Shown: one piece after another, positions 1-64,000 of the stretch
How positions within the stretch are numbered: the first letter of the stretch is position 1
How the letters are laid out: every line of letters begins with the position of its first letter
Assembly (NCBI GenBank): GCA_963555755.3
Contig: OY820905.2
Coordinates: forward strand, 2,528,001-2,592,000
Source: Nitrospirales bacterium
GTDB lineage: Bacteria > Nitrospirota > Nitrospiria > Nitrospirales > UBA8639
DNA: 64,000 nt
Direction of reading: 5' to 3'
Notes under the pieces: generated by a model
Databases searched by the model: none
Seen by the model: the letters and a program-made list of their open reading frames with translations, nothing else
Told to the model about the DNA's origin: nothing
Position numbers and translations under genes: made by a program

Positions 1-3000
1 CGTTTCTGCGACGGCACGACCCCTTCCGAGTGAACAGGACCAAAACTTTCTTCTTGAACCTTCTTCGGGACCGCAGTTCGTCCTGAAGATTGCCAATGCT
101 GGCCAGGACACTGCAATCCTCGACGCTCAGAATGCGGCGCTCACTCACCTGGCCAGCCAGGCACCTGAGTTCCATTGTCCTCGCATTCATCCAGCAACAA
201 CCGGTGAGTTGATCGCGCGCGCGCAGGGATCAGACGGTTCGACTCACTTTGTGAGGATGTTGACCTATGTGCCTGGTCACCTCTTCGTTCATACGAGCCC
301 CCACACCTCTGAACTACTCGACAGCCTTGGCCAATGTTTTGGTCAACTCGATCGAGCTCTGAGTCCGTTCTCCCATCCTGCTTTAAAACGAGTGCTCCAG
401 TGGGATTTGAAACACGCGAGTGAGGTCATCGAGCAGAACATTGACCATATCGCCGAATCCGGTCAGCGCAACCTCGTGACCCATTTTCTCCAACGCTTTC
501 GGAAAGTCGTGCTGCCGGCTCTACCCAAACTTCGAACCAGCGTCATTCACAATGACGGAAACGATTACAATGTGTTGGTCTCCGACCTTTACCCATCTGG
601 CGGAACCGTCACTGGGGTAATCGACTTTGGAGACCTTGTCGAAACGCACACCGTGTTCGAACTCGCCATCTGTTCAGCCTATGCTCTTTTGGGGAAAGCG
701 GATCCCATAGCCGCCGTTGCACAGGTCGTAGGCGGATACCATTTATCCAACCCACTCACGGAACTTGAGCTTGAATTGCTGTATGACTTAATCGCCACTC
801 GCCTTTGCACCAGCGTGGTGATTGCAGCTCGTGAAAAAAAGGCTCATCCCGAGAACTCCTACCTCACAGTGTCTGAAGCACCTGCATCGACGGCCTTGCA
901 CCAACTCGCCAGCCTGAGCCCTCGGTTCACTCACTATGCTTTTCGCCATGCCTGTGGGCTAGCACCGTGCGAACGAGACGTTCCTATTGTGGAATGGCTT
1001 CGAACTCACGCACAGGCTATGGGGCCTGTTGTGGAACACGATGTGCAAAACGCAGCCTCTTTCGTGTTTGATCTATGCCCAGGAAGTTTTGACTTCACTG
1101 AAGTCGCAGATCTTTCCAATACTAAACGATGGGCAGAAGTCCTTTTTGAACGAATGGAGTCGGCAGGCGTGCAGGTTGGCATCGGTCGATATAACGAACC
1201 AAGACGGACCTACACCTCTACCTCTTACCGACCAGACGCAGGCGAGATCGAAGACTGCCGAACGATTCATCTCGGCATGGATCTCTTTTTGGAGCCTGGG
1301 ACAAGAGTACTGACACCATTAGATAGTGTAGTGCACAGCTTTGCGAATAACACCCAACCTCAGGATTACGGACCCACCATCATTCTCCGACATCACACTG
1401 ATGCTGGATTGGAATTTTTCACTCTCTATGGCCATCTGAGCGTGGAATCACTCGAAAGTCTTTCTCCTGGTAAACACATGGCGAAGGGTACTTGTCTTGG
1501 GACGATTGGCACGTCAGCGATCAACGGTGGCTGGCCTCCCCATCTCCACTTTCAACTCATCACCGACGTCTTTGAGTATTCCGGCAATTTCCCAGGTGTG
1601 TGTACGGCGCGTGATCGTGACCTGTGGCTTGCACTGTGCCCGGATCCCAATCTGATCCTTCGCATTCCCAACTTACCCAAACCGGATCATGGCCGAAGTC
1701 TTGAGGACATTCTTACAGCTCGTCAGCAGCACATTGGAAAATCTCTTAGCCTGTCGTACCACAAGCCGCTCAAAATCGTTCAAGGGTGGATGCAATACCT
1801 GTACGACCACTTGGGCCGAGAGTATCTCGACACGGTGAACAATGTGAATCATGTTGGCCATTCGCATCCTACCGTAGTCCAGGCTGCCCAACGGCAGATG
1901 GCTGTTCTCAATACCAATACACGTTTCCTTCATGACAACCTTGTCGACTATGCCGAACGCTTGTGTGCCCTGTTTCCCAGTCCACTGAACGTTTGCTTCT
2001 TCGTCTGCTCAGGGAGCGAAGCCAATGAACTGGCCTTGCGCCTGGCACGCGCACATACTCGGGCCACGGATTTTATCGTGGTGGAGGGTGGATACCACGG
2101 CAACACGTCCACGCTAGTCGATATCAGTCCCTACAAGTTTGATGGGCCCGGGGGAGCTGGCGCACCACCCAACGTTCACACGGTCATGATGCCCGACCCC
2201 TACCGTGGACCGCACAGGGATAAGCAGACAGCAGGGCACCTTTACGCTCAGCAGGTGCACGAAGTGGTCAACCTCATCCAAAGCAATGGGAACCGAGTGT
2301 GTGCGTTTATCTGTGAGTCGATGTTAAGCTGCGGCGGCCAGATCATTTTGCCACCCGAGTATTTAGCCGAAGCGTATCATCACGTGCGAGCAGCAGGGGG
2401 AGTCTGTATTGCCGATGAAGTCCAGGTGGGTTTTGGGAGGTTGGGGTCACACTTCTGGGGCTTCCAAACTCAGGGCGTGGTCCCTGATATCGTCACACTG
2501 GGGAAACCTATGGGGAACGGCCATCCACTCGCAGCAGTGGTCACGAGGCCGGAAATTGCCGAGTCCTTTGCCAATGGCATGGAGTACTTCAACACGTTCG
2601 GGGGAAATCCTGTTTCGTGCGCCATTGGAATGGCCGTGCTGAATATCATCGAAACCGAACACCTCCAGGAACATGCCCTGCACACGGGCCAGTATTTTAA
2701 GGAACAACTCAGCCAGTTGATGAAGCATCACGCTCTAATTGGTGATGTGCGAGGAGAGGGGCTGTTTTTGGGTGTAGAGCTAGTGAGAGATGGTGACACG
2801 TTAGAAACCGCTGGGGTAGAAGCCTCGTATGTGAGTAATCGCATGAAAGACTTAGGTGTCCTTGTTAGTACAGATGGCCCGTTTCACAATGTGCTAAAAA
2901 TAAAGCCTCCGATGGTCTTTACTCAGGCTGACGCAGACCGGTTCATATCGGTCCTGGACCAAGTACTTGGTGAACCTCGGCTCAAACTTATCGGTACCTC

Positions 3001-3007
3001 CTCTTGA
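1..3007 (+). CDS. 5'-truncated fusion: APH-like (hydroxylysine-kinase-like) phosphotransferase + M23-like domain + class III PLP aminotransferase/phospho-lyase
   Basis: Frame open from the window start (..[15 protein letters not shown]). Kinase motifs IHNDGNDYN and IDFGD; M23-like HLGMDL, LYGHL, PPHLHFQ; class III AT motifs [32 protein letters not shown]. Confidence 0.9.
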
Positions 3008-3102
3008 ACAATTCCTTTTAACCTAGAAACGGCAGTTGGGCGCAAAAAAGACGTGTAAGCTATTGGTGTGCATGGTGCAATACAAAAAGTCGTAGTCACC
3101 TT

Positions 3103-3261
3103 AGGGTTCGCGCAAGAATACCTTCCCCGGTTTGGGCGTCGATCCATCCCGCCTGGCGGCGTTGCTCGTTCTTTCCATACGAGGAGTATGCGCAGTCCTC
3201 GCGCCTTGCCAGACAGGTGTCTCAGCACCCAAACCGGGGAAGGTATTCTTGCGCGAACCCT
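3103..3261. repeat. 159-bp palindromic REP/MITE, family R1, copy 1
   Basis: Terminal inverted repeat AGGGTTCGCGCAAGAATA...TATTCTTGCGCGAACCCT; closely similar copies at 19447-19605 and 53023-53181. Confidence 0.9.
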
Positions 3262-3302
3262 CCGTGGTGATGAGACATTTTTGTATTGTGCCAGGTGCGC
3301 CT

Positions 3303-3595
3303 AGGAGCCTGTCCGAGATTAGGGATCGTTGCGAGGGAGTGCTGGTTTGAGTCAGATGTTTCGATCGTTTGAGGCGAATAGTAGGGCTATTCAACGAAAA
3401 CGGGGAAGGTTGAAAAAGGCTGTCCAGCAAGGCCGCAGGGCTTTTGGCGCGCGGAGCGTACACGGAGTACGTGAGCACACCAAAAGCCCGAGAACGCAGC
3501 TGGCCGCCTTTTTCAACCTTCCCCGAAAAGGATCGGAAGATCTGGCCACATCCAGCGCACCCGCAGTAGATCCGTCTAATCTTGGACAGGCTCCT
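3303..3595. mobile_element. Small non-autonomous element (MITE) enclosing a family R2 REP at 3401-3525
   Basis: TIR AGGAGCCTGTCCGAGATTAG...CTAATCTTGGACAGGCTCCT; inner palindrome CGGGGAAGGTTGAAAAAGGC...GCCTTTTTCAACCTTCCCCG. Confidence 0.7.
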
Positions 3596-3842
3596 TGAGC
3601 TTGCGCGGACTTTTGTGATCCAACTGCTGTTTCTAGGTTTAAACCCGGATTCAGCCGTTGAGAAATCGTGATCCCCGTTTGGTCAAAAAACTGAACCGGG
3701 GAAAGGTAAAACAAAACCGGCTCATTGGGCCTCTGGCAGCGGTGATTAGAAATTCGCTCGGCACAGGAAGTGCGTCAGCCTCTAGTCCGGGAAGTACCGC
3801 AACGGATACGGAAGTGCAACGGCGCTAATCCTTCAACGGGAA

Positions 3843-3993
3843 GGGAGTCAAGTCTTGACTTAATATCTTAACTTCCTTCTGGTCTGTCCTATGACATGGG
3901 ATCAATCGGTGTGGGGGAAAGTTGAGCCAGTCCCAGGAAAGCCAGCCACGGCTGGCTCGAGCGAAAAAAGGTATTAAGTCAAGACCAGACCCC
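3843..3993. mobile_element. ~150-bp MITE, family A (RAYT-element-like ends), copy 1
   Basis: TIR GTCTTGACTTAATA...TATTAAGTCAAGACC; near-identical copy at 6092-6239 and an inverted copy at 12734-12860. Confidence 0.8.
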
Positions 3994-4124
3994 ACACCAC
4001 CACACTTGTGGGCCATGAGCCATTGTAACGACACCCAACATCACTCACCAATTGTGCAACAACGCCGAGCGATCAACGTAACTGCTCGTCGCCACGCGGG
4101 TTTTCCCCTAGTAAGTAGGCTCGC

Positions 4125-4153
4125 TTGACGCACTTCGTAAGGAGGCGTAGGCT
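4125..4153 (+). promoter_or_regulatory. Putative sigma-70 promoter
   Basis: TTGACG-17 bp-TAGGCT. Confidence 0.4.
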
Positions 4154-4236
4154 TGCAGCTCTGATATGAATCAGTCGAGGTGTACATGGGGTGACTGGCC
4201 TAAAAATAAGTCGTCTGGATTCAGGACTGCTCTTGC

Positions 4237-4281
4237 AAGCCCTTCGGGTGGGAACGTGCCCCCGAAGGGCTTTTTCGTTTT
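4237..4281 (+). terminator. Rho-independent terminator-like hairpin upstream of the response regulator gene
   Basis: AAGCCCTTCGGG...CCCGAAGGGCTT followed by a T-rich tract. Confidence 0.6.
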
Positions 4282-4569
4282 CAGCACGAGGTGAAAGGAG
4301 CAACTTGGCCTGCCCGCAAGTTCAGGCGGGAATTCGGTTAGCTGCCTACTTACGAGGAGCTACCTCAGTCCGAGGCGGGACTACAAGCTCAACGATATCA
4401 TGGGGGGCCAAATCGTCTCATACCCGGTGAAATGATCAGATGCAGGCGTTGAGCTGAAAATGAAACGTCAACCTCTCAGGCACGCGCGTGAGGCAGGCGG
4501 ACGTGGAAACTGAATGGTCTCCTCAGGGGACTACCCTCAGAGGGGGCTTCCAGCAGAAAGGGGGTCAAC

Positions 4570-5442
4570 ATGTTCACAACACTAGGATTCTGGGGATACC
4601 TGGGAATTGTGGTCGCCCTCGCCGCGATGGTCGGGGTCTTGTACGTTTGCCTGTGCTTCCTGTCCCCCAAAAAAAGACCTAGGGGGACAAAGGGCTGTGT
4701 GATGGTCGTCGAGGATGAGTCGGACGTCAGAGAAAATATACGCGTGAAGCTCGAGCGGGCCGGATACGACGTGATCGAGACAGAGGACGGAGAGAAAGCT
4801 ATCGAGGCGATGGGTTCGGGCGAGAATAGCTTTGATGTCGACGTCATTATCACGGATATCCCCAAGAGCAAGGGCCTGGAAGCAATCACCTATTTCAAGA
4901 AGAATTACCCGAGCATCTCTCTGATTGGCCTGACCGGGTTACCGCATTTCGAGATGGGGAATACCCGACTAACAAAAATTGCCATCCTAGGAGGCGGCAA
5001 AGGTGGAAGCGCGCTGCTCAGTCTATTCAGCCATTTGCCCGGCATTGAGATTGTCGGGATCACCGACAAAGATCCAAACGCACCAGCATTGAAACGTGCC
5101 CATGAGCTGCGTATCCCAGTCGTCCACGATGCGATTAGCCTGATTGCCTCGGAAGGCACGGATCTGATCGTGGACGTGACCGGCGACCCTCACATGCAAC
5201 AGCTCATTGCTGAGCATAAGGGCCCGGGGGCGGAAATATTGGGAGGCGCAACCGCCAGACTCCTTTGGGATGTGGTTCAGCACGAGGCGGAGATGCAGAC
5301 CCATTTACACCAGAACGAGTCATTGGCCAGCCTGGTCACGCACGGGATGCTCGTAAACTATCTGGTCAAACCACTTCAGGATGAGACCCTCATAGCGTCA
5401 GTCACCAATGCGATGGAGCAGCGGGAAATCCATCGGTTATAA
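4570..5442 (+). CDS. Membrane-anchored response regulator whose receiver domain is split by a Rossmann-like NAD(P)-binding domain
   Basis: N-terminal TM; VMVVEDE..VIITD..LIGLTG (REC b1-b4); KIAILGGGKGG Rossmann motif; C-terminal NYLVKP (REC b5). Confidence 0.8.
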   Translation: MFTTLGFWGYLGIVVALAAMVGVLYVCLCFLSPKKRPRGTKGCVMVVEDESDVRENIRVKLERAGYDVIETEDGEKAIEAMGSGENSFDVDVIITDIPKSKGLEAITYFKKNYPSISLIGLTGLPHFEMGNTRLTKIAILGGGKGGSALLSLFSHLPGIEIVGITDKDPNAPALKRAHELRIPVVHDAISLIASEGTDLIVDVTGDPHMQQLIAEHKGPGAEILGGATARLLWDVVQHEAEMQTHLHQNESLASLVTHGMLVNYLVKPLQDETLIASVTNAMEQREIHRL

Positions 5443-5525
5443 GACGGTCAAGTCAGTACATTATTCCTGCACAGCAATAGAAGCCTCACGCCTGCGGGTG
5501 TGAGGCTCTACACGCCGATACGAAT

Positions 5526-5741
5526 ATGGGCCTGTTGGATATTGCACTCCAATAGCCAACCAAAGCTCCAGATGAGCCACGCATCGTCAATGGGAGGGAA
5601 TGTTCAAAAAAGCATTCCCTGAGTCTTTCCGAAGGGTCTATCCAGCAAGGCCGCAGCCATTTTGACGCGCGGAGCGTACATTGAGTACGTGAGCACGGCG
5701 AAAGGGCGAGAACGCCGCTGGCGGCTTTTTTTAACATTCCC
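5526..5741. repeat. REP/MITE family R2 (long form); near-identical to 36994-37209
   Basis: Shared core GCAAGGCCGCAGCC..GCGCGGAGCGTAC..GTACGTGAGCACG..GAGAACGCCGCTGG. Confidence 0.85.
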
Positions 5742-5792
5742 AAAATGGCTATTTTTGCCGGATTTGGATTTGGGATTTTACAAGGAGGACTT

Positions 5793-6071
5793 ATGGAGTG
5801 GAGAGCCAGTCATATTTTAATTAAAGAAAAAGGGTTAGCCGACGAACTGAGAAAACGTATTAAAAGCGGAGGAAATTTTGGAGACTTGGCGAAAGAATTT
5901 TCTACCTGTCCAAGTAAATCCAAAAGTGGTGATCTTGGGTGGTTTGGTCCAGGCAAAATGGTCAAACCCTTTGAAGATGCAATCAAACGCATGAGCCATG
6001 GAAGTATTAGCCAGGTAGTAAAAACTCAATTTGGTTACCACATTATTAAAAAAACTGGGCAGAAGGATTAA
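5793..6071 (+). CDS. ppiC: Parvulin-type peptidyl-prolyl cis-trans isomerase
   Basis: ASHILIK, FGDLAKEFSTCPS, GDLGWFGPGKMVKPFE, TQFGYHII; RBS GGAGG before ATG 5793. Confidence 0.9.
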   Translation: MEWRASHILIKEKGLADELRKRIKSGGNFGDLAKEFSTCPSKSKSGDLGWFGPGKMVKPFEDAIKRMSHGSISQVVKTQFGYHIIKKTGQKD

Positions 6072-6091
6072 TCCAAAAAAAGAGGATAAGA

Positions 6092-6239
6092 GGGCGAGGA
6101 TTGACTTAATACCTTAACTTCCTTCTGGTTTGTCCTACGACGTGGGATCAATCTGTGTGGGGGAAAGTTGAGCCAGTCCCAGGAAAGCCAGCCACGGCTG
6201 GCTCGAACGAAAAAAGGTATTAAGTCAAGACCCGACCCC
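6092..6239. mobile_element. MITE family A, copy 2
   Basis: Near-identical to 3843-3993. Confidence 0.8.
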
Positions 6240-6272
6240 GCCCCCCCAGCAATTCTTATGGATGTGCCTCAA

Positions 6273-6584
6273 TCAATTCCAATTGAATACATCAATTTTG
6301 GTGTCCTCTTCTTGCTCAGGGTGAATAAACTTAAACCCGTCGGGCTCCTGGTAATCCAGGGTAATTCCTTGCATGCGTGGGGCGCTCCGCCCTTCAACCG
6401 CCACAATCAATCCTTTCACCTCCTGCACCTCGTCATCGGGCTGAACCTTATCTTCAAGGGTAATGTTGAACGACAATCGGGCCTCATCGAGGTCCCGCAC
6501 CTTCAATCGGACAATGGGGTCTTCCGGGTGTTCGCGGATTAAAACCTTGAGTTTTGTTACAGCATGTTCCGTAAGAAAAATCAT
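6273..6584 (-). CDS. HesB/IscA-fold protein lacking the Fe-S ligand cysteines
   Basis: MIFLTEHAVTKLK..VRLKV..DDEVQEVKGLIVAV..GITLDY..GFKFIHP pattern of the Fe-S_biosyn fold; no Cys. Confidence 0.7.
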   Translation of the reverse strand: MIFLTEHAVTKLKVLIREHPEDPIVRLKVRDLDEARLSFNITLEDKVQPDDEVQEVKGLIVAVEGRSAPRMQGITLDYQEPDGFKFIHPEQEEDTKIDVFNWN

Positions 6585-6899
6585 ACCTACCCTTCCTTTC
6601 ATCGAGGGTTCCAAATTGGAGTTCCCAGGTACTTATTCTCAATCATGGCGACCTTCATGCCAAGGTTCAACCTGCATTCTTGTAGCCTCTAACAGTTCTT
6701 CCCCCAGACCCTAAATTTTCCACAATCCAATGAAAAACGGTTACAGGATCAACTGTTCCAGCGTCAGGCATGAGTATGCTTTATTCAATAAGGACTGCCA
6801 AAATTTGTTTTTCCAAATATTGAGGGGGAAGGGGCTACCACAGAGTGACTCCTTTTTCCTTCTGAATAAATAAATCAATACTCATGCCTGACCCCCCTT

Positions 6900-7320
6900 G
6901 ATAATTGCGACACGAAATCCCATACAGCACACGTTTGAGGAGAACGTCATCCAAGGCCCCGTGCGCCCGCAAGGGGGGGAGCACGGTTAACGGAATTTCG
7001 GTCTCCCCATCGGGTTGGCGCACCCGCGGAATCCGGAGCGGCACTTGTTGGCCGGCGAGTCGGACACTGCCGGGATTACTCCCATGCCGCCGCCCGGGAA
7101 GCGGCGAGGCTTTCCGGGCATAGCGGGGCCCGGCTACCGTACAGACCTCTGCTTCCAAGAGGGCCTGAACATGGAGGAGGCCCAAGGGGCTGAGGGCCCG
7201 AATACATTCGACTTTCGTCTCCACATCAAACGCCTCATACTGGTCGGGTCGGAGGACCTGGGCCGGCCCCAACCGTTTGGTCTTCTTGCTTCGCTTCGTG
7301 GTTTGCGCACTACTCTTCAT
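6900..7320 (-). pseudogene. IS256-family transposase, N-terminal fragment
   Basis: LLEAEVCTVAGPRY..RRHGSNPGSVRLAGQQVPLRIPRVR..LYGISCRNY, then truncated. Confidence 0.8.
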
Positions 7321-7351
7321 GAAGTGGCTCCTTTCGGCTGCTGGAAAAGAT

Positions 7352-9127
7352 GGGATCAATCGCAATTTTGGTGGAGCCAGGGTACCATCCTTCATGTTCT
7401 TAGCCGTAGATCTTCGCGAGGCGGTAGAGGAAAAAGGGCACCCCTCGGACACCTCGCTGCAGCGCACGGAAATTCTTACTCTTTGCATTACACGATTCAG
7501 CGCTGGCAGTGGTCCGCCGGCCATCAAAGGAGTGCAAGATGGTTGTCTCATGGAGTTTGATCCTCTGCATCGGCGTCTCGCAGGCCGGCAGGATCTCAAT
7601 GGAGGTGTCTAGTTTGGGATCATGCAGAATTTAGGGTTCTGGCAGGACAATACGATCAGGTGCACATAAATTTATGGCACTCCTCGTGGGTTATGTCGCC
7701 TCTCCTTTTGAGCGAATGGCGTCGTCTTGTATTTTTAGGTCGCTGCAGCATCTCATGCTGCCTCTTCCTGGCGTCATAGCCCCTTGGTCCGTGGGAAGAG
7801 GGCACGAGAAGATGGTGCAGCGACACAAGCAAGAAAGCTCACAGGAAGCAACGCCATGGCCAAGAAACTCCATGGGGCCAGAATTGGATGGCGGTAGGAT
7901 AGAACCATAGATTCTGTATGCTCCCTAGTTTGTTGTCCCACTCCTGCAACTTCTCGTGGGCATGGCCTTGCGTCTCACAGTATTCGTAGCTTCCCCGGAA
8001 CATCATGGAGCGGTTGTAGGCTTGCTGTCGCACGGGATACTCGCGGAAGAGCATGGCGCCCCGTTCCTGCTGTGAGGCGGTCCATGTGCTCCTCGCCTTG
8101 ACCCGCAGGTCGCGACTGCTTGCCAGTACCGCCTTGTGGGTATCCCCATTCTCGTAGCGGGGGGCCTGGGAGTGGCTCCCACGTTCCCGAGCCGCTTTGA
8201 CCTGGGCGTTGTCGTCCGTGATCGCCTCCTTGCGCAAGGCCACACGGACTTCCTGGAACGCTTCAGAAACGCGTTGCTGGACCTGGACGCGGTCCTCGAT
8301 CTGCTGCGCATTCGGGAAGCAGACCGTTGCAAGCTGTGCCATACTCGCGTCGAGATCGCGGGTGACGGGCTGGCCCGTCTCTCGTATGGATTCAGGGATC
8401 CGGCGCAAGCCCTCGCTGACGACCTCGGTCTTGGGGCCCTTGACGATGGCAACCAGCGCGCCGTGCTTGCCGTGGCGCGCGTTGTTCGTGAGGACGGTGT
8501 AGCGCTCGCCTTGGCTGCTTGCCACTGCAGCAAGGCGCACGTGCCTCCCCACGTTCTCCGGAAACACGAGCCATGCGGCGGCATGCGTGCGCGCCTCCCA
8601 CGTGGGGACGTCGCTGCGAGGCTCGCGGTAGTGCCGCACAACCCCCGTGGCATCCAGGAAATGAGCCTCGGCAATCGTGGCCCAGGCCCGCGGCTTGTGG
8701 GCAGCCGCGTGCTTTTACAAAAGCCGCACATTCCGTCGCCAGTTGTGTCCCGGGGGCCGGAAGAGCCATGGCGCGCGTCAGAAGCGAGGGCTCGCCCTCC
8801 CCACCTGCCAGCGCCGGCGGCGAAACGTGAGGGAACCGGGTCGGCCCCTGGCGGGACAATCGGTGATGGTGCTGTCCTGGAATCCTTTGGACCAGACGCG
8901 TGGGCCTGGCTGCGCATCCGCCAGCGGAGGGTGATTCTTCTCTTCCAGTACCAAGTGGATCGCGTGGGCCGTCTTCGTGCCTCGACTCAGCTCGAAATAC
9001 TCCACGGGGCCGTCGGGTAAGAAGAAGGCCACCATCTGACGTTCATCGGTGGTGTCCATCCGGTCATGCTCCCTCCTTTCTTCCCCTCACCGTTTACCCC
9101 CACTCCACCAAAAGTGCAACTGATCCC
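7352..9127 (-). mobile_element. Degenerate ISL3-family (ISAon1-like) element, interrupted by a MITE
   Basis: TIRs GGATCAATCGCAATTTTGGTGGAG / CTCCACCAAAAGTGCAACTGATCC. Remnant ORFs: 8778-9059 (FLPDG..YFEL..LEEKN) and 7400-8640 (WLVFPENVG, ENGDTHK, C-terminal AESCNAKSKNFR..LAKIYG). Confidence 0.85.
7616..7925. mobile_element. 310-bp MITE inserted in the ISL3 transposase
   Basis: 25-bp imperfect TIR GGGATCATGCAGAATTTAGGGTTCT / GGGAGCATACAGAATCTATGGTTCT; 6-bp target duplication TAGTTT; ISL3 coding sequence resumes on the other side. Confidence 0.8.
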
Positions 9128-9133
9128 TTAAGC

Positions 9134-9433
9134 TTATTTGCTGGGACGCGCTTTGCCGGCCATAGCCTTTAATTCTGATCCACATTTAAACGTCACCGTC
9201 TTCGAGGCTTTAATCTTAATGACCTCGCCAGTTCCAGGATTGCGGCCTTTTCTCGCGGGACGGGATTTGATGGTAAAGGTTCCAAACCCAACTAACCGAA
9301 CTTCCCCGTCTTTCTTAATGCCGGTTTCAATCGCGGATAGTACGGCCTGAAGCGCGCGGGTTGCTGCCGCCTTGGACTCTAAACCAGAAGCCTTATTGGA
9401 TACTAGTTGTTCTACGAGACCTTCTTTTCTCAT
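9134..9433 (-). CDS. hup: HU-family DNA-binding protein
   Basis: VRLVGFGTF..RPARKGRNPGTGEVIKI signature. Confidence 0.95.
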   Translation of the reverse strand: MRKEGLVEQLVSNKASGLESKAAATRALQAVLSAIETGIKKDGEVRLVGFGTFTIKSRPARKGRNPGTGEVIKIKASKTVTFKCGSELKAMAGKARPSK

Positions 9434-9673
9434 AACCCTTTTCCCTCCTTCTAAGGTGAGCCTTTAACAATTGCCGTACAAGATATAGGTTTTTCCAATG
9501 ACTTTTCAAGAAAATTTTGAAAAAAACATTTGGATAAAATGTTTTGCACTCTAGGCAGCGTAGGGGTTTGATGGCGCTGTACATGGCGAATTCCTCATCG
9601 CTTCTGCCTGAGGCTCATTTATCCGCTCTTGACCGTACTGTCACCACGGATGAGTTTTTTGACCATAGGAGCT

Positions 9674-10435
9674 TTACGCCCTGATGCCGTCGATCATGAT
9701 GAAAACCGGGTATTGAAGAAAATGATCCCAGTAGTCCCCTGCCCCGCCCGCTTGAGGATCGGGGGCAAGTGTCAGTTTATGGAATGCGACATCGCGAAAC
9801 CCCGCGTCGTGAAGGGCCGACTCGTACGCCGCAATCGGCAAGTAGTAATTCTCGATCACGATCGATTCGTCGTCTAAGTGGAGGGTAATGACCACTGGAG
9901 CTCCTTCATATGCCGATTCGGGGAACCGGGTCTCGAAGCCGTATTTTCGATAGTCCGGCGGATGAGACTGCCACGTGTACAGTTCAGGGTTGGTGGTTAA
10001 TGTCACGAACCGACCTCCGGTTTTGATGCGCCGCGCCAGTCCGCGACACATGACACCGAGTTCCTCACGATCGTGTGCGTACACCAGCAACCAATTGGAG
10101 ACGGCAAGGTCGAAATCCTGTGGCGGCCCTGTCCCTCGTGCGTCCTCAACCCGGTATTCAATGCCGAGCGGCTTGCGCGCCTCCTGCCAGCGGGCAAGCG
10201 CGATCATTTCTTCGGAAATGTCGATGCCAACAACCTCTGACGCGCCCGCTTTGCGAAGTTTTCGTGTGAGCCATCCTTCCCCGCACGCGACATCGATAAC
10301 ATTCTTACCCGCAAGGTCACCGATCAGATTCATTAACGAAAACAGCTCGACCTGAGTGCGCCACGGCTGCTCTTTGGCTTTCTTGTACTGCTTGGCGATC
10401 TGATTGTAATCCGTCGTCATAGTCACCTCGCTCAC
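9674..10435 (-). CDS. Class I SAM-dependent methyltransferase
   Basis: VIDVACGEG motif I, VVGIDIS, FDLAVS. Confidence 0.9.
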   Translation of the reverse strand: MSEVTMTTDYNQIAKQYKKAKEQPWRTQVELFSLMNLIGDLAGKNVIDVACGEGWLTRKLRKAGASEVVGIDISEEMIALARWQEARKPLGIEYRVEDARGTGPPQDFDLAVSNWLLVYAHDREELGVMCRGLARRIKTGGRFVTLTTNPELYTWQSHPPDYRKYGFETRFPESAYEGAPVVITLHLDDESIVIENYYLPIAAYESALHDAGFRDVAFHKLTLAPDPQAGGAGDYWDHFLQYPVFIMIDGIRA

Positions 10436-10466
10436 TGATGGGTGTTGTCAAGTTAACGTGCGGCAA

Positions 10467-10736
10467 GGCGTTGTTACACAATTGGCCAGTGATGTTGGGT
10501 GTCGTGACAATGGCTCATGGCACACCACGCATACACCTTCCGATACCATGTTCGTAATTGGTCCCATTATAATCAGGCCCTCATTGCTCGGGGCGGCATT
10601 ACCTTCTGGATCGATGAAGCCGCACTCCCGACATGGCGAAACACCCAGACTCACAGTGGGTCTGGTGGCCCTAGAATCTACTCGGATACGACAATTCACT
10701 GCACGCGGTGGTGGTCAAGAGCGTGTCCCGCCTCAG
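10467..10736 (+). pseudogene. IS5-family (IS903 group) left end and transposase N-terminal fragment, cut by IS6
   Basis: End GGCGTTGTTACACAATT; ORF from 10517 YHVRNWSHYNQALIARGGITFWID..GGPRIYSD. Confidence 0.75.
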
Positions 10737-11250
10737 GGTGTTGTCAACTTAACTCGTTTTTGCCAGACTGGCGTGATGAAAACCAAAAAGCCCAGCTACC
10801 ACCGCCATCGTTTTCCTTCTGAAATTATTAGCCACGCCGTCTGGTTGTACCATCGTTTCTGCCTCAGTTTCCGTGAAATCGAAGAATTGCTGGCCGAACG
10901 TGGCATCACCGTCACCTATGAAACCGTTCGTCAATGGTGCCGAAAGTTTGGGGCAGCCTATGCGCGGAAATTGAAGAAACGACAAGGTCGTCTCGGTGCT
11001 ACGTGGCATCTTGATGAAGTGTGTGTGTCCATCCAAGGCCAACCGCAGTATCTCTGGCGAGCCGTGGATCAAGACGGCGATACCATTGATATGTTGGTGC
11101 AACGCCGACGTAATACACAAGCAGCGGTGCGTTTCTTCCGCCGCATACTGAAAGACCAAGGTCATGAACGCGTTGGATGATCACCGACAAATTCAAAAGC
11201 TACGGCGTCGCACACCGGGCCGTCATGCCGACCGTCGAACCTATCAAGGT
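10737..11250 (+). pseudogene. IS6-family element, frameshifted and truncated transposase
   Basis: TIR GGTGTTGTCAACTTAAC (a second IS6-type end at 10441-10457); YHRHRFPSEIISHAVWLYHRF, WHLDEV, YLWRAVDQDG; frameshift near 11168, then ITDK.KSY. Confidence 0.85.
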
Positions 11251-11264
11251 TTGGGGTCGGGTCT

Positions 11265-12733
11265 CAATACTGTTCACTTAGATATCTTCGGTGGTTTGAT
11301 GGATGGTGTCCAGTCAATTTGCGCAACGGGCGGTCTCGGACGTTTGTACGGTGCGTATGGAGAGTTTCGGCGTTTCACCATCCTCGGCTTGATTTTTCCA
11401 CGACTGGATTCACACAACAGTTTCGCCGTCGCCTCAAACAGCAGCCGATACCATGTTTTTTGGCGCTCAGGGGGGAAGGGCCCCAGATTGGGGCAGGGTT
11501 CGACGCACTAACTGCACCGTGGCCGTAAAAGATACCGTGCGGTCAGGGATGTCTGCCTGGGTGGCCCCTTGATACATCAACCAGCGCACGGCGTAGTGGG
11601 CCATCACCCATCCGTAGAACTCTTGACGCACCAACTCTGGCGTTTTACTGCGCAGGACGCGACGACGTTGCCTCAGGTGCGTCTTCAGCTCATCAAACAC
11701 CAATTCCACCTCCCAGCGCTCGTGATACAGTTGAGCCAGGTCCTGGGCGGGTGCGCCTTGGTCATCCAGCAGCGTGGTGACGAGACGGTACAGCGGTTCG
11801 CTATTGGGCCCCTGCGGTAAGACATACTCAATCACCCTGATGGCGATCCCATCAATTCGCTTTCTTCTGGCGCGTTCACTGGGATACAGATGGCTCAGGT
11901 ACGAGCCATCGTCCAACAGCTTGTCAACTGGAAGGATCAAGCTCTTCGGCATGCGCCAGAGTAGTTGCGCTCCGGTCTGAAGGCCGGCCTGCCAATGGGC
12001 GTACCCGACAAAGCCGCGATCGGCCATGCAGAGCATGTCGGGCGTGAGGCGACGCACCAAGGGCGCGGCCACCTCCCATTCGGCCTGCTTATAGGCCCCT
12101 AGTTCGGCATCCAAAATGGCGTGACTGGCACATTCCGTCAAAATGGCGCACTGGGCTTGGGGGTAGCCGGCCTGCCCGGTTCGGCTCCCTGGGTACCCAA
12201 AGACTTGCACATTGGCTTCCTCATCCGGGACCTCAAAGTTGGAGCCATCTATCGCGACGAGTCGGTAGCCTGCAAAAAAGGCGTGGGCATGCTCTGGACG
12301 AGCCAACGGGCGCAAGCAGCGCTGTCCAATGGCTTTCAGCGCCTTCCACGTCAGCCGTGAGCGGGCTTTGCTGATGGCTGATTTGACAACGGTCACGGGA
12401 GCAACGGGTTTGTGGTCTTTCCATGCCAGCCCTTGGGCCACAGCGGCAAACACCGCTTCGTACGCGGCCTCGCTGTATAAGCTCAACGCCATGGTGTAGT
12501 ACACCACGGCAGAAGCGGGAAAGGTGCGGACACGTTCACTGTTACAATGATGTGCGTCAAGTTCTTCGTTGATGATGGCCACCGGAAAGGCACGAGCCAG
12601 TAATCCCGTGCTCAAATAATCCGCCAATCGAGCCCCCGCCCCCAAGCCGACTTTCTTTCTTGCCATGTTGCCTCCTCCCAGATTACGTGTGGAGGCGAAG
12701 TATAACAGATTTTCATCTAAGTGAACAGTATTG
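11265..12733 (-). mobile_element. Complete IS4-family insertion sequence
   Basis: Perfect 19-bp TIR CAATACTGTTCACTTAGAT; 10-bp target duplication GGTCGGGTCT (11255-11264 / 12734-12743). Confidence 0.95.
11467..12666 (-). CDS. IS4-family DDE transposase
   Basis: LVAIDGS, MADRGF, LYHERWEVE..FDELK (YREK motif). Confidence 0.92.
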   Translation of the reverse strand: MARKKVGLGAGARLADYLSTGLLARAFPVAIINEELDAHHCNSERVRTFPASAVVYYTMALSLYSEAAYEAVFAAVAQGLAWKDHKPVAPVTVVKSAISKARSRLTWKALKAIGQRCLRPLARPEHAHAFFAGYRLVAIDGSNFEVPDEEANVQVFGYPGSRTGQAGYPQAQCAILTECASHAILDAELGAYKQAEWEVAAPLVRRLTPDMLCMADRGFVGYAHWQAGLQTGAQLLWRMPKSLILPVDKLLDDGSYLSHLYPSERARRKRIDGIAIRVIEYVLPQGPNSEPLYRLVTTLLDDQGAPAQDLAQLYHERWEVELVFDELKTHLRQRRRVLRSKTPELVRQEFYGWVMAHYAVRWLMYQGATQADIPDRTVSFTATVQLVRRTLPQSGALPP

Positions 12734-12860
12734 GGTCGGGTCTTGACTTAATACCTTTTTTCGCTCGAGCCAGCCGTGGCTGGCTTTCCTGAGTCTGGCT
12801 CAACATTCCACCATACCGATTAATTCCACATCATAGGATAGACCAAAAGAATAGAAAAGG
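12734..12860. mobile_element. MITE family A, copy 3 (inverted; IS4 inserted in one TIR, group II intron abutting the other end)
   Basis: Reverse complement of most of 3843-3993. Confidence 0.75.
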
Positions 12861-12964
12861 GTAGAGTAGAGCACTGGTGCTCACCTGGAGCTACTCTCGA
12901 ACGCTTCGACGCACGCGTCTACCACGGACCATAGCAGTCAGGAATTCCCAGCGCCCCCTCATCA

Positions 12965-14960
12965 GTAGGGTCGAGGACTGGCGCGCCAACGGTAGGGTTC
13001 GGTGGCTCCTCCACCCCTTTCGGAATGGGCCTCAGTCCGACTCCCCTGGTCACGGTTCCAGCCCCCGCCACCTCAAACCCGGCGTGCTGATTTCCAGCAC
13101 CGGGCTTTCCTGGATGCTTCACCTCAAGGGTTATGTGACCTATCGGTCTGGAAGTGCTTTCATGCCGACCCGCTGTACCGCACTCGGTAATCTCCATATA
13201 AGCCGAGTACCGTGTAGAGCCAAACCTTACTCCACCTCTTCCAGCCAAAACCTCGACGGTGGCGCACTCGCATCATGTGCCGCCGGACCTTCCGCTCCAC
13301 CCAATCCTTCACGTAGGATAAACACCGACTCGCATGCCCAATCCGAAAGTCGTTCACCCAGCCCCGTACGATCGGATTGATCATCGCGATCATCCGTCCC
13401 ACCGGCTGGGATTGCCCGCGTCGGAACACCTCCTTGAGCTTCCGCAGCAACGCGGTGCGCCGCTTCACCTTCGGTATGTACTGCGGGCGCCACACCCCAC
13501 GTCGCGACCGCACACGCCGGAAGTCAAAGCCCAAGAACCCGAAGCTCCCTCCCTGACTCAGGTCCACGATCCGGCTCTTCTCCTCATTCACCTGAAGGGC
13601 TCATTGGGCCAACGCCTCTCGCCGCTTCCGCTCCGCGACCTGCGCCAGTTGTGCGTGGCGGCGATAGCCATCCACTAACACGACGAGGTCATCCGCAAAC
13701 CGGGCATACTCGAGATACGTATACTGGCCCTGCCGGGTTGTCTCCTTCAGCTGCTCCAGCATCTCATCCACTTCCGTGAGATAGAGGTTGGCCAGCAGCG
13801 GGGAAATCACACCCCCTTGAGGCACCCCACGCGGGCCGGACGCCTTGACGATGAGTTTCACCAGCCGCAGGATCGCGGGATCCTGGATGCGTCGGGCCAC
13901 CTTCGCCAGCAGCCGGTCATGCCGCACCGTGTCGAAGAAGGCCGCCAGATCCACATCAATCACTCGCGTCTTGTTCTGCACCATCGCCTGAGCCACCCGG
14001 CCAATCGCCTGATGGGCTGTTCGTTTCGGTCGATACCCATACGACCCATCACGAAAATCCGCCTCAAAGATCGGTTCCAGCAGGAGCTTGAGCGCTCCCT
14101 GTACCACGCGGTCCCGAATCGCGGGTATCCCTACGACGCGGACTCGTCCACCGCCTTTCGAAATCTCCACGTGCCGGTTCCGCATCGGTCGGTAGGTCTG
14201 CGTGACCAGTTCGTCCCGTAGTCGTGCAAGAAAGGGCTCCACCCCCGTGGCCTCGATGACCGCAAACGTCACCCCATCAATGCCGGGGGCTCCGTTGTTC
14301 TTCTTCGCCATCGCATAGGCCGCGCGTAGCGTCGCCTCTTTGCACACGTGGATGTACAGGCCCCACACCCGCCATCGCTTCTCAGCCTTCGCCTTGACGT
14401 ACAGCCGCTGTCGCAGGTCTTGCAGTGAAATGGACGCCGTTGTCATCTCGTCCCTGCCTCCCATGTTGATCGCAGCCTACAGCCAGTAGGGCTCCTTTGC
14501 TCCACAGGCATTACCCTGTTTCCTCGCTCCTACGAGCCCCTCCGCCACCCTCTCGTCTTCGGCTCACTTCCCAGAGAGCTGGTTATAGAGCCGAAATCTT
14601 CCTCCAGGGATTTCTCCCTGGGACGAGGAGGGCTTCTCCAGTTGCGTCGTCTGTCCTTGCTCCCGTGCTGTCGCTCTCACCCCGCCGGAGTGGCCAGGCG
14701 TCTCAGCCTTGGTTCGCCTGTCCATGCCGTCTTCGTCCTACGGTCAGGGACTCGACCTCCGAGGTTTCATATTTTCGAGGCTACCACTGCGTTCACTTTC
14801 GTTACGGCCCGGGAACTCGCTTACCATCCCCGACGATGGCTTTGTCGATGGGCTTCAGCGTCTCGGTTTCTCTCCACGCTGCCATCCAAGCTACAGGGCT
14901 CAGGCTCTTACCCTGGTGGGCTTGCTTCCCACTGAACAGTCTCGCCTTACCTGGACACAC
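12965..14960 (-). mobile_element. Inner group II intron, copy 1
   Basis: 5' GTGTG; DV GAAAGCCCGGTGCTGGAAATCAGCACGCCGGGTTTGAGG; 3' end CGACCCTAC. Confidence 0.85.
13160..14476 (-). pseudogene. ltrA: Group II intron RT/maturase with an in-frame TGA at 13601-13603
   Basis: ORFs 13601-14464 and 13160-13591 are in the same frame; TTA in copy 2 corresponds to TGA here; PQGGVISP and YARFADD motifs. Confidence 0.9.
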
Positions 14961-15663
14961 AACCGTGCGTATGGTTTTCCCATACACGGCTTTCCGATGT
15001 TCTTCTTCCAGCGGCATGCGTCTGTCATCAGGCAATAGCCAAATTCAGACTTGGCCTTCTGAGATAGTTTCCTCTGTAGTGTCCTGATCGTGCTCGGGGT
15101 GGTTAGCGCAATGGCAATCCCCTGATCCTCCACTCGTCGGAAACGTGAACAAAGTAGGGTCCCTTCCCTCGGGCCGGGTTGTGTTGTCCCAGGCTCTCCA
15201 ACGGTACGATGAACCCCTCCGACTCCCACGACGGCCCGCAGCGATTTCGGTATCCCTTATACGCCTCAGTTGCTGGTTCTGCGCCAGCACCGTCGCGGGT
15301 CTCCCGTCCTGCACGGTGTCTCTTCCGCCACATGCCATCCCTGCTACCCCGGAAGATCCTGAGGGTGGGTGTTCGTTCTGCTCCCTCAGACAGCGGCCTT
15401 CCCCTTCTGACCACAGGGTCGGCATCTCCAATTCGTTTACGAGGCTACATCTAGGTTCGCTTGCGCTACGGCCTGCGGCTTCGCCCATGGGAAACTTCAA
15501 CCCCTGATTACTCAGACGCCGCTTCCCGGTACTAGAAAGGTGTACGAACAACTCCTTTCGCGGGACTTCAACCCGCGAGACACACCGCCGATGACGGCAT
15601 GCGGTCAGACCCGGTTTTTTTGGGAAACTCGGCTAGGAAGGTTTTCTAATCGGTGAAAAAATA

Positions 15664-15710
15664 TGGTGGGTCGTGCAGGGATCGAACCTGTGGCCCGCTG
15701 ATGAAGAGTC
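15664..15710 (-). pseudogene. Degenerate 3' half of tRNA-Lys(CTT); att-like site 1
   Basis: Minus strand GACTCTTCATCAGCGGGCCACAGGTTCGATCCCTGCACGACCCACCA: anticodon arm, T-loop and CCA; no 5' half. Confidence 0.75.
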
Positions 15711-15992
15711 CGAAAGATACCGATTCTGCGCAACCCAGCGCAACACAAGACACTGATAATTCAGAGGATGATCATGAACCAAGGTAACCTTGGAGTGACT
15801 TGGTGTGCCTACGGTTGGCACCAACTTGGCCCCAAATTAGTTATGGAACCTTAGTCAAACCAATTGGGAAAAACTATCCACCATGCTAATGACCCGGGCG
15901 TCGGCAAATAGTCTTGGAGACTCTAAGATGTACGTGATAGACATGAAAGTAATCATGACTGGAAAGAGCGCCCCGGCAGGCTGAAATATTCA

Positions 15993-16135
15993 AGGGCACC
16001 TCTAAAAACCAGGCATTTTTTGTGAGGGCAAGGAAGCCGCGCGCGGAAAACCGGAGTGTATGGGCGAATACATGAGGATTTGAGCACGCGGCTGACGCCG
16101 CCATCACGGAAAAGGACGGTTTTTAGAGGTGCCCT
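15993..16135. repeat. Palindromic REP/MITE, family R3
   Basis: TIR AGGGCACCTCTAAAAACC...GGTTTTTAGAGGTGCCCT; an isolated end also at ~18594-18609. Confidence 0.8.
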
Positions 16136-16582
16136 CAAGTATTTCAAGGGAGGTGAATTAAAAGAAGGGACAAGTACATAATGGCCAAATGCGAATGCGT
16201 ATACACTTTTGGACTACGCAACTATGAGTATTTCCATTTTAGCTGGACACTTTTAAACTTACACCTCTGAGGTGGGTTTTAAATAAATTTATAAAAAGAG
16301 GCTTAGGATTCCTAATCACCCTCATTATTAATAAATCGGTGGAACTTTCTCATGAGGTACTTTATTTGGAGTGTTTTATCGGGGTGAAGCATGGGGATAG
16401 CATTGCATTTTCTCTTTAATCCAAGCGTAGCAATTGCTCAGACTTATGGGGTTTTTCATGAATGTGACAGGCACCTTGAGGAAGTTATCCTAGGCTATGG
16501 AATACGAATATAATTTTTTTATTTATTAGCGAGTCTAAAAAATCATGATGGCAAGACCCTCCCAACCAACATCTTTCATCCC

Positions 16583-18184
16583 ATGCCATTACGAGGTGAA
16601 GAGACAATGAAAGGAACTTTTTGTATGAATTCGAATCCGCATATACCATATGGCTGGCCCGCTTGGGCATTATTGGTAATATTCTTGGTTGCTCCATCAT
16701 GCGCAAATGAAACAAGGAGTTGGGAAAGACAGGAAATAAGGAGTTGGGAAAAGAATATCTTCTCCGGAGAGAGAGCATATCAGGAACATCGCTATAAGGA
16801 AGCAGAGGAGCGATTTAAGGAAGCCCTCGAGGAAGCTGAAACTTTTGAAGAACAAGACCCACGTGTGGCTACCAGCCTCAATAATCTCGCAGTTCTATAT
16901 AGTGCCCAAGGGAAGTATGCTGAAGCAGAGCCCCTTCAAAAGCGCGCTCTTATGATTCGAAAGAAGGTGCTAGAACCTAGCCACCCTGACATTGCCCAAG
17001 GCCTAAATAACCTAGCGCTCATTCATCATCACAGGGGCCAATATAGTGAAGCGGAGGTCCTGTATCAGGAGGCCTTGGCCATTTGGGAAAAAACATTGGG
17101 AACCAACCATCAAAGAGTAGCTCTCTGTCTATCTAATTTAGGAGGGGTTTACTATTCCCAAGGCCATTACGCTAAGGCTGAGCCCCTATACCAGCGTGTT
17201 TTGGCAATTCAGAAAAAATCCCTTGGACCAGAAGATCTGCGAGTAGCCACTACTCTCAATAATTTAGCTAAACTTAATGAGGCCTTGGGGAGAAATACAA
17301 AGGTTGCCCTATTATTACAAGAATCCCTTCAGATTCAGGAAGAAACCCTCGGTCCGGAACATCCTGTGGTAGCAACAAACCTGATGAATTTGGGAGACAT
17401 CTACCGTAGACAAAGCCAGTATGACAAAAGCCTCGCCTCCTTTGAACGAAGTTTGGTTATTCGTGAGAAAGTCTTGGGTCCTGAGCATCCTGATGTGGGT
17501 GAAAGCCTGACTGCTCTTGCCCTTCTGCATCAAGAACAGGGTAAATATGCAGAAGCCGGACTTGCCTACGAAAGGGTCTTAACTTTTCAGGAAAAAACCC
17601 TCGGTCCGGAACATCCTGTGGTAGCAACAAACCTGATGAATTTGGGAGACATCTACCATAAACAAAGTCAGTATGACAAAAGCCTCGCCTCCTTTGAACG
17701 AAGTTTGGTTATTCGTGAAAAAGTCTTGGGCCCTGAGCATCCTGATGTGGGTGAAAGCCTGACTGCTCTTGCCCTTCTGCATCAAGAACAGGGTAGATAT
17801 GCAGAAGCCGAACTTGCCTACGAAAGGGCCTTAACTATTCAGGAAAAAACCTTAGGATTCGAGCACCTGGATGTAGCCTCAAGCCTTACTAATTTGGCTT
17901 TTGTTTACCAAGCCCATGGCAAGTATACGGATGCAAGAGAACGCCATCATCAAGCCTTAGCTATTAAGGAAAAAATGTTGGGATCCGAACATTCAGATTT
18001 GATCCCCACCCTCAATCACCTCTCCAGCGTCTACCAAGAACAAGCCCTGGCTATTGCGGAAAAGGTTGAGAAGCAAAAGAATCTGGTAAAAACCAACAAA
18101 TTAAAGAATGAAGACTTTCTGCCAGAAAACCCCCAACTAAGTCCTAACTCTGAAAACCTCGACTCCCAAGGCCAGGGAGTGTAG
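16583..18184 (+). CDS. Tetratricopeptide-repeat protein (42-aa kinesin-light-chain-type repeats), probably exported; start uncertain
   Basis: Repeats of HPDVA.SLNNLA.LY..QGKYAEAE.LY.RAL.I.EK.LG; hydrophobic N-terminal segment. Confidence 0.9.
   Translation: MPLRGEETMKGTFCMNSNPHIPYGWPAWALLVIFLVAPSCANETRSWERQEIRSWEKNIFSGERAYQEHRYKEAEERFKEALEEAETFEEQDPRVATSLNNLAVLYSAQGKYAEAEPLQKRALMIRKKVLEPSHPDIAQGLNNLALIHHHRGQYSEAEVLYQEALAIWEKTLGTNHQRVALCLSNLGGVYYSQGHYAKAEPLYQRVLAIQKKSLGPEDLRVATTLNNLAKLNEALGRNTKVALLLQESLQIQEETLGPEHPVVATNLMNLGDIYRRQSQYDKSLASFERSLVIREKVLGPEHPDVGESLTALALLHQEQGKYAEAGLAYERVLTFQEKTLGPEHPVVATNLMNLGDIYHKQSQYDKSLASFERSLVIREKVLGPEHPDVGESLTALALLHQEQGRYAEAELAYERALTIQEKTLGFEHLDVASSLTNLAFVYQAHGKYTDARERHHQALAIKEKMLGSEHSDLIPTLNHLSSVYQEQALAIAEKVEKQKNLVKTNKLKNEDFLPENPQLSPNSENLDSQGQGV
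17343..17846 (+). repeat. Near-identical 252-bp tandem duplication inside the TPR gene
   Basis: AAACCCTCGGTCCGGAACATCC at 17343 and 17595; unit = two 42-aa repeats. Confidence 0.9.
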
Positions 18185-18882
18185 TCGCCCCTGGCCTTGC
18201 CATACAAGACTTCCCTTATCGATAGCACCCGCCCGAGATGCATCCACACTTTCGGGGCCAGACCAACAAGGTACGAATCGTGTCTGGGCAAACCTTGTTC
18301 TTTTGCAGTTAACCAGGTTGCGATTTCTACCCCATTGCTGATGGAATGTTCTTCAACAGCTGCTAGTTTCTATGTGACCAAGGACTAAGAATCCTGGCGT
18401 CATCCGAACGCCTGGTTTGATCCGGTCTCTGGAAAAGCTGTGGCGGAATTGTAGCAGCGGAGACGGGACTGTGGGGATTGGGATTGTAAAGAGCAGCTGA
18501 TAGCGTATCAGCTTCAGATAAAGAGTCAATTACAAGCAGTTTTTGTAAGGGTTTGATTGCAAACCAGGTTTCCCGTTTCTCAAGAAAAACGAAGTTTTAG
18601 AGGTGCCCTTTAGTCTGTTACGGGAATTCTAGCACAAATTTAGCACACCATTCGTCCATAACAAATTCCTAATTAACCGAAAACCAAAGTCTGAAACAGA
18701 GCTTGTCAATGTGACCGTGAGGCTGCATGAGTTTTTTGACCATACGGGATGTCAATACCTCAAAAGAAGGAGAAGATATCGAGTGCTTATTTCAGCAAAG
18801 TTTTTAGTAGGTACACGAGGCATGTAGGGTGAGAAATTGCGGACATTCCGACAATGTCCAAATAAACTATAACGAGGAAAGC

Positions 18883-19287
18883 TCAACCAGTTTGGGCAGA
18901 TTTTTGCTCGTAAAACCAACCGAAGTACACTAATAGGTCACGCAGGGTGACTATCCCGATCACTTTCCCTGCTTCACGGACAACCAGATGACGGACCCCA
19001 AGATCTTTCATCATTTCAAGGGCATTCTGAAGGCTGTTGGTTCCCTCGATACTATGGGTAGGGGAGGTCATCACATCCTTTGCGGTAGTCGTCGCGAAAT
19101 CCTTTCCGTGAGCCACCACTTTTCCAATGATATCCCATTCGGTCACTATTCCAACAATTTCTCCATTCCATTCTACGAGAAGAGCGCCTACTCGATGATC
19201 ACGAAATTTTTGTGCTACCTCAACGATTGATGTTTGAGCCTGAGTTTTTTTGAGATACCGGCTCATGACCCGGGAAAGTGTGGGCAT
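18883..19287 (-). CDS. CBS-domain pair protein
   Basis: HRVGALLV..IVGIVTEWDI..AKDVMTSP..GVRHLVV..VIGIVTLRDL. Confidence 0.9.
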   Translation of the reverse strand: MPTLSRVMSRYLKKTQAQTSIVEVAQKFRDHRVGALLVEWNGEIVGIVTEWDIIGKVVAHGKDFATTTAKDVMTSPTHSIEGTNSLQNALEMMKDLGVRHLVVREAGKVIGIVTLRDLLVYFGWFYEQKSAQTG

Positions 19288-19446
19288 GGATGTTTAAACC
19301 TTTATGGTTGAGAATTCCTGCTTCTCAAAAAAAACTTATGGGCAATTTCCCAACACGGTTACAATGAAAAAGAGTATTCGGCGTCAAATCTTCAAAACCG
19401 AAATAACCGAATGTCGAAGGTACCCTGGGTGCAATCCGGGCTTTTA

Positions 19447-19605
19447 AGGGTTCGCGCAAGAATAACTTCACATTTGGGGGTGTTGAGACGCCTGTCTGGC
19501 AAGGCGCGAGGACTGCGCATACTCCTCGTATGGAAGGGACGAGCAACGCCGCCAGACGGGATGGATCGACGCCCAAAGATGTGAAGTTATTCTTGCGCGA
19601 ACCCT
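19447..19605. repeat. REP/MITE family R1, copy 2
   Basis: Inverted copy of 3103-3261; overlaps the YHS gene stop codon. Confidence 0.9.
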
Positions 19606-20017
19606 AAGTTTCGGTGGAACAACACCCCGCCTGGCCGAATACGCCTTCGTAAGGGATCTCACCTTGTAATCGTTTGACGTAATGATCAGGATCCTTTTGA
19701 AACACTTCCGGACAATACGGGCATCGGCAAAAAAACACGTCCCATCCCCGGATTTCCATGCGCACGGTCCACTGTACCGGTTTTTCCGCTAAACAGGTGG
19801 GGCACACAACGAGGTCACGGGTTTCCTGAAGGTATTTTGAAGGTTCCTGATCAAAAAGATCGGCGCAACCCTGGCAGCAAAAGAAATACTCTTTGCCTTC
19901 GTAGTGGCTTGTGGCCCAGCGATCCGCTCCGATTCCCAATCGGATCAAAGAACAACCACAGGTGGGACAAATGGAAGTGACTATTGTTTTTGCCGAGCTT
20001 GAGAGGTCACTTGTCAT
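19604..20017 (-). CDS. Cys-rich tandem YHS/TRASH-domain metal-binding protein
   Basis: CPTCGCSL..YEGKEYFFCCQGC..F..EPSKY and CPTC..VFFCRCPYC..F.KDPDHY; C-terminal CC. Confidence 0.85.
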   Translation of the reverse strand: MTSDLSSSAKTIVTSICPTCGCSLIRLGIGADRWATSHYEGKEYFFCCQGCADLFDQEPSKYLQETRDLVVCPTCLAEKPVQWTVRMEIRGWDVFFCRCPYCPEVFQKDPDHYVKRLQGEIPYEGVFGQAGCCSTET

Positions 20018-20195
20018 TGCTTTGGCCTTTTTCTTTTTCACTCAATTCAGCGTAACCTGATGATTCCTTTTTTTTGGGAAATAAATCCACCACGAAATCA
20101 ATCAGTGATTGCAATTTGCTTCTCGTGCATTCACAGGCTTCTTCATCAGAAACGCTTTCTTCTTCTACCTTGTCCCAATCCACATATTTTTTCAT
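20007..20195 (-). CDS. Small hypothetical protein (62 aa, CEC motif), translationally coupled to the hgcA-like gene
   Basis: ATGA overlap with the upstream stop; also overlaps the YHS start. Confidence 0.65.
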   Translation of the reverse strand: MKKYVDWDKVEEESVSDEEACECTRSKLQSLIDFVVDLFPKKKESSGYAELSEKEKGQSNDK

Positions 20196-21061
20196 AGCAA
20201 CAACGTGCCTCCATACACCAGAGCCAAAAAAGCGAATATCCCGGCAAAAAGCTTCCCGGACTTCTGATTTTGCCCTAAATGTGAATGACCTTGCGCATCA
20301 TAGCCAATATAGGCGCTCAAAGCCATAATTCCCATGGAAGCCTGGATTTTCAAAACCGGGTCTGTTTCGGAAGTCAATATAAGAGCCAGCACCGGCAGGG
20401 AAAGCACTAGCCCTTTGTATAGCAATCTATCTATCGGAATAAAATGCTCAATTAATTGCATGCTGAAAGCAAAGTACCAGACTAAAGCAATTCCTTGAAT
20501 CCACCAATCGGAAGCGAACATAAGTATTGGGAGAATACAGACTAACGTGCAGAAAACGGCATGACTGAGACCCATTTTAAAACGCTCCCAATACCCATAT
20601 TCTAGTGCCTGCATATCCTTATTTTTGGTCAACCCATTATTTAAAAAATCCTTTAAATCAGTAAAATACACCGGGCCATATATGCCTTCCCAGCCTTGCT
20701 CTTTAAGAGCTTTTCTTTTGATTCCAGACGCGGACAATTGCGGCAGTATTAACCGATTATGATTGACCCGTTCCCCTACATTGTAAACCTTCAAGTGGGA
20801 AAGAACTGTTTCGGCTGTAAAAATACGTTCGGCAGCTGCACACCAGACATTGGTTCCGTTTGTATTGACGACTAAAAGAAAACAATCTAAAGCCTCTTTT
20901 TCCAGATATTCCTTGAGATGTCTCACCGTATAATCGAAATTACAGGTGACGAGAATAGGGGAAGATTTGTCTGGGTTGCCGATAGCCACTGTTTCAGGTT
21001 CACACGGAAATCGGACAAATCGAAAAAGGGTTTGATAGATGTCTTTAATCCAGCCAATCAT
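20192..21061 (-). CDS. HgcA-like corrinoid-binding membrane protein (CdhD/CFeSP-like N-terminal domain + several TM helices)
   Basis: IGNPDKSSPILVTCNF, cap-helix motif TNGTNVWCAAAE (20828-20851), HNRLILPQLSASG, YGPV; hydrophobic C-terminal half. Symbol withheld because the motif deviates from N(V/I)WCA(A/G)GK and hgcB is absent. Confidence 0.88.
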   Translation of the reverse strand: MIGWIKDIYQTLFRFVRFPCEPETVAIGNPDKSSPILVTCNFDYTVRHLKEYLEKEALDCFLLVVNTNGTNVWCAAAERIFTAETVLSHLKVYNVGERVNHNRLILPQLSASGIKRKALKEQGWEGIYGPVYFTDLKDFLNNGLTKNKDMQALEYGYWERFKMGLSHAVFCTLVCILPILMFASDWWIQGIALVWYFAFSMQLIEHFIPIDRLLYKGLVLSLPVLALILTSETDPVLKIQASMGIMALSAYIGYDAQGHSHLGQNQKSGKLFAGIFAFLALVYGGTLLL

Positions 21062-21690
21062 TTTTTAATTTCTAAAAGAATAAACATGCCCAACATAAAT
21101 GATTTGCAGTTGACTATGGTCATACCCGCTTCCCGAACATCATCATCAAAATTGGAAATCGCGTTGGTTGTGGTTTGAGTGATAACCCAAGTAAGAAGCC
21201 GCATAGGTAACCTGAATGCATAGTACAAACATTTGGCTAAAATATTTTCTGGAATCATTTCATCGCCAATAAGAACTTTCCCCCCATTTCTTAAAATTCT
21301 TTTGATTTGCTTCAATACATGAATCCGTTCCGCGCGAGTCAGTTCGCTGAAAGCAAGAGTGCTCAAAATAATATCGAATGACTCATCTCCTAAATGCTCA
21401 TCGAGGTTACCAAGGCTAATATTCAGGTAGGTTGCTGAGGGCGAATTTCTCTTTGCCACAGCAAGCATGCCGCTATTGGCATCCACGCCCGTCACCACGG
21501 CTCCTCGCTCGATACACATTTGGGCCAGAGTTCCGGTGCCACAACCCAGATCGAGAACTTGATTTCCGGGGTGAATGTGTTCGGCGATTTGCATTTTAAT
21601 TTTCGTCAACGTTCCCAGAGTCAAAAGACTCATCCCTAGATCGTAACGTTCAGGACGGGATTCAAGAATTTTCATGTACACAAACGACAT
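21058..21690 (-). CDS. Class I SAM-dependent methyltransferase coupled to the corrinoid protein
   Basis: MSFVYMKILESRPERYDLG, VLDLGCGTG, GVDANSGML, ESFDIILS; ATGA overlap with the hgcA-like start. Confidence 0.9.
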   Translation of the reverse strand: MSFVYMKILESRPERYDLGMSLLTLGTLTKIKMQIAEHIHPGNQVLDLGCGTGTLAQMCIERGAVVTGVDANSGMLAVAKRNSPSATYLNISLGNLDEHLGDESFDIILSTLAFSELTRAERIHVLKQIKRILRNGGKVLIGDEMIPENILAKCLYYAFRLPMRLLTWVITQTTTNAISNFDDDVREAGMTIVNCKSFMLGMFILLEIKK

Positions 21691-21813
21691 TAAAAAGACC
21701 TTCAACAAGTATTCAGAGTTTAAAAAACAAGAATAGTTGTAAACTTGACCACCCAAACCGTTGATCCTAAGCCTATAATGCAAATAGACTTTATGCGTTT
21801 CCCACACCTGCTT

Positions 21814-23857
21814 AGGACCCGCGAGAAAATAACTTGATCAATATCGCGCCAAGATTTGGGTCGGATTTGGACGGAACGATTGAGAAAAACTCGAGGCATA
21901 GCACAGCTATGGTGAGGGTTTTTCGATTGAGGCCCGTTCAAAGATGGCCCGACGGATCTTCCCCCGAGTTTTGGGCGGATTTTTGGCTCTAACCTTTTGA
22001 TGTCATTGAAGAAGTCACGGTTTGGGCGAGGCCACGTCTCTGCCTACACATGCACCTTGGCTGGCCGTGTGGTGGTGGCAGGCGGGGTGATCCCCAATGC
22101 GGCAAAGATGGTTGCCTGCCTAGCATCGGGGCGAGCCAGCTGAAGCACCTCCTGCCCGCCGATTGCATGGCGTTGGAAACACAATCGTGACAGGGCCCCC
22201 AGGGCGTCTTGAAGGGTCAGCGCCTGGGCGCTCTGCTCCGTCGTCCCAAACGCCTCCTTCAGGCCTCGCTCGCCTTCCCGGGCCACTTTCAGGGCGAGCA
22301 TCGCGGCAAAGACATGGCCACGCGTGCGGCTCTCCTTCCGCACAAAGATGGGGCGCAGTTCGAGCAAGCCCGTCTTCATCGTCCGGAAGTCGCGTTCCAC
22401 CCGTTGCAGGTCCCGGTACCGGGCATCCACCGTCGCGGCATCCATCGTGTCCCGAGCCACATCGGTTTCCAGCACCGAACAGCCATCCAACAGGGCCGCC
22501 TCGGCCTGCTTGGCCTCATCAATCTCGACCACAAGCTGGGTCCCCTGCAGGGCGAGGGTGGTGAAGGCGGAGAGCTTGTGCTTCTTGGCCCACTGGGTCA
22601 GCTGCCGCTGTCCCGCCGCCGGGGTGGCCCGCTTGGCCTTCTGGACAAACGCATTGCGCGCCGCGACCTTCTGCTGCAGTGTGGCCACTTTGTCCTGACG
22701 TCGCGTGGCCACCGTGTGGCGCAACGCCTCATTCCGCCGCAGGATCAGCCGACGAGACCCATCCTCCACTTCCTGTATCGTCTCATCAAACAAATTGAGT
22801 TGGAGCACATCTTTCTTCAGCAAGGTGCGAATCTGCGGGTCAGTGAGGGCGGTGAGGGCGGTGAGGTACTTGAGTCCCTGCTCGGTGAGGGCCGCCTTGC
22901 CTGCGGCTTTCACCATCCCCCGATCCCCCACACACACGACGTCGGTGATCTTGAACTGGGTCTTGATCCGTTCAATCTGCTCGGCGACCGTGCGGGGATC
23001 CGCCGTATTCCCCTTGAACACCGTGACGGCCAGCGGCTCACCATCCGGCCCTGTCAGCAACCCAATCACAATCTGCTTCTTGTGCTTCTTGCCGTCCCGG
23101 TTATAGCCATACGCCGCCAGCTCATTCTTCTCCCCCTCAAAATAGGAGGAGGTCACGTCATAGAGCACCAAGACCGGTGGCTGGCCGGTCCGCTGGACAG
23201 AGGCCCGATACAGTTTCTTCTCGATGGCTTCTTGTTGGATGCCCAACCAGTCTAAGGCCTCGTACAGGTCATTCTCGTCAAAGGCGGGCAATCCCAACAC
23301 CTCAGCGACCGCATGATCGGTGGCCCACCGCACGGCTGACAGCCGCGAACCCTGATGAGCCACTCGTGCCAGCACCAGGAACAGGGCGAGCTTGGCTACT
23401 CGTTTCGGACCCAAGGCCGACACCACTCCCACCCGTTGGGCCACCGCTTTCAGGGCGAAGAGGACGCCAAAGATCCGATCACTCACGGGGCCCGCCTCGT
23501 CTTCCGTTCCATCGAAATCCCCACGGAGGCAGCGCTTGAGCGCGTCTACGCGAGCCGGAGGCCACGAGGTCAGATTGGCCAGGGTCCGGGTCTTCACCTT
23601 GCCGCCCGCTCGGTAGCTTTCGCGCAATAAAATGGCGGGCGGGGAGGTGCGGTTAGGAACGGTGGCGATATACATGCTTTATGTATAGCATAAATAAAGC
23701 ATTATAGTCAAGATAAAACAACAATTACATGCCTACATTACAGAGAGCAATCCAATCTTTCCCTGAAGAATTCCAACAGCTTAGGTGGCAAACATGGGGG
23801 GAAGATCCGCCCGAAGATTGGATGCGAGATTGACCAAGTTATTTTCTCGCAGGTCCT
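21814..23857. mobile_element. MITE (~200 bp) carrying a nested IS1634-family element (~21963-23798)
   Basis: TIR AGGACCYGCGAGAAAATAACTTGRTCAAT at both ends; inner ends CCCGAGTTT / AAACATGGG. Confidence 0.8.
22044..23675 (-). CDS. IS1634-family transposase
   Basis: MYIATVPNRTSPPAILLRESYR..VKTRTLANLT, LYDVTSSYFEG, GYNRDGK, GDRGM, YRDLQRVERDFRTMK. Confidence 0.92.
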   Translation of the reverse strand: MYIATVPNRTSPPAILLRESYRAGGKVKTRTLANLTSWPPARVDALKRCLRGDFDGTEDEAGPVSDRIFGVLFALKAVAQRVGVVSALGPKRVAKLALFLVLARVAHQGSRLSAVRWATDHAVAEVLGLPAFDENDLYEALDWLGIQQEAIEKKLYRASVQRTGQPPVLVLYDVTSSYFEGEKNELAAYGYNRDGKKHKKQIVIGLLTGPDGEPLAVTVFKGNTADPRTVAEQIERIKTQFKITDVVCVGDRGMVKAAGKAALTEQGLKYLTALTALTDPQIRTLLKKDVLQLNLFDETIQEVEDGSRRLILRRNEALRHTVATRRQDKVATLQQKVAARNAFVQKAKRATPAAGQRQLTQWAKKHKLSAFTTLALQGTQLVVEIDEAKQAEAALLDGCSVLETDVARDTMDAATVDARYRDLQRVERDFRTMKTGLLELRPIFVRKESRTRGHVFAAMLALKVAREGERGLKEAFGTTEQSAQALTLQDALGALSRLCFQRHAIGGQEVLQLARPDARQATIFAALGITPPATTTRPAKVHV

Positions 23858-24161
23858 TACTCTTAATATGTCTTCAGAAACGGAACTCATTTCGCAGCAT
23901 TCCTATAATTTTCCGTCCACGGCGATCGCGGGAATCCTTTCAATTCCGTACAGGGCCGCCTTATGTTGAATGTCCTTATTAGGGTCCTTGGTTAAATCAT
24001 AAATAACGACCTCACACGATGGACAAGCCAAACTTTTCACAAGGTCCACCGTTGACTCACAAATGGGACAACCACTTGTAAAAACCTCAACAGTTCTTTT
24101 TCGCATGATGTGGTCTCAATTATAAAAGTGATAATTATTTCAAATTCATAACGGAATATAT

Positions 24162-24872
24162 TTAAGCGGTGATACTTTTTTTATGCTCTAAATAAAATTC
24201 TTTCATCTCTTTGTTAGCCGATATCGTGGTTGCAAGGTTTGTCAAGAAAGAATCTATTTCTTTGCAGTTGAGTGTGGCCAGAATGTGGTCATCACTGACT
24301 TCGGTGAAAGTCCGCATTCCAGTGCAACCTAAGGACATGCCAAAAGGCGAATTATCCAAGGTGGTTGGAATCACCGCGCAAGCCGGACGACCCAACGCCA
24401 TGGATTGCATGCTTTCAGACCATTTGCAGCATCCCAAAACTTCGTTGTAAATCATCGCCTGTGAAGGCTTTAACCACATCAGGATCAATTGGGGCTCAAC
24501 CGGAAAATCTTTTAACGGTCCATACACCACACCAGCTTTTTTCTCTTTAATGGTTGGGATATGTGCTGGCTCATCTTCTGACAGGTAAGAACATTCACAC
24601 ATTTTTTTCACCAAACCACCCAGTTGTTCCTGTACCTCTTTGGGCATCTCGAACCCCAACACCATGGCTCCTATCGGACAGTTAAAATGCTTGGCTGCCG
24701 GCGCATAGAACGTTTTTTTCTCTGCGACTCGCCAAAATGTACAGAACGAGGGGAATTCGCCTTCGATAGACTCCACTCCCTGCGGTTGATCATCAACAAG
24801 GGCCATCGCTACCGGGGCAATTTCAAGCCCAAATGCTGATGTGATTTCCTGATTCGTTTTTGCATTATCCAT
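24162..24872 (-). CDS. DUF169-family protein (Cys-containing)
   Basis: PVAM..SFCTFW..FNCPIGAMVLG..YGPL..P.Q.M..RPACA..SLGCTGMRTFT pattern. Confidence 0.8.
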   Translation of the reverse strand: MDNAKTNQEITSAFGLEIAPVAMALVDDQPQGVESIEGEFPSFCTFWRVAEKKTFYAPAAKHFNCPIGAMVLGFEMPKEVQEQLGGLVKKMCECSYLSEDEPAHIPTIKEKKAGVVYGPLKDFPVEPQLILMWLKPSQAMIYNEVLGCCKWSESMQSMALGRPACAVIPTTLDNSPFGMSLGCTGMRTFTEVSDDHILATLNCKEIDSFLTNLATTISANKEMKEFYLEHKKSITA

Positions 24873-25150
24873 GTTCGCCTCCCAAAACTAGGGTTTTAAA
24901 GGGTGGGTAATTCCTATCGCACCATTGATAATTTTTAAACTTGCTATTCCCCGTAGCTAGCTACGGAGTGACCAATGAGGCCTGCCCTGAGTCATATCGA
25001 AGGGTCCCCCCTTTGGAAAATCCCCCCATCCCCCCTTTTGCAAAGGGGGGCAAGGGGGGATTTAGGATTCCGATTTTCCATTAAATACCCCGTCAGCTTG
25101 CTGCGGGGATCTTCATATCGCTTAGAGGCTCTTTCAAAAGAAAAAGTTTT

Positions 25151-25561
25151 TTATAGCTCTCTCCCTGATTCGAAACTGCAAAGGATGGGACAGTCGCCCG
25201 TGAGCGTTGCTTCTTGGCATTGGTGAATCATTTGCTTTAAAACCTTTTTCATAGAGTTGAGGCCTTTGATTTTCTGATCCACTTCGTCCAGTTTTGTTTG
25301 CGTTTTTGCCAAAACCGATTCACAACTTTCGTTTTTTTTAACCCGCAATTTCAGAAGTTGCAGAATCTCATTAAGCGTGAATCCCAACTTTTTCGCATTT
25401 TGAATAAAACGAATTCTGGCGGCATCTTCCTTGGAATAGAGTCGATAACCGACTTCGGAACGTTTGGGAGGGTCGATCAGCCTCCTCTTTTCGTAATACC
25501 GCAACGATTCGATATTGACCCCGCATTCCTTTGCCAATTTACTTCGTGTCATCGTCACCAT
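25151..25561 (-). CDS. merR: MerR-family heavy-metal regulator with Hg(II)-type Cys triad
   Basis: HTH SLRYYEKRRLI..RSEVGYRLY; C80, C115 and C124 have the same 35/9 spacing as Tn501 MerR C82/C117/C126. Confidence 0.85.
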   Translation of the reverse strand: MVTMTRSKLAKECGVNIESLRYYEKRRLIDPPKRSEVGYRLYSKEDAARIRFIQNAKKLGFTLNEILQLLKLRVKKNESCESVLAKTQTKLDEVDQKIKGLNSMKKVLKQMIHQCQEATLTGDCPILCSFESGREL

Positions 25562-25581
25562 ATTTTTCTCCTAATGTATAG

Positions 25582-25613
25582 AACCTACACCCTGTACCAC
25601 AGTACAGGGTCAA
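25582..25613 (-). promoter_or_regulatory. MerR-type promoter/operator driving merR and downstream genes
   Basis: Minus strand TTGACC-20 bp-TAGGTT containing the perfect dyad ACCCTGTAC-TGTG-GTACAGGGT (GTAC-N4-GTAC). Confidence 0.9.
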
Positions 25614-25626
25614 GGGGAAATTAGGA

Positions 25627-27213
25627 CCCAAGATCCGCGATGGGTTTGGTCAACAGAGGTCCTTTGGCAAAACCCACGTGTTCGCGCCGTTGCTTAGTCA
25701 ATGGTCTGGCTGGATTTGAGCCACCTCCCAGAGTTGCCTGTCCTGACATGGGATCGACCAGCCTTTTGGGCAGACCACTCCCTTCCTGCTTCCTTCTTCT
25801 CTTGTGCTGTCCCCTGCCCCGGCTTAATAAGGCTGGGCAGCTTCTGCACAGCGCGTCCGAATCTCCTCACACAAGCCCCACAGCTGTTGTTGCACTTTGA
25901 GGATCACGGCACCAGCATGCCGGACCACTTTGCCCGCCACCTGATACAGCCGCCAACGCACCGTGCGCACTTGGCACTGGCTCCAGGCATAGGGCAACGC
26001 CAACAACTTGAACAACACAAACAGGTTGTAGGCTAACACGCCAATGCGAAAGAAGACGGCATTGGCCGCGAAGGTCCCACACGGAAGCCGTTCCATGCCA
26101 AAGCCACTCTTCAGTTCTTTGATGCGATTCTCGCTGGTCTCGCCCCGCTGGTTGTACCATCGTACAATCTCCTCAGGGGTTCCATCTCGGTTCGTCGCAA
26201 TCAGCGTGTAGCGCAGGCTGGGGGCCTCGGGGGCAAACAGATCCTGTTGCACGGGCCGTCGCAATACGATGAGGCGAAAGGCTTGCTTGGTCTTCGCCAT
26301 ACAATGTACCGTTTCAGCGAGATGGCCATCTCGGTAGGGTTGCCACTGGCTCTCAGGGATGGCGGCAATGACGGCCTGCACGGCCGTATCCTGCACGCCC
26401 CCAATCGCAAACGTCACGTTGTGCTCCTCGCACCAATTGAACAACTCCGCTTGGTACGCCGCACTATCCGCCCGCACATGAGCAATCCGTTTGCCTTTGG
26501 GCATCTGCGCCGCACACGCCTGGGTGAATTCAAGATTGCGGGACGCCGGAGCCTCATTCCCTTCACGAAACTCCTCCCCAAGCACCAGCCCATTTTCCGC
26601 CAGGTGCCCCAGCATCGGCAGATAGCCTCGCTCCCCCTTGTACGTCCATTTGGCTGCCTGCTTCTCCGCGACAATCTGCGTGGCATCAAGATCGAGGGTA
26701 TAGTCCGTGCGCGGTTCCCGCTTCAACGCCCGCCGGATCTGCTGCTGATTGACGACGGCTAAACTTGCTAAACCATCCTTCTCCCCCATGCGTCGCAGCC
26801 AATCGCCCGTGGCATCGGCACTGGGAACCACGGGGAGTCGCAGCACGGCCCGCAAGCCCGCATCCTCGCGAATCTGGCGCAGATCCTCCAGCGTCCGGCC
26901 CCCGCCATGCAACATCAGCAGCAGGGGCTCGACAAATTGGGCGGGGTGATAGCCGATGCGGCTCCCGGGCGCGGGCAAGGCCGCATTGAGTTGCCGGGGC
27001 ACATTCATGGCTTGGAGAAACTCCCCGAACAGCGCCAGCCCGCCATGAGCGGTGAGCTGTTCGTCGGTGGGCTCAAGCTTGAACGGAAGAACGGTTTGTG
27101 GCATCATTCGTTTCACCTCGTTGGTGAGGAGTGGCTAAGGGGGTGGGCACCCGTATCTTAGCAAATCAACGAGGTTTTTTTATGCCCAAAATAAATCCAT
27201 CGCGGATCTTGGG
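25627..27213 (-). mobile_element. Complete IS1380-family insertion sequence
   Basis: Perfect 17-bp TIR CCCAAGATCCGCGATGG; 5-bp target duplication TAGGA. Confidence 0.95.
25824..27116 (-). CDS. IS1380-family transposase
   Basis: LTAHGGL, TLDLDAT, TYKGERGYLP, RADSA, YNQRGETSENRIKELK. Confidence 0.93.
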   Translation of the reverse strand: MKRMMPQTVLPFKLEPTDEQLTAHGGLALFGEFLQAMNVPRQLNAALPAPGSRIGYHPAQFVEPLLLMLHGGGRTLEDLRQIREDAGLRAVLRLPVVPSADATGDWLRRMGEKDGLASLAVVNQQQIRRALKREPRTDYTLDLDATQIVAEKQAAKWTYKGERGYLPMLGHLAENGLVLGEEFREGNEAPASRNLEFTQACAAQMPKGKRIAHVRADSAAYQAELFNWCEEHNVTFAIGGVQDTAVQAVIAAIPESQWQPYRDGHLAETVHCMAKTKQAFRLIVLRRPVQQDLFAPEAPSLRYTLIATNRDGTPEEIVRWYNQRGETSENRIKELKSGFGMERLPCGTFAANAVFFRIGVLAYNLFVLFKLLALPYAWSQCQVRTVRWRLYQVAGKVVRHAGAVILKVQQQLWGLCEEIRTRCAEAAQPY

Positions 27214-27311
27214 TAGGAATTTTTTATTTTTAAAGGATGGAAAAGGAATTAGTCTCGAAAAAAATTTGGGAAACTCGGCTATGTAAGGTTCTCTAATCGG
27301 TAAAAAAAATA

Positions 27312-27367
27312 TGGTGGGTCGTCGAAGGATCGAACCCCGGTCCCACTGATTCAGAGTTAGCTGCTCT
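27312..27367 (-). pseudogene. Degenerate tRNA-Lys 3' fragment; att-like site 2
   Basis: Minus strand AGAGCAGCTAACTCTGAATCAGTGGGACCGGGGTTCGATCCTTCGACGACCCACCA, followed by ~45 bp also shared with 15619-15663. Confidence 0.75.
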
Positions 27368-27744
27368 TTCCTCAATCCTGAGAAAGGTCATTCATCATTT
27401 TCCAAACACACTGGCCCTGCTGGTGCCAACAGACGACGGTCTCGGGCAATTAACCTGTTAGCACGAAACGGGCACGTATCGTGACTCTCAAATCCCCCTC
27501 AAAAACGGGAACATGTTGCAAAGTTCAAAACAAGGTGTATGTTGAAAGCAGGGCAGAGGATTGGTGTCACTATGACGAACAATGAAACGGATTCTCCAAG
27601 AGGAACCAGGATCTTTCATGGATTCGTTGTGAGGCATGGACGGATGACCCTCCAACCTTGACCCCACTTGGTTCACCGCGACGCACTCAGCTCCGAATGC
27701 CAAGTTAAGCTCTACGTAGAAGAAAATACCCGAGGTCTTCCCGA

Positions 27745-30594
27745 ATGAAATCCGTATTGAATATCGTTCTGTTTGCGGTGTGTGGTGGTCTCGTGGCCAT
27801 GAGTCCTCTGGCTATTTCCTGGGAAGACAGCCTCTATGATCAGCGCATGATCTGGTGGGTCGAGCGCCATCCCCGCAGCGCAGAGATCGTGTTGATCGGG
27901 TTAGACCAGCCCCCACGGGACTATGTGTGCGGGAGTTTTTCGACCCGCGATCAACCCACCGCCCATACGCCACTGGCCGGCATGCTTGAGGCCCTGGACA
28001 AGCTATCCCCAAAGGCCGTGGCACTGGCGTTTCATCTACCGGACTGTGAGGCCCTTAAGCATCTGGGCGCAAAGTTGGCCCCCCTGCGAAATCGAGGCAT
28101 TCCGCTGGTATTGATTCCCCCGAAACCGACATCCGGTGAACGCAATATTCCCAGGACCCTGTTACTCCAATCTCTGCACATCGAAGACGACCCCGACTGG
28201 TATCGTGTCCAGTATGGCGATACGTTATCGACGATGGCCCAACGATTTCGCACAACGGTGGCCACACTCAAGGCCTTGAATCAATTATCAGACGATACGA
28301 TTCACATCGGACAGCGACTGCGGGTCAGTCAAAGAGCGGAAGGATTATCGTCCCCTCCCCCCGTCATGCACATGACGGCGATTGGCTCCCTCCAGGTGAA
28401 GACACATACCGCACCAGACGGGATCCTCCGAACGGTGGCATGGTCAGGCTCCAGTGTCCCTCCCGTCGGATCCGTCCTGGCCGATCTTCTGTCACCCGGC
28501 GGAGATACCCCCACGGACTCCACCCTCCGACTTCCTTCCGGAATTCCGGAGAACCGGACCTGGCACATTGCCTATAGTGAACCCTGGGACGGGACACCCC
28601 GACCGTTTCACTATCAATCTCTCGACAACTTTTCCGCCCTGGACGAACGGGCGAAGGAAGTCCTCATCACAGATAAGGTAGTGATCCTCTTCGACGCGAC
28701 TGAAGAGTTTCAGGTCCGCACGCCGCGTGATGAACGCGTCCCCCGGGCCTATATCCATGCACAGCTACTGCTCAATCGTTTGACGGGGATGACCATCACG
28801 ACGGCCCCCCCGTGGCAGACCGTGTGTCTGGTCCTTCTCGGCAGTGTCGCCATGGTGAGTCTGTATCGATTCAAGCATTACAGACGATGGAGCGACAGCA
28901 CCCCGGCCATCATCTGGTTGTATCCTCTCGGCTGGGCACTGCTGCTGGCCCTGATCTATGGACTGGGTCAGTACAAGGCGTTTCTGATGGCGCAGTACAT
29001 GGTCCCGGTCATCCCACCACTGGTGGCTATCGGCATCGCCGCTATAGGGGTCGCCATCCTCACGTGGCAACAGTCCTTTGCGCGCCTGGCCTCCCGGATG
29101 GAAGGCATGCAATCGGAACGGGATGCCATGCTCGATGAACGCGCCCGTTTACTTGAGACGGCGGAGGGGAATACGGAAGAGGTTCTGGAAATGAATCGCC
29201 AGTTGCATGAGAAAGATGCCGCCATTCTGCTCCTCAAAGTCGAGCAGGAACGACAGAAAAATATTCAACGAAAATTCCTTCCCCACACCGTTGCCCTGAC
29301 GCCATTACAGGATGCCGACATGGCCACGTTACAGCAGCAGGCTGCCGCCATGGGTATTCTGACCCGGGACGAGGGGATGTTACGAGCCTTTAACCAGCTT
29401 CAACAACTGGCCAATATTCCCAAGGCCCCCGTCTATATTTTCGGGGAAACGGGAACAGGGAAGGAACGGTACGCGAAGGCCCTCCACCTCTTGAGTGACC
29501 GCGCCAAAGGTCCGTTTGAAACCATCAACATGGGGGAACTCACCGGAGACAAACTCCTGGCGCGGCTGTTTGGACAGGAGAAAGGCGGGTTCACAGGTAT
29601 TGAAAGCCGCCAAGGTCTGTTTCACCTGGCGGATCAAGGCACTCTGTTCCTCGATGAAATTGCCAATCTCGACACGGAAGGGCAGCGCCAGATATTGCGG
29701 GTGTTAGAGAATGGCAGCTTTACCCCGCTTGGCGGAAGGGCCGCGGTGGTCACCGATGTGCGTCTGGTCATCGCCACGAATAAAAACCTGAAAAAAGAAT
29801 GGGCTGCCGGACGATTCATGGAGGATCTGTACCACCGTCTGACGCGTGGCGGGATCATCAGGCTCATTCCGTTACGGAATCGTGCCAGGGACGATCTCCA
29901 GCTACTGGCCGAATCGCTTCTCACCAACCATTGTCAGACCATCTCGCGTCTTCCTGTTCCCCGGCTGACGGAAGAGGCGCGGGACTGGATTCTCACGCAA
30001 CCCTGGCCCGGGAATATTCGCGAGCTGGATGGCGTCTTGTTCCGAAGCCTCCTGGCCAACCCGGACGCGTTGACGATTCAACAGGAGCATCTGGTGCACG
30101 CGGTCGATACCGACGTCACCCCCGCCCCGGGTGAACACGCTGCACCACCCACGGGTCCGGCCCTGTCCCCCGTCGTGCCTGACCCGTTCACCACCCCGAT
30201 GTCGGATGAACAGTTCATGGAATTGTTCTGTCAGTATCAGGGAGCCATCGGCGAGGTGGCGGAGCATCTGGGGTTGCACCGGGACCGTGTCCGGTTACGG
30301 GTGAAGGGATTGGCGTTGGAGGCCATGTGTCAGGGTGCGGGCCCCGACCACGAACAGAGTTGTGAGCGGATGCTCCGGGGCCATTCCCTATCCCGTGCGT
30401 CCCGGCGAAAGCTGGAGAAGAAATTGCAAGGATACTGGGAGACGTTCGTGAAAACCTGTCAGGACTGGACCTCACCGGAAGATGTCATGACCGCCATCTG
30501 GCAACAAAATGAGAATATGCCCTCCCGCAAACACTATCTCCGTGACCTGGACGCCTTCATCCAGCGACACTATTCCTCCCTGAGGGGCTGTTGA
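27745..30594 (+). CDS. Membrane one-component sigma-54 activator: CHASE2-like sensor with inserted LysM, 3 TM helices, coiled coil, AAA+ domain, HTH
   Basis: IVLIGLD..PKAVAL..DGILR..DKVVIL..TP..YIHAQLL (CHASE2); YRVQYGDTLSTMAQRF..LKALNQL..IHIGQRLRV (LysM); GETGTGKE, GGFTGI, TLFLDEI, WPGNIREL. Confidence 0.88.
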   Translation: MKSVLNIVLFAVCGGLVAMSPLAISWEDSLYDQRMIWWVERHPRSAEIVLIGLDQPPRDYVCGSFSTRDQPTAHTPLAGMLEALDKLSPKAVALAFHLPDCEALKHLGAKLAPLRNRGIPLVLIPPKPTSGERNIPRTLLLQSLHIEDDPDWYRVQYGDTLSTMAQRFRTTVATLKALNQLSDDTIHIGQRLRVSQRAEGLSSPPPVMHMTAIGSLQVKTHTAPDGILRTVAWSGSSVPPVGSVLADLLSPGGDTPTDSTLRLPSGIPENRTWHIAYSEPWDGTPRPFHYQSLDNFSALDERAKEVLITDKVVILFDATEEFQVRTPRDERVPRAYIHAQLLLNRLTGMTITTAPPWQTVCLVLLGSVAMVSLYRFKHYRRWSDSTPAIIWLYPLGWALLLALIYGLGQYKAFLMAQYMVPVIPPLVAIGIAAIGVAILTWQQSFARLASRMEGMQSERDAMLDERARLLETAEGNTEEVLEMNRQLHEKDAAILLLKVEQERQKNIQRKFLPHTVALTPLQDADMATLQQQAAAMGILTRDEGMLRAFNQLQQLANIPKAPVYIFGETGTGKERYAKALHLLSDRAKGPFETINMGELTGDKLLARLFGQEKGGFTGIESRQGLFHLADQGTLFLDEIANLDTEGQRQILRVLENGSFTPLGGRAAVVTDVRLVIATNKNLKKEWAAGRFMEDLYHRLTRGGIIRLIPLRNRARDDLQLLAESLLTNHCQTISRLPVPRLTEEARDWILTQPWPGNIRELDGVLFRSLLANPDALTIQQEHLVHAVDTDVTPAPGEHAAPPTGPALSPVVPDPFTTPMSDEQFMELFCQYQGAIGEVAEHLGLHRDRVRLRVKGLALEAMCQGAGPDHEQSCERMLRGHSLSRASRRKLEKKLQGYWETFVKTCQDWTSPEDVMTAIWQQNENMPSRKHYLRDLDAFIQRHYSSLRGC

Positions 30595-30773
30595 AAAAAC
30601 ATGCCCTGAGTCTGGCCGAAGGGTCCGCCAGCGGCGTTCTCGGGCCTTTGCCGTGCTCACGTACTCACGTACGCTCCGCTCGCCAAAGCCCCTGCGGCCT
30701 TGCCTGTGGAAGGGCGAGTCTTGGCGCGCCTGGGTTGGGCGGGTCAGACAACGGGCCTTTTTGAACAGCCCCT
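30583..30773. repeat. REP/MITE family R2 variant overlapping the activator stop codon
   Basis: AGGGGCTGTTGAAAAA...TTTTTGAACAGCCCCT around the R2 core. Confidence 0.8.
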
Positions 30774-31191
30774 GGCTATTTGGTGTTCACTCAATTAATC
30801 AAATGTTATTGGTTTTATAGAAATTTTGAACCTTGTTATTCCCCTATCACTCCGCGATGGGGTAACCGTTGAAGTCCCCCCTTTGGAAGTTGAAGTCCCC
30901 CCTTTGGAAAAGGGGGTTAGGGGGATTTTCTAATCCTATTTATTCCACAGTCTCCCTGACGAAATCCTAACAACCTGCGAGGCGCGTCCGCGCCTTTTAT
31001 TCCCCGCCACACGCCGTGCCGTGACGGCAGCCATGCCGTGACCAGGCGTGAGACCACGGCATCATTGCCGTGAGCCACAATCAGGCAACTCATCACATTC
31101 AATACCTCACTATCCTCCTAACCCCGCATAAACACGACAGAATCTCATCCTACCCTGTGCCACGTTAAAAAAAATCATCGACCGGTCGAGC

Positions 31192-31207
31192 TGGCATGGA
31201 ACTGGCA
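31192..31207 (+). promoter_or_regulatory. Putative sigma-54 (-24/-12) promoter
   Basis: TGGCATGGAACTGGCA = GG-N10-GC; repeated TGCCGTGA/CACGGCA motifs at ~31010-31073 may be enhancer sites. Confidence 0.6.
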
Positions 31208-31274
31208 ATTGTGCCTTGCAGGTGAACGCACGGCCGCAACGTTTCAGGCACGTAAGAGCGAAAGGAGATGCCCC

Positions 31275-31700
31275 ATGCCACCACGACCCGACCCGCGGAA
31301 AGTCCACCGCCATCCGTTTATTTCAAAATTTCAAAAAGGGAGGCGCTTTCCCAGATGGCCCGAACGTACACGCAAGGAACTGGAACGCCTCCGCGTCACC
31401 ACCCCGCAGACCCCGGCGGTTCCTCCACGGTGGCTGCGTATTGCTCCGGCACAGTACCTGAAGGAACGCTGGCCGGACACCGTCGTCATGATTTCCCCCG
31501 GCCGGAAAGCACAGGTGCCGGTTCGGCTGGTTCTGACAGCGGATCAGCCCCCCTGTCGCCGGCATGTGGAAGAAAAACAGGGCTCGTGTGAGACAGCATC
31601 GAGCCTGGTTGATGTATCACAATTATTCACCGCGTTCGCAGCGATCGACGCCACAAAGCCGGGCGGATCGCTCGCGGTCGTCAGGAAGGAGACATCATGA
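31275..31700 (+). CDS. Hypothetical basic protein
   Basis: RBS AAAGGAG before ATG; stop overlaps the OmpA start (ATGA). Confidence 0.5.
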   Translation: MPPRPDPRKVHRHPFISKFQKGRRFPRWPERTRKELERLRVTTPQTPAVPPRWLRIAPAQYLKERWPDTVVMISPGRKAQVPVRLVLTADQPPCRRHVEEKQGSCETASSLVDVSQLFTAFAAIDATKPGGSLAVVRKETS

Positions 31701-32680
31701 AACAGAGGAATCAACTCATACCCGGAATCACCATTTTTCTCGTGATGCTGATTGGAGGCGGATGGGTGACCTATCAGCTTCTTCTCGATGAAACAACGTC
31801 CAGTACAAAAAAAATGACAAATGTTCAGCGCACCAGCAAGAACGCGCTGCCCCACGCGCGTCCGGTTTCATCCCGACCGGTTGCCGTGACGACCACGTCC
31901 TCGTCCACCACCATGACGGATCCTGAAACAGCCCGCACTCAACCGGCGAAGAAGACTCCTGTGGAAACGGGTTCGTCCCTCGCACATGCCTCGACTGTCC
32001 CCGTTGCGAAACCGGTAACCACAAAGGCTTCCGCCACAACCTTTGAGGGGGAGGCCGCAACGGAAGAAGTATTGACCCTGGCCGATCTCCAGTTCGGCTT
32101 CAGTCGCAGCGGGCTGGGGGACCCCGCCAAAGTGACGCTTGATGCCTATGCGGAAACACTGGGTGATCCGCAATGGAGTGTCTTGATTCAAGGCCATACC
32201 GATGAGACCGGGTCGATCCGGCAGAACCTGCGTGTGGGATTACGTCGGGCCAATGCGGTTAAGCAGTATCTCATGGCACAAGGCATTCCCCAGCATCGCT
32301 TACATGTGGTGAGCCTCGGGGAGTATCAGCCGGTGTGCATGGAGATGACTCCGGCCTGCCAGTTGCAGAACCGGCGGGTGAGTTTTTCAGTGGCCCACCG
32401 GGAACACGTCGAGACGCCACCCGCGGTTCCGGTGACTCACCAGAAGGCACCGCCCACAGAACACACCGTGGTGGCGGTTGAACACGTCAGTCTCCCCGAA
32501 ATGATTCCACAGCCGCTCACCAGTGCGGACCTTACTGATGTGCAGGCGAACATCAAAGAGCATGAAGCCGGAATCCGCGTGGACAACATCACCACACCGG
32601 CAAAGATGGAACCGATCTATCCCGGACCCGTCCATAGCACCCCACCACCGACCATGACACCCAACGGTCGCAACCACTGA
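31697..32680 (+). CDS. OmpA-family peptidoglycan-binding protein with N-terminal TM anchor (PdsO-like role)
   Basis: LQFGFSRSGL..IQGHTDETGS..NLRVGLRRANAVKQYL..SLGE..NRRV. Confidence 0.9.
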   Translation: MKQRNQLIPGITIFLVMLIGGGWVTYQLLLDETTSSTKKMTNVQRTSKNALPHARPVSSRPVAVTTTSSSTTMTDPETARTQPAKKTPVETGSSLAHASTVPVAKPVTTKASATTFEGEAATEEVLTLADLQFGFSRSGLGDPAKVTLDAYAETLGDPQWSVLIQGHTDETGSIRQNLRVGLRRANAVKQYLMAQGIPQHRLHVVSLGEYQPVCMEMTPACQLQNRRVSFSVAHREHVETPPAVPVTHQKAPPTEHTVVAVEHVSLPEMIPQPLTSADLTDVQANIKEHEAGIRVDNITTPAKMEPIYPGPVHSTPPPTMTPNGRNH

Positions 32681-32691
32681 GGGAGGCTGAG

Positions 32692-34929
32692 ATGAAACGC
32701 TTGCGCCAGAACACCATTCTCTTCGTAGGTGGGCTGTCCATGCTCGCGGCTCTGGGTGGATGGGCCGGCTATTCCTGGCTGGCCCCCGGGCACCAGACGC
32801 GGCACGTACCTGTCGCCGCGACACAACCCGTACTCCCGGTCTCCACAACATCACAAGCCGGTCTGTTTTTCACGAGTGACACCCCGGGGAATTTCTACCA
32901 GGCACCCGTGCTCAAGACGGATGTGCAGTTTGTGGTCTCCGGCACGATGATTCGAGCCAGGGTCCGGCAACATTTTCACAATCCCTCTTCCAGGTGGTTG
33001 GAAGGGATCTATGTCTTTCCGTTGCCGGAACATTCCGCGGTGGATCGCTTGAGGATGAAGATCGGGGATCACTTCGTGGAAGGACAGATTCAGGAAAAAG
33101 AGGAAGCCAGGAAAACGTATGCCCGGGCCAAGCAGGAGGGCAAGCGGGCGAGTCTGGTCTCCAGCGCCCGGGACAATCTCTTTACCACCCGCGTAGCCAA
33201 TGTGGGTCCGGACGAAGAAATCATCATCGAGATTCAATACGCGGATACCATGCGCTACAGTGACCACACGTATTCGCTGCGGTTTCCGATGGTGGTGGCC
33301 CCCCGGTACGTGCCGGGTCAGGTGGTGATCAATGAAGATGGCGAAGTGGGAACCACCAGGGTCCCTGACGCCGGGGAAATCCTTTCTCCGATTCATGATC
33401 CGCAACAGGGGCCCATCAATCCCCTGACGCTCACCATTACGCTCGATCCGGGCTTTGAGGCTGAACACATTCACAGCCTGTATCATCCCATCACGATTCA
33501 ACCGGGAGAAGGGAACCAGTGGCTCATCACACTGGCGGATGGGGCCATTCCGGCAGATCGGGATTTTGTGCTGGAGTGGCACCCGCCAGCCGGTGGCGGT
33601 CCAACCACCAGCCTGATCGCCGAACAGGTGGGGCCGGATACCTTTCTGCATGGCACCGTCTTTCCCCCCGGGCCGGACTACACCGCAGCAACATCCCGGG
33701 CTCGTGATCTGACGGTGGTGGTCGATGTCTCGGGCTCGATGTCCGGCACGTCCATCGCACAAGTGCAGCAAGCCCTGGACACGCTTCTGACCTGGCTGAC
33801 ACCTGAAGATCGATTCAACCTCATCACGTTTGCGTCCACCACCACCCAACTGTTTCCCGACCTCACCGCAGCCACCACATCGAACATAGACACCGCCAGG
33901 CGATTTGTGGTGGAGCTTAAGGCCGATGGGGGAACCGAGTTGGTCCCGGCACTGGAAGCAGCCCTCTCAGGGAACGAAGACACGCTCCGGTTCCAGCAGG
34001 TGGTCGTGCTCACCGATGGCTCGATTGGCTATGAAGACGAGATGTTGAAAACGATTCATCGCCTCCTGGGATCTCAACGGTTGTTCATGGTAGGGATCGG
34101 GTCTGCGCCCAACAGCATGGTGATGCGGGAGGCCGCGGCCCTGGGACGTGGCACGTTCACGTATATCGGGGATCTCCAGGAAACCAGCACACGGATGCTG
34201 GCCTTGCTGAAGAAACTGAAACACCCTGCCGTCACAGATCTGGAACTGGAATGGCCCCCGCATCTCGTCGCGGACGAACCCCTGCGCCACCCGGAAATGT
34301 ATCCGTCCCGCATCCCGGATCTGTATCACGGAGATCCGGTGACCTTTGATGTGAAGTTCCGCAATCTGCAACCGGATCACATGACCGGCGTGATTCGTAT
34401 CACGGGACAAAACGGGGTTCTGCCATGGGGGCAGGAGTTTTCGCTGCAACACATCACTCATACAGAAGGCGTGGCGAAACTCTGGGCGAGAAAAAAGATT
34501 GCACAGCTCATGACGGATGCGCGCCAGGGGAGGGTGTCACAGGATGAGGCGAAACAAGCAGTGGTGCAGGTGGCGCTGGCCTATCAACTGGTCACCACGC
34601 AGACCAGCCTGGTCGCGGTCGATCGGGAGGTGGCCCGACCTCCGGGTGCGCAACTGGTCACGCATCAACTTGAAACCAATCTACCGGCGGGATGGACCCT
34701 GCCGACGATGAAGGAAGAGGGAATCTTCCCGACCTGGCTCGTGCAGCTTCAAGGAACCATGCCTGAACACGTGATGCCCGTGGTTCATGTGCCGACCCTC
34801 GTGGCCCTGGCACTTCCACAGACCGCAACTGCCGCTCAACTGCATCTGCTCATCGGATTCATGGGGTTCCTTCTGTTCTGTGTCGCGCACTATCTCCGCC
34901 GTCAGAGGAGGTACGATGGGGTGGCTTAG
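32692..34929 (+). CDS. VIT + vWA domain sortase target protein (marine proteobacterial type)
   Basis: VIT (RVRQHFHNP..EGIYVFPLP), MIDAS DVSGSMS, LTDG, GIGSAPN; C-terminal LPQTA + TM + RRQRR. Confidence 0.92.
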   Translation: MKRLRQNTILFVGGLSMLAALGGWAGYSWLAPGHQTRHVPVAATQPVLPVSTTSQAGLFFTSDTPGNFYQAPVLKTDVQFVVSGTMIRARVRQHFHNPSSRWLEGIYVFPLPEHSAVDRLRMKIGDHFVEGQIQEKEEARKTYARAKQEGKRASLVSSARDNLFTTRVANVGPDEEIIIEIQYADTMRYSDHTYSLRFPMVVAPRYVPGQVVINEDGEVGTTRVPDAGEILSPIHDPQQGPINPLTLTITLDPGFEAEHIHSLYHPITIQPGEGNQWLITLADGAIPADRDFVLEWHPPAGGGPTTSLIAEQVGPDTFLHGTVFPPGPDYTAATSRARDLTVVVDVSGSMSGTSIAQVQQALDTLLTWLTPEDRFNLITFASTTTQLFPDLTAATTSNIDTARRFVVELKADGGTELVPALEAALSGNEDTLRFQQVVVLTDGSIGYEDEMLKTIHRLLGSQRLFMVGIGSAPNSMVMREAAALGRGTFTYIGDLQETSTRMLALLKKLKHPAVTDLELEWPPHLVADEPLRHPEMYPSRIPDLYHGDPVTFDVKFRNLQPDHMTGVIRITGQNGVLPWGQEFSLQHITHTEGVAKLWARKKIAQLMTDARQGRVSQDEAKQAVVQVALAYQLVTTQTSLVAVDREVARPPGAQLVTHQLETNLPAGWTLPTMKEEGIFPTWLVQLQGTMPEHVMPVVHVPTLVALALPQTATAAQLHLLIGFMGFLLFCVAHYLRRQRRYDGVA

Positions 34930-35201
34930 AGCACGCACGACAACCATAATCTATAAAATTTTACATTTCCCCTTTCAGCCACTGTCAGATACAAGGGGTA
35001 AGAGGGTTGGTCTCTGTCATGGAAAGACCCCTTTCTGTCATCCCCGACATCTGTTATCGGGGATCCAGGTTTTTCCGTCTCTCCTTCATAAAAAACAACA
35101 AAATGGATTCCCGATAACGAATGTCGGGAATGACGGGACGAGGATGCACAGGCCCCGCTCCCATCCATCGAACGTGAACAGCACCAGACGCTGCCTGAGA
35201 A

Positions 35202-35786
35202 ATGAAGTCTAAGTTTTTACACATAACCCTCTGCGTGTTGCTGGGGATCGCGGGATGGGAGCTCGGGTCGGGTGCGTATATTTATTCCAAGGCACAGGTG
35301 GGGCAATGGTTGATTGCGCAGGCCTGGGAATCCAGCCTGCGCACCCATCGTCCGGTGAAACCATGGGCCTGGGCGGATACGTTTCCGATCGGACGATTAG
35401 TCGTGAAGGAGTTAGGGGTTGATCAATATGTCCTGTCCGGGGCCAGCGGCCGAACGCTGGCCTTCGGTCCCGGCCACTACGCCGGAACAGTAGACCCCGG
35501 CGACAAAGGAAGGGCGGTGATAGCAGGACATCGCGATACCCACTTTCTATTTCTGAAAGATGTGCAGGTAGGACAGGCGATAGCCTACCAGGACAGAACA
35601 GGATCCTGGCAGCACTTCGTGGTAGAACACATGGTCGTCATGGATGTGAATGAGGAACAATTACTGTTGGATGCGGAAACGCCCGCGCTTGCCTTAATCA
35701 CGTGCTACCCGTTTCATTCCATAGTCCCCGGAGGCCCACTGCGATATATCGTCTATGCCGCAAAACGTGATCGGTCCGCATCGTGA
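35202..35786 (+). CDS. Gram-negative-type (class GN) sortase, copy 1
   Basis: KPWAWADT.P, GASGRTLAFGPGH, IAGHRDTHF, LITCYPF, RY. Confidence 0.92.
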   Translation: MKSKFLHITLCVLLGIAGWELGSGAYIYSKAQVGQWLIAQAWESSLRTHRPVKPWAWADTFPIGRLVVKELGVDQYVLSGASGRTLAFGPGHYAGTVDPGDKGRAVIAGHRDTHFLFLKDVQVGQAIAYQDRTGSWQHFVVEHMVVMDVNEEQLLLDAETPALALITCYPFHSIVPGGPLRYIVYAAKRDRSAS

Positions 35787-35891
35787 TTGCGCTGGAAGGT
35801 TCCAGGCTCAGTGAATAAAAGACCAAACACTTTTAATGCCAGGAAAAAGGGACATTCTCCTTTTCCAGTTTGAACCCCAACCTGCAGACCG

Positions 35892-36404
35892 TTAGGCCGC
35901 TTCTGCCCATTGATTGTTGACTAATTTGAATGTCGGTTTCTTTTTGCCTTTTCCAGATTTTTCTTTGCCGAGTCGCCGGGCAAAGTCTAACAGCGCCTCC
36001 TTCCCCTTCCCACCGGTCCAGGCTTCTCGAATCAGGAGCCGGGCCAAGGTATCCCCGGTTGAACCGAGGGTTTTCGTTTTGCCAGTTTCCACCCGAGAGA
36101 GATGCGCCGGGTCAATATGCAGAAGCGTGGCAAATTCATGCGCCTGGAACCCGACATGCTTTCGAAGATATCGCAATTCTTTTCCGGTCAGCGATCCTGC
36201 TTTTTCTAGCAGGGTGGCGGCAATCATGTTCAGCAAGGGGCCCATTTTCGGAATCTGAACGCCATACTCTTTGCACTGCTTACAGTGCAGCACCGTGGCC
36301 CCAATCAAATACACATGATCGAGTCCACTTTCGATAAATCGATACGGATTCGTCGCCGTGGATTTCTTCGCCACGAAGGCCCCACCACATTCTTGACACT
36401 TCAT
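35892..36404 (-). CDS. MqsA/YgiT-type Zn-finger + HTH antitoxin
   Basis: MKCQECGG..HCKQCKE; LTGKELRYLRK..HLSRVETG. Confidence 0.85.
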   Translation of the reverse strand: MKCQECGGAFVAKKSTATNPYRFIESGLDHVYLIGATVLHCKQCKEYGVQIPKMGPLLNMIAATLLEKAGSLTGKELRYLRKHVGFQAHEFATLLHIDPAHLSRVETGKTKTLGSTGDTLARLLIREAWTGGKGKEALLDFARRLGKEKSGKGKKKPTFKLVNNQWAEAA

Positions 36405-36419
36405 CGCGTGTTCCTCCTT

Positions 36420-36710
36420 TCAGTCAATAACAGTCACGATGATTAATGTATCTTGAATTTCCACGACGCACGACCCTTTTTGATTATTCAAGGTCTTCCC
36501 TTGCAATTTATACCGCCACGTCCCCTCGGGCATCGAATGATCCACCAACCGCCCGTACCACAGGATATGGTGAATGTCTTGAAGGGTGATGTCACGCTGT
36601 CCCATGCGTCGGCGCGCGTGAGGCAGGACCGTGACTGCGCCATCATTCCACAATGTTTGGATGGCCGCTTTTAGTTGGCGTACATTGAGGGGCGCAGTGT
36701 GGCCATCCAT
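36420..36710 (-). CDS. DUF4258-family putative toxin
   Basis: HARRRMGQRDITLQDI..G..WRYKLQG..LIIVTVI; lies upstream of the antitoxin. Confidence 0.8.
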   Translation of the reverse strand: MDGHTAPLNVRQLKAAIQTLWNDGAVTVLPHARRRMGQRDITLQDIHHILWYGRLVDHSMPEGTWRYKLQGKTLNNQKGSCVVEIQDTLIIVTVID

Positions 36711-36993
36711 GACAATTTGATATTATATCAATTATTGATAATATATCAATCACTTTCTTTTACACACACTCCGGGACTCCGAAGGAAAAGGGGACAGTCC
36801 ACTTTTCTGACGGTTTCCCTCTTGTCATTTCGAACGGATGTGAGAAATCCTTACACATCGAACGGGCAAAGATTTCTCCCCTTGGTCGAAATGACAACAG
36901 GGGAAGAGTCATCATTTCCTACTGCGGAATCCGGGTTTAACGAAAACGATCGGAAAAGTTGGCCAAATCCAGTGCAATCGCAGTAGATCCCTA

Positions 36994-37209
36994 ATGGGCC
37001 TGTTGAATAATTCACGTGAATAGCCAATAAAAGCTCTAAATGAACCACGCATCGTCAAGGGGAGGGAATGTTCAAAAAAGCATGCCCTGAGTCTTTCCGA
37101 AGGGTCTATCCAGCAAGGCCGCAGCCATGTTGACGCGCGGAGCGTACTCTCAGTACGTGAGCACGGCAAAATGGCGAGAACGCCGCTGGCGGCTTTTTTC
37201 AACATTCCC
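36994..37209. repeat. REP/MITE family R2 (long form), replacing the 5' end of sortase copy 2
   Basis: Near-identical to 5526-5741. Confidence 0.85.
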
Positions 37210-37210
37210 T

Positions 37211-37792
37211 AGATCACGCGCGACAACCGCGATCCTCTGCGTGATGCTGGGGATCGCGGCATGGGAGTTTGGGTCGGGTGCGTATATTTATGCCAAGGCG
37301 CAGGTGGGGCAATGGTTGATTGCACGGGCCTGGGAATCCAGCCTGCGCACCCACCGGCCGGTGAAACCATGGGCCTGGGCGGATACGTATCCGATCGGAC
37401 GATTGGTCGTGAAGGAGTTAGGAGTTGATCAATATGTCCTGTCCGGGGCCAGCGGCCGAACACTGGCCTTCGGCCCCGGCCACTACGCCGGAACGGTAGA
37501 CCCCGGTAACAAAGGAAGGGCGGTGATAGCGGGGCATCGCGATATCCATTTTCTCTTTCTAAAAGATGTACAGGTAGGACAGGCGATAGCCTACCAGGAC
37601 AGAACAGGAACCTGGCAACACTTCCTGGTAGAACACATGGTCGTCATGGATGTGAATGAGGAACAATTACTGTTGGATGCGGAAACGCCCGCGCTTGCCT
37701 TAATCACGTGCTACCCGTTTCATTCCATAGTCCCCGGAGGCCCACTGCGATATATCGTCTATGCCATACAACGTGATGGGGTCGCATCGTGA
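37211..37792 (+). CDS. Class GN sortase, copy 2 (native start lost; may be a pseudogene)
   Basis: 37234-37814 is a near-identical direct repeat of 35228-35808; catalytic H, TC and R motifs intact. Confidence 0.8.
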   Translation, partial: RSRATTAILCVMLGIAAWEFGSGAYIYAKAQVGQWLIARAWESSLRTHRPVKPWAWADTYPIGRLVVKELGVDQYVLSGASGRTLAFGPGHYAGTVDPGNKGRAVIAGHRDIHFLFLKDVQVGQAIAYQDRTGTWQHFLVEHMVVMDVNEEQLLLDAETPALALITCYPFHSIVPGGPLRYIVYAIQRDGVAS

Positions 37793-38300
37793 TTGCGCTG
37801 GAAGACTCCAGGCTTTGTGGATAACGGGGCAACAAGCCCCGAATACTTGTCAGACAAAGGGAAGTGTCAGGAGGCTGTTTCCCAGGGCAACGCTATCAAG
37901 GTGAGTAACGCCTGGAGTTGCTCAGGAGGGTGTGGGCTGGCGCAGACTGGAAGACCGCGACGCCAACGGTGAGGCGATAGTTGTCAGCGAGCATCAAGCA
38001 ATGCAGATAATTTATTAAACAGGATTGCCCTTTTTTTTTGAACAAACCCGCCGGTTTCGATCCTGCGCCTATCTTCAGAAAAAGCCATCTCTAATTCCGC
38101 CTGTACTTTAATGTAGGGGTTGGCTATTCTTGCCTTGGGAATGCCTGAAGTGGCTTGGGTAAAATGGACCTTTCCGTTTGGTAGAGAAAAACAAAAACCT
38201 GTATTTTGAAATGCAGGGCGTGTCTAATTTAGCTGCTTTCAGACGTTGACGAAATTTTCCTTCTCTTTGCACCTCTAAAATAAGACTGAGGAAGTTGCTT

Positions 38301-39839
38301 ATGCTGACCGGTACTATCCGTAGCCAAGTTGACAGTATCTGGAATGCCTTTTGGTCTGGCGGCATCTCCAATCCACTTGAGATCATCGAACAGATTACCT
38401 ATCTGCTCTTCCTTCGCCGCCTCGATGATCTCCATATCCTGGAGGAAAATAAATCTGCTCGGCTTAAAAAACCAATGGAACGCAGAGTCATCCCAGAAGG
38501 GAAAGACCCAAAAGACCGATCGTACGAGGATCTGCGCTGGTCCCGTTTCAAGCACCTCGCCCCGGGGGAGATGTTCACCGTCATTGACGAACACGTCTTC
38601 CCTTTCCTAAAAGCCATGGGCAATGACGACTCCACCTATGCTCACCATATGAAAGACGCGCGCTTTACCATCCCCACACCCGCGCTCCTGGCAAAGGTGG
38701 TGGATTTACTCGATGGGGTGCCAATGGAGGACCGCGATACCAAGGGCGATATTTACGAATACATGCTCGCCAAGATTGCCACGGCTGGCCAGAATGGCCA
38801 GTTCCGCACCCCGCGCCATATCATCCGGTTGATGGTAGAGATGACGGCGCCACAACCGACCGATCTCATCTGTGACCCAGCCTGCGGTACGGCCGGCTAT
38901 CTTGTGGCGGCTGGAGAATATCTGCGTCAGCACCACCCGAGCATCCTTCATGACGAAAAGGCCAAGGAGCACTTCCATCATCATATGTTCCACGGCTTCG
39001 ACTTCGACAACACCATGTTGCGTATCGGCAGCATGAACATGCTCCTACACGGCGTCGAAAATCCGGACATCCGCTACCGGGATTCCCTCTCGCAAGATCA
39101 TTCCGGCGACGAAGAGGCCTATACCTTGGTACTTGCCAATCCTCCGTTCGCTGGCAGCCTTGATTATGAGAACACCGCCAAGGATCTGTTACAGATCGTC
39201 AAAACCAAGAAGACCGAACTCCTTTTCCTCGCGCTATTCCTACGCCTGCTGAAGCCCGGAGGCCGAGCCGCTGTGATCGTCCCCGACGGCGTACTATTCG
39301 GGTCTAGTAAGGCACACAAAGAACTGCGCCGCTTGCTTGTGGAAGAGCAGAAACTCGATGCCGTGATCTCGCTTCCGAGCGGCGCGTTCAAGCCCTACGC
39401 CGGTGTCTCAACCGCAATCCTATTATGTACCAAGACCAACTCCGGCGGCACCGACAACGTGTGGTTCTATGGCGTGGAGGCCGACGGCTTGAGCCTCGAT
39501 GATAAACGTACGCTGCTTTTGAGCGAAGACAAACTCGGCCCAACACCGCACACTGCACTCGCCGCTGAGGAGCACGCCAAGAATAACCTACCCGATGTGC
39601 TAGCGCGCTGGGCGCTACGCGACAGTAGCGAGCACGAACGGGCACGCACGGATCAGAGTTTCTGTGTGCCCAAGGCCGACATCGCCGCCCAGGGTTACGA
39701 CCTCTCCCTCAACCGATACAAGGAAGTGGTGCACGAAATAATCGAGCACCGCATGCCTAAGGAAATCCTCGCCGGCCTCGCCAAGCTGGAGAATGAGATC
39801 CAGCAGGGGATGAATGAGTTGGAGGGGATGCTGAAGTGA
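38301..39839 (+). CDS. hsdM: Type I restriction-modification methyltransferase subunit
   Basis: GQFRTPRH, DPACGTAG, ANPPF, PDGVLFG. Confidence 0.95.
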   Translation: MLTGTIRSQVDSIWNAFWSGGISNPLEIIEQITYLLFLRRLDDLHILEENKSARLKKPMERRVIPEGKDPKDRSYEDLRWSRFKHLAPGEMFTVIDEHVFPFLKAMGNDDSTYAHHMKDARFTIPTPALLAKVVDLLDGVPMEDRDTKGDIYEYMLAKIATAGQNGQFRTPRHIIRLMVEMTAPQPTDLICDPACGTAGYLVAAGEYLRQHHPSILHDEKAKEHFHHHMFHGFDFDNTMLRIGSMNMLLHGVENPDIRYRDSLSQDHSGDEEAYTLVLANPPFAGSLDYENTAKDLLQIVKTKKTELLFLALFLRLLKPGGRAAVIVPDGVLFGSSKAHKELRRLLVEEQKLDAVISLPSGAFKPYAGVSTAILLCTKTNSGGTDNVWFYGVEADGLSLDDKRTLLLSEDKLGPTPHTALAAEEHAKNNLPDVLARWALRDSSEHERARTDQSFCVPKADIAAQGYDLSLNRYKEVVHEIIEHRMPKEILAGLAKLENEIQQGMNELEGMLK

Positions 39840-41073
39840 TCTCCCGCAATTCTATTACCGACGCTTACCCCACCAAGCGACTGGGAGATGTTGTCGAGTT
39901 CCTCGATAGCATGCGTCGACCGGTCACCGAATCAGACCGCCGTGCTGGCCAGTATCCGTACTACGGGGCAAATGGTCTGCAAGGAACAATCGATGACTTC
40001 ATCTTTGACGAACCGCTGGTACTGCTCGCGGAAGACGGTGGCCATTTTGGAACACCTGACAGAGGTATTGCCTACTGCGTTTCAGGCAAGACATGGGTAA
40101 ATAACCATGCACATGTATTGCGACCGAAGGTAGGCATGGATCTGGGGTTCTTATGCCGTGTTCTTGAAAACTACGACGTAAGGCCATGGGTCACGGGGAC
40201 AACGCGCGGCAAACTGACCCAGGCTGGGGCTTCCCAAATTTTGGTTCCAGTTCCATCCCCCCCCGAACAGCGGCGGATTGCCGAGGTGCTGGATCGGGCA
40301 GAGGCGTTGCGGGCTAAGCGCCGCGCCGCCCTCGCCCAACTCGACACCCTCGCCCAATCCATCTTCTTCGAAATGTTCGGCAACCCCGCTACGAATCCGA
40401 AGGGGTGGATCCGGGAATCCTCAAAACCTAGGCGCGGTAATCAACGGCGGCATTTGGGAGTCCAACGAGCGCAGAATTTCGGAATGTTCGATGGCCCAAT
40501 TCCCTTGTTACGCCTGGCGACAACCTCGAGATCGATTCCCCGGGGTCGCGAAGCGTCACTGAAGCTGGCGCCAAGGAGATCGTTCGGTACACGGCCAGGT
40601 GCGACGCTCGGGTGACGTGCTCATCACTATCATCGGCACTTGCGGTTCAGCTGCGCTTGGCCTGCCCACTCTTAACGAAGATCGCCATCCCGATTCCTGC
40701 TACCATCAATGCTAAGGCGCGGGATCTCCAACTGCTGCATCAGGCACACGATTGGTTGACGACCGCTAAAATCGCTGCTGCCGAGTTACTTGCTGCGGTT
40801 TTTCCTCGCCACCCTCACGTGTTGTATCAGCATGGTATCCGGGAGAGAGGGGCTGTCCAGAAGATGCCTGTTAACCACAACACTAACTCATCTGAACATT
40901 GGAACTTCGGATTCCTCTCCCGTATCCTTTCGCTGGGTTAAATTCAAGGAACTTCGGATTCCGAAAGAATTCGTGCAGTCGAACAGCAAGAAAAACTCCT
41001 ACAGGCCAGCTCATCAGAAATAGATAATCTTTTTTCTTCTCTGCAATACCGGGCTTTCCGAGGAGATTTATAA
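39836..41073 (+). pseudogene. hsdS: Type I specificity subunit: first half intact, second TRD multiply frameshifted
   Basis: YPYYGANG, WVNNHAHVL, P.PPEQRRIAEVLD..SIFFEMFGNP..NPKGW; terminal conserved region ..LFSSLQYRAFRGDL* ends at 41073 in another frame. Confidence 0.85.
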
Positions 41074-41075
41074 CC

Positions 41076-41897
41076 ATGAGAGGTGAATTCCTTGGAGTAT
41101 GGTCTGAAACGTGGAACGAAATTTGGGAAGAAATTTCTGCAAATGCCACCAAGGATTTGTTCTGTGAGATTTATCGTGAGCTCGCAGGTGCACTAAAGAG
41201 CAAGCTGAAGCCAGAAATGCTTGCAGATATCATCGATGACCCGGCGAGGAGCAGGGACTCACTTCGGGCGACCCGTCCGGAGGATCTTGCTTGCGAGCGC
41301 GAGGTGATGGAGTTCTTTGAAAAGACACACGAGGCGCTCGAAGACCTGGCAGGCGAAGCCTTTTCGAATGCCTATTTCAACCTACTGGCCGGCTTCATCG
41401 ACAAGTTCAGTTTGCGTTACGACCTGCGTCGGCCCTGCATCCTTTGCCCTACGCTGCCGGGTGTGTTCGCTAGCCTGGTGCGTGATCTTCGAGCAGTGGC
41501 TTCTCAAGATACACATCTCGACAGCCTAATGAAGGAATTCGAAAACGCAATCCGCGACCTGCGCACCGATTGCTCTGATGGGCGCATCAAGACCTGCATT
41601 CAGAAACAGGTAAACCTACTGGAAGCACTCGGGCAGAATTGCCCTGGTGTCACAAATGACACCCTCGGTGCAATCTGTGAACAAGTGGGCACTTGGCCTC
41701 ACGACAAGGTCAAGGAGGCGCTGATGAGTCTCTATAAGTTCACATGCAGCTATCCAGGTATTCGCCATGCTGGTACGCCAGGTAATGCAATACGAACAAT
41801 TGAAATGCGAGACATGGTGGCGATGTCCATCCTATTGGCTGGATTCACACCTTATTTGACCGACCAACTCAACGCGAACAGCATGTATCGAGGATGA
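41076..41897 (+). CDS. Hypothetical protein with a C-terminal HEPN/AbiJ-like motif; putative defence effector
   Basis: Helical protein ending LYKFTCSYPGIRHAG; embedded in the hsd operon. Confidence 0.55.
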   Translation: MRGEFLGVWSETWNEIWEEISANATKDLFCEIYRELAGALKSKLKPEMLADIIDDPARSRDSLRATRPEDLACEREVMEFFEKTHEALEDLAGEAFSNAYFNLLAGFIDKFSLRYDLRRPCILCPTLPGVFASLVRDLRAVASQDTHLDSLMKEFENAIRDLRTDCSDGRIKTCIQKQVNLLEALGQNCPGVTNDTLGAICEQVGTWPHDKVKEALMSLYKFTCSYPGIRHAGTPGNAIRTIEMRDMVAMSILLAGFTPYLTDQLNANSMYRG

Positions 41898-41909
41898 TAG
41901 GGAATCGTT

Positions 41910-43574
41910 ATGCCAACTACCCGCGAACAACTCCAACGCTGGCTCGATGAACCGGAAGGCGTCCACCTTGAATTCAAGGAAGCGAAGCACAACTTCCACT
42001 TCGACAAGTTGCTGGAATATTGCGTGGCATTGGCGAACGAGGGTGGCGGCAACATTATCCTCGGCGTGACCGATCTGCGACCGCGACGAATTGTTGGCAC
42101 GCAGGCATTCGCCGAGCCTGGTCGGACTGAAGCAGGGTTGTACGATCGGCTGTCCCACCACATTCCAGTGGAAGAGGTCACGACCACCGATGGGCGCGTG
42201 TTAGTGGTGCATGTGCCGCCTCGGTTGCCTGGGACGGCTTGGCAGATCGAGGGGCGCTACCTCAAACGCGCCGGGGATGAGTTGACGCCCATGACGGCAA
42301 ATGAACTCCGCGCGATCTTTGGGGAAGTAGGGCCGGACTTTTCGGCGGAGCCGTGCCCTGGTGCGACTGTTCTCGACCTCTCGGCGGCGGCGATTGGGGC
42401 ATTTCGTACCCGCTGGGTTGAACGGACGCGAGATGAACGGAAGGTGGCATGGACCGATCTTGAGACGTTGACCAATGCCGAATTGCTGGTCGAAGCCGTT
42501 CCCACCTATGCGGCGTTAATCTTGTTTGGCACACGCGCGGTACTTGGCCGGCGGCTGGCGCAGGCGGAAATTGTGTTCGAATATCGGTCATCCGAGGCCT
42601 CGGGTCCGGCCGCCGACCGTGAGGAGTTTCGGGAGGGATTTTTTCTCTGTCACGATGCGCTGTGGCAGAAGATCAATTTGCGCAACGATCGCCAAAGCTA
42701 TCAGGATGGATTGTTCCGGGTAGAGCTGCCTACCTTTGATGAGGTGTCGGTGCGAGAAGCCCTGTTGAATGCGGTGGCGCATCGAGATTACCGGCAGGGT
42801 GGCTCCATTTTCGTTCGCCAGTTTGCACACCGGTTTGAGGTGGTCAGTCCTGGGGGACTTCCACCGGGCATCACTCCCGAGAATATTCTTGAGCAGCAGA
42901 GTCCACCCAATCGTCGCCTCGCCGAGGCTTTGGCCAAGTGCGGCTTGATCGAGCGGTCGGGTCAAGGCATGAACCTCATGTTTGAACAGGCGATCCGGCA
43001 GGGCAAACCACTCCCCAGCTTGGCCGGGACTTCGGCTCATGAGGTTCGTCTCACGCTGGACGGTCTGGTAAAGCGCCCAGCTTTTGTGCGTTTTATGGAG
43101 CGGCTTGGCGCGGAGCGGCTTCGTTCGTATTCCACCAACGACTTTCTTGCGTTAGATTATTTGCATCGGGAAGAACCGCTGCCGGACTATTTGAAAGCCA
43201 GGTTGCCGGGGTTAATCGATGGCGGTGCTGTGGAGTCCATCGGCCGTGGGAAGGGCACGCGCTATTTGCTGTCGCATCACTTATATGCTGCATTGGGTAC
43301 CAAGGGGGTGCGTACCCGTAAGAAAGGGCTCGATCGGGAGACAAACAAAGCCTTATTGGTCAGGCATATCCAGGATAACAAGGCTACAGGGTCAAAAATG
43401 GAGGAACTCCGGCAAGTGCTCCCCGCTCATTCGCGCAGTCAAATCCAAGTTCTGTTGCGCGAGTTGGTGAAACAGGAGGCGGTGCATGTCCATGGAGCGA
43501 CTCGGGCGGCCCGCTGGTATCCAGGGCTCGAAGAATCGGATTGCAACCATGCGTCAGTCCAATGCAATACTTGA
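41910..43574 (+). CDS. AlbA_2 (Schlafen-like) + HATPase_c_4 + HTH protein
   Basis: EGVHLEFKE..ALANEGGGNIILGVTD; REALLNAVAHRDY, SPGGLP, IERSGQG. Confidence 0.88.
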   Translation: MPTTREQLQRWLDEPEGVHLEFKEAKHNFHFDKLLEYCVALANEGGGNIILGVTDLRPRRIVGTQAFAEPGRTEAGLYDRLSHHIPVEEVTTTDGRVLVVHVPPRLPGTAWQIEGRYLKRAGDELTPMTANELRAIFGEVGPDFSAEPCPGATVLDLSAAAIGAFRTRWVERTRDERKVAWTDLETLTNAELLVEAVPTYAALILFGTRAVLGRRLAQAEIVFEYRSSEASGPAADREEFREGFFLCHDALWQKINLRNDRQSYQDGLFRVELPTFDEVSVREALLNAVAHRDYRQGGSIFVRQFAHRFEVVSPGGLPPGITPENILEQQSPPNRRLAEALAKCGLIERSGQGMNLMFEQAIRQGKPLPSLAGTSAHEVRLTLDGLVKRPAFVRFMERLGAERLRSYSTNDFLALDYLHREEPLPDYLKARLPGLIDGGAVESIGRGKGTRYLLSHHLYAALGTKGVRTRKKGLDRETNKALLVRHIQDNKATGSKMEELRQVLPAHSRSQIQVLLRELVKQEAVHVHGATRAARWYPGLEESDCNHASVQCNT

Positions 43575-43703
43575 CCGAGGTTTTTCCTTTCTGGACCAAC
43601 ATATTTCCTTTTATTCCAATGCGTTACGATTGCAACCGTATTGTGACCGCATTGGGCTTAGTTGCAATCTCTGACTGTTACTCAGTGCGGAAAGCCTGAA
43701 GGG

Positions 43704-46700
43704 ATGAGCCACTTTGGTTTTCTCCAGACGGACTGGCCGGCGGTTTTCGAGGCAACGGCGAAGGCGGAGTTGTTGGTGCACGCCGATCCACGCACGGCAT
43801 GCTTCTATGCCCGGCGCGCGCTCGAGCTGGCCGTGGCGTGGGCGTACAAACACGACAGTTCGCTGCGGCTTCCGTATCAAGACAACCTGAGTGCGCTGAT
43901 CCACGAGCCCACTTTCAAGGCTGTTGCTGGCGAGGCGGTGTTCAGTAAGGCCCGGGTCATCAATACGCTGGGCAATCAGGCTGTTCACAGTCATCGTCCA
44001 ATCCAACAATCTGACGCACTTACGGCGGTGCGGGAACTATTTCATGTGGGCTACTGGTTGGCCCGTTCGTATGCTCGAGGCACGAAGCCGGCTCCGGGGT
44101 TGGCGTTCGATGCACAGGCACTGCCCAAGACCTCGCCGCTACCGAAACAGACCATCGACCAGCTCCAGCAGCTAGAGTCTGGTCTTCGCGAGCGGGACGA
44201 GAAGCTTTCGGCACTCCTAGCCGACAAGGACGCCTTGGATGCGGAGCTAAAGCGGTTGCGCGCTGAAGTGGCCGAGGCAAAAAAGGCCACTGCGGCGCAA
44301 CCGGACACGCATGATTACTCCGAGGCCGAGACCCGTGACTACTTCATTGACCTGTTGCTCAAAGAGGCTGGTTGGCCGCTTGAGCAGCCGCATGATCGCG
44401 AGTTCGAAGTGACGGAGATGCCGAATACTCAGGGCAAAGGCTTTGTGGACTACGTGCTCTGGGGTAACGATGGCAAGCCCCTGGGTCTTGTCGAGGCTAA
44501 ACGCACCCGTCGCGATCCGCGAGTCGGGCAACAACAGGCGAAGCTCTACGCTGATTGCCTGGAACAACAGTTTGGCCAACGGCCGCTCATCTTCTATTCC
44601 AACGGGTACGATCACTGGTTGTGGGACGACGTGAACTATCCGCCCCGCCAGGTGCAGGGTTTCTATAAGAAAGCCGAACTGGAGCTTGTCATTCAGAGAC
44701 GCAGTATCCGAAAGTCACTCGCCGCGGCTGCGATCAACCTTCAAATTGTCGAGCGCTACTACCAGACCCGGAGCCTTCGCCGCATCGGCGAAGCCTTCGA
44801 GCGCGACCATGACCGCAAGGCCTTGGTGGTGATGGCCACCGGGGCGGGTAAAACACGTACGGTCATTGCCCTTTCGGATCTCCTGATGCGCTGCAACTGG
44901 GCAAAGCGCATCCTTTTCCTCGCCGATCGCGTGGCCTTAGTACGCCAAGCAGTGAATGCGTTCAAGAACCATTTGCCAGATTCTTCGCCGGTCAATCTCG
45001 TCACCGAGAAGGACACCGAAGGGCGGGTGTTTGTTTCGACATATCCGACCATGATGGGTTTGATCGACGACACACAGGACGGGCTTCGGCGCTTCGGGGT
45101 CGGCCACTTCGATCTCGTGATCATCGACGAGGCACACCGCTCGGTGTTTCAGAAATACCGGGCCATCTTCGAGTACTTTGACTCGCTACTGGTGGGCCTC
45201 ACAGCCACCCCGAAAGACGAGGTGGACCGTAACACCTACAGTCTGTTCGATCTAGAAAACGGCGTCCCGACTGACGCCTATGGACTCGAAGAGGCGGTGA
45301 ATGATGGATTTCTGGTTCCGCCCAAGGCGGTGTCGGTGCCGCTCAGGTTCCAGCGTGAGGGCATTAACTACAATGACCTTTCCGAAGAAGAAAAAGAACA
45401 GTGGGACGCGCTTGAGTGGGATGAGGAGGGTGGTGTCCCCGACCGGATCGAGGCCGAGGCCGTCAACAAGTGGCTGTTCAATAAAGACACCGTGGACAAG
45501 GTGCTGGCTCATTTGATGACGCGCGGGCTGACCGTTGCTGGCGGCGATCGGCTGGGCAAAACTATCCTATTTGCCAAGAATCAGGCCCACGCTGATTTTA
45601 TCGCCGACCGGTTTAATATCAACTATCCGCACTATAAGGGCGAGTTTGCCCGGGTCATCACGTTCAAGACCGAATACGCCCAGAGCCTGATCGATTACTT
45701 TTCCAATAAAGACAAGCCACCCCACCTCGCACTCTCGGTGGATATGCTCGACACCGGCATTGATATTCCGGAGGTCCTTAACTTGGTGTTCTTCAAACTG
45801 GTGCGTTCGAAGACCAAGTTCTGGCAGATGGTCGGACGCGGAACACGCTTGTGCCCGGACCTGTTCGGACCGGGCCAGCACAAGCAGTTCTTTTACCTGT
45901 TTGACTACTGCCAAAACCTTGAGTTTTTCAGTCAGAACCCTGAGACCACAGAGGGTGCGCTGGGTCAGTCACTCGGCAAACGGCTCTTCAAAGGGCGGCT
46001 CGAGCTTATTGGAGCGCTCGATAAAAAGTTAGTTGGTCTAAGCGAAACCGACAGAATCAAGCTCGTAGGTTCCGTCTATGGCGATCCATTCACAGAATCA
46101 GCTTTGCGGCAAGTGGTAGCGGAACTCTTGCATAACGAGGTCGCCGCCATGAATTTGGAAAATTTTGTCGTACGGCCCAAGCGACGTGTCGTCGAGAAAT
46201 ATACCAAAACTCATTCCTGGGACATTCTGTCTGCGGAATCATTGCATGAATTAGCACGGGAGGTAGCTGGCTTGCCATCTGAACTCGAGCCTGAATCCGA
46301 AGAGGCAAAGCGCTTTGACCTGCTCATACTCAATTTGCAATTGACGGTCCTGGGCTCCAAGCCCGCCTTTGCGCGTTTGCGCGATGAAGTGATAGCGATC
46401 GCCGGTTTACTGGAAGAGAAGTCTGCGATTCCCATGGTACAAGAGCAAATGGCGCTGATTCAGGATCTGCAAACTGACGAGTGGTGGCAGGACGTGACCT
46501 GCCAGATGCTTGAGGCTGTCCGGCGGCGGTTGAGAAATCTCGTGCAGTTGATCGAGAAGGCGAAGCGTATACCCATCTACACCGACTTCGAAGACGAGAT
46601 GGGTGATGAGACAGGTGTGGATTTGCCAGGCTTTACGGACAGCAACGGTTTCGAGAAGTTTCGCGCAAAGGCGCAGGCTTTCCTCCGCGCGCATCAGGAT

Positions 46701-47120
46701 CACATGACAATTCACAAGCTGCGCATGAACAAAGCACTCACAGAAGGGGACCTGGCTGAACTGGAGCGAATGCTCGCCGAAAGCGGAGTCGGCGAGATGC
46801 AAGACATCAGTCGGGCCAAGGCAGAGTCCCAAGGCCTCGGTCTCTTCGTGCGCGCACTGGTGGGCATGGACCGAGAGGCCGCCAAGCAAGCACTCGCAGG
46901 ATTCTTGGCGGGTAAAACAATGAGCGCGAATCAGATCGAGTTCGTAAACCTGATCGTGAACCGCCTGACTGAGCACGGTGTGATGGAAGCCACAGCGCTC
47001 TACGAATCGCCATTCACCGACCTTACCCCGCAAGGTCCAGATGAACTTTTTACATCCATTCAGGTGGATGAATTAATTCGAGTTCTCGATCAGGTCAGGG
47101 CAACAGCTGTGGCCGTCTGA
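43704..47120 (+). CDS. hsdR: Type I restriction endonuclease subunit (DUF4145 + nuclease + SF2 helicase)
   Basis: VDYVL..VEAK, QQAKLYAD, MATGAGKT, IIDEAHRS, LTATP, DMLDTGID, QMVGRGTR. Confidence 0.95.
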   Translation: MSHFGFLQTDWPAVFEATAKAELLVHADPRTACFYARRALELAVAWAYKHDSSLRLPYQDNLSALIHEPTFKAVAGEAVFSKARVINTLGNQAVHSHRPIQQSDALTAVRELFHVGYWLARSYARGTKPAPGLAFDAQALPKTSPLPKQTIDQLQQLESGLRERDEKLSALLADKDALDAELKRLRAEVAEAKKATAAQPDTHDYSEAETRDYFIDLLLKEAGWPLEQPHDREFEVTEMPNTQGKGFVDYVLWGNDGKPLGLVEAKRTRRDPRVGQQQAKLYADCLEQQFGQRPLIFYSNGYDHWLWDDVNYPPRQVQGFYKKAELELVIQRRSIRKSLAAAAINLQIVERYYQTRSLRRIGEAFERDHDRKALVVMATGAGKTRTVIALSDLLMRCNWAKRILFLADRVALVRQAVNAFKNHLPDSSPVNLVTEKDTEGRVFVSTYPTMMGLIDDTQDGLRRFGVGHFDLVIIDEAHRSVFQKYRAIFEYFDSLLVGLTATPKDEVDRNTYSLFDLENGVPTDAYGLEEAVNDGFLVPPKAVSVPLRFQREGINYNDLSEEEKEQWDALEWDEEGGVPDRIEAEAVNKWLFNKDTVDKVLAHLMTRGLTVAGGDRLGKTILFAKNQAHADFIADRFNINYPHYKGEFARVITFKTEYAQSLIDYFSNKDKPPHLALSVDMLDTGIDIPEVLNLVFFKLVRSKTKFWQMVGRGTRLCPDLFGPGQHKQFFYLFDYCQNLEFFSQNPETTEGALGQSLGKRLFKGRLELIGALDKKLVGLSETDRIKLVGSVYGDPFTESALRQVVAELLHNEVAAMNLENFVVRPKRRVVEKYTKTHSWDILSAESLHELAREVAGLPSELEPESEEAKRFDLLILNLQLTVLGSKPAFARLRDEVIAIAGLLEEKSAIPMVQEQMALIQDLQTDEWWQDVTCQMLEAVRRRLRNLVQLIEKAKRIPIYTDFEDEMGDETGVDLPGFTDSNGFEKFRAKAQAFLRAHQDHMTIHKLRMNKALTEGDLAELERMLAESGVGEMQDISRAKAESQGLGLFVRALVGMDREAAKQALAGFLAGKTMSANQIEFVNLIVNRLTEHGVMEATALYESPFTDLTPQGPDELFTSIQVDELIRVLDQVRATAVAV

Positions 47121-47143
47121 GGTAAATTGGGGTCGAGAAATTT

Positions 47144-47282
47144 GGGTCGAGTCTTTTGTTGAGAGTTTCGGGTTGCCGGAGGGGACTTCAGAACTATGGC
47201 TCATTCCCTTCGAACTGAGAATTCTTGAGCCATCGGTTCTGCGGAGATGGAATTGTTTAATTAGTCAACAAAAGATGTGACC
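47144..47282 (+). mobile_element. RAYT-derived MITE, family B, copy 1
   Basis: TIR GGGTCGAGTCTTTTGTTGA...TCAACAAAAGA; direct copies at 48027 and 48667. Confidence 0.8.
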
Positions 47283-47465
47283 TCTTCTCCTTCTCTTCTT
47301 GTAATCTTCCCTTCTTCTTCTCGAAGGGAAGCCTTCCCTTGCTCCACTTCTAATAGTTATTTTTCCTGACTGCGACCTATTTATGTGTTGCAGTTTGCAG
47401 TCATTTGACGTACAATTGAACTATACACCCTACCTAATGAATCACTTATTGAAGGAGTCTAAGCC

Positions 47466-47719
47466 ATGGCGAATGTCACGGTTCAATCACGAGTCAAACC
47501 GGAACTGAAAGAAAAAGCGGAAGCGGTTTTTTCAGCGGTCGGGTTAAGTACGTCCGATGCCATCCGCATGTTTTTGCAACAATCGGTGAATATGGGCGGG
47601 TTGCCATTCCGCCCGACCGCCAAACAACCCAATGCCGACACCCTTGAAGCCATGGCCGAATTGGCCAAGGGAAGACGTTTCGCAGCACCAAGGAATTCTA
47701 TAAAGACCTCGGCATTTAA
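47466..47719 (+). CDS. dinJ: RelB/DinJ antitoxin with an apparent frameshift near 47668
   Basis: VQSRVKPELKEKAE..GLSTSDAIRMFL..GGLPF..PNADTLEAM; natural tail KTFRSTKEFYKDLGI* is in another frame. Confidence 0.8.
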
Positions 47720-47722
47720 TCC

Positions 47723-48001
47723 ATGTACAGCTTCACGCGCTCATCGAAGTTTCGGCGTGATGTCCGTCGGTGTCAACACCAACACAAAGACATGGAGAAG
47801 TTTAAAACCCTCCATGAACTCCTGATTGCCGGAAAGCCTCTTCCATCCAAATACAAAGATCATTTGCTTATAGGCACTTGGGGAAACCACAGAGAATGTC
47901 ACCTGGAATCCGATTGGCTCCTCATTTACCGAATCAACGAAGGAGAACAGCTCATCGAGTATGTCCGTATGGGCAACCACGCCGAGTTATTCAGTGGCTA
48001 A
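47723..48001 (+). CDS. yafQ: YafQ-family mRNA interferase toxin
   Basis: YKDHLLIG..RECHLESDWLLIY..RMGNHAELF. Confidence 0.92.
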   Translation: MYSFTRSSKFRRDVRRCQHQHKDMEKFKTLHELLIAGKPLPSKYKDHLLIGTWGNHRECHLESDWLLIYRINEGEQLIEYVRMGNHAELFSG

Positions 48002-48026
48002 ATACTGTCACGAGAAAACGAAAAAC

Positions 48027-48171
48027 GGGTCGAGCCTTTTGTTGAGAGTTTCGCGTGGCCGGAGGGGACTTCATCACTATGGCTCGTCCCCTTCGAATTG
48101 AGAATTCTTGGGCCTTCGGTTCTGAAGAGCTGGGATTGTTTCATGAGTCACCCAAAGACTACTCCGACCCC
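48027..48171 (+). mobile_element. RAYT-derived MITE, family B, copy 2
   Basis: Contains ATGGCTCGTCCCCTTCGAATTGAG = MARPLRIE (48079), a typical RAYT transposase N-terminus. Confidence 0.8.
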
Positions 48172-48207
48172 AACTCCGAAGCGGCAAAACACTAAAAGGA
48201 GCACCCG

Positions 48208-48624
48208 ATGAGTAGGATTCTGGAACAAGCCAAGTTGTTCTTTGATGCATGCGAAACCGAAAAGGGCTGGGAAGGCTGTCGTGCCTACTGCCATCCGGAC
48301 GCGACGTTTTCTGCACAAGCGGCGGCGATTTCTGACATAGAGACCGTCGAAGGATATAGCGAGTGGATGAAGAATCTTCTTACTCCGATACCAGACGGAA
48401 GATATGAACTGAAGTTCTTTGCAGCCGACGAGGAGCGGAACTGCGTGGCTGCATTCGCCGTATTTCATGGGACACAGACTGGCCCCGGAGGCCCTGGCGA
48501 GCCAACAGGAAACACCGTAACAGCCGACTATGTCTATGCCATGGAGTTCAACGGCGACCGCATTCGTCACATGACCAAAATATGGAACGACACCATCAGT
48601 CTCCAGCAGTTAGGGTGGCCATAG
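48208..48624 (+). CDS. SnoaL-like / ester cyclase (NTF2 fold) protein
   Basis: FFDACETEKGW, F.GTQTGPGGP.EPTG, YVYAMEF..RIRHMTKIWND. Confidence 0.85.
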   Translation: MSRILEQAKLFFDACETEKGWEGCRAYCHPDATFSAQAAAISDIETVEGYSEWMKNLLTPIPDGRYELKFFAADEERNCVAAFAVFHGTQTGPGGPGEPTGNTVTADYVYAMEFNGDRIRHMTKIWNDTISLQQLGWP

Positions 48625-48666
48625 ATCTCGCGATGTTACGACCTGGGCAAAAACCGGGTCGGAAAC

Positions 48667-48807
48667 GGGTCGGGTCGTTTGTTGAGAGTTTCGCGTTGCC
48701 GGAGGGGACTTCATAACCATGGCTCGTTCCCTTCGAATGGAGAATTCTTGAGCCATCGGTTCTGCGGAGATGGAATTGTTTAATTAGTCAACAAAAGACT
48801 CGACCCC
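48667..48807 (+). mobile_element. RAYT-derived MITE, family B, copy 3
   Basis: Near-identical to 47144-47282. Confidence 0.8.
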
Positions 48808-49091
48808 AAATCTACACTTTTGTGCTCACACAATCCTAACGAGATTTTACGCACCAAATCGGTGTCGGAACTCGGGCTCTCCGGACTGGTCTCAGCATTG
48901 CGTCATCAACCCAGCCATGGTGAATGATTAATGGACACGGGCAGAGACTCCATTAAAGGTCCTTGATCGTGTGGTTTCCCTTGAAACGTGAATTCCCTAT
49001 TTGGATCTTCCAAGAACCCTGTGTTGGGGGCATTCAGTTCAGTGGATTAGACGCCTGAACTAAGCGTTAACAGATTGTTTGAAACAGAAAT

Positions 49092-49736
49092 TTAAGCCTT
49101 GGGTTTCACGCAACTCTGTTGACCACGCCATTGAGACAGGCGATAGCGCAGCGTACTGGCCCAGTATTGGAATGACTCTTCGAGGGCAGTCCCTTCGGAG
49201 GAAAATAATCTCCCACTCCGTCGATCCACAGCGGCCACCAAAAGAATATTGAGTTCAGCATCAGTAATCTTGGCTTCAATACTGGCCGCTCCAGAGTGGC
49301 CAGTGAGGCCAGAGGGATTCGCTTCGGTAAGCGCTACACTAATCTGCATCACGTTAGGGCTTGGCTGTAGAACAATACTGTAGTCGGGTAATAATTTGTC
49401 ATGGAGAATGCCCCTAAGACGTGTGACCAAACGCGAGCGCTCGCGTGGAGGAACGTCGTGCAGAGGGGAACTCTTTCCCATCCAGAGTTGAACGGGGTCG
49501 ATGATGACTTTGGTGTATTTTTTCCATTCGGCAATGGGATTCTTATAGATCAGGAGGGCCTCACCTTTTTCCCCCTTCCGGAGGATGGAATAATCATCAA
49601 GGAATCCTGATTTCACGACATTCCTGGACTGCTTCGTGCTGGAACATCCTACTGCTCCAATCAGAAAAACGATGAGAACGATTCGGGATATAATGGTCAC
49701 GGCCTGACTCCTTTTTGAAAATGCACGTGTATTCAT
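49092..49736 (-). CDS. DUF3313-like lipoprotein
   Basis: Lipobox AVGC, SGFLDDYS.L, YTKVIIDPV, ASIEAKITDA..AAVDRR. Confidence 0.75.
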   Translation of the reverse strand: MNTRAFSKRSQAVTIISRIVLIVFLIGAVGCSSTKQSRNVVKSGFLDDYSILRKGEKGEALLIYKNPIAEWKKYTKVIIDPVQLWMGKSSPLHDVPPRERSRLVTRLRGILHDKLLPDYSIVLQPSPNVMQISVALTEANPSGLTGHSGAASIEAKITDAELNILLVAAVDRRSGRLFSSEGTALEESFQYWASTLRYRLSQWRGQQSCVKPKA

Positions 49737-49961
49737 GTTTCGTCGCCCTGGGGGGCGAATGTTAGTCTCTAACTCATTTTCCCCATATCTTGTCAAGCTC
49801 CCCTCCCCTCTTCACTCACAGTTTTGTTCCCCATTCTCCGTCTCCGGTAGGCACACTTCATCACATGCCTGAATGAATTCAAGAAGCGTTGGGTCTCACC
49901 TCATATGGCTTGACGATGATGACCTCGGGATGGATTGTCTGTTGGGATCTCTTCTATTCAT

Positions 49962-49991
49962 GTCGGGTTACGCTGCGCTAACCCGACCTAC
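49962..49991 (-). repeat. GTAG-type REP
   Basis: Minus strand GTAG-GTCGGGTTAGCGCAGCGTAACCCGAC. Confidence 0.75.
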
Positions 49992-50204
49992 TGGTAGGCG
50001 AAGGGAGTTGGGAACGATTTCCGCCGGTGGCTGAAATGACACGAGCCTGAGGTTCATCGAATCTGATTCCATTTATTACCCTTTCACGTTCTTCTTCCAA
50101 CTGCGCAGGTTGAAAAGCATAATTCCCTGCGAAGAACATGCTTGCGTGATGAAAAAAGGCGACTCAGGTAGAGCCTGAGCCGCCTGAGAAGAATGGCCTA
50201 ACGC

Positions 50205-52655
50205 CTATGCAGAAACAGGTTGCAGCCTCACATACTGAACAATAGATAACTTTGCCAGCGCTTTCAATTGCTCGATGGAGATATAACCGATAACAAGCTG
50301 GCCCGATTTGGGTTTTGTGATAAGTTTGAATCCTAACTCCTGTAATTGGTACAGATTCTCGGATGTGGTATCCGTGAGCCATACTTGGACCATAACTTTT
50401 CCATTCTGAATCTTCGCAGATTCTTCGGCACTGAACGTCTCCCTTTTCTCCTTCTTTTTCGCAATACGCAACAAAGTGGAATCCAATTTAGATTGGGGCT
50501 CATTGGGTCTTTTCATGAAGACCCGTTTCTCCAATCTTTCAAACATTGGTGACGCGGAGGCATCTGCGGTTACCATTCCGCCAAGAAGACTCTGACTCAT
50601 TTTTGCCATAGGCTTCATCGCACGCATACGGTAACCGTGCGATACCTGATCATCTCGTCCAAAGACGCCTTCATAGCTGACGCCCTCCGGCAATTCCACC
50701 GGTACCTCTATGCGCCGTGGTTGTCCACCTTCCGTAATGATTAATTCTTCTACCGCCACAAATGATGTGAACCGGGTCATCAGCCGATAGTCCAAGCCTA
50801 GTTGGGTGATGGATTCCTGGACCTTGGGCTGGGGGGTGCCTTGCTGAATACCCCGGTAGTTTTGGGCCATGAGATCCGCAATTTTCGTCCGGGCCCACAG
50901 GGTCGCGAGCACATCATGATTGGGCTCAAACCCTGGAAACTCCACTTCAATCTTTCGCACAACCGAACGTCCCGCGACTTTCCCTCGTAACCGAATAGTG
51001 GCCTTCCCTGGAGTAGTGTATCGTCCAGTCAACACCAATGGTTTGGCACTAAAGAGATCGGGAAGCCGTTTGGGGTATACATCGGAGACATCTACGTCGT
51101 CCCAGTCCACGGAAATATCGGTCAACAAGGGATGTTGAATCCGCTCATGGAAACGGCGGGCTGCTGCAGATCCGTCTTCATTCAATCCCACATACTCCAC
51201 TTCGCCGCGCCCATGTTCCGCCATCTTGTCTAATAAAAAACGATTGACGCTGCTCCCAATCCCAAACGCAAAGACTCGGGCGTTGGGATGATTCTGAATT
51301 TCTCCTAGAATCGCCATATCATTCCCGATATACCCATCGGTCATAAAGCAGACGATCCGCACATGTTCCTGCGAATCGGAGGGATCTAACGCCGCGCGAA
51401 TGGCTGTCATCATTTCAGTTCCACCTCCACCCCTGCGGGAAGACAAAAATGCTTGGGCTTTTCGCACATTCGAAGAGGTAGCTGGAACCGGCTCGGGAAA
51501 GAGAACATGGGTATCGCCAGCAAAGGTGATGAGATTAAACGTATCACGCGGGTTGAGCCCATCAATGGCCAGACGCATCGTTTCTTTGGCCTTTTCAATG
51601 GGAAACCCAGACATGGACCCTGACGTGTCGAGTACGAAGACCAATTCCTTGGGCGTGACTTGATCCGTTTTCACGCGATCCGGCGGCTGCAACAAGAGAG
51701 TAAAAACCCCACCCTTCCCATTTCGATGAGTCAGCACGGCATCACGTATATCTTTTCCCGCCACTGCATACGTCAGGATAAAGTCTTTATTGGGAATGGT
51801 TGCGTTCTGTTCGAGGTGGACTTCAGTCGGAGAATCCTTAGAGGGGTTCACTACAATATCATGCGTGGTTGATTGGACGTGATGAATGGGGACCCCAGCG
51901 TCGATTGTCACAGAGATCGACAGATCATGTCCGAAACGAGTGCCTGGTTTCAGCACAGGCGGAGTGATATGTGAAGCATCTTGGTCGGTGTCATAGGCCC
52001 ACCCCCCACCCAAGGGTAGCGTTGGTGCAATAGGTTGGCCAGGGATGTACCGTGGACCCACCACCATGGGGAACACCACCGAATAGACTCCACCGTCATA
52101 GGACAAGGTCTCCACATAGCTGATCGTAATCGTCACTGTCTCACCTGGCAAAATATTCGCCACGGATTGGGTAAAGATATTGGGTCGCTCTTGATCCAAC
52201 AACCCAGCAACATTCCCACGTCGTTTCGCGGCTTCATACATGGCTCGAGCCTCTTCCCGCTTTTTGATGGTGCCTTTCACAACCCGATCGCCAACGGTAA
52301 GCGTCATAGCATCCACTGCCGCGTTCTGCGGTAGAGGGAAGGTGTAGACAGCCTCAATTTTGTCGGAATAGGGATTCTCGAACTGCTGGGTCACCTGAGC
52401 CCGGGCAAGAGGCCCACTGACCTGAATCGAGACATCGGTATGTTTGAGAGGAAAGGATTGCGTCAGTTTTCCATCGGCGTCTACCCCGATTAAAGCCCCG
52501 GACTCATCGCCGACCCACTCTGTACTCGCATGGGCAACCGGAGTGGAATATTCGCCAATTCCCCACAATCCTCCAACCACAATGGCTATGGCCCCCGCTA
52601 AACCTCCAATCAATGCCCAGCCGAAAACCCCTTTCCCACCATTTTTGACATTCAT
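50205..52655 (-). CDS. VIT + vWA domain protein with N-terminal TM (inter-alpha-trypsin-inhibitor-like)
   Basis: VTQQFENPY..EAVYTFPLP, DTSGSMSG, MTDG, FGIGSSVN, TRFTSFVAVE; no LPXTG-like tail. Confidence 0.92.
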   Translation of the reverse strand: MNVKNGGKGVFGWALIGGLAGAIAIVVGGLWGIGEYSTPVAHASTEWVGDESGALIGVDADGKLTQSFPLKHTDVSIQVSGPLARAQVTQQFENPYSDKIEAVYTFPLPQNAAVDAMTLTVGDRVVKGTIKKREEARAMYEAAKRRGNVAGLLDQERPNIFTQSVANILPGETVTITISYVETLSYDGGVYSVVFPMVVGPRYIPGQPIAPTLPLGGGWAYDTDQDASHITPPVLKPGTRFGHDLSISVTIDAGVPIHHVQSTTHDIVVNPSKDSPTEVHLEQNATIPNKDFILTYAVAGKDIRDAVLTHRNGKGGVFTLLLQPPDRVKTDQVTPKELVFVLDTSGSMSGFPIEKAKETMRLAIDGLNPRDTFNLITFAGDTHVLFPEPVPATSSNVRKAQAFLSSRRGGGGTEMMTAIRAALDPSDSQEHVRIVCFMTDGYIGNDMAILGEIQNHPNARVFAFGIGSSVNRFLLDKMAEHGRGEVEYVGLNEDGSAAARRFHERIQHPLLTDISVDWDDVDVSDVYPKRLPDLFSAKPLVLTGRYTTPGKATIRLRGKVAGRSVVRKIEVEFPGFEPNHDVLATLWARTKIADLMAQNYRGIQQGTPQPKVQESITQLGLDYRLMTRFTSFVAVEELIITEGGQPRRIEVPVELPEGVSYEGVFGRDDQVSHGYRMRAMKPMAKMSQSLLGGMVTADASASPMFERLEKRVFMKRPNEPQSKLDSTLLRIAKKKEKRETFSAEESAKIQNGKVMVQVWLTDTTSENLYQLQELGFKLITKPKSGQLVIGYISIEQLKALAKLSIVQYVRLQPVSA

Positions 52656-52727
52656 GAGTTCCCTCCTTTCATTCAGCGGCTCCATGCCGCTTCAGTGAGG
52701 AGATGGCACCACTTCCCCAATCCTTTC

Positions 52728-52850
52728 AGGGAGTGTTGAAAAAGCCCGCCAGCGGCGTTCTCATTGCTCGAAGGGCTCAACGTACGAAGCGTACGCCTCG
52801 CCCTCCTCGCTGCTTGCGGCCTTGCTGGACGACCTTTTTCAACAGCACCT
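52728..52850. repeat. REP family R2 variant
   Basis: GTGTTGAAAAAGCCCGCCAGCGGCGTTCTC..GTACG..GCGGCCTTGCTGGACGACCTTTTTCAACA. Confidence 0.75.
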
Positions 52851-53022
52851 TCAGCGCGATAGGGTAGGAAAGAAAAAATTCTCTAACCTAAATATGGGAA
52901 GTGTTGGGGGAGGGACCAAAGGGTGAAATGAGGTGTGTGTTTTATCTATATCGTGATTTCGTCATATCCCTGCCATGGATCAAACCTAAGCTGTTACCCG
53001 GTAATTGAAATCTATTGGACTA

Positions 53023-53181
53023 AGGGCTCGCGCAAGAATAACTTCCCATGTTTGGGCGTCGATCCATTCTGCCTGGCGGCGTTGCTCGTCCTTTCCATAC
53101 GAGGAGTATGCGCAGTCCTCGCGCCTTGCCAGACAGGCGTCTCAGCACCCAAACATGGGAAGTTATTCTTGCGCGAGCCCT
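53023..53181. repeat. REP/MITE family R1, copy 3; supplies the last codons and stop of the upstream minus-strand gene
   Basis: Matches 3103-3261; ORF 53163-54647 ends inside it. Confidence 0.9.
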
Positions 53182-54647
53182 AAAGGAATATCAACCCGAA
53201 ACGGCGTTTCGGGTTTGGGGTGCGGATCCATGACCCAAAACCCCTGGTTTCCTGGTTGGTGTAATCTGTTTGTTAATTGATCCTGACTCCTTTCCTCTCC
53301 AAGCCATGTTCCTAATTCCGATATCGGAGTGGATGACAACAGTATTGTTACAGACGAGACTGCGGGCTTTCCGAATTTATTCGTTAATTGATTTAATGGA
53401 AAAGTCACAGGTTGATAGGCCTTCACGTTGATGGCCCCATCAGAGGACCTTGGGCCTGTTTGAGATTCTGGACTCATCAATTTCCATTTTCCATTTTCCA
53501 AATCTGTCAAAACATACAAATACCCCGTAACATTCGATGTTATTCCAAGTCGAAGATTCGCCCAACTTCCGGAAAAATGTTCAATGTCTATTGCATCATC
53601 TTTGCCGTCTGACGTTCCGTGAACAAAGCTGTATCGAATGCCTCGGGTTGGCAACTCAGAATCATCCGGAACGGCCTCTTGTGTCATCTCCAGATTCAAG
53701 GATTGTTTTTCTAATACCCTCTCCTTTTCAGAAGACATTCCACCAAAAAGCTGGGATGCGCGCCTGTTACCAATGGCTTCCCTTTCACCCTCGGGCTGTC
53801 TGCCTTTTTCGGCAAAAAATAAATCTCTGACACCCGTTGACGACGGAGCATCACTCCGGTGCATTCGATCGGCAAAGGTTTGTGCTTGAGGCAATTGTTG
53901 AAAGCCTTCTTCTCTTTTTTCCATGTTTCCAACAGACGGAGTCATTAAACGGTATTCTTGGGAAAAAGATTGATCCATGGCAGACTCTAGACCCTGAATG
54001 TCTGGCTCTTTAGCTTTGGGCAAATGTTCTTTTTTTACCATTTGCCGAAAGGCTCGTTTAGAAAAACCTGCTACCGGGGCTTCATCCATACGCTCCCTGT
54101 CTTTTGAAGCTTTTGCGATAGCCGGAGGCTCTGTTACGGGAGATTGAGCGGGCATGGAGGCAACCGGAGCCGGTTTACTTTGTGGTTTGTTCTGTCCCTC
54201 GCGGATTGGCGGCTTTCTTGTCTCCATTCTGGATGATTGAGCTATGGTGGCCATCGTGTCTTTGTCCTCAGACAACGAACGTTCGGCTTGGAGTTCTTCC
54301 TGGACCACGGGACCCCAAAGTTCTTCCATTTGCCACCCAAAAATGAGAGCGAGGCCCATCGCGGCGATGCTTCCGGCCCAAGCGAGAGAAGATGGTTGCC
54401 GGAACCAGCGAAGCTGCGGGCTATGAATGGCGGCCATCCCCTGCGGATTCCCTGATGCCTGTAGACTATCCAGGATTCGTTGACGTGCTTCCGGGTTGGC
54501 CAGCAGGGCTCTCAAAGCCTCTTCATCAGCCAACACATCAAACAAGGTTTGATCATTAAGGGCTGCCGCAAATAATTGGCGCTTTTCCTCTTCGGTGAGC
54601 GTATTCGTGGCATAGCCGCCAAGGATCTGTTCCCAGGACTTGGACAT
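53163..54647 (-). CDS. Putative transmembrane anti-sigma factor
   Basis: N-terminal LGGYATNTLTEEEKRQLF..LFDVL; single TM; coupled to the ECF gene. Confidence 0.65.
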   Translation of the reverse strand: MSKSWEQILGGYATNTLTEEEKRQLFAAALNDQTLFDVLADEEALRALLANPEARQRILDSLQASGNPQGMAAIHSPQLRWFRQPSSLAWAGSIAAMGLALIFGWQMEELWGPVVQEELQAERSLSEDKDTMATIAQSSRMETRKPPIREGQNKPQSKPAPVASMPAQSPVTEPPAIAKASKDRERMDEAPVAGFSKRAFRQMVKKEHLPKAKEPDIQGLESAMDQSFSQEYRLMTPSVGNMEKREEGFQQLPQAQTFADRMHRSDAPSSTGVRDLFFAEKGRQPEGEREAIGNRRASQLFGGMSSEKERVLEKQSLNLEMTQEAVPDDSELPTRGIRYSFVHGTSDGKDDAIDIEHFSGSWANLRLGITSNVTGYLYVLTDLENGKWKLMSPESQTGPRSSDGAINVKAYQPVTFPLNQLTNKFGKPAVSSVTILLSSTPISELGTWLGEERSQDQLTNRLHQPGNQGFWVMDPHPKPETPFRVDIPLGLAQE

Positions 54648-55204
54648 CAGCCTACTGTCTCCTTATTGGGTACCGAACCCTTCCCTTTCAGCGGAAGTGT
54701 CTCCCATACTCCACCCATTAAAATTAGGAGTTGTTTGCGACACCGCGAATCCCACGTATAAATCGTATTAATTGAGCGTTCGCCCAGAATCTTTTGGATT
54801 TCTGGAAAGGTATGGCCTTCCAGTTTCAGACGAAATAGGTTTTGGCATCGCTCACCTAATTGCTGTATTGCAGCAATCAGGTGTGTCACCCGCTCATTCT
54901 GCTCGGCTTGCATAGCTGGGTCATCTCCTGGATCGACAAGCATGTGATCATCCACTGACTCCTGGTTGTATTCCCCATGCCGAAGGGTTTTGCGGTGACG
55001 GTCCAGCATTTTATACCGAAGGATTTGAAAGGACAGGGGAACGAGTTCAGTCAATTCCGTCACGTGTGGATATTTTTCATGCAAGACCATCAGGACATCC
55101 TGGGTTAAATCTTCGGCCCCTTCCCTTACACCACGAGATGTCGCAAAAGCCAAAATCCTTTCACGGAGCCGGCACAGGATTTCCTCACGAGTCAGTGCTC
55201 CCAT
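54647..55204 (-). CDS. ECF-family RNA polymerase sigma factor
   Basis: AEDLTQDV (region 2); AIQQLGERCQNLFRL..G.TFPEI..SINTIYT..RCRK.L (region 4). Confidence 0.88.
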   Translation of the reverse strand: MGALTREEILCRLRERILAFATSRGVREGAEDLTQDVLMVLHEKYPHVTELTELVPLSFQILRYKMLDRHRKTLRHGEYNQESVDDHMLVDPGDDPAMQAEQNERVTHLIAAIQQLGERCQNLFRLKLEGHTFPEIQKILGERSINTIYTWDSRCRKQLLILMGGVWETLPLKGKGSVPNKETVG

Positions 55205-55335
55205 TCTGTTACCGTCACTCCTCCCAACCGTGTTCCGGCAAATCAGTATTTCCCGTATGACTCAATGATACCACTTCTGCATCCGGTATATGGTTTCTTT
55301 TCATTGATGGAGGCGGTTTAGGAAAATTAAAGTGG

Positions 55336-58083
55336 GTAGAGTAGAGCACTGGTGCATACATGGAGCTGCTCTCGAACGCTTCGACGCACGCGTCTACCAC
55401 GGACCATAGCAGTCAGCACTTCCCAGCGCCCCCTCATCAGTAGGGTCGAGGACTGGCGCGCCAACGGTAGGGTTCGGTGGCTCCTCCACCCCTTTCGGAA
55501 TGGGCCTCAGTCCGACTCCCCTGGTCACGGTTCCAGTCCCCGCCACCTCAAACCCGGCGTGCTGATTTCCAGCACCGGGCTTTCCTGGATGCTTCACCTC
55601 AAGGGTTATGTGACCTATCAGCCTGGAAGGACTTTCATGCCGACCCGTTGTACCGCACTCGGTAATCTCCATATAAGCCAAGTACCGTGTAGAGCCAAAC
55701 CTTACTCCACCTCTTCCAGCCAAAACCTCGACGGTGGCGCACTCGCATCATGTGCCGCCGGACCTTCCGCTCCACCCAATCCTTCACGTAGGATAAACAC
55801 CGACTCGCATGCCCAATCCGGAAGTAGTTCACCCAGCCCCGTACGATCGGATTGATCATGGCGATCATCCGTCCCACCGGCTGGGATTGCCCGCGTCGGA
55901 ACACTTCCTTGAGCTTCCGCAGCAACGCGGTGCGCCGCTTCACCTTCGGTATGTACTGCGGGCGCCACACTCCACGCCGCGACCGCACACGCCGAAAGTC
56001 AAAGCCCAGAAAGCCGAAGCTGCCTCCCTGACTCAGGTCCACGATTCGGCTCTTCTCCTCATTCACCTGAAGGTCTAATTGGGCCAACGCCTCTCGCAGC
56101 TTCCGCTCCGCAACCTGCGCCAGTTGTGCGTGGCGGCGATAGCCATCCACTAACACGACGAGGTCATCCGCAAACCGGACATACTCGAGATACGTATACT
56201 GGCCCTGCCGGGTTGTCTCCTTCAGCTGCTCCAGCCTCTCATCCACTTCCGTGAGATAGAGGTTGGCCAGCAGCGGGGAAATCACACCCCCTTGAGGCAC
56301 CCCACGCGGGCCGGACGCCTTGACGATGAGTTTCACCAGCCGCAGGATCGCGGGATCCTGGATGCGTCGGGCCACCTTCGCCAGCAGCCGGTCATGCCGC
56401 ACCGTGTCGAAGAAGGCCGCCAGATCCACATCAATCACTCGCGTCTTGTTCTGCACCATCGCCTGAGCCACCCGGCCAATCGCCTGGTGGGCTGTCCGTT
56501 TCGGTCGATACCCATACGACCCATCACGAAAATCCGCCTCAAAGATCGGTTCCAGCAGGAGCTTGAGCGCTCCCTGTACCACGCGGTCCCGAATCGCGGG
56601 TATCCCTAAGACGCGGACTCGTCCACCGCCTTTCGAAATCTCCACGTGCCGGTTCCGCATCGGTCGGTAGGTCTGCGTGACCAGTTCGTCCCGTAGTCGT
56701 GCAAGAAAGGGCTCCACCCCCGTGGCCTCGATGCCAGCAAACGTCACCCCATCAATGCCGGGGGCTCCGTTGTTTTTCTTGGCCATCGAATAGGCCGCGC
56801 GTAGCGTCGCCTCTTTGCACACGTGGACGTACAGGCCCCACACCCGCCATCGCTTCTCAGCCTTCGCCTTGACGTAGAGCCGCTGTCGCAGGTCTTGCAG
56901 TGTAATGGACGCCGTTGTCATCTCGTCCCTGCCTCCCATGTTGATCACAGCCTACAGCCAGTAGGGCTCCTTTGCTCCACAGGCATGACCCTGCTTCCTC
57001 GCTCCTACGAGCCCCTCCGCCACCCTCTCGTCTTCGGCTCACTTCCCAGAGAGCTGGTTATAGAGCCGATCTTCCTCCAGGGATTTCTCCCTGGGACGAG
57101 GAGGGCTTCTCCAGTTGCGTCGTCTGTCCTTGCTCCCGTGCTGTCGCTCTCACCCCGCCGGAGTGGCCAGGCGTCTCAGCCTTGGTTCGCCTGTCCATGC
57201 CGTCTTCGTCCTACGGACAGGGACTCGACCTCCGAGGTTTCATACTTTCGAGGCTACCTCTGCGTTCACTTGCGTTACGGCCCGGGAACTCGCTCACCAT
57301 CCTCTACGATGGCTTTGTCGATGGGCTTCAGCGTCTCGGTTTCTCTCCACGCTGCCATCCAAGCTACAGGGCTCAGGCTCTTACCCTGGTGGGCTTGCTT
57401 CCCACTGAACAGTCTCGCCTTACCTGGACACACATCCGTGCGTATGGTTTTCCCATACACGGCTTTCCGATGTTCTTCTTCCAGCGGCATGCGTCTGTCA
57501 TCAAGCAATAGCCAAATTCAGACTTGGCCTTCTGAGATAGTTTCCTCTGTAGTGTCCTGATCGTGCTCGGGGTGGTTAGCGCAATGGCAATCCCCTGATC
57601 CTCCACTCGTCGGAAACGTGAACAAAGTAGGGTCCCTTCCCTCGGGCCGGGTTGTGTTGTCCCAGGCTCTCCAACGGTACTATGAACCCCTCCGACTCCC
57701 ACGACGGCCCGCAGCGATTTCGGTATCCCTTATACGCCTCAGTTGCTGGTTCTGCGCCAGCACCGTCGCGGGTCTCCCGTCCTGCACGGTGTCTCTTCCG
57801 CCACATGCCATCCCTGCTACCCCGGAAGATCCTGAGGGTGGGTGTTCGTTCTGCTCCCTCAAACGGCGGCCTTCCCCTTCTGACCACAGGGTCGGCATCT
57901 CCAATTCGTTTACGAGGCTACATCTAGGTTCGCTTGCGCTACGGCCTGCGGCTTTGCCCATGGGAAACTTCAACCCCTGATTACTCAGACGCTGCTTCCC
58001 GGTACTAGAAAGGTGTACGAACAACTCCTTTCGCGGGACTTCAACCCGCTAGACACACCGCCGATGACGGCATGCGGTCAGAC
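55336..58083 (-). mobile_element. Group II twintron copy 2: ORF-less outer intron containing the inner intron 55440-57433
   Basis: Near-identical to 12861-15610 with different flanks; same split domain V. Confidence 0.88.
55635..56948 (-). CDS. ltrA: Group II intron reverse transcriptase/maturase (no endonuclease domain), intact
   Basis: GAPGIDG, LGIPAIRDRVVQ, SYGYRP, DVDLAAFFD, PQGGVISPLLANLYL, YVRFADD, FLGFDF, INPIVRGWVNYF. Confidence 0.95.
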   Translation of the reverse strand: MINMGGRDEMTTASITLQDLRQRLYVKAKAEKRWRVWGLYVHVCKEATLRAAYSMAKKNNGAPGIDGVTFAGIEATGVEPFLARLRDELVTQTYRPMRNRHVEISKGGGRVRVLGIPAIRDRVVQGALKLLLEPIFEADFRDGSYGYRPKRTAHQAIGRVAQAMVQNKTRVIDVDLAAFFDTVRHDRLLAKVARRIQDPAILRLVKLIVKASGPRGVPQGGVISPLLANLYLTEVDERLEQLKETTRQGQYTYLEYVRFADDLVVLVDGYRRHAQLAQVAERKLREALAQLDLQVNEEKSRIVDLSQGGSFGFLGFDFRRVRSRRGVWRPQYIPKVKRRTALLRKLKEVFRRGQSQPVGRMIAMINPIVRGWVNYFRIGHASRCLSYVKDWVERKVRRHMMRVRHRRGFGWKRWSKVWLYTVLGLYGDYRVRYNGSA

Positions 58084-58159
58084 TCGATTAAAACTGGAAT
58101 TCTTAGTAAAACTGTCCTGCGTTTTTATTTCTTCGAAGTTGCCCCCTAGATTTTTCATT

Positions 58160-59101
58160 TTAAGCCTGGCCGGTCCTGCTAGATTGTCGTGCCAGATTGA
58201 CTAACACCCCTTCCCGTAGTCCGTATTCGCTGACGAGGCATTGATCCTGCCGGAGTTCTTCCATGATGCAACGGAGAATGAGTGTGCCGGCGGCAATGAC
58301 TTCTTCGCGGCCAGGCTCTAACCCGGGGATGCTAGTGCGTTCTGATTTTTTTCGAGGGAAAATGGTTTGCTCGATGATTTTCACCGTTTCGAGTGTCAGG
58401 GTGTAATTATGTATGCGCTCGGGAACATATGTTGTGAGCCCTTGGGCGATGGCCGCCAGGGACGTGATGGTCCCGGCGGTTCCGACGAAGGTCAGGCCAG
58501 ATATGTCGCCTAGGGTGGTTAGAGCTCGTTGGGTTGAGGAATGGATGAGTTGTTCGGCTTCTTGAATTTCAGATGCTGATGGCGGATCACTTTTTAATAC
58601 ACGCTCTGATAATCGGACCACGCCAATGTCAATCGAGATGGCTTTCGGAGGTTGCCCCTCGCGACTGACGATAAATTCCGTGCTGCCGCCACCAATATCC
58701 AGGCCCAACATGTCATGAATTTGGTCCAGGAACCCTGAGCGAAGACCTAGAAGCGTTCGTCGCGCCTCCTCTTCTCCATCAATGACTTCAACTTCCACCC
58801 CGGCTTCCTGTTTGACTCGTTGGAGGAATTCCTCACGATTGCAAGCTTCTCGCACGGCGCTCGTGGCCACGGCAATGGAGGCTTGGACACCATGTTGATC
58901 AATCACTCCTTGCCACTCTCTTATCGCTTCGATGACCCGAGTCATGGCTTCGGGTTTGAGTTGCTTGGTTTGATCGACGCCTTCACCCAATCGTAAAATC
59001 TTCCTGCCGGAGTACACTGTTTTTACTGGGCCGTGACCGTCCACTTCCCCGATGAGCAGACGACACGTGAGGGTGCCGATGTCGATGCATGCTACTCGCA
59101 T
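58160..59101 (-). CDS. ppx: Ppx/GppA exopolyphosphatase
   Basis: IDIGT..RLGEG..ATSAVREA..EEEA..DIGGGSTE..GLREG. Confidence 0.93.
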   Translation of the reverse strand: MRVACIDIGTLTCRLLIGEVDGHGPVKTVYSGRKILRLGEGVDQTKQLKPEAMTRVIEAIREWQGVIDQHGVQASIAVATSAVREACNREEFLQRVKQEAGVEVEVIDGEEEARRTLLGLRSGFLDQIHDMLGLDIGGGSTEFIVSREGQPPKAISIDIGVVRLSERVLKSDPPSASEIQEAEQLIHSSTQRALTTLGDISGLTFVGTAGTITSLAAIAQGLTTYVPERIHNYTLTLETVKIIEQTIFPRKKSERTSIPGLEPGREEVIAAGTLILRCIMEELRQDQCLVSEYGLREGVLVNLARQSSRTGQA

Positions 59102-59107
59102 GAAACC

Positions 59108-61774
59108 TTATCCGATCGACCCTAGATCTAACTTGGCTTGCCATCGCCGTAATATGGTGGTTTTCAGCTCTCGATGTTCAGGCAATGATAAGTGGGGATC
59201 GTGTTGTACGAGTTTGGACGCTTCGTCGCGTGCTTGTTCGAGGAGATGACTATCTCGAACCAGATCAGCGATGCGAAATTCCGGCACGCCCCATTGGCGT
59301 GTCCCCAAAAACTCGCCCGGGCCACGAATGCGCAAATCCTGTTCGGCAATGGCGAACCCGTCGGAACAGTTAACCATGGCCTTCAACCGCTGTTGCGCGG
59401 TCTGTGTCACTGTGGGGGAATTCCGCGCGGCCCACGTCTCTTTGATGCCGAGCTGTAGCTCTGGAGCATAGTTCACCTTCTTTGTGGGAAGGATCTCTTC
59501 CCTCGTATTGGTTTCCTGCGACCTCACTCCTCGACCAGCAGAACTGATCAACAGGCAGAAGGATTGATGCGCGCCACGCCCCACGCGTCCGCGCAGTTGA
59601 TGTAACTGAGCCAACCCGAACCGGTCTGCATGTTCGATGGCCATCACCGTGGCGTTGGGAATATCCAACCCGACTTCGATAACAGTCGTCGCCACGAGCA
59701 CCTGCAGGAGTCCATCCTTAAAGGCCGTCATGACCTGGGCCTTTTCTCTGGATTTCATACGCCCGTGCAAGAGGCCAACCGTGTACGATGGAAACTCTTC
59801 TTGTTGAAGCCGATCGGCAGCTTGCATGGCGGCTTCCAGATCGATGTTTTCCGATTCCTCAACAAGCGGATAGACAATATACGCCTGACGACCAGCCTCG
59901 ATGTGTTTACGAATCAAGGCATATGCCCGCGATCGGGCACTGTGGCGAAACACTCTGGTGTGGATGGGCTTCCGTCCAGGCGGCATTTCATCAATGACCG
60001 ACACATCCAAATCCCCATACACGGTCATGGCCAAGGTCCGAGGTATTGGCGTCGCGGTCATGACTAACACGTCTGGATGAACCCCTTTCGTTCGGAGCGT
60101 GGCGCGTTGCAGCACACCAAACTTATGTTGTTCATCGACCACAATCAACCCGAGTTTGGCAAATTGCACGGCTTCCTCAAGCAGCGCATGTGTGCCGACG
60201 ATCAGTTGAACTTCTCCTTCTGTGATCTGTTGATACACTCGCGTCCGCTCTTTTTTTGAAAGGCCACCGGTGACCAATGCCATATTCAGCCCCAAGTTGG
60301 CCACGTATTGCTGCAGATTCAGATAGTGTTGTGCAGCGAGGATTTCGGTCGGAACCAATAGGGCGGCTTGGTATCCGGATCCACAGGCGAGCAACATGGC
60401 GTGAAGAGCCACTATAGTTTTTCCCGATCCCACATCGCCTTGGATTAAGCGATTCATAGGACATGGGCGTGTCATGTCTTGCTGAATCTCAGTGATGACT
60501 CGTTGTTGGGCCCCGGTTAGCGGAAAGGGCAGATGGGCGAGAAACCGGTCTATGAAAGGCATGGTTGGGTGAAAGGCAATGCCCGGTATTTCCTTTTGGT
60601 TGGTTCGTTGACGAATGGCAAGAGCCACTTGCAGGACAAAAAATTCCTCGAAAGCCAGTCGCCGATGCGCGGACGTTTGCCACCCATTCAGGTCATTGAG
60701 ATCTGTCTGTTGGTTTGGAAAGTGAATCAGACGAATGGCATCACTAATGGCTGGCCATTGCTCACGTTGTCGAATAGCCCGAGGTAGTATTTCCTGCAAC
60801 TGGCCCTGATATTCATCCAGAAGGCTCTTCATGATCCAACGCAGTTGCCGCGACGTCAGGCCTTTGGTCTCGTGATACACGGGTACGATTCGTCCCACAT
60901 GGAGTAGCATATCCTCGTCGGGACCAACGACTTCATACTGCGGGGTGCGCATTTGCCAATGCGCTCCTCTTCCTGAGGCAGCACTCACCGGCCCGCTGAA
61001 CACCACCTTCATCCCAACCTGAAACGTTTTCTCCAAATAGGGTTGATTGAAAAACACCGCTTCCATCCACCCGGTCTCATCACGCACGAAGACCGACACA
61101 ATGGTCATATTACGTCGATGGGTGCGACGCAGAGTCGTTCGATCAATAACTCCAGACACCGTGGCCTTCTCTCCGTAAACGAGAGCATGAATCGTTGAAA
61201 TACTCGATCGATCCTCGTAACGCCAAGGCAACACCCACAAGGCATCCTCAATCGTCCGAATCCCAAGCCTTTCGAGCAACAGTGCGCGCTTTGGCCCTAC
61301 CCCCTTGGCATATTGAATGGGCACCTCATGGGGGGGTCGATCAGATGCCGTGTTTGGGAGTTGTTTTTTCGCATCCCCCAGTGATCTGGATTTCTTTGAG
61401 GCGGGGGACTCCCCTGATGACACTGAATACTCCGGGGACTGTACCTGCTTGGTCGTTGTCCCAATCATGAATGAAATTCGATCCAAGATGGTTTGGGCAT
61501 GGTGCAATTGATTTAACTCATTTTCCTGCGAGGATTCTTCACTGCCCTGAAATAATGATCGAAGGGCCAGCAATTCGGCTTCAATTTTTCTGGGAAGGAC
61601 CCCCTCTCCCATGGCTCGAACGATTTGATCGGAAATAAAGCTATTGAGGTTTGTGATGGAAGCCTTTCGTACTCCGCCTAGTTGGCGCGCCCGTTCGATG
61701 GGTCGTCTCAACCTATTGATCAAGCCGCGGACATATTCCGAGGACTCGTGAGAGATAAACGATGGAATGGTCAT
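59108..61774 (-). CDS. recG: ATP-dependent DNA helicase RecG (with N-terminal extension)
   Basis: KGVGPKR, RLIQGDVGSGKT, DEQHKFG, MTATPIPRT, QLHQLRGRVGRG, DLRIRGPGE. Confidence 0.97.
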   Translation of the reverse strand: MTIPSFISHESSEYVRGLINRLRRPIERARQLGGVRKASITNLNSFISDQIVRAMGEGVLPRKIEAELLALRSLFQGSEESSQENELNQLHHAQTILDRISFMIGTTTKQVQSPEYSVSSGESPASKKSRSLGDAKKQLPNTASDRPPHEVPIQYAKGVGPKRALLLERLGIRTIEDALWVLPWRYEDRSSISTIHALVYGEKATVSGVIDRTTLRRTHRRNMTIVSVFVRDETGWMEAVFFNQPYLEKTFQVGMKVVFSGPVSAASGRGAHWQMRTPQYEVVGPDEDMLLHVGRIVPVYHETKGLTSRQLRWIMKSLLDEYQGQLQEILPRAIRQREQWPAISDAIRLIHFPNQQTDLNDLNGWQTSAHRRLAFEEFFVLQVALAIRQRTNQKEIPGIAFHPTMPFIDRFLAHLPFPLTGAQQRVITEIQQDMTRPCPMNRLIQGDVGSGKTIVALHAMLLACGSGYQAALLVPTEILAAQHYLNLQQYVANLGLNMALVTGGLSKKERTRVYQQITEGEVQLIVGTHALLEEAVQFAKLGLIVVDEQHKFGVLQRATLRTKGVHPDVLVMTATPIPRTLAMTVYGDLDVSVIDEMPPGRKPIHTRVFRHSARSRAYALIRKHIEAGRQAYIVYPLVEESENIDLEAAMQAADRLQQEEFPSYTVGLLHGRMKSREKAQVMTAFKDGLLQVLVATTVIEVGLDIPNATVMAIEHADRFGLAQLHQLRGRVGRGAHQSFCLLISSAGRGVRSQETNTREEILPTKKVNYAPELQLGIKETWAARNSPTVTQTAQQRLKAMVNCSDGFAIAEQDLRIRGPGEFLGTRQWGVPEFRIADLVRDSHLLEQARDEASKLVQHDPHLSLPEHRELKTTILRRWQAKLDLGSIG

Positions 61775-61916
61775 AATCAGCGGAAGGAGAGGGTGTAAAT
61801 TATTTTGGAGGACTTTGTCCCATATCTATAGCCTTGTCTTAAGAGCCTGCGAACTAACAGATTATTAAAAATCATGCTGTTCACTTGTGGTCCATTTGTT
61901 GAATCGTCCAGAGCAA

Positions 61917-62066
61917 GAGGGGAATGTTCAAAAAGGTGCGCTCAGCAAGGCCGCGGGCGCTTTGGCGCGCGGAGCGTATGTCAGTACGTGAGCACGACAA
62001 AGAGCCGAGAACGCCGCTGACGCCCCCCCCGCCTCCTCGGGGGCATGCTTTTTCAACATTCCCCCT
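61917..62066. repeat. REP family R2 variant
   Basis: AGGGGGAATGTTCAAAAAG..GCGGAGCGTA..GTACGTGAGCACG..CTTTTTCAACATTCCCCCT. Confidence 0.8.
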
Positions 62067-62137
62067 TGTCAAAAAGGCTGGGGGTATGGTAACAAGAGTG
62101 ACTGCCAGGTACAATCTAGTAAGGAAGGAGTGAGGTC

Positions 62138-62329
62138 ATGGCATTTTCATGTTCAATTTGTGGGAAAAAACGTATGACTGGGAATAATGTCAGTCATGCA
62201 AACAATAGAACCAAACGGGTCTTTCGCCCCAATCTTCAAAATGTCCGGGCGTTAGTCAATGGAGCGATCCAACGAATCAAGGTGTGCACTCGGTGTTTGC
62301 GGTCCGGCCTCGTCAAGAAAGCCGGTTGA
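62138..62329 (+). CDS. rpmB: 50S ribosomal protein L28
   Basis: [35 protein letters not shown]. Confidence 0.97.
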
Positions 62330-62456
62330 GTTCTCGTTACCACGGACAACGAGAGCCAACGGTATCCCGGGTTTTTCCTGTCTGCCAAAATCTGCAGTCA
62401 CGGCCTGTTGAAAATTTCAATAATCTTATCCCTCTGACCCTTTTTCAACATTCCCA

Positions 62457-62957
62457 TTAGGCGGGACGAAATACCAATGCTGCTGAATTGATACAATACC
62501 GAAGTCCGGTGGGGGCTGGCCCATCATCGAATATATGGCCTTGATGTCCGCCACAGCGCATGCAGTGAACTTCGGTCCGCGGATAGATGAATGTCCAATC
62601 GGTCTTGGTCTCTATGGCACTTGGCGAAATCGGTTCCCAAAAACTCGGCCAGCCCGTCTTGCTGTCAAACTTTTTCTCTGACGAGAATAGCAGCAGGTCA
62701 CAGCCAGCGCAGTGATAGCCTCCCACGGCTTTGCTGTCATGGTAGTGATGCTTAAAGGGGGCCTCCGTGCCTTCTTGCCGAAGGACATAATATTGCTCAG
62801 GCGTCAGTATGGCCTTCCATTCTTCATCTGTTTTGACCACTTCAAATTTCATTTGATTTTCCTTAGCAAGTGCGTCTCCCAATCCTAATCCTCTCGCTAT
62901 GACCCCGATTCCCATTAGTGTTCCCACGGCCAGTAATGTGCGTCTTCCTACGTCCAT
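62457..62957 (-). CDS. msrB: Peptide-methionine (R)-S-oxide reductase with Tat-like signal (GRRTLL)
   Basis: GTEAPF, CAGC, KFDSKTGWPSF, RTEVHC..CGGHQGHIFDDGP.PTGLRYCINS. Confidence 0.95.
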   Translation of the reverse strand: MDVGRRTLLAVGTLMGIGVIARGLGLGDALAKENQMKFEVVKTDEEWKAILTPEQYYVLRQEGTEAPFKHHYHDSKAVGGYHCAGCDLLLFSSEKKFDSKTGWPSFWEPISPSAIETKTDWTFIYPRTEVHCMRCGGHQGHIFDDGPAPTGLRYCINSAALVFRPA

Positions 62958-63185
62958 ATCCACCTCCTTATTCCCATGAAGGAAGAATACCCTTCCTCCT
63001 GATATTGTATCAAATACCACAGTTACTATGAGAGAGTCTTAATATGGAAGAAAGCGTTACAGACGATATGAGGCTGAACGCGGTTCCCAGATGTTTGGCA
63101 ATCCAGGTTTGATTTGGAAGCATCTGGGCAAGATGCAGTTGCGAGGAGTTAAGGAGAGATCTTTAGGAACGGTTGTCGCAGGTTC

Positions 63186-64000
63186 CTAAACCTTGAAAGT
63201 GGTGACAATATTTTTGAGGTCTTCAGCCCGACCACGCAATTCATGGCCTCGTTTGGCGGACTCTTCCGCACCCGCACTGGTTTCTTCTCCAACTTGGCTC
63301 ACCGCCTCAAGATCTTTGGCGATCTGATGAGTGGTCGTGGATTGTTCTTCCGCAGCGGCGGCAATTTGTTGAATCATCCCGGCTGTTTGCATCACGAGAC
63401 TTTGGATTCGGGTTAACGCCTCACTGGTTTCATTGGCCAGCATGACCCCATTGCCGACTTTCTGCGTTCCGTCTTCCATCGACATCACGGCTATTTTCGT
63501 ATCAGCTTGAATTTGGCGAATCATTCCGGAAATTTCTTTTGTCGCTTTTGTGGTTCGTTCCGCCAGTTTTCTCACTTCATCGGCCACAACTGCAAAGCCT
63601 CGGCCTTGTTCACCGGCACGTGCAGCTTCAATCGCGGCATTGAGGGCCAACAAATTCGTTTGATCCGCAATGTCTTCAATGGTTCCAACGATTTCACCAA
63701 TTTGGTCAGAGGATTTTCCCAAAGCCGCGATCACCGTGGAGGATTGCCCCACGGCTTCGGCAACCATCTGCATGCTGACAACCGCTTCGTTCACGACTCG
63801 CTGCCCATTTTTGGCTGTATTCGAGGCCTCTTGGGCGATGTCGGAGGCTTCCTGGGAATTTCGTGCGACTTCCCCAGCCGTCATCATCATTTCTTCCACC
63901 GCTGAAGCCGACTGCGTGACCTTGATCTTTTGAGTGTCAACACCCTTCGCCATCTCATCTGCCGTCGCGGACATCTCTTGCAAATCAATGGCGACTCGAT
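63186..64000 (-). CDS. Methyl-accepting chemotaxis protein, C-terminal part (5' end outside the window)
   Basis: [40 protein letters not shown]. Confidence 0.96.

Follow-up and report, generated by a model that had tools for sequence, protein, structure and literature searches.

A group IIB intron inserted at the 3′ edge of domain V in an ORF-less group II intron, and its likely homing to this hairpin in other introns

Anatomy of a Nitrospirales twintron

The window, i.e., the whole 64,000-nt stretch of Nitrospirales DNA analyzed here, carries on its minus strand a group II intron seated precisely inside another one, i.e., a twintron. The element is intergenic, lying between an upstream Ppx/GppA-like gene (58160..59101, minus strand; match below the curated cut-off) and a downstream gene for an ECF-type sigma factor (54647..55204, minus strand), and is co-oriented with both; a promoter and terminator scan returned nothing above chance. 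A second twintron copy occupies 12861..15602 of the same window, also on the minus strand (inner intron 14960-12965), with an inner EBS1 reading GACCGU on an exon ACGGTT and an inner RT frame broken at 291 codons.

The inner intron is a group IIB intron of exactly 1994 nt (55440..57433, minus strand, GUGUG...AC), with ends that read GTGTG (57433) and CCCTAC (55440). The first-pass annotation had proposed this RT-encoding intron, with its own domains V and VI (DV and DVI), inside a second intron, and all of these elements were recovered. An Rfam search of the window returned a D1-D4-4 match of 112 bits, while the intron's own DV (55550..55582, minus strand, 3′ strand ending CGGGTT) and DVI (55440..55549, minus strand, candidate bulged A at 55446) matched Intron_gpII with 36.7 bits (E 6.5e-5), just under the gathering score of 40, a cut-off that a variant copy of the inner intron exceeds. 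Its GUGYG...AY ends, DI, DV, and DVI with a candidate bulged A are thus those of a group II intron. The RT/maturase ORF (55635..56948, minus strand) encodes 437 aa when read from a GTG, with a likely start at ATG 56921 and a FADD motif. Its frame is intact (TIGR04416, 356.8 bits against a cut-off of 300), and a domain search of the protein identified RVT_1 and GIIM only, with no endonuclease (En) domain found.

A FADD motif in RT5 and the lack of an En domain are the characters by which g2 introns (class F sensu lato) are delimited in the portions of PMC3552965 considered here. The inner RT is 49% identical to that of B.th.I3 from pBMB67, and a quick RT tree that included one g2, one g1, and one g3 reference (g4 and basal F lacking) groups the two with an SH-aLRT of 100. 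On this one g2 reference, the inner intron appears to fit closest to g2/class F sensu lato. Its 6-nt EBS1, co-varying EBS2, and site inside a stem set it apart from class C (IIC) introns, and its target, being DV instead of the RT active-site motif, from YADD-homing introns.

The outer intron is an ORF-less group IIB intron whose 5′ part (57434..58075, minus strand, 642 nt, starting GCAUG) comprises DI–DIV, an ORF stub, and most of DV, and whose 3′ part (55336..55439, minus strand, ending AC) holds the last DV base and DVI with a candidate bulged A at 55342. Its DI region gave a D1-D4-6 match of 64.3 bits at 58042-57810 in Rfam. Once the inner intron is removed by script, 746 nt remain, and the rejoined flanks fold normally as DV and DVI, a check that the first-pass annotation had called for. 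Natural uninterrupted counterparts pass the Rfam threshold for Intron_gpII, i.e., a full-length sibling in the same genome (L103, 42.8) and an empty ORF-less copy in genome G159 (L113, 44.7). With a complete DI–DVI and its ORF deleted, the outer intron qualifies as an ORF-less group II intron; compared to its 1972-nt sibling it is a deletion derivative from which ~1.23 kb is gone. The RT stub noted at first pass is present (LTTPSTIRTLQRKLSQKAK, i.e., LTTPST...KAKSEF, 57514..57579, minus strand), with its start codon lost (ATT vs ATG in the full-length sibling), and is likely to represent the retained RT-binding region of DIVa.

Two GTNTG-like motifs had to be discarded as the outer 5′ end. The start at GTCTG (58083) originally assigned was wrong by 8 nt, and a GTGTG located 17 nt further inside was likewise rejected when copies were compared and EBS1 was paired. 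Each of the 17 5′ ends of this family in the genome comes after YTGACC, upstream of which the sequences diverge, and EBS1 is readable in 15 of these 17 copies, where it is invariably GGUCAG, the complement of YTGACC. In the window, EBS1 (57880..57885, minus strand) is complementary to IBS1 in the 5′ exon (CTGACC, 58076..58081, minus strand), the empty target being YTGACC|CC. A relative, L118, has a compensatory pair (exon CTGCCC with EBS1 GGGCAG); one exception, L121, combines an exon CTGCCC with EBS1 GGUCAG for 5/6 pairing. The copy boundary and EBS1 complementarity therefore place the outer 5′ end at 58075. The resulting GCAUG departs from the canonical GUGYG and is shared by the full-length siblings, with relatives starting GUAUG or GUUCG.

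The inner intron splits the outer sequence at ...GCACGGAT|TGATGAGGGG (minus strand), at the last base pair of the host DV and one base short of its 3′ end. Of the 33 nt of DV, 32 lie upstream of the inner intron (57434..57465, minus strand), including the AGC triad with a G opposite the A and the GAAA loop, and a single base (55439) lies downstream. The insertion thus separates DV from DVI and leaves the catalytic triad uncut. The predicted guides of the inner intron match the 3′ strand of this domain: IBS2 (CATAC, 57442..57446) and IBS1 (ACGGAT, 57434..57439), both in the 3′ strand of the host DV (minus strand), form 5/5 pairs with EBS2 (GUAUG, 57241..57245, minus strand) and 6/6 pairs with EBS1 (GUCCGU, 57213..57218, minus strand), respectively, a complementarity to the 5′ exon that is characteristic of mobile group II introns. 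A candidate EBS3 (G, 57207..57207, minus strand) was assigned by position. Between this EBS1 and the 3′ strand of the DV that the inner intron itself carries, only 3/6 pairs form.

Inner and outer introns across the source genome

The source genome contains 16 inner-intron pieces, 14 of which retain a 5′ junction. Two of these junctions are head-to-tail self-junctions within a triple array (C1:2160017-2165998), and 11 of the 12 first-in-site junctions lie at the same host DV position. The hosts of these 11 are seven ORF-less introns, two full-length siblings, one member of a divergent family B, and one intron of an unrelated type; the DVs of the latter two are also split by an IS. Two further inner fragments lacking a 5′ end terminate on a host DVI. 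As a separate observation, an IS1-like element also inserts in DV of hosts in this genome. The only first-in-site copy outside a DV (C1:1562261) lies in an fhs-like gene, at a site where 7 nt match the EBS1 loop and EBS2 pairs 1/5, and we read it as an ectopic event. The genome-wide copy search thus identified one inner-only copy; an outer-only ORF-less copy, which the first-pass annotation had also proposed to look for, was found in G159 and not here, all seven ORF-less hosts of the source genome being occupied, a pattern that would also fit composite copying.

Pairing is nearly complete at the 12 first-in-site junctions, for EBS1 (6/6 at ten, 5/6 at two) as well as for EBS2 (5/5 at eight, 4/5 at three). 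Among the 13 full-length inner copies, 11 have an open RT frame and carry GUCCGU. The three copies in the genome whose EBS1 reads GACCGU are all found on ACGGTT and are all broken or truncated. A DV descriptor run on the genome recognized 21 DV-like sites, nine occupied and 12 empty: all nine occupied sites pair 5/5 with EBS2, while 11 of the empty ones pair worse and the remaining one pairs perfectly but has the opposite replication orientation. Another perfectly pairing site (C1:775512), in the favoured orientation, is empty and has its DV split by an IS. Pairing alone does not account for specificity, since 253 empty sites in the genome satisfy a loose, wobble-tolerant EBS1 + EBS2 rule and six satisfy a strict one.

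GC skew indicates an origin at about 2.71 Mb and a terminus at about 0.57 Mb. All 16 inner pieces are in the lagging-template orientation, as expected for En-less retrohoming according to the treatment of that pathway in PMC4424553; because 15 of 17 hosts are also lagging-oriented, this bias of the inner introns is not independent.

Sequence distances between copies bear on whether host and inner intron travel together. Two hosts that agree at all 746 nt contain inner introns with 16 differences, and the inner introns of full-length hosts differ from the copy in the window by 1-2 nt; these distances favour separate invasions, gene conversion being a possible alternative. Conversely, the copy at C1:2357 and that of the window share the same host sequence, with a single difference between their inner introns. 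Recent movement is suggested by inner copies that occupy different sites yet differ by only 0-2 nt.

For the outer intron, the seven ORF-less copies are near-identical, fall into two groups, and lie between seven different flanks that have only YTGACC|CC in common, which led us to reject DNA-level duplication of the whole twintron. We infer that this seven-flank spread reflects retrohoming driven by an RT that another intron provides in trans. A related intron-encoded protein is available within the genome, where full-length siblings have open RT frames (TIGR04416, 370.6 bits); among three references, they are closest to Ni.ha.I1 (g3, 47%). Since these siblings are 93% identical to the outer intron over the 5′ RNA domains, and the inner RT is only ~40% identical to the outer-family RT and belongs to a different group, the sibling family is the likely RT donor. 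The earlier idea that the outer intron borrows the inner RT accordingly becomes the weaker option.

Domain V as a target among relatives

We examined the best 80 of at least 597 RT relatives from a scan of species genomes. Sixty 5′ junctions could be located in 59 loci, 21 loci yielding none, and four junctions were too short, leaving 56 scorable. Overall, 27 of these 56 junctions fit the DV descriptor at exactly the register observed in the window, against a background of 0.8–1.1% at random positions, and 29 lie at non-DV targets. The proposal that the inner intron homes to the DV of other introns is thereby supported by nearly all first-in-site junctions in the source genome and by about half of those in relatives, the other half showing that the wider family is not confined to this site. 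The 27 DV junctions represent 26 loci from ~20 genomes and seven named phyla (two genomes sharing coordinates, G041 and G159, were counted once); all four copies in G041 are in DV, and of three plasmid relatives inspected, two are in DV and one is not.

For the 24 DV junctions with a readable EBS1, at least 5/6 pairs were formed by EBS1 in 23, and at least 4/5 by EBS2 in 20, EBS2 pairing being only 2-3/5 in the other four. Both EBS1 and EBS2 totals exceed all of 20000 target shuffles, a result inflated by kin that are not independent. EBS1 tracks variants of the host DV (UUCCGU/ACGGAA, AUCCGU/ACGGAU, and AUCUGG/CCGGGU), and the first base of the 3′ exon is C or T at all 21 relative DV junctions where it was read. 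Of 20 loci inspected, 11 have an upstream match to a host DI, with ORF-less spacing in at least seven of the 11, and an upstream RT match occurs at six of the 24 junctions, one of them a stub.

Relatives outside DV mostly carry another EBS1, matching their own targets in 25 of 27 cases; three of them combine a DV-type EBS1 with a target that offers the same hexamer outside any hairpin. The intron's own DV was found in only four of the 24 DV-homing relatives, where it pairs 2-4/6 with its own EBS1. As non-DV-homing relatives have own DVs similar to the divergent inner DV, this divergence need not be an adaptation. The RT phylogeny asked for at first pass placed the inner RT with B.th.I3/pBMB67, as described above; on a quick RT tree of the relatives, the DV state requires 10 changes, five of them forced, and DV homing as a single clade is unsupported. 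Judged from these junctions, DV is the commonest single target in the inner RT family, with other targets also used, and DV homing is widespread and possibly ancestral.

Homing mechanism, alternatives, and known systems

Taken together, these patterns make it likely that an RT-encoding group IIB intron, located one base before the end of its host's DV and equipped with predicted guides complementary to the DV 3′ strand, retrohomes into the DV of other introns and would have to splice out first for the host DV–DVI to be restored. This reading draws on what the sequence itself provides, i.e., the anatomy, the EBS/IBS pairing and its covariation, the reuse of the site in unrelated hosts, and the mismatch to the intron's own DV. 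The inner intron is thus probably a parasite that exploits other introns. In the proposed mechanism, an En-less RNP would reverse-splice into single-stranded DV DNA on the lagging-strand template, using EBS1, EBS2, and the G at EBS3, which would accept the C or T that ends DV; EBS changes would follow host DV variants. Tandem arrays probably arise from re-insertion at the 5′ junction, by analogy with EcKTE56.groEL. In the precursor RNA, the inner guides would have to compete with the host DV stem, and since the host DVI is displaced by 2 kb, accurate host branching would need prior removal of the inner intron; splicing of the inner before the outer intron is hence a sound inference. The host RNA could move only once the inner intron is gone, so that hosts would be invaded after landing, i.e., a host would move empty and then be re-invaded, and the ORF-less host would be spliced and mobilized in trans, at YTGACC|CC, by its full-length siblings.

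RNA evidence came from two metatranscriptome contig sets of one study that cover the element. No spliced junction was seen in these two sets, and two RNA contigs bridge the unspliced 3′ junction; the depth of these contigs reflects a sequence present in many copies, and neither level nor strand can be read from contigs.

Recognition looks to be mainly by base pairing of EBS1 and EBS2 with the conserved 3′ strand of DV, as opposed to class-C-like hairpin sensing, although further determinants, the hairpin among them, may contribute. If instead the RNP or RT recognized DV by its hairpin shape in single-stranded DNA, in the way that class C introns use terminators, and the EBS elements served only to fix the register, this would explain why hundreds of loosely and several strictly pairing non-DV sites are empty in the genome, and how four of the 24 DV junctions exist despite poor EBS2 pairing. 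However, both IBS1 and IBS2 lie inside a strand of the hairpin, which must therefore open, both EBS elements co-vary with the host DV, and sister introns reach other targets simply through other EBS sequences. In addition, one copy in the source genome as well as L018-L020 and L101 occupy non-hairpin sites with a matching hexamer. We consider such structure-directed homing rather unlikely, and the hairpin homing suggested by the first-pass annotation holds for the site, which is in the DV hairpin, and less so for the means, given the ectopic copy and the three relatives at non-hairpin sites with the same hexamer.

Homing by pairing also has to be weighed against two readings of what the association means for the host. 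A helper pair, in which the inner intron and its ORF-less host travel as a unit and the inner RT serves both, could produce a full set of seven occupied ORF-less hosts, the close match of the C1:2357 and window copies in both components, and the ORF-less spacing of at least 7/11 relatives' hosts with an upstream D1–D4 match. It is nonetheless very unlikely in our view, as one pair of copies shows 0 differences in the host but 16 in the inner intron, the genome has full-length siblings whose RT frames are open, the inner and outer-family RTs belong to different groups, an empty ORF-less host exists in G159, and inner introns also occur inside hosts having their own RT. Alternatively, insertion in DV may disable the host for good, DV being merely a harmless and conserved landing pad. 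The lack of a spliced junction in the two RNA contig sets would be consistent with such a dead end, although contigs drop rare forms, and so would the finding that host DVs in this genome are also struck by IS and host ORFs by another intron. Against it, the near-identity of the ORF-less hosts, in two groups at seven flanks, indicates a lineage that spread recently, and the inner intron keeps the full EBS–IBS pairing needed for splicing, which together render a dead end improbable.

Beyond DV homing by base pairing, we tentatively raise the possibility that DV, the only motif that group II introns are not free to alter, is a common landing site and the object of an arms race, where g2-type introns home, escape their own guides, retune EBS1/EBS2 in step with the drift of host DVs, and gate host splicing, and where an unrelated IS1-like transposon family converged on the same hairpin. 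This builds on the GACCGU copies that match the canonical ACGGUU, all three of which are broken, and on the intact GUCCGU copies, which match the ACGGAU variant of their hosts.

If DV homing is confirmed, selfish introns would gain a near-universal and host-neutral target in the most conserved RNA element, present even in ORF-less introns. Such insertions would explain why outer introns were missed by some bacterial surveys, e.g., twintron hosts by the pipeline outlined in PMC8919778, and ORF-less introns may be under-counted by DV searches. The system would also offer a natural case of one ribozyme gating another, with parasite-on-parasite co-evolution readable base by base in the EBS/IBS pairs.

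Twintrons have been described (e.g., in the accounts given in PMC4424553, PMC4649490, and PMC4476101), as has homing into the DIV of other introns (in the relevant parts of PMC2882425) and into the YADD motif (likewise in PMC2504315). DV as a target is not mentioned in the excerpts considered of PMC4028801, PMC8919778, PMC7306698, PMC8643678, and PMC3245105, and the literature searched yielded no account of homing to DV, prior notice being quite possible. The excerpted g2 paper (Toro and Martinez-Abarca 2013, PMC3552965) describes En-less introns like the inner one in their FADD motif, ~430-445 aa RT-X, and ~2.0 kb length; it gives, in these parts, no DV target, and the exon of the pBMB67 intron is itself not a DV. 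In tandem integration of EcKTE56.groEL, as summarized in PMC12584367, head-to-tail copies accumulate at one site as in the triple array found here; EBS3 of that intron is a U and pairs with its first G, whereas the candidate EBS3 here is a G, so that this explanation does not transfer directly.

Other nested introns differ from the present one mainly in their site. The Trichodesmium T.e.I7/I8 twintron, in the sections of PMC4649490 that cover it, is a single locus with the inner intron in DI and the host in a protein-coding gene, and has no lineage-wide homing site. The Thermosynechococcus TeI3/TeI4 introns, as presented in parts of PMC2882425, resemble our system through independent recent insertions into dispersed hosts at a conserved site and through ORF-less introns driven in trans by related intron-encoded proteins. 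In that system, the inner intron is ORF-less and inserts into DIV of close relatives, between their first and second ATGs. In the present one, the RT is encoded by the inner intron, whose ORF-less host belongs to another group and is entered at DV. The YADD-homing introns M.a.I5, UA.I3, P.l.I2, and B.th.I3 of B. thuringiensis israelensis, with which nested Methanosarcina introns are grouped as the closest known type (as described in the corresponding part of PMC4424553), are, from the passages of PMC2504315 considered, like the inner intron En-less and IIB-like, with IBS pairing to a highly conserved motif of other retroelements and formation of twintrons. Their target is the coding motif of the RT active site in DIV, whereas here it is the catalytic hairpin, which is also present in ORF-less introns and in most classes. 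With twintrons and intron-on-intron homing known already, DV is a new site and not a new principle.

Placement of the inner intron and its relatives

In the source genome G000, three copies of the inner intron lie head to tail within one host DV (contig C1:2160017-2165998), with 6-16 nt differences among them. The sole inner copy outside a DV (locus L105, C1:1562261) is inserted in sense within a gene that we take, from a motif, to be formate-tetrahydrofolate-ligase-like, and a stop codon is found ~30 codons downstream in this gene. Among related introns, one with the EBS1 region AACGGC (L039:395) is located in a DV ending GCCGTT; locus L026 carries two DV insertions in succession, at positions 1200 and 1999.

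Host DVs in which the triad G faces an A (ACGGAT), or which end in ACGGAA, are recurrent, being seen in the window (57465-57434) and at loci L046, L071, L074, L032, and L055. An intron that carries no insertion and has kept its RT frame open also shows such a DV. At the inner intron's 3' end (window 55440-55480), contigs assembled from four sequencing runs (X1, X3, X8, and X10) match its final 41 nt and then diverge to other sequence; no extra element of this kind was found when G000 was searched.

The outer family and a third intron

Outer-family introns start with GCAUG, GUAUG, or GUUCG; next come a short stem-loop and a GUGUG that acts as a decoy start, as seen at window 58075, in the G000 outer family, and at loci L113, L118, and L096. 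Their target is the YTGACC|CC motif; TTTGACCCC has 130 occurrences. The RT ORF of this family is itself split around the YADD motif by a third intron with a 425-codon frame (G000 C1:801412-799543 and about 6426-8295), so that one host bears two introns, one ORF-homing and one DV-homing.

An IS-like element in DV

An IS-like element of 1.86 kb was also observed, with a ~600-aa ORF (weak IS1-type zinc-finger matches), terminal inverted repeats, and a duplication of ~11 bp. All four G000 copies (C1 near 777k, 1025k, 1252k, and 3059k; L104, L106) are located in a group II intron DV. Of its relatives from metagenomes (L122-L139), 17 had an end that could be read, and 8 of these were judged by eye to lie in or at DV as well. 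The element may simply favour GC-rich palindromic 11-mers. At C1:775512, the DV around an IS copy is chimeric, its left flank belonging to one intron type and its right flank to another, which suggests recombination between IS copies.
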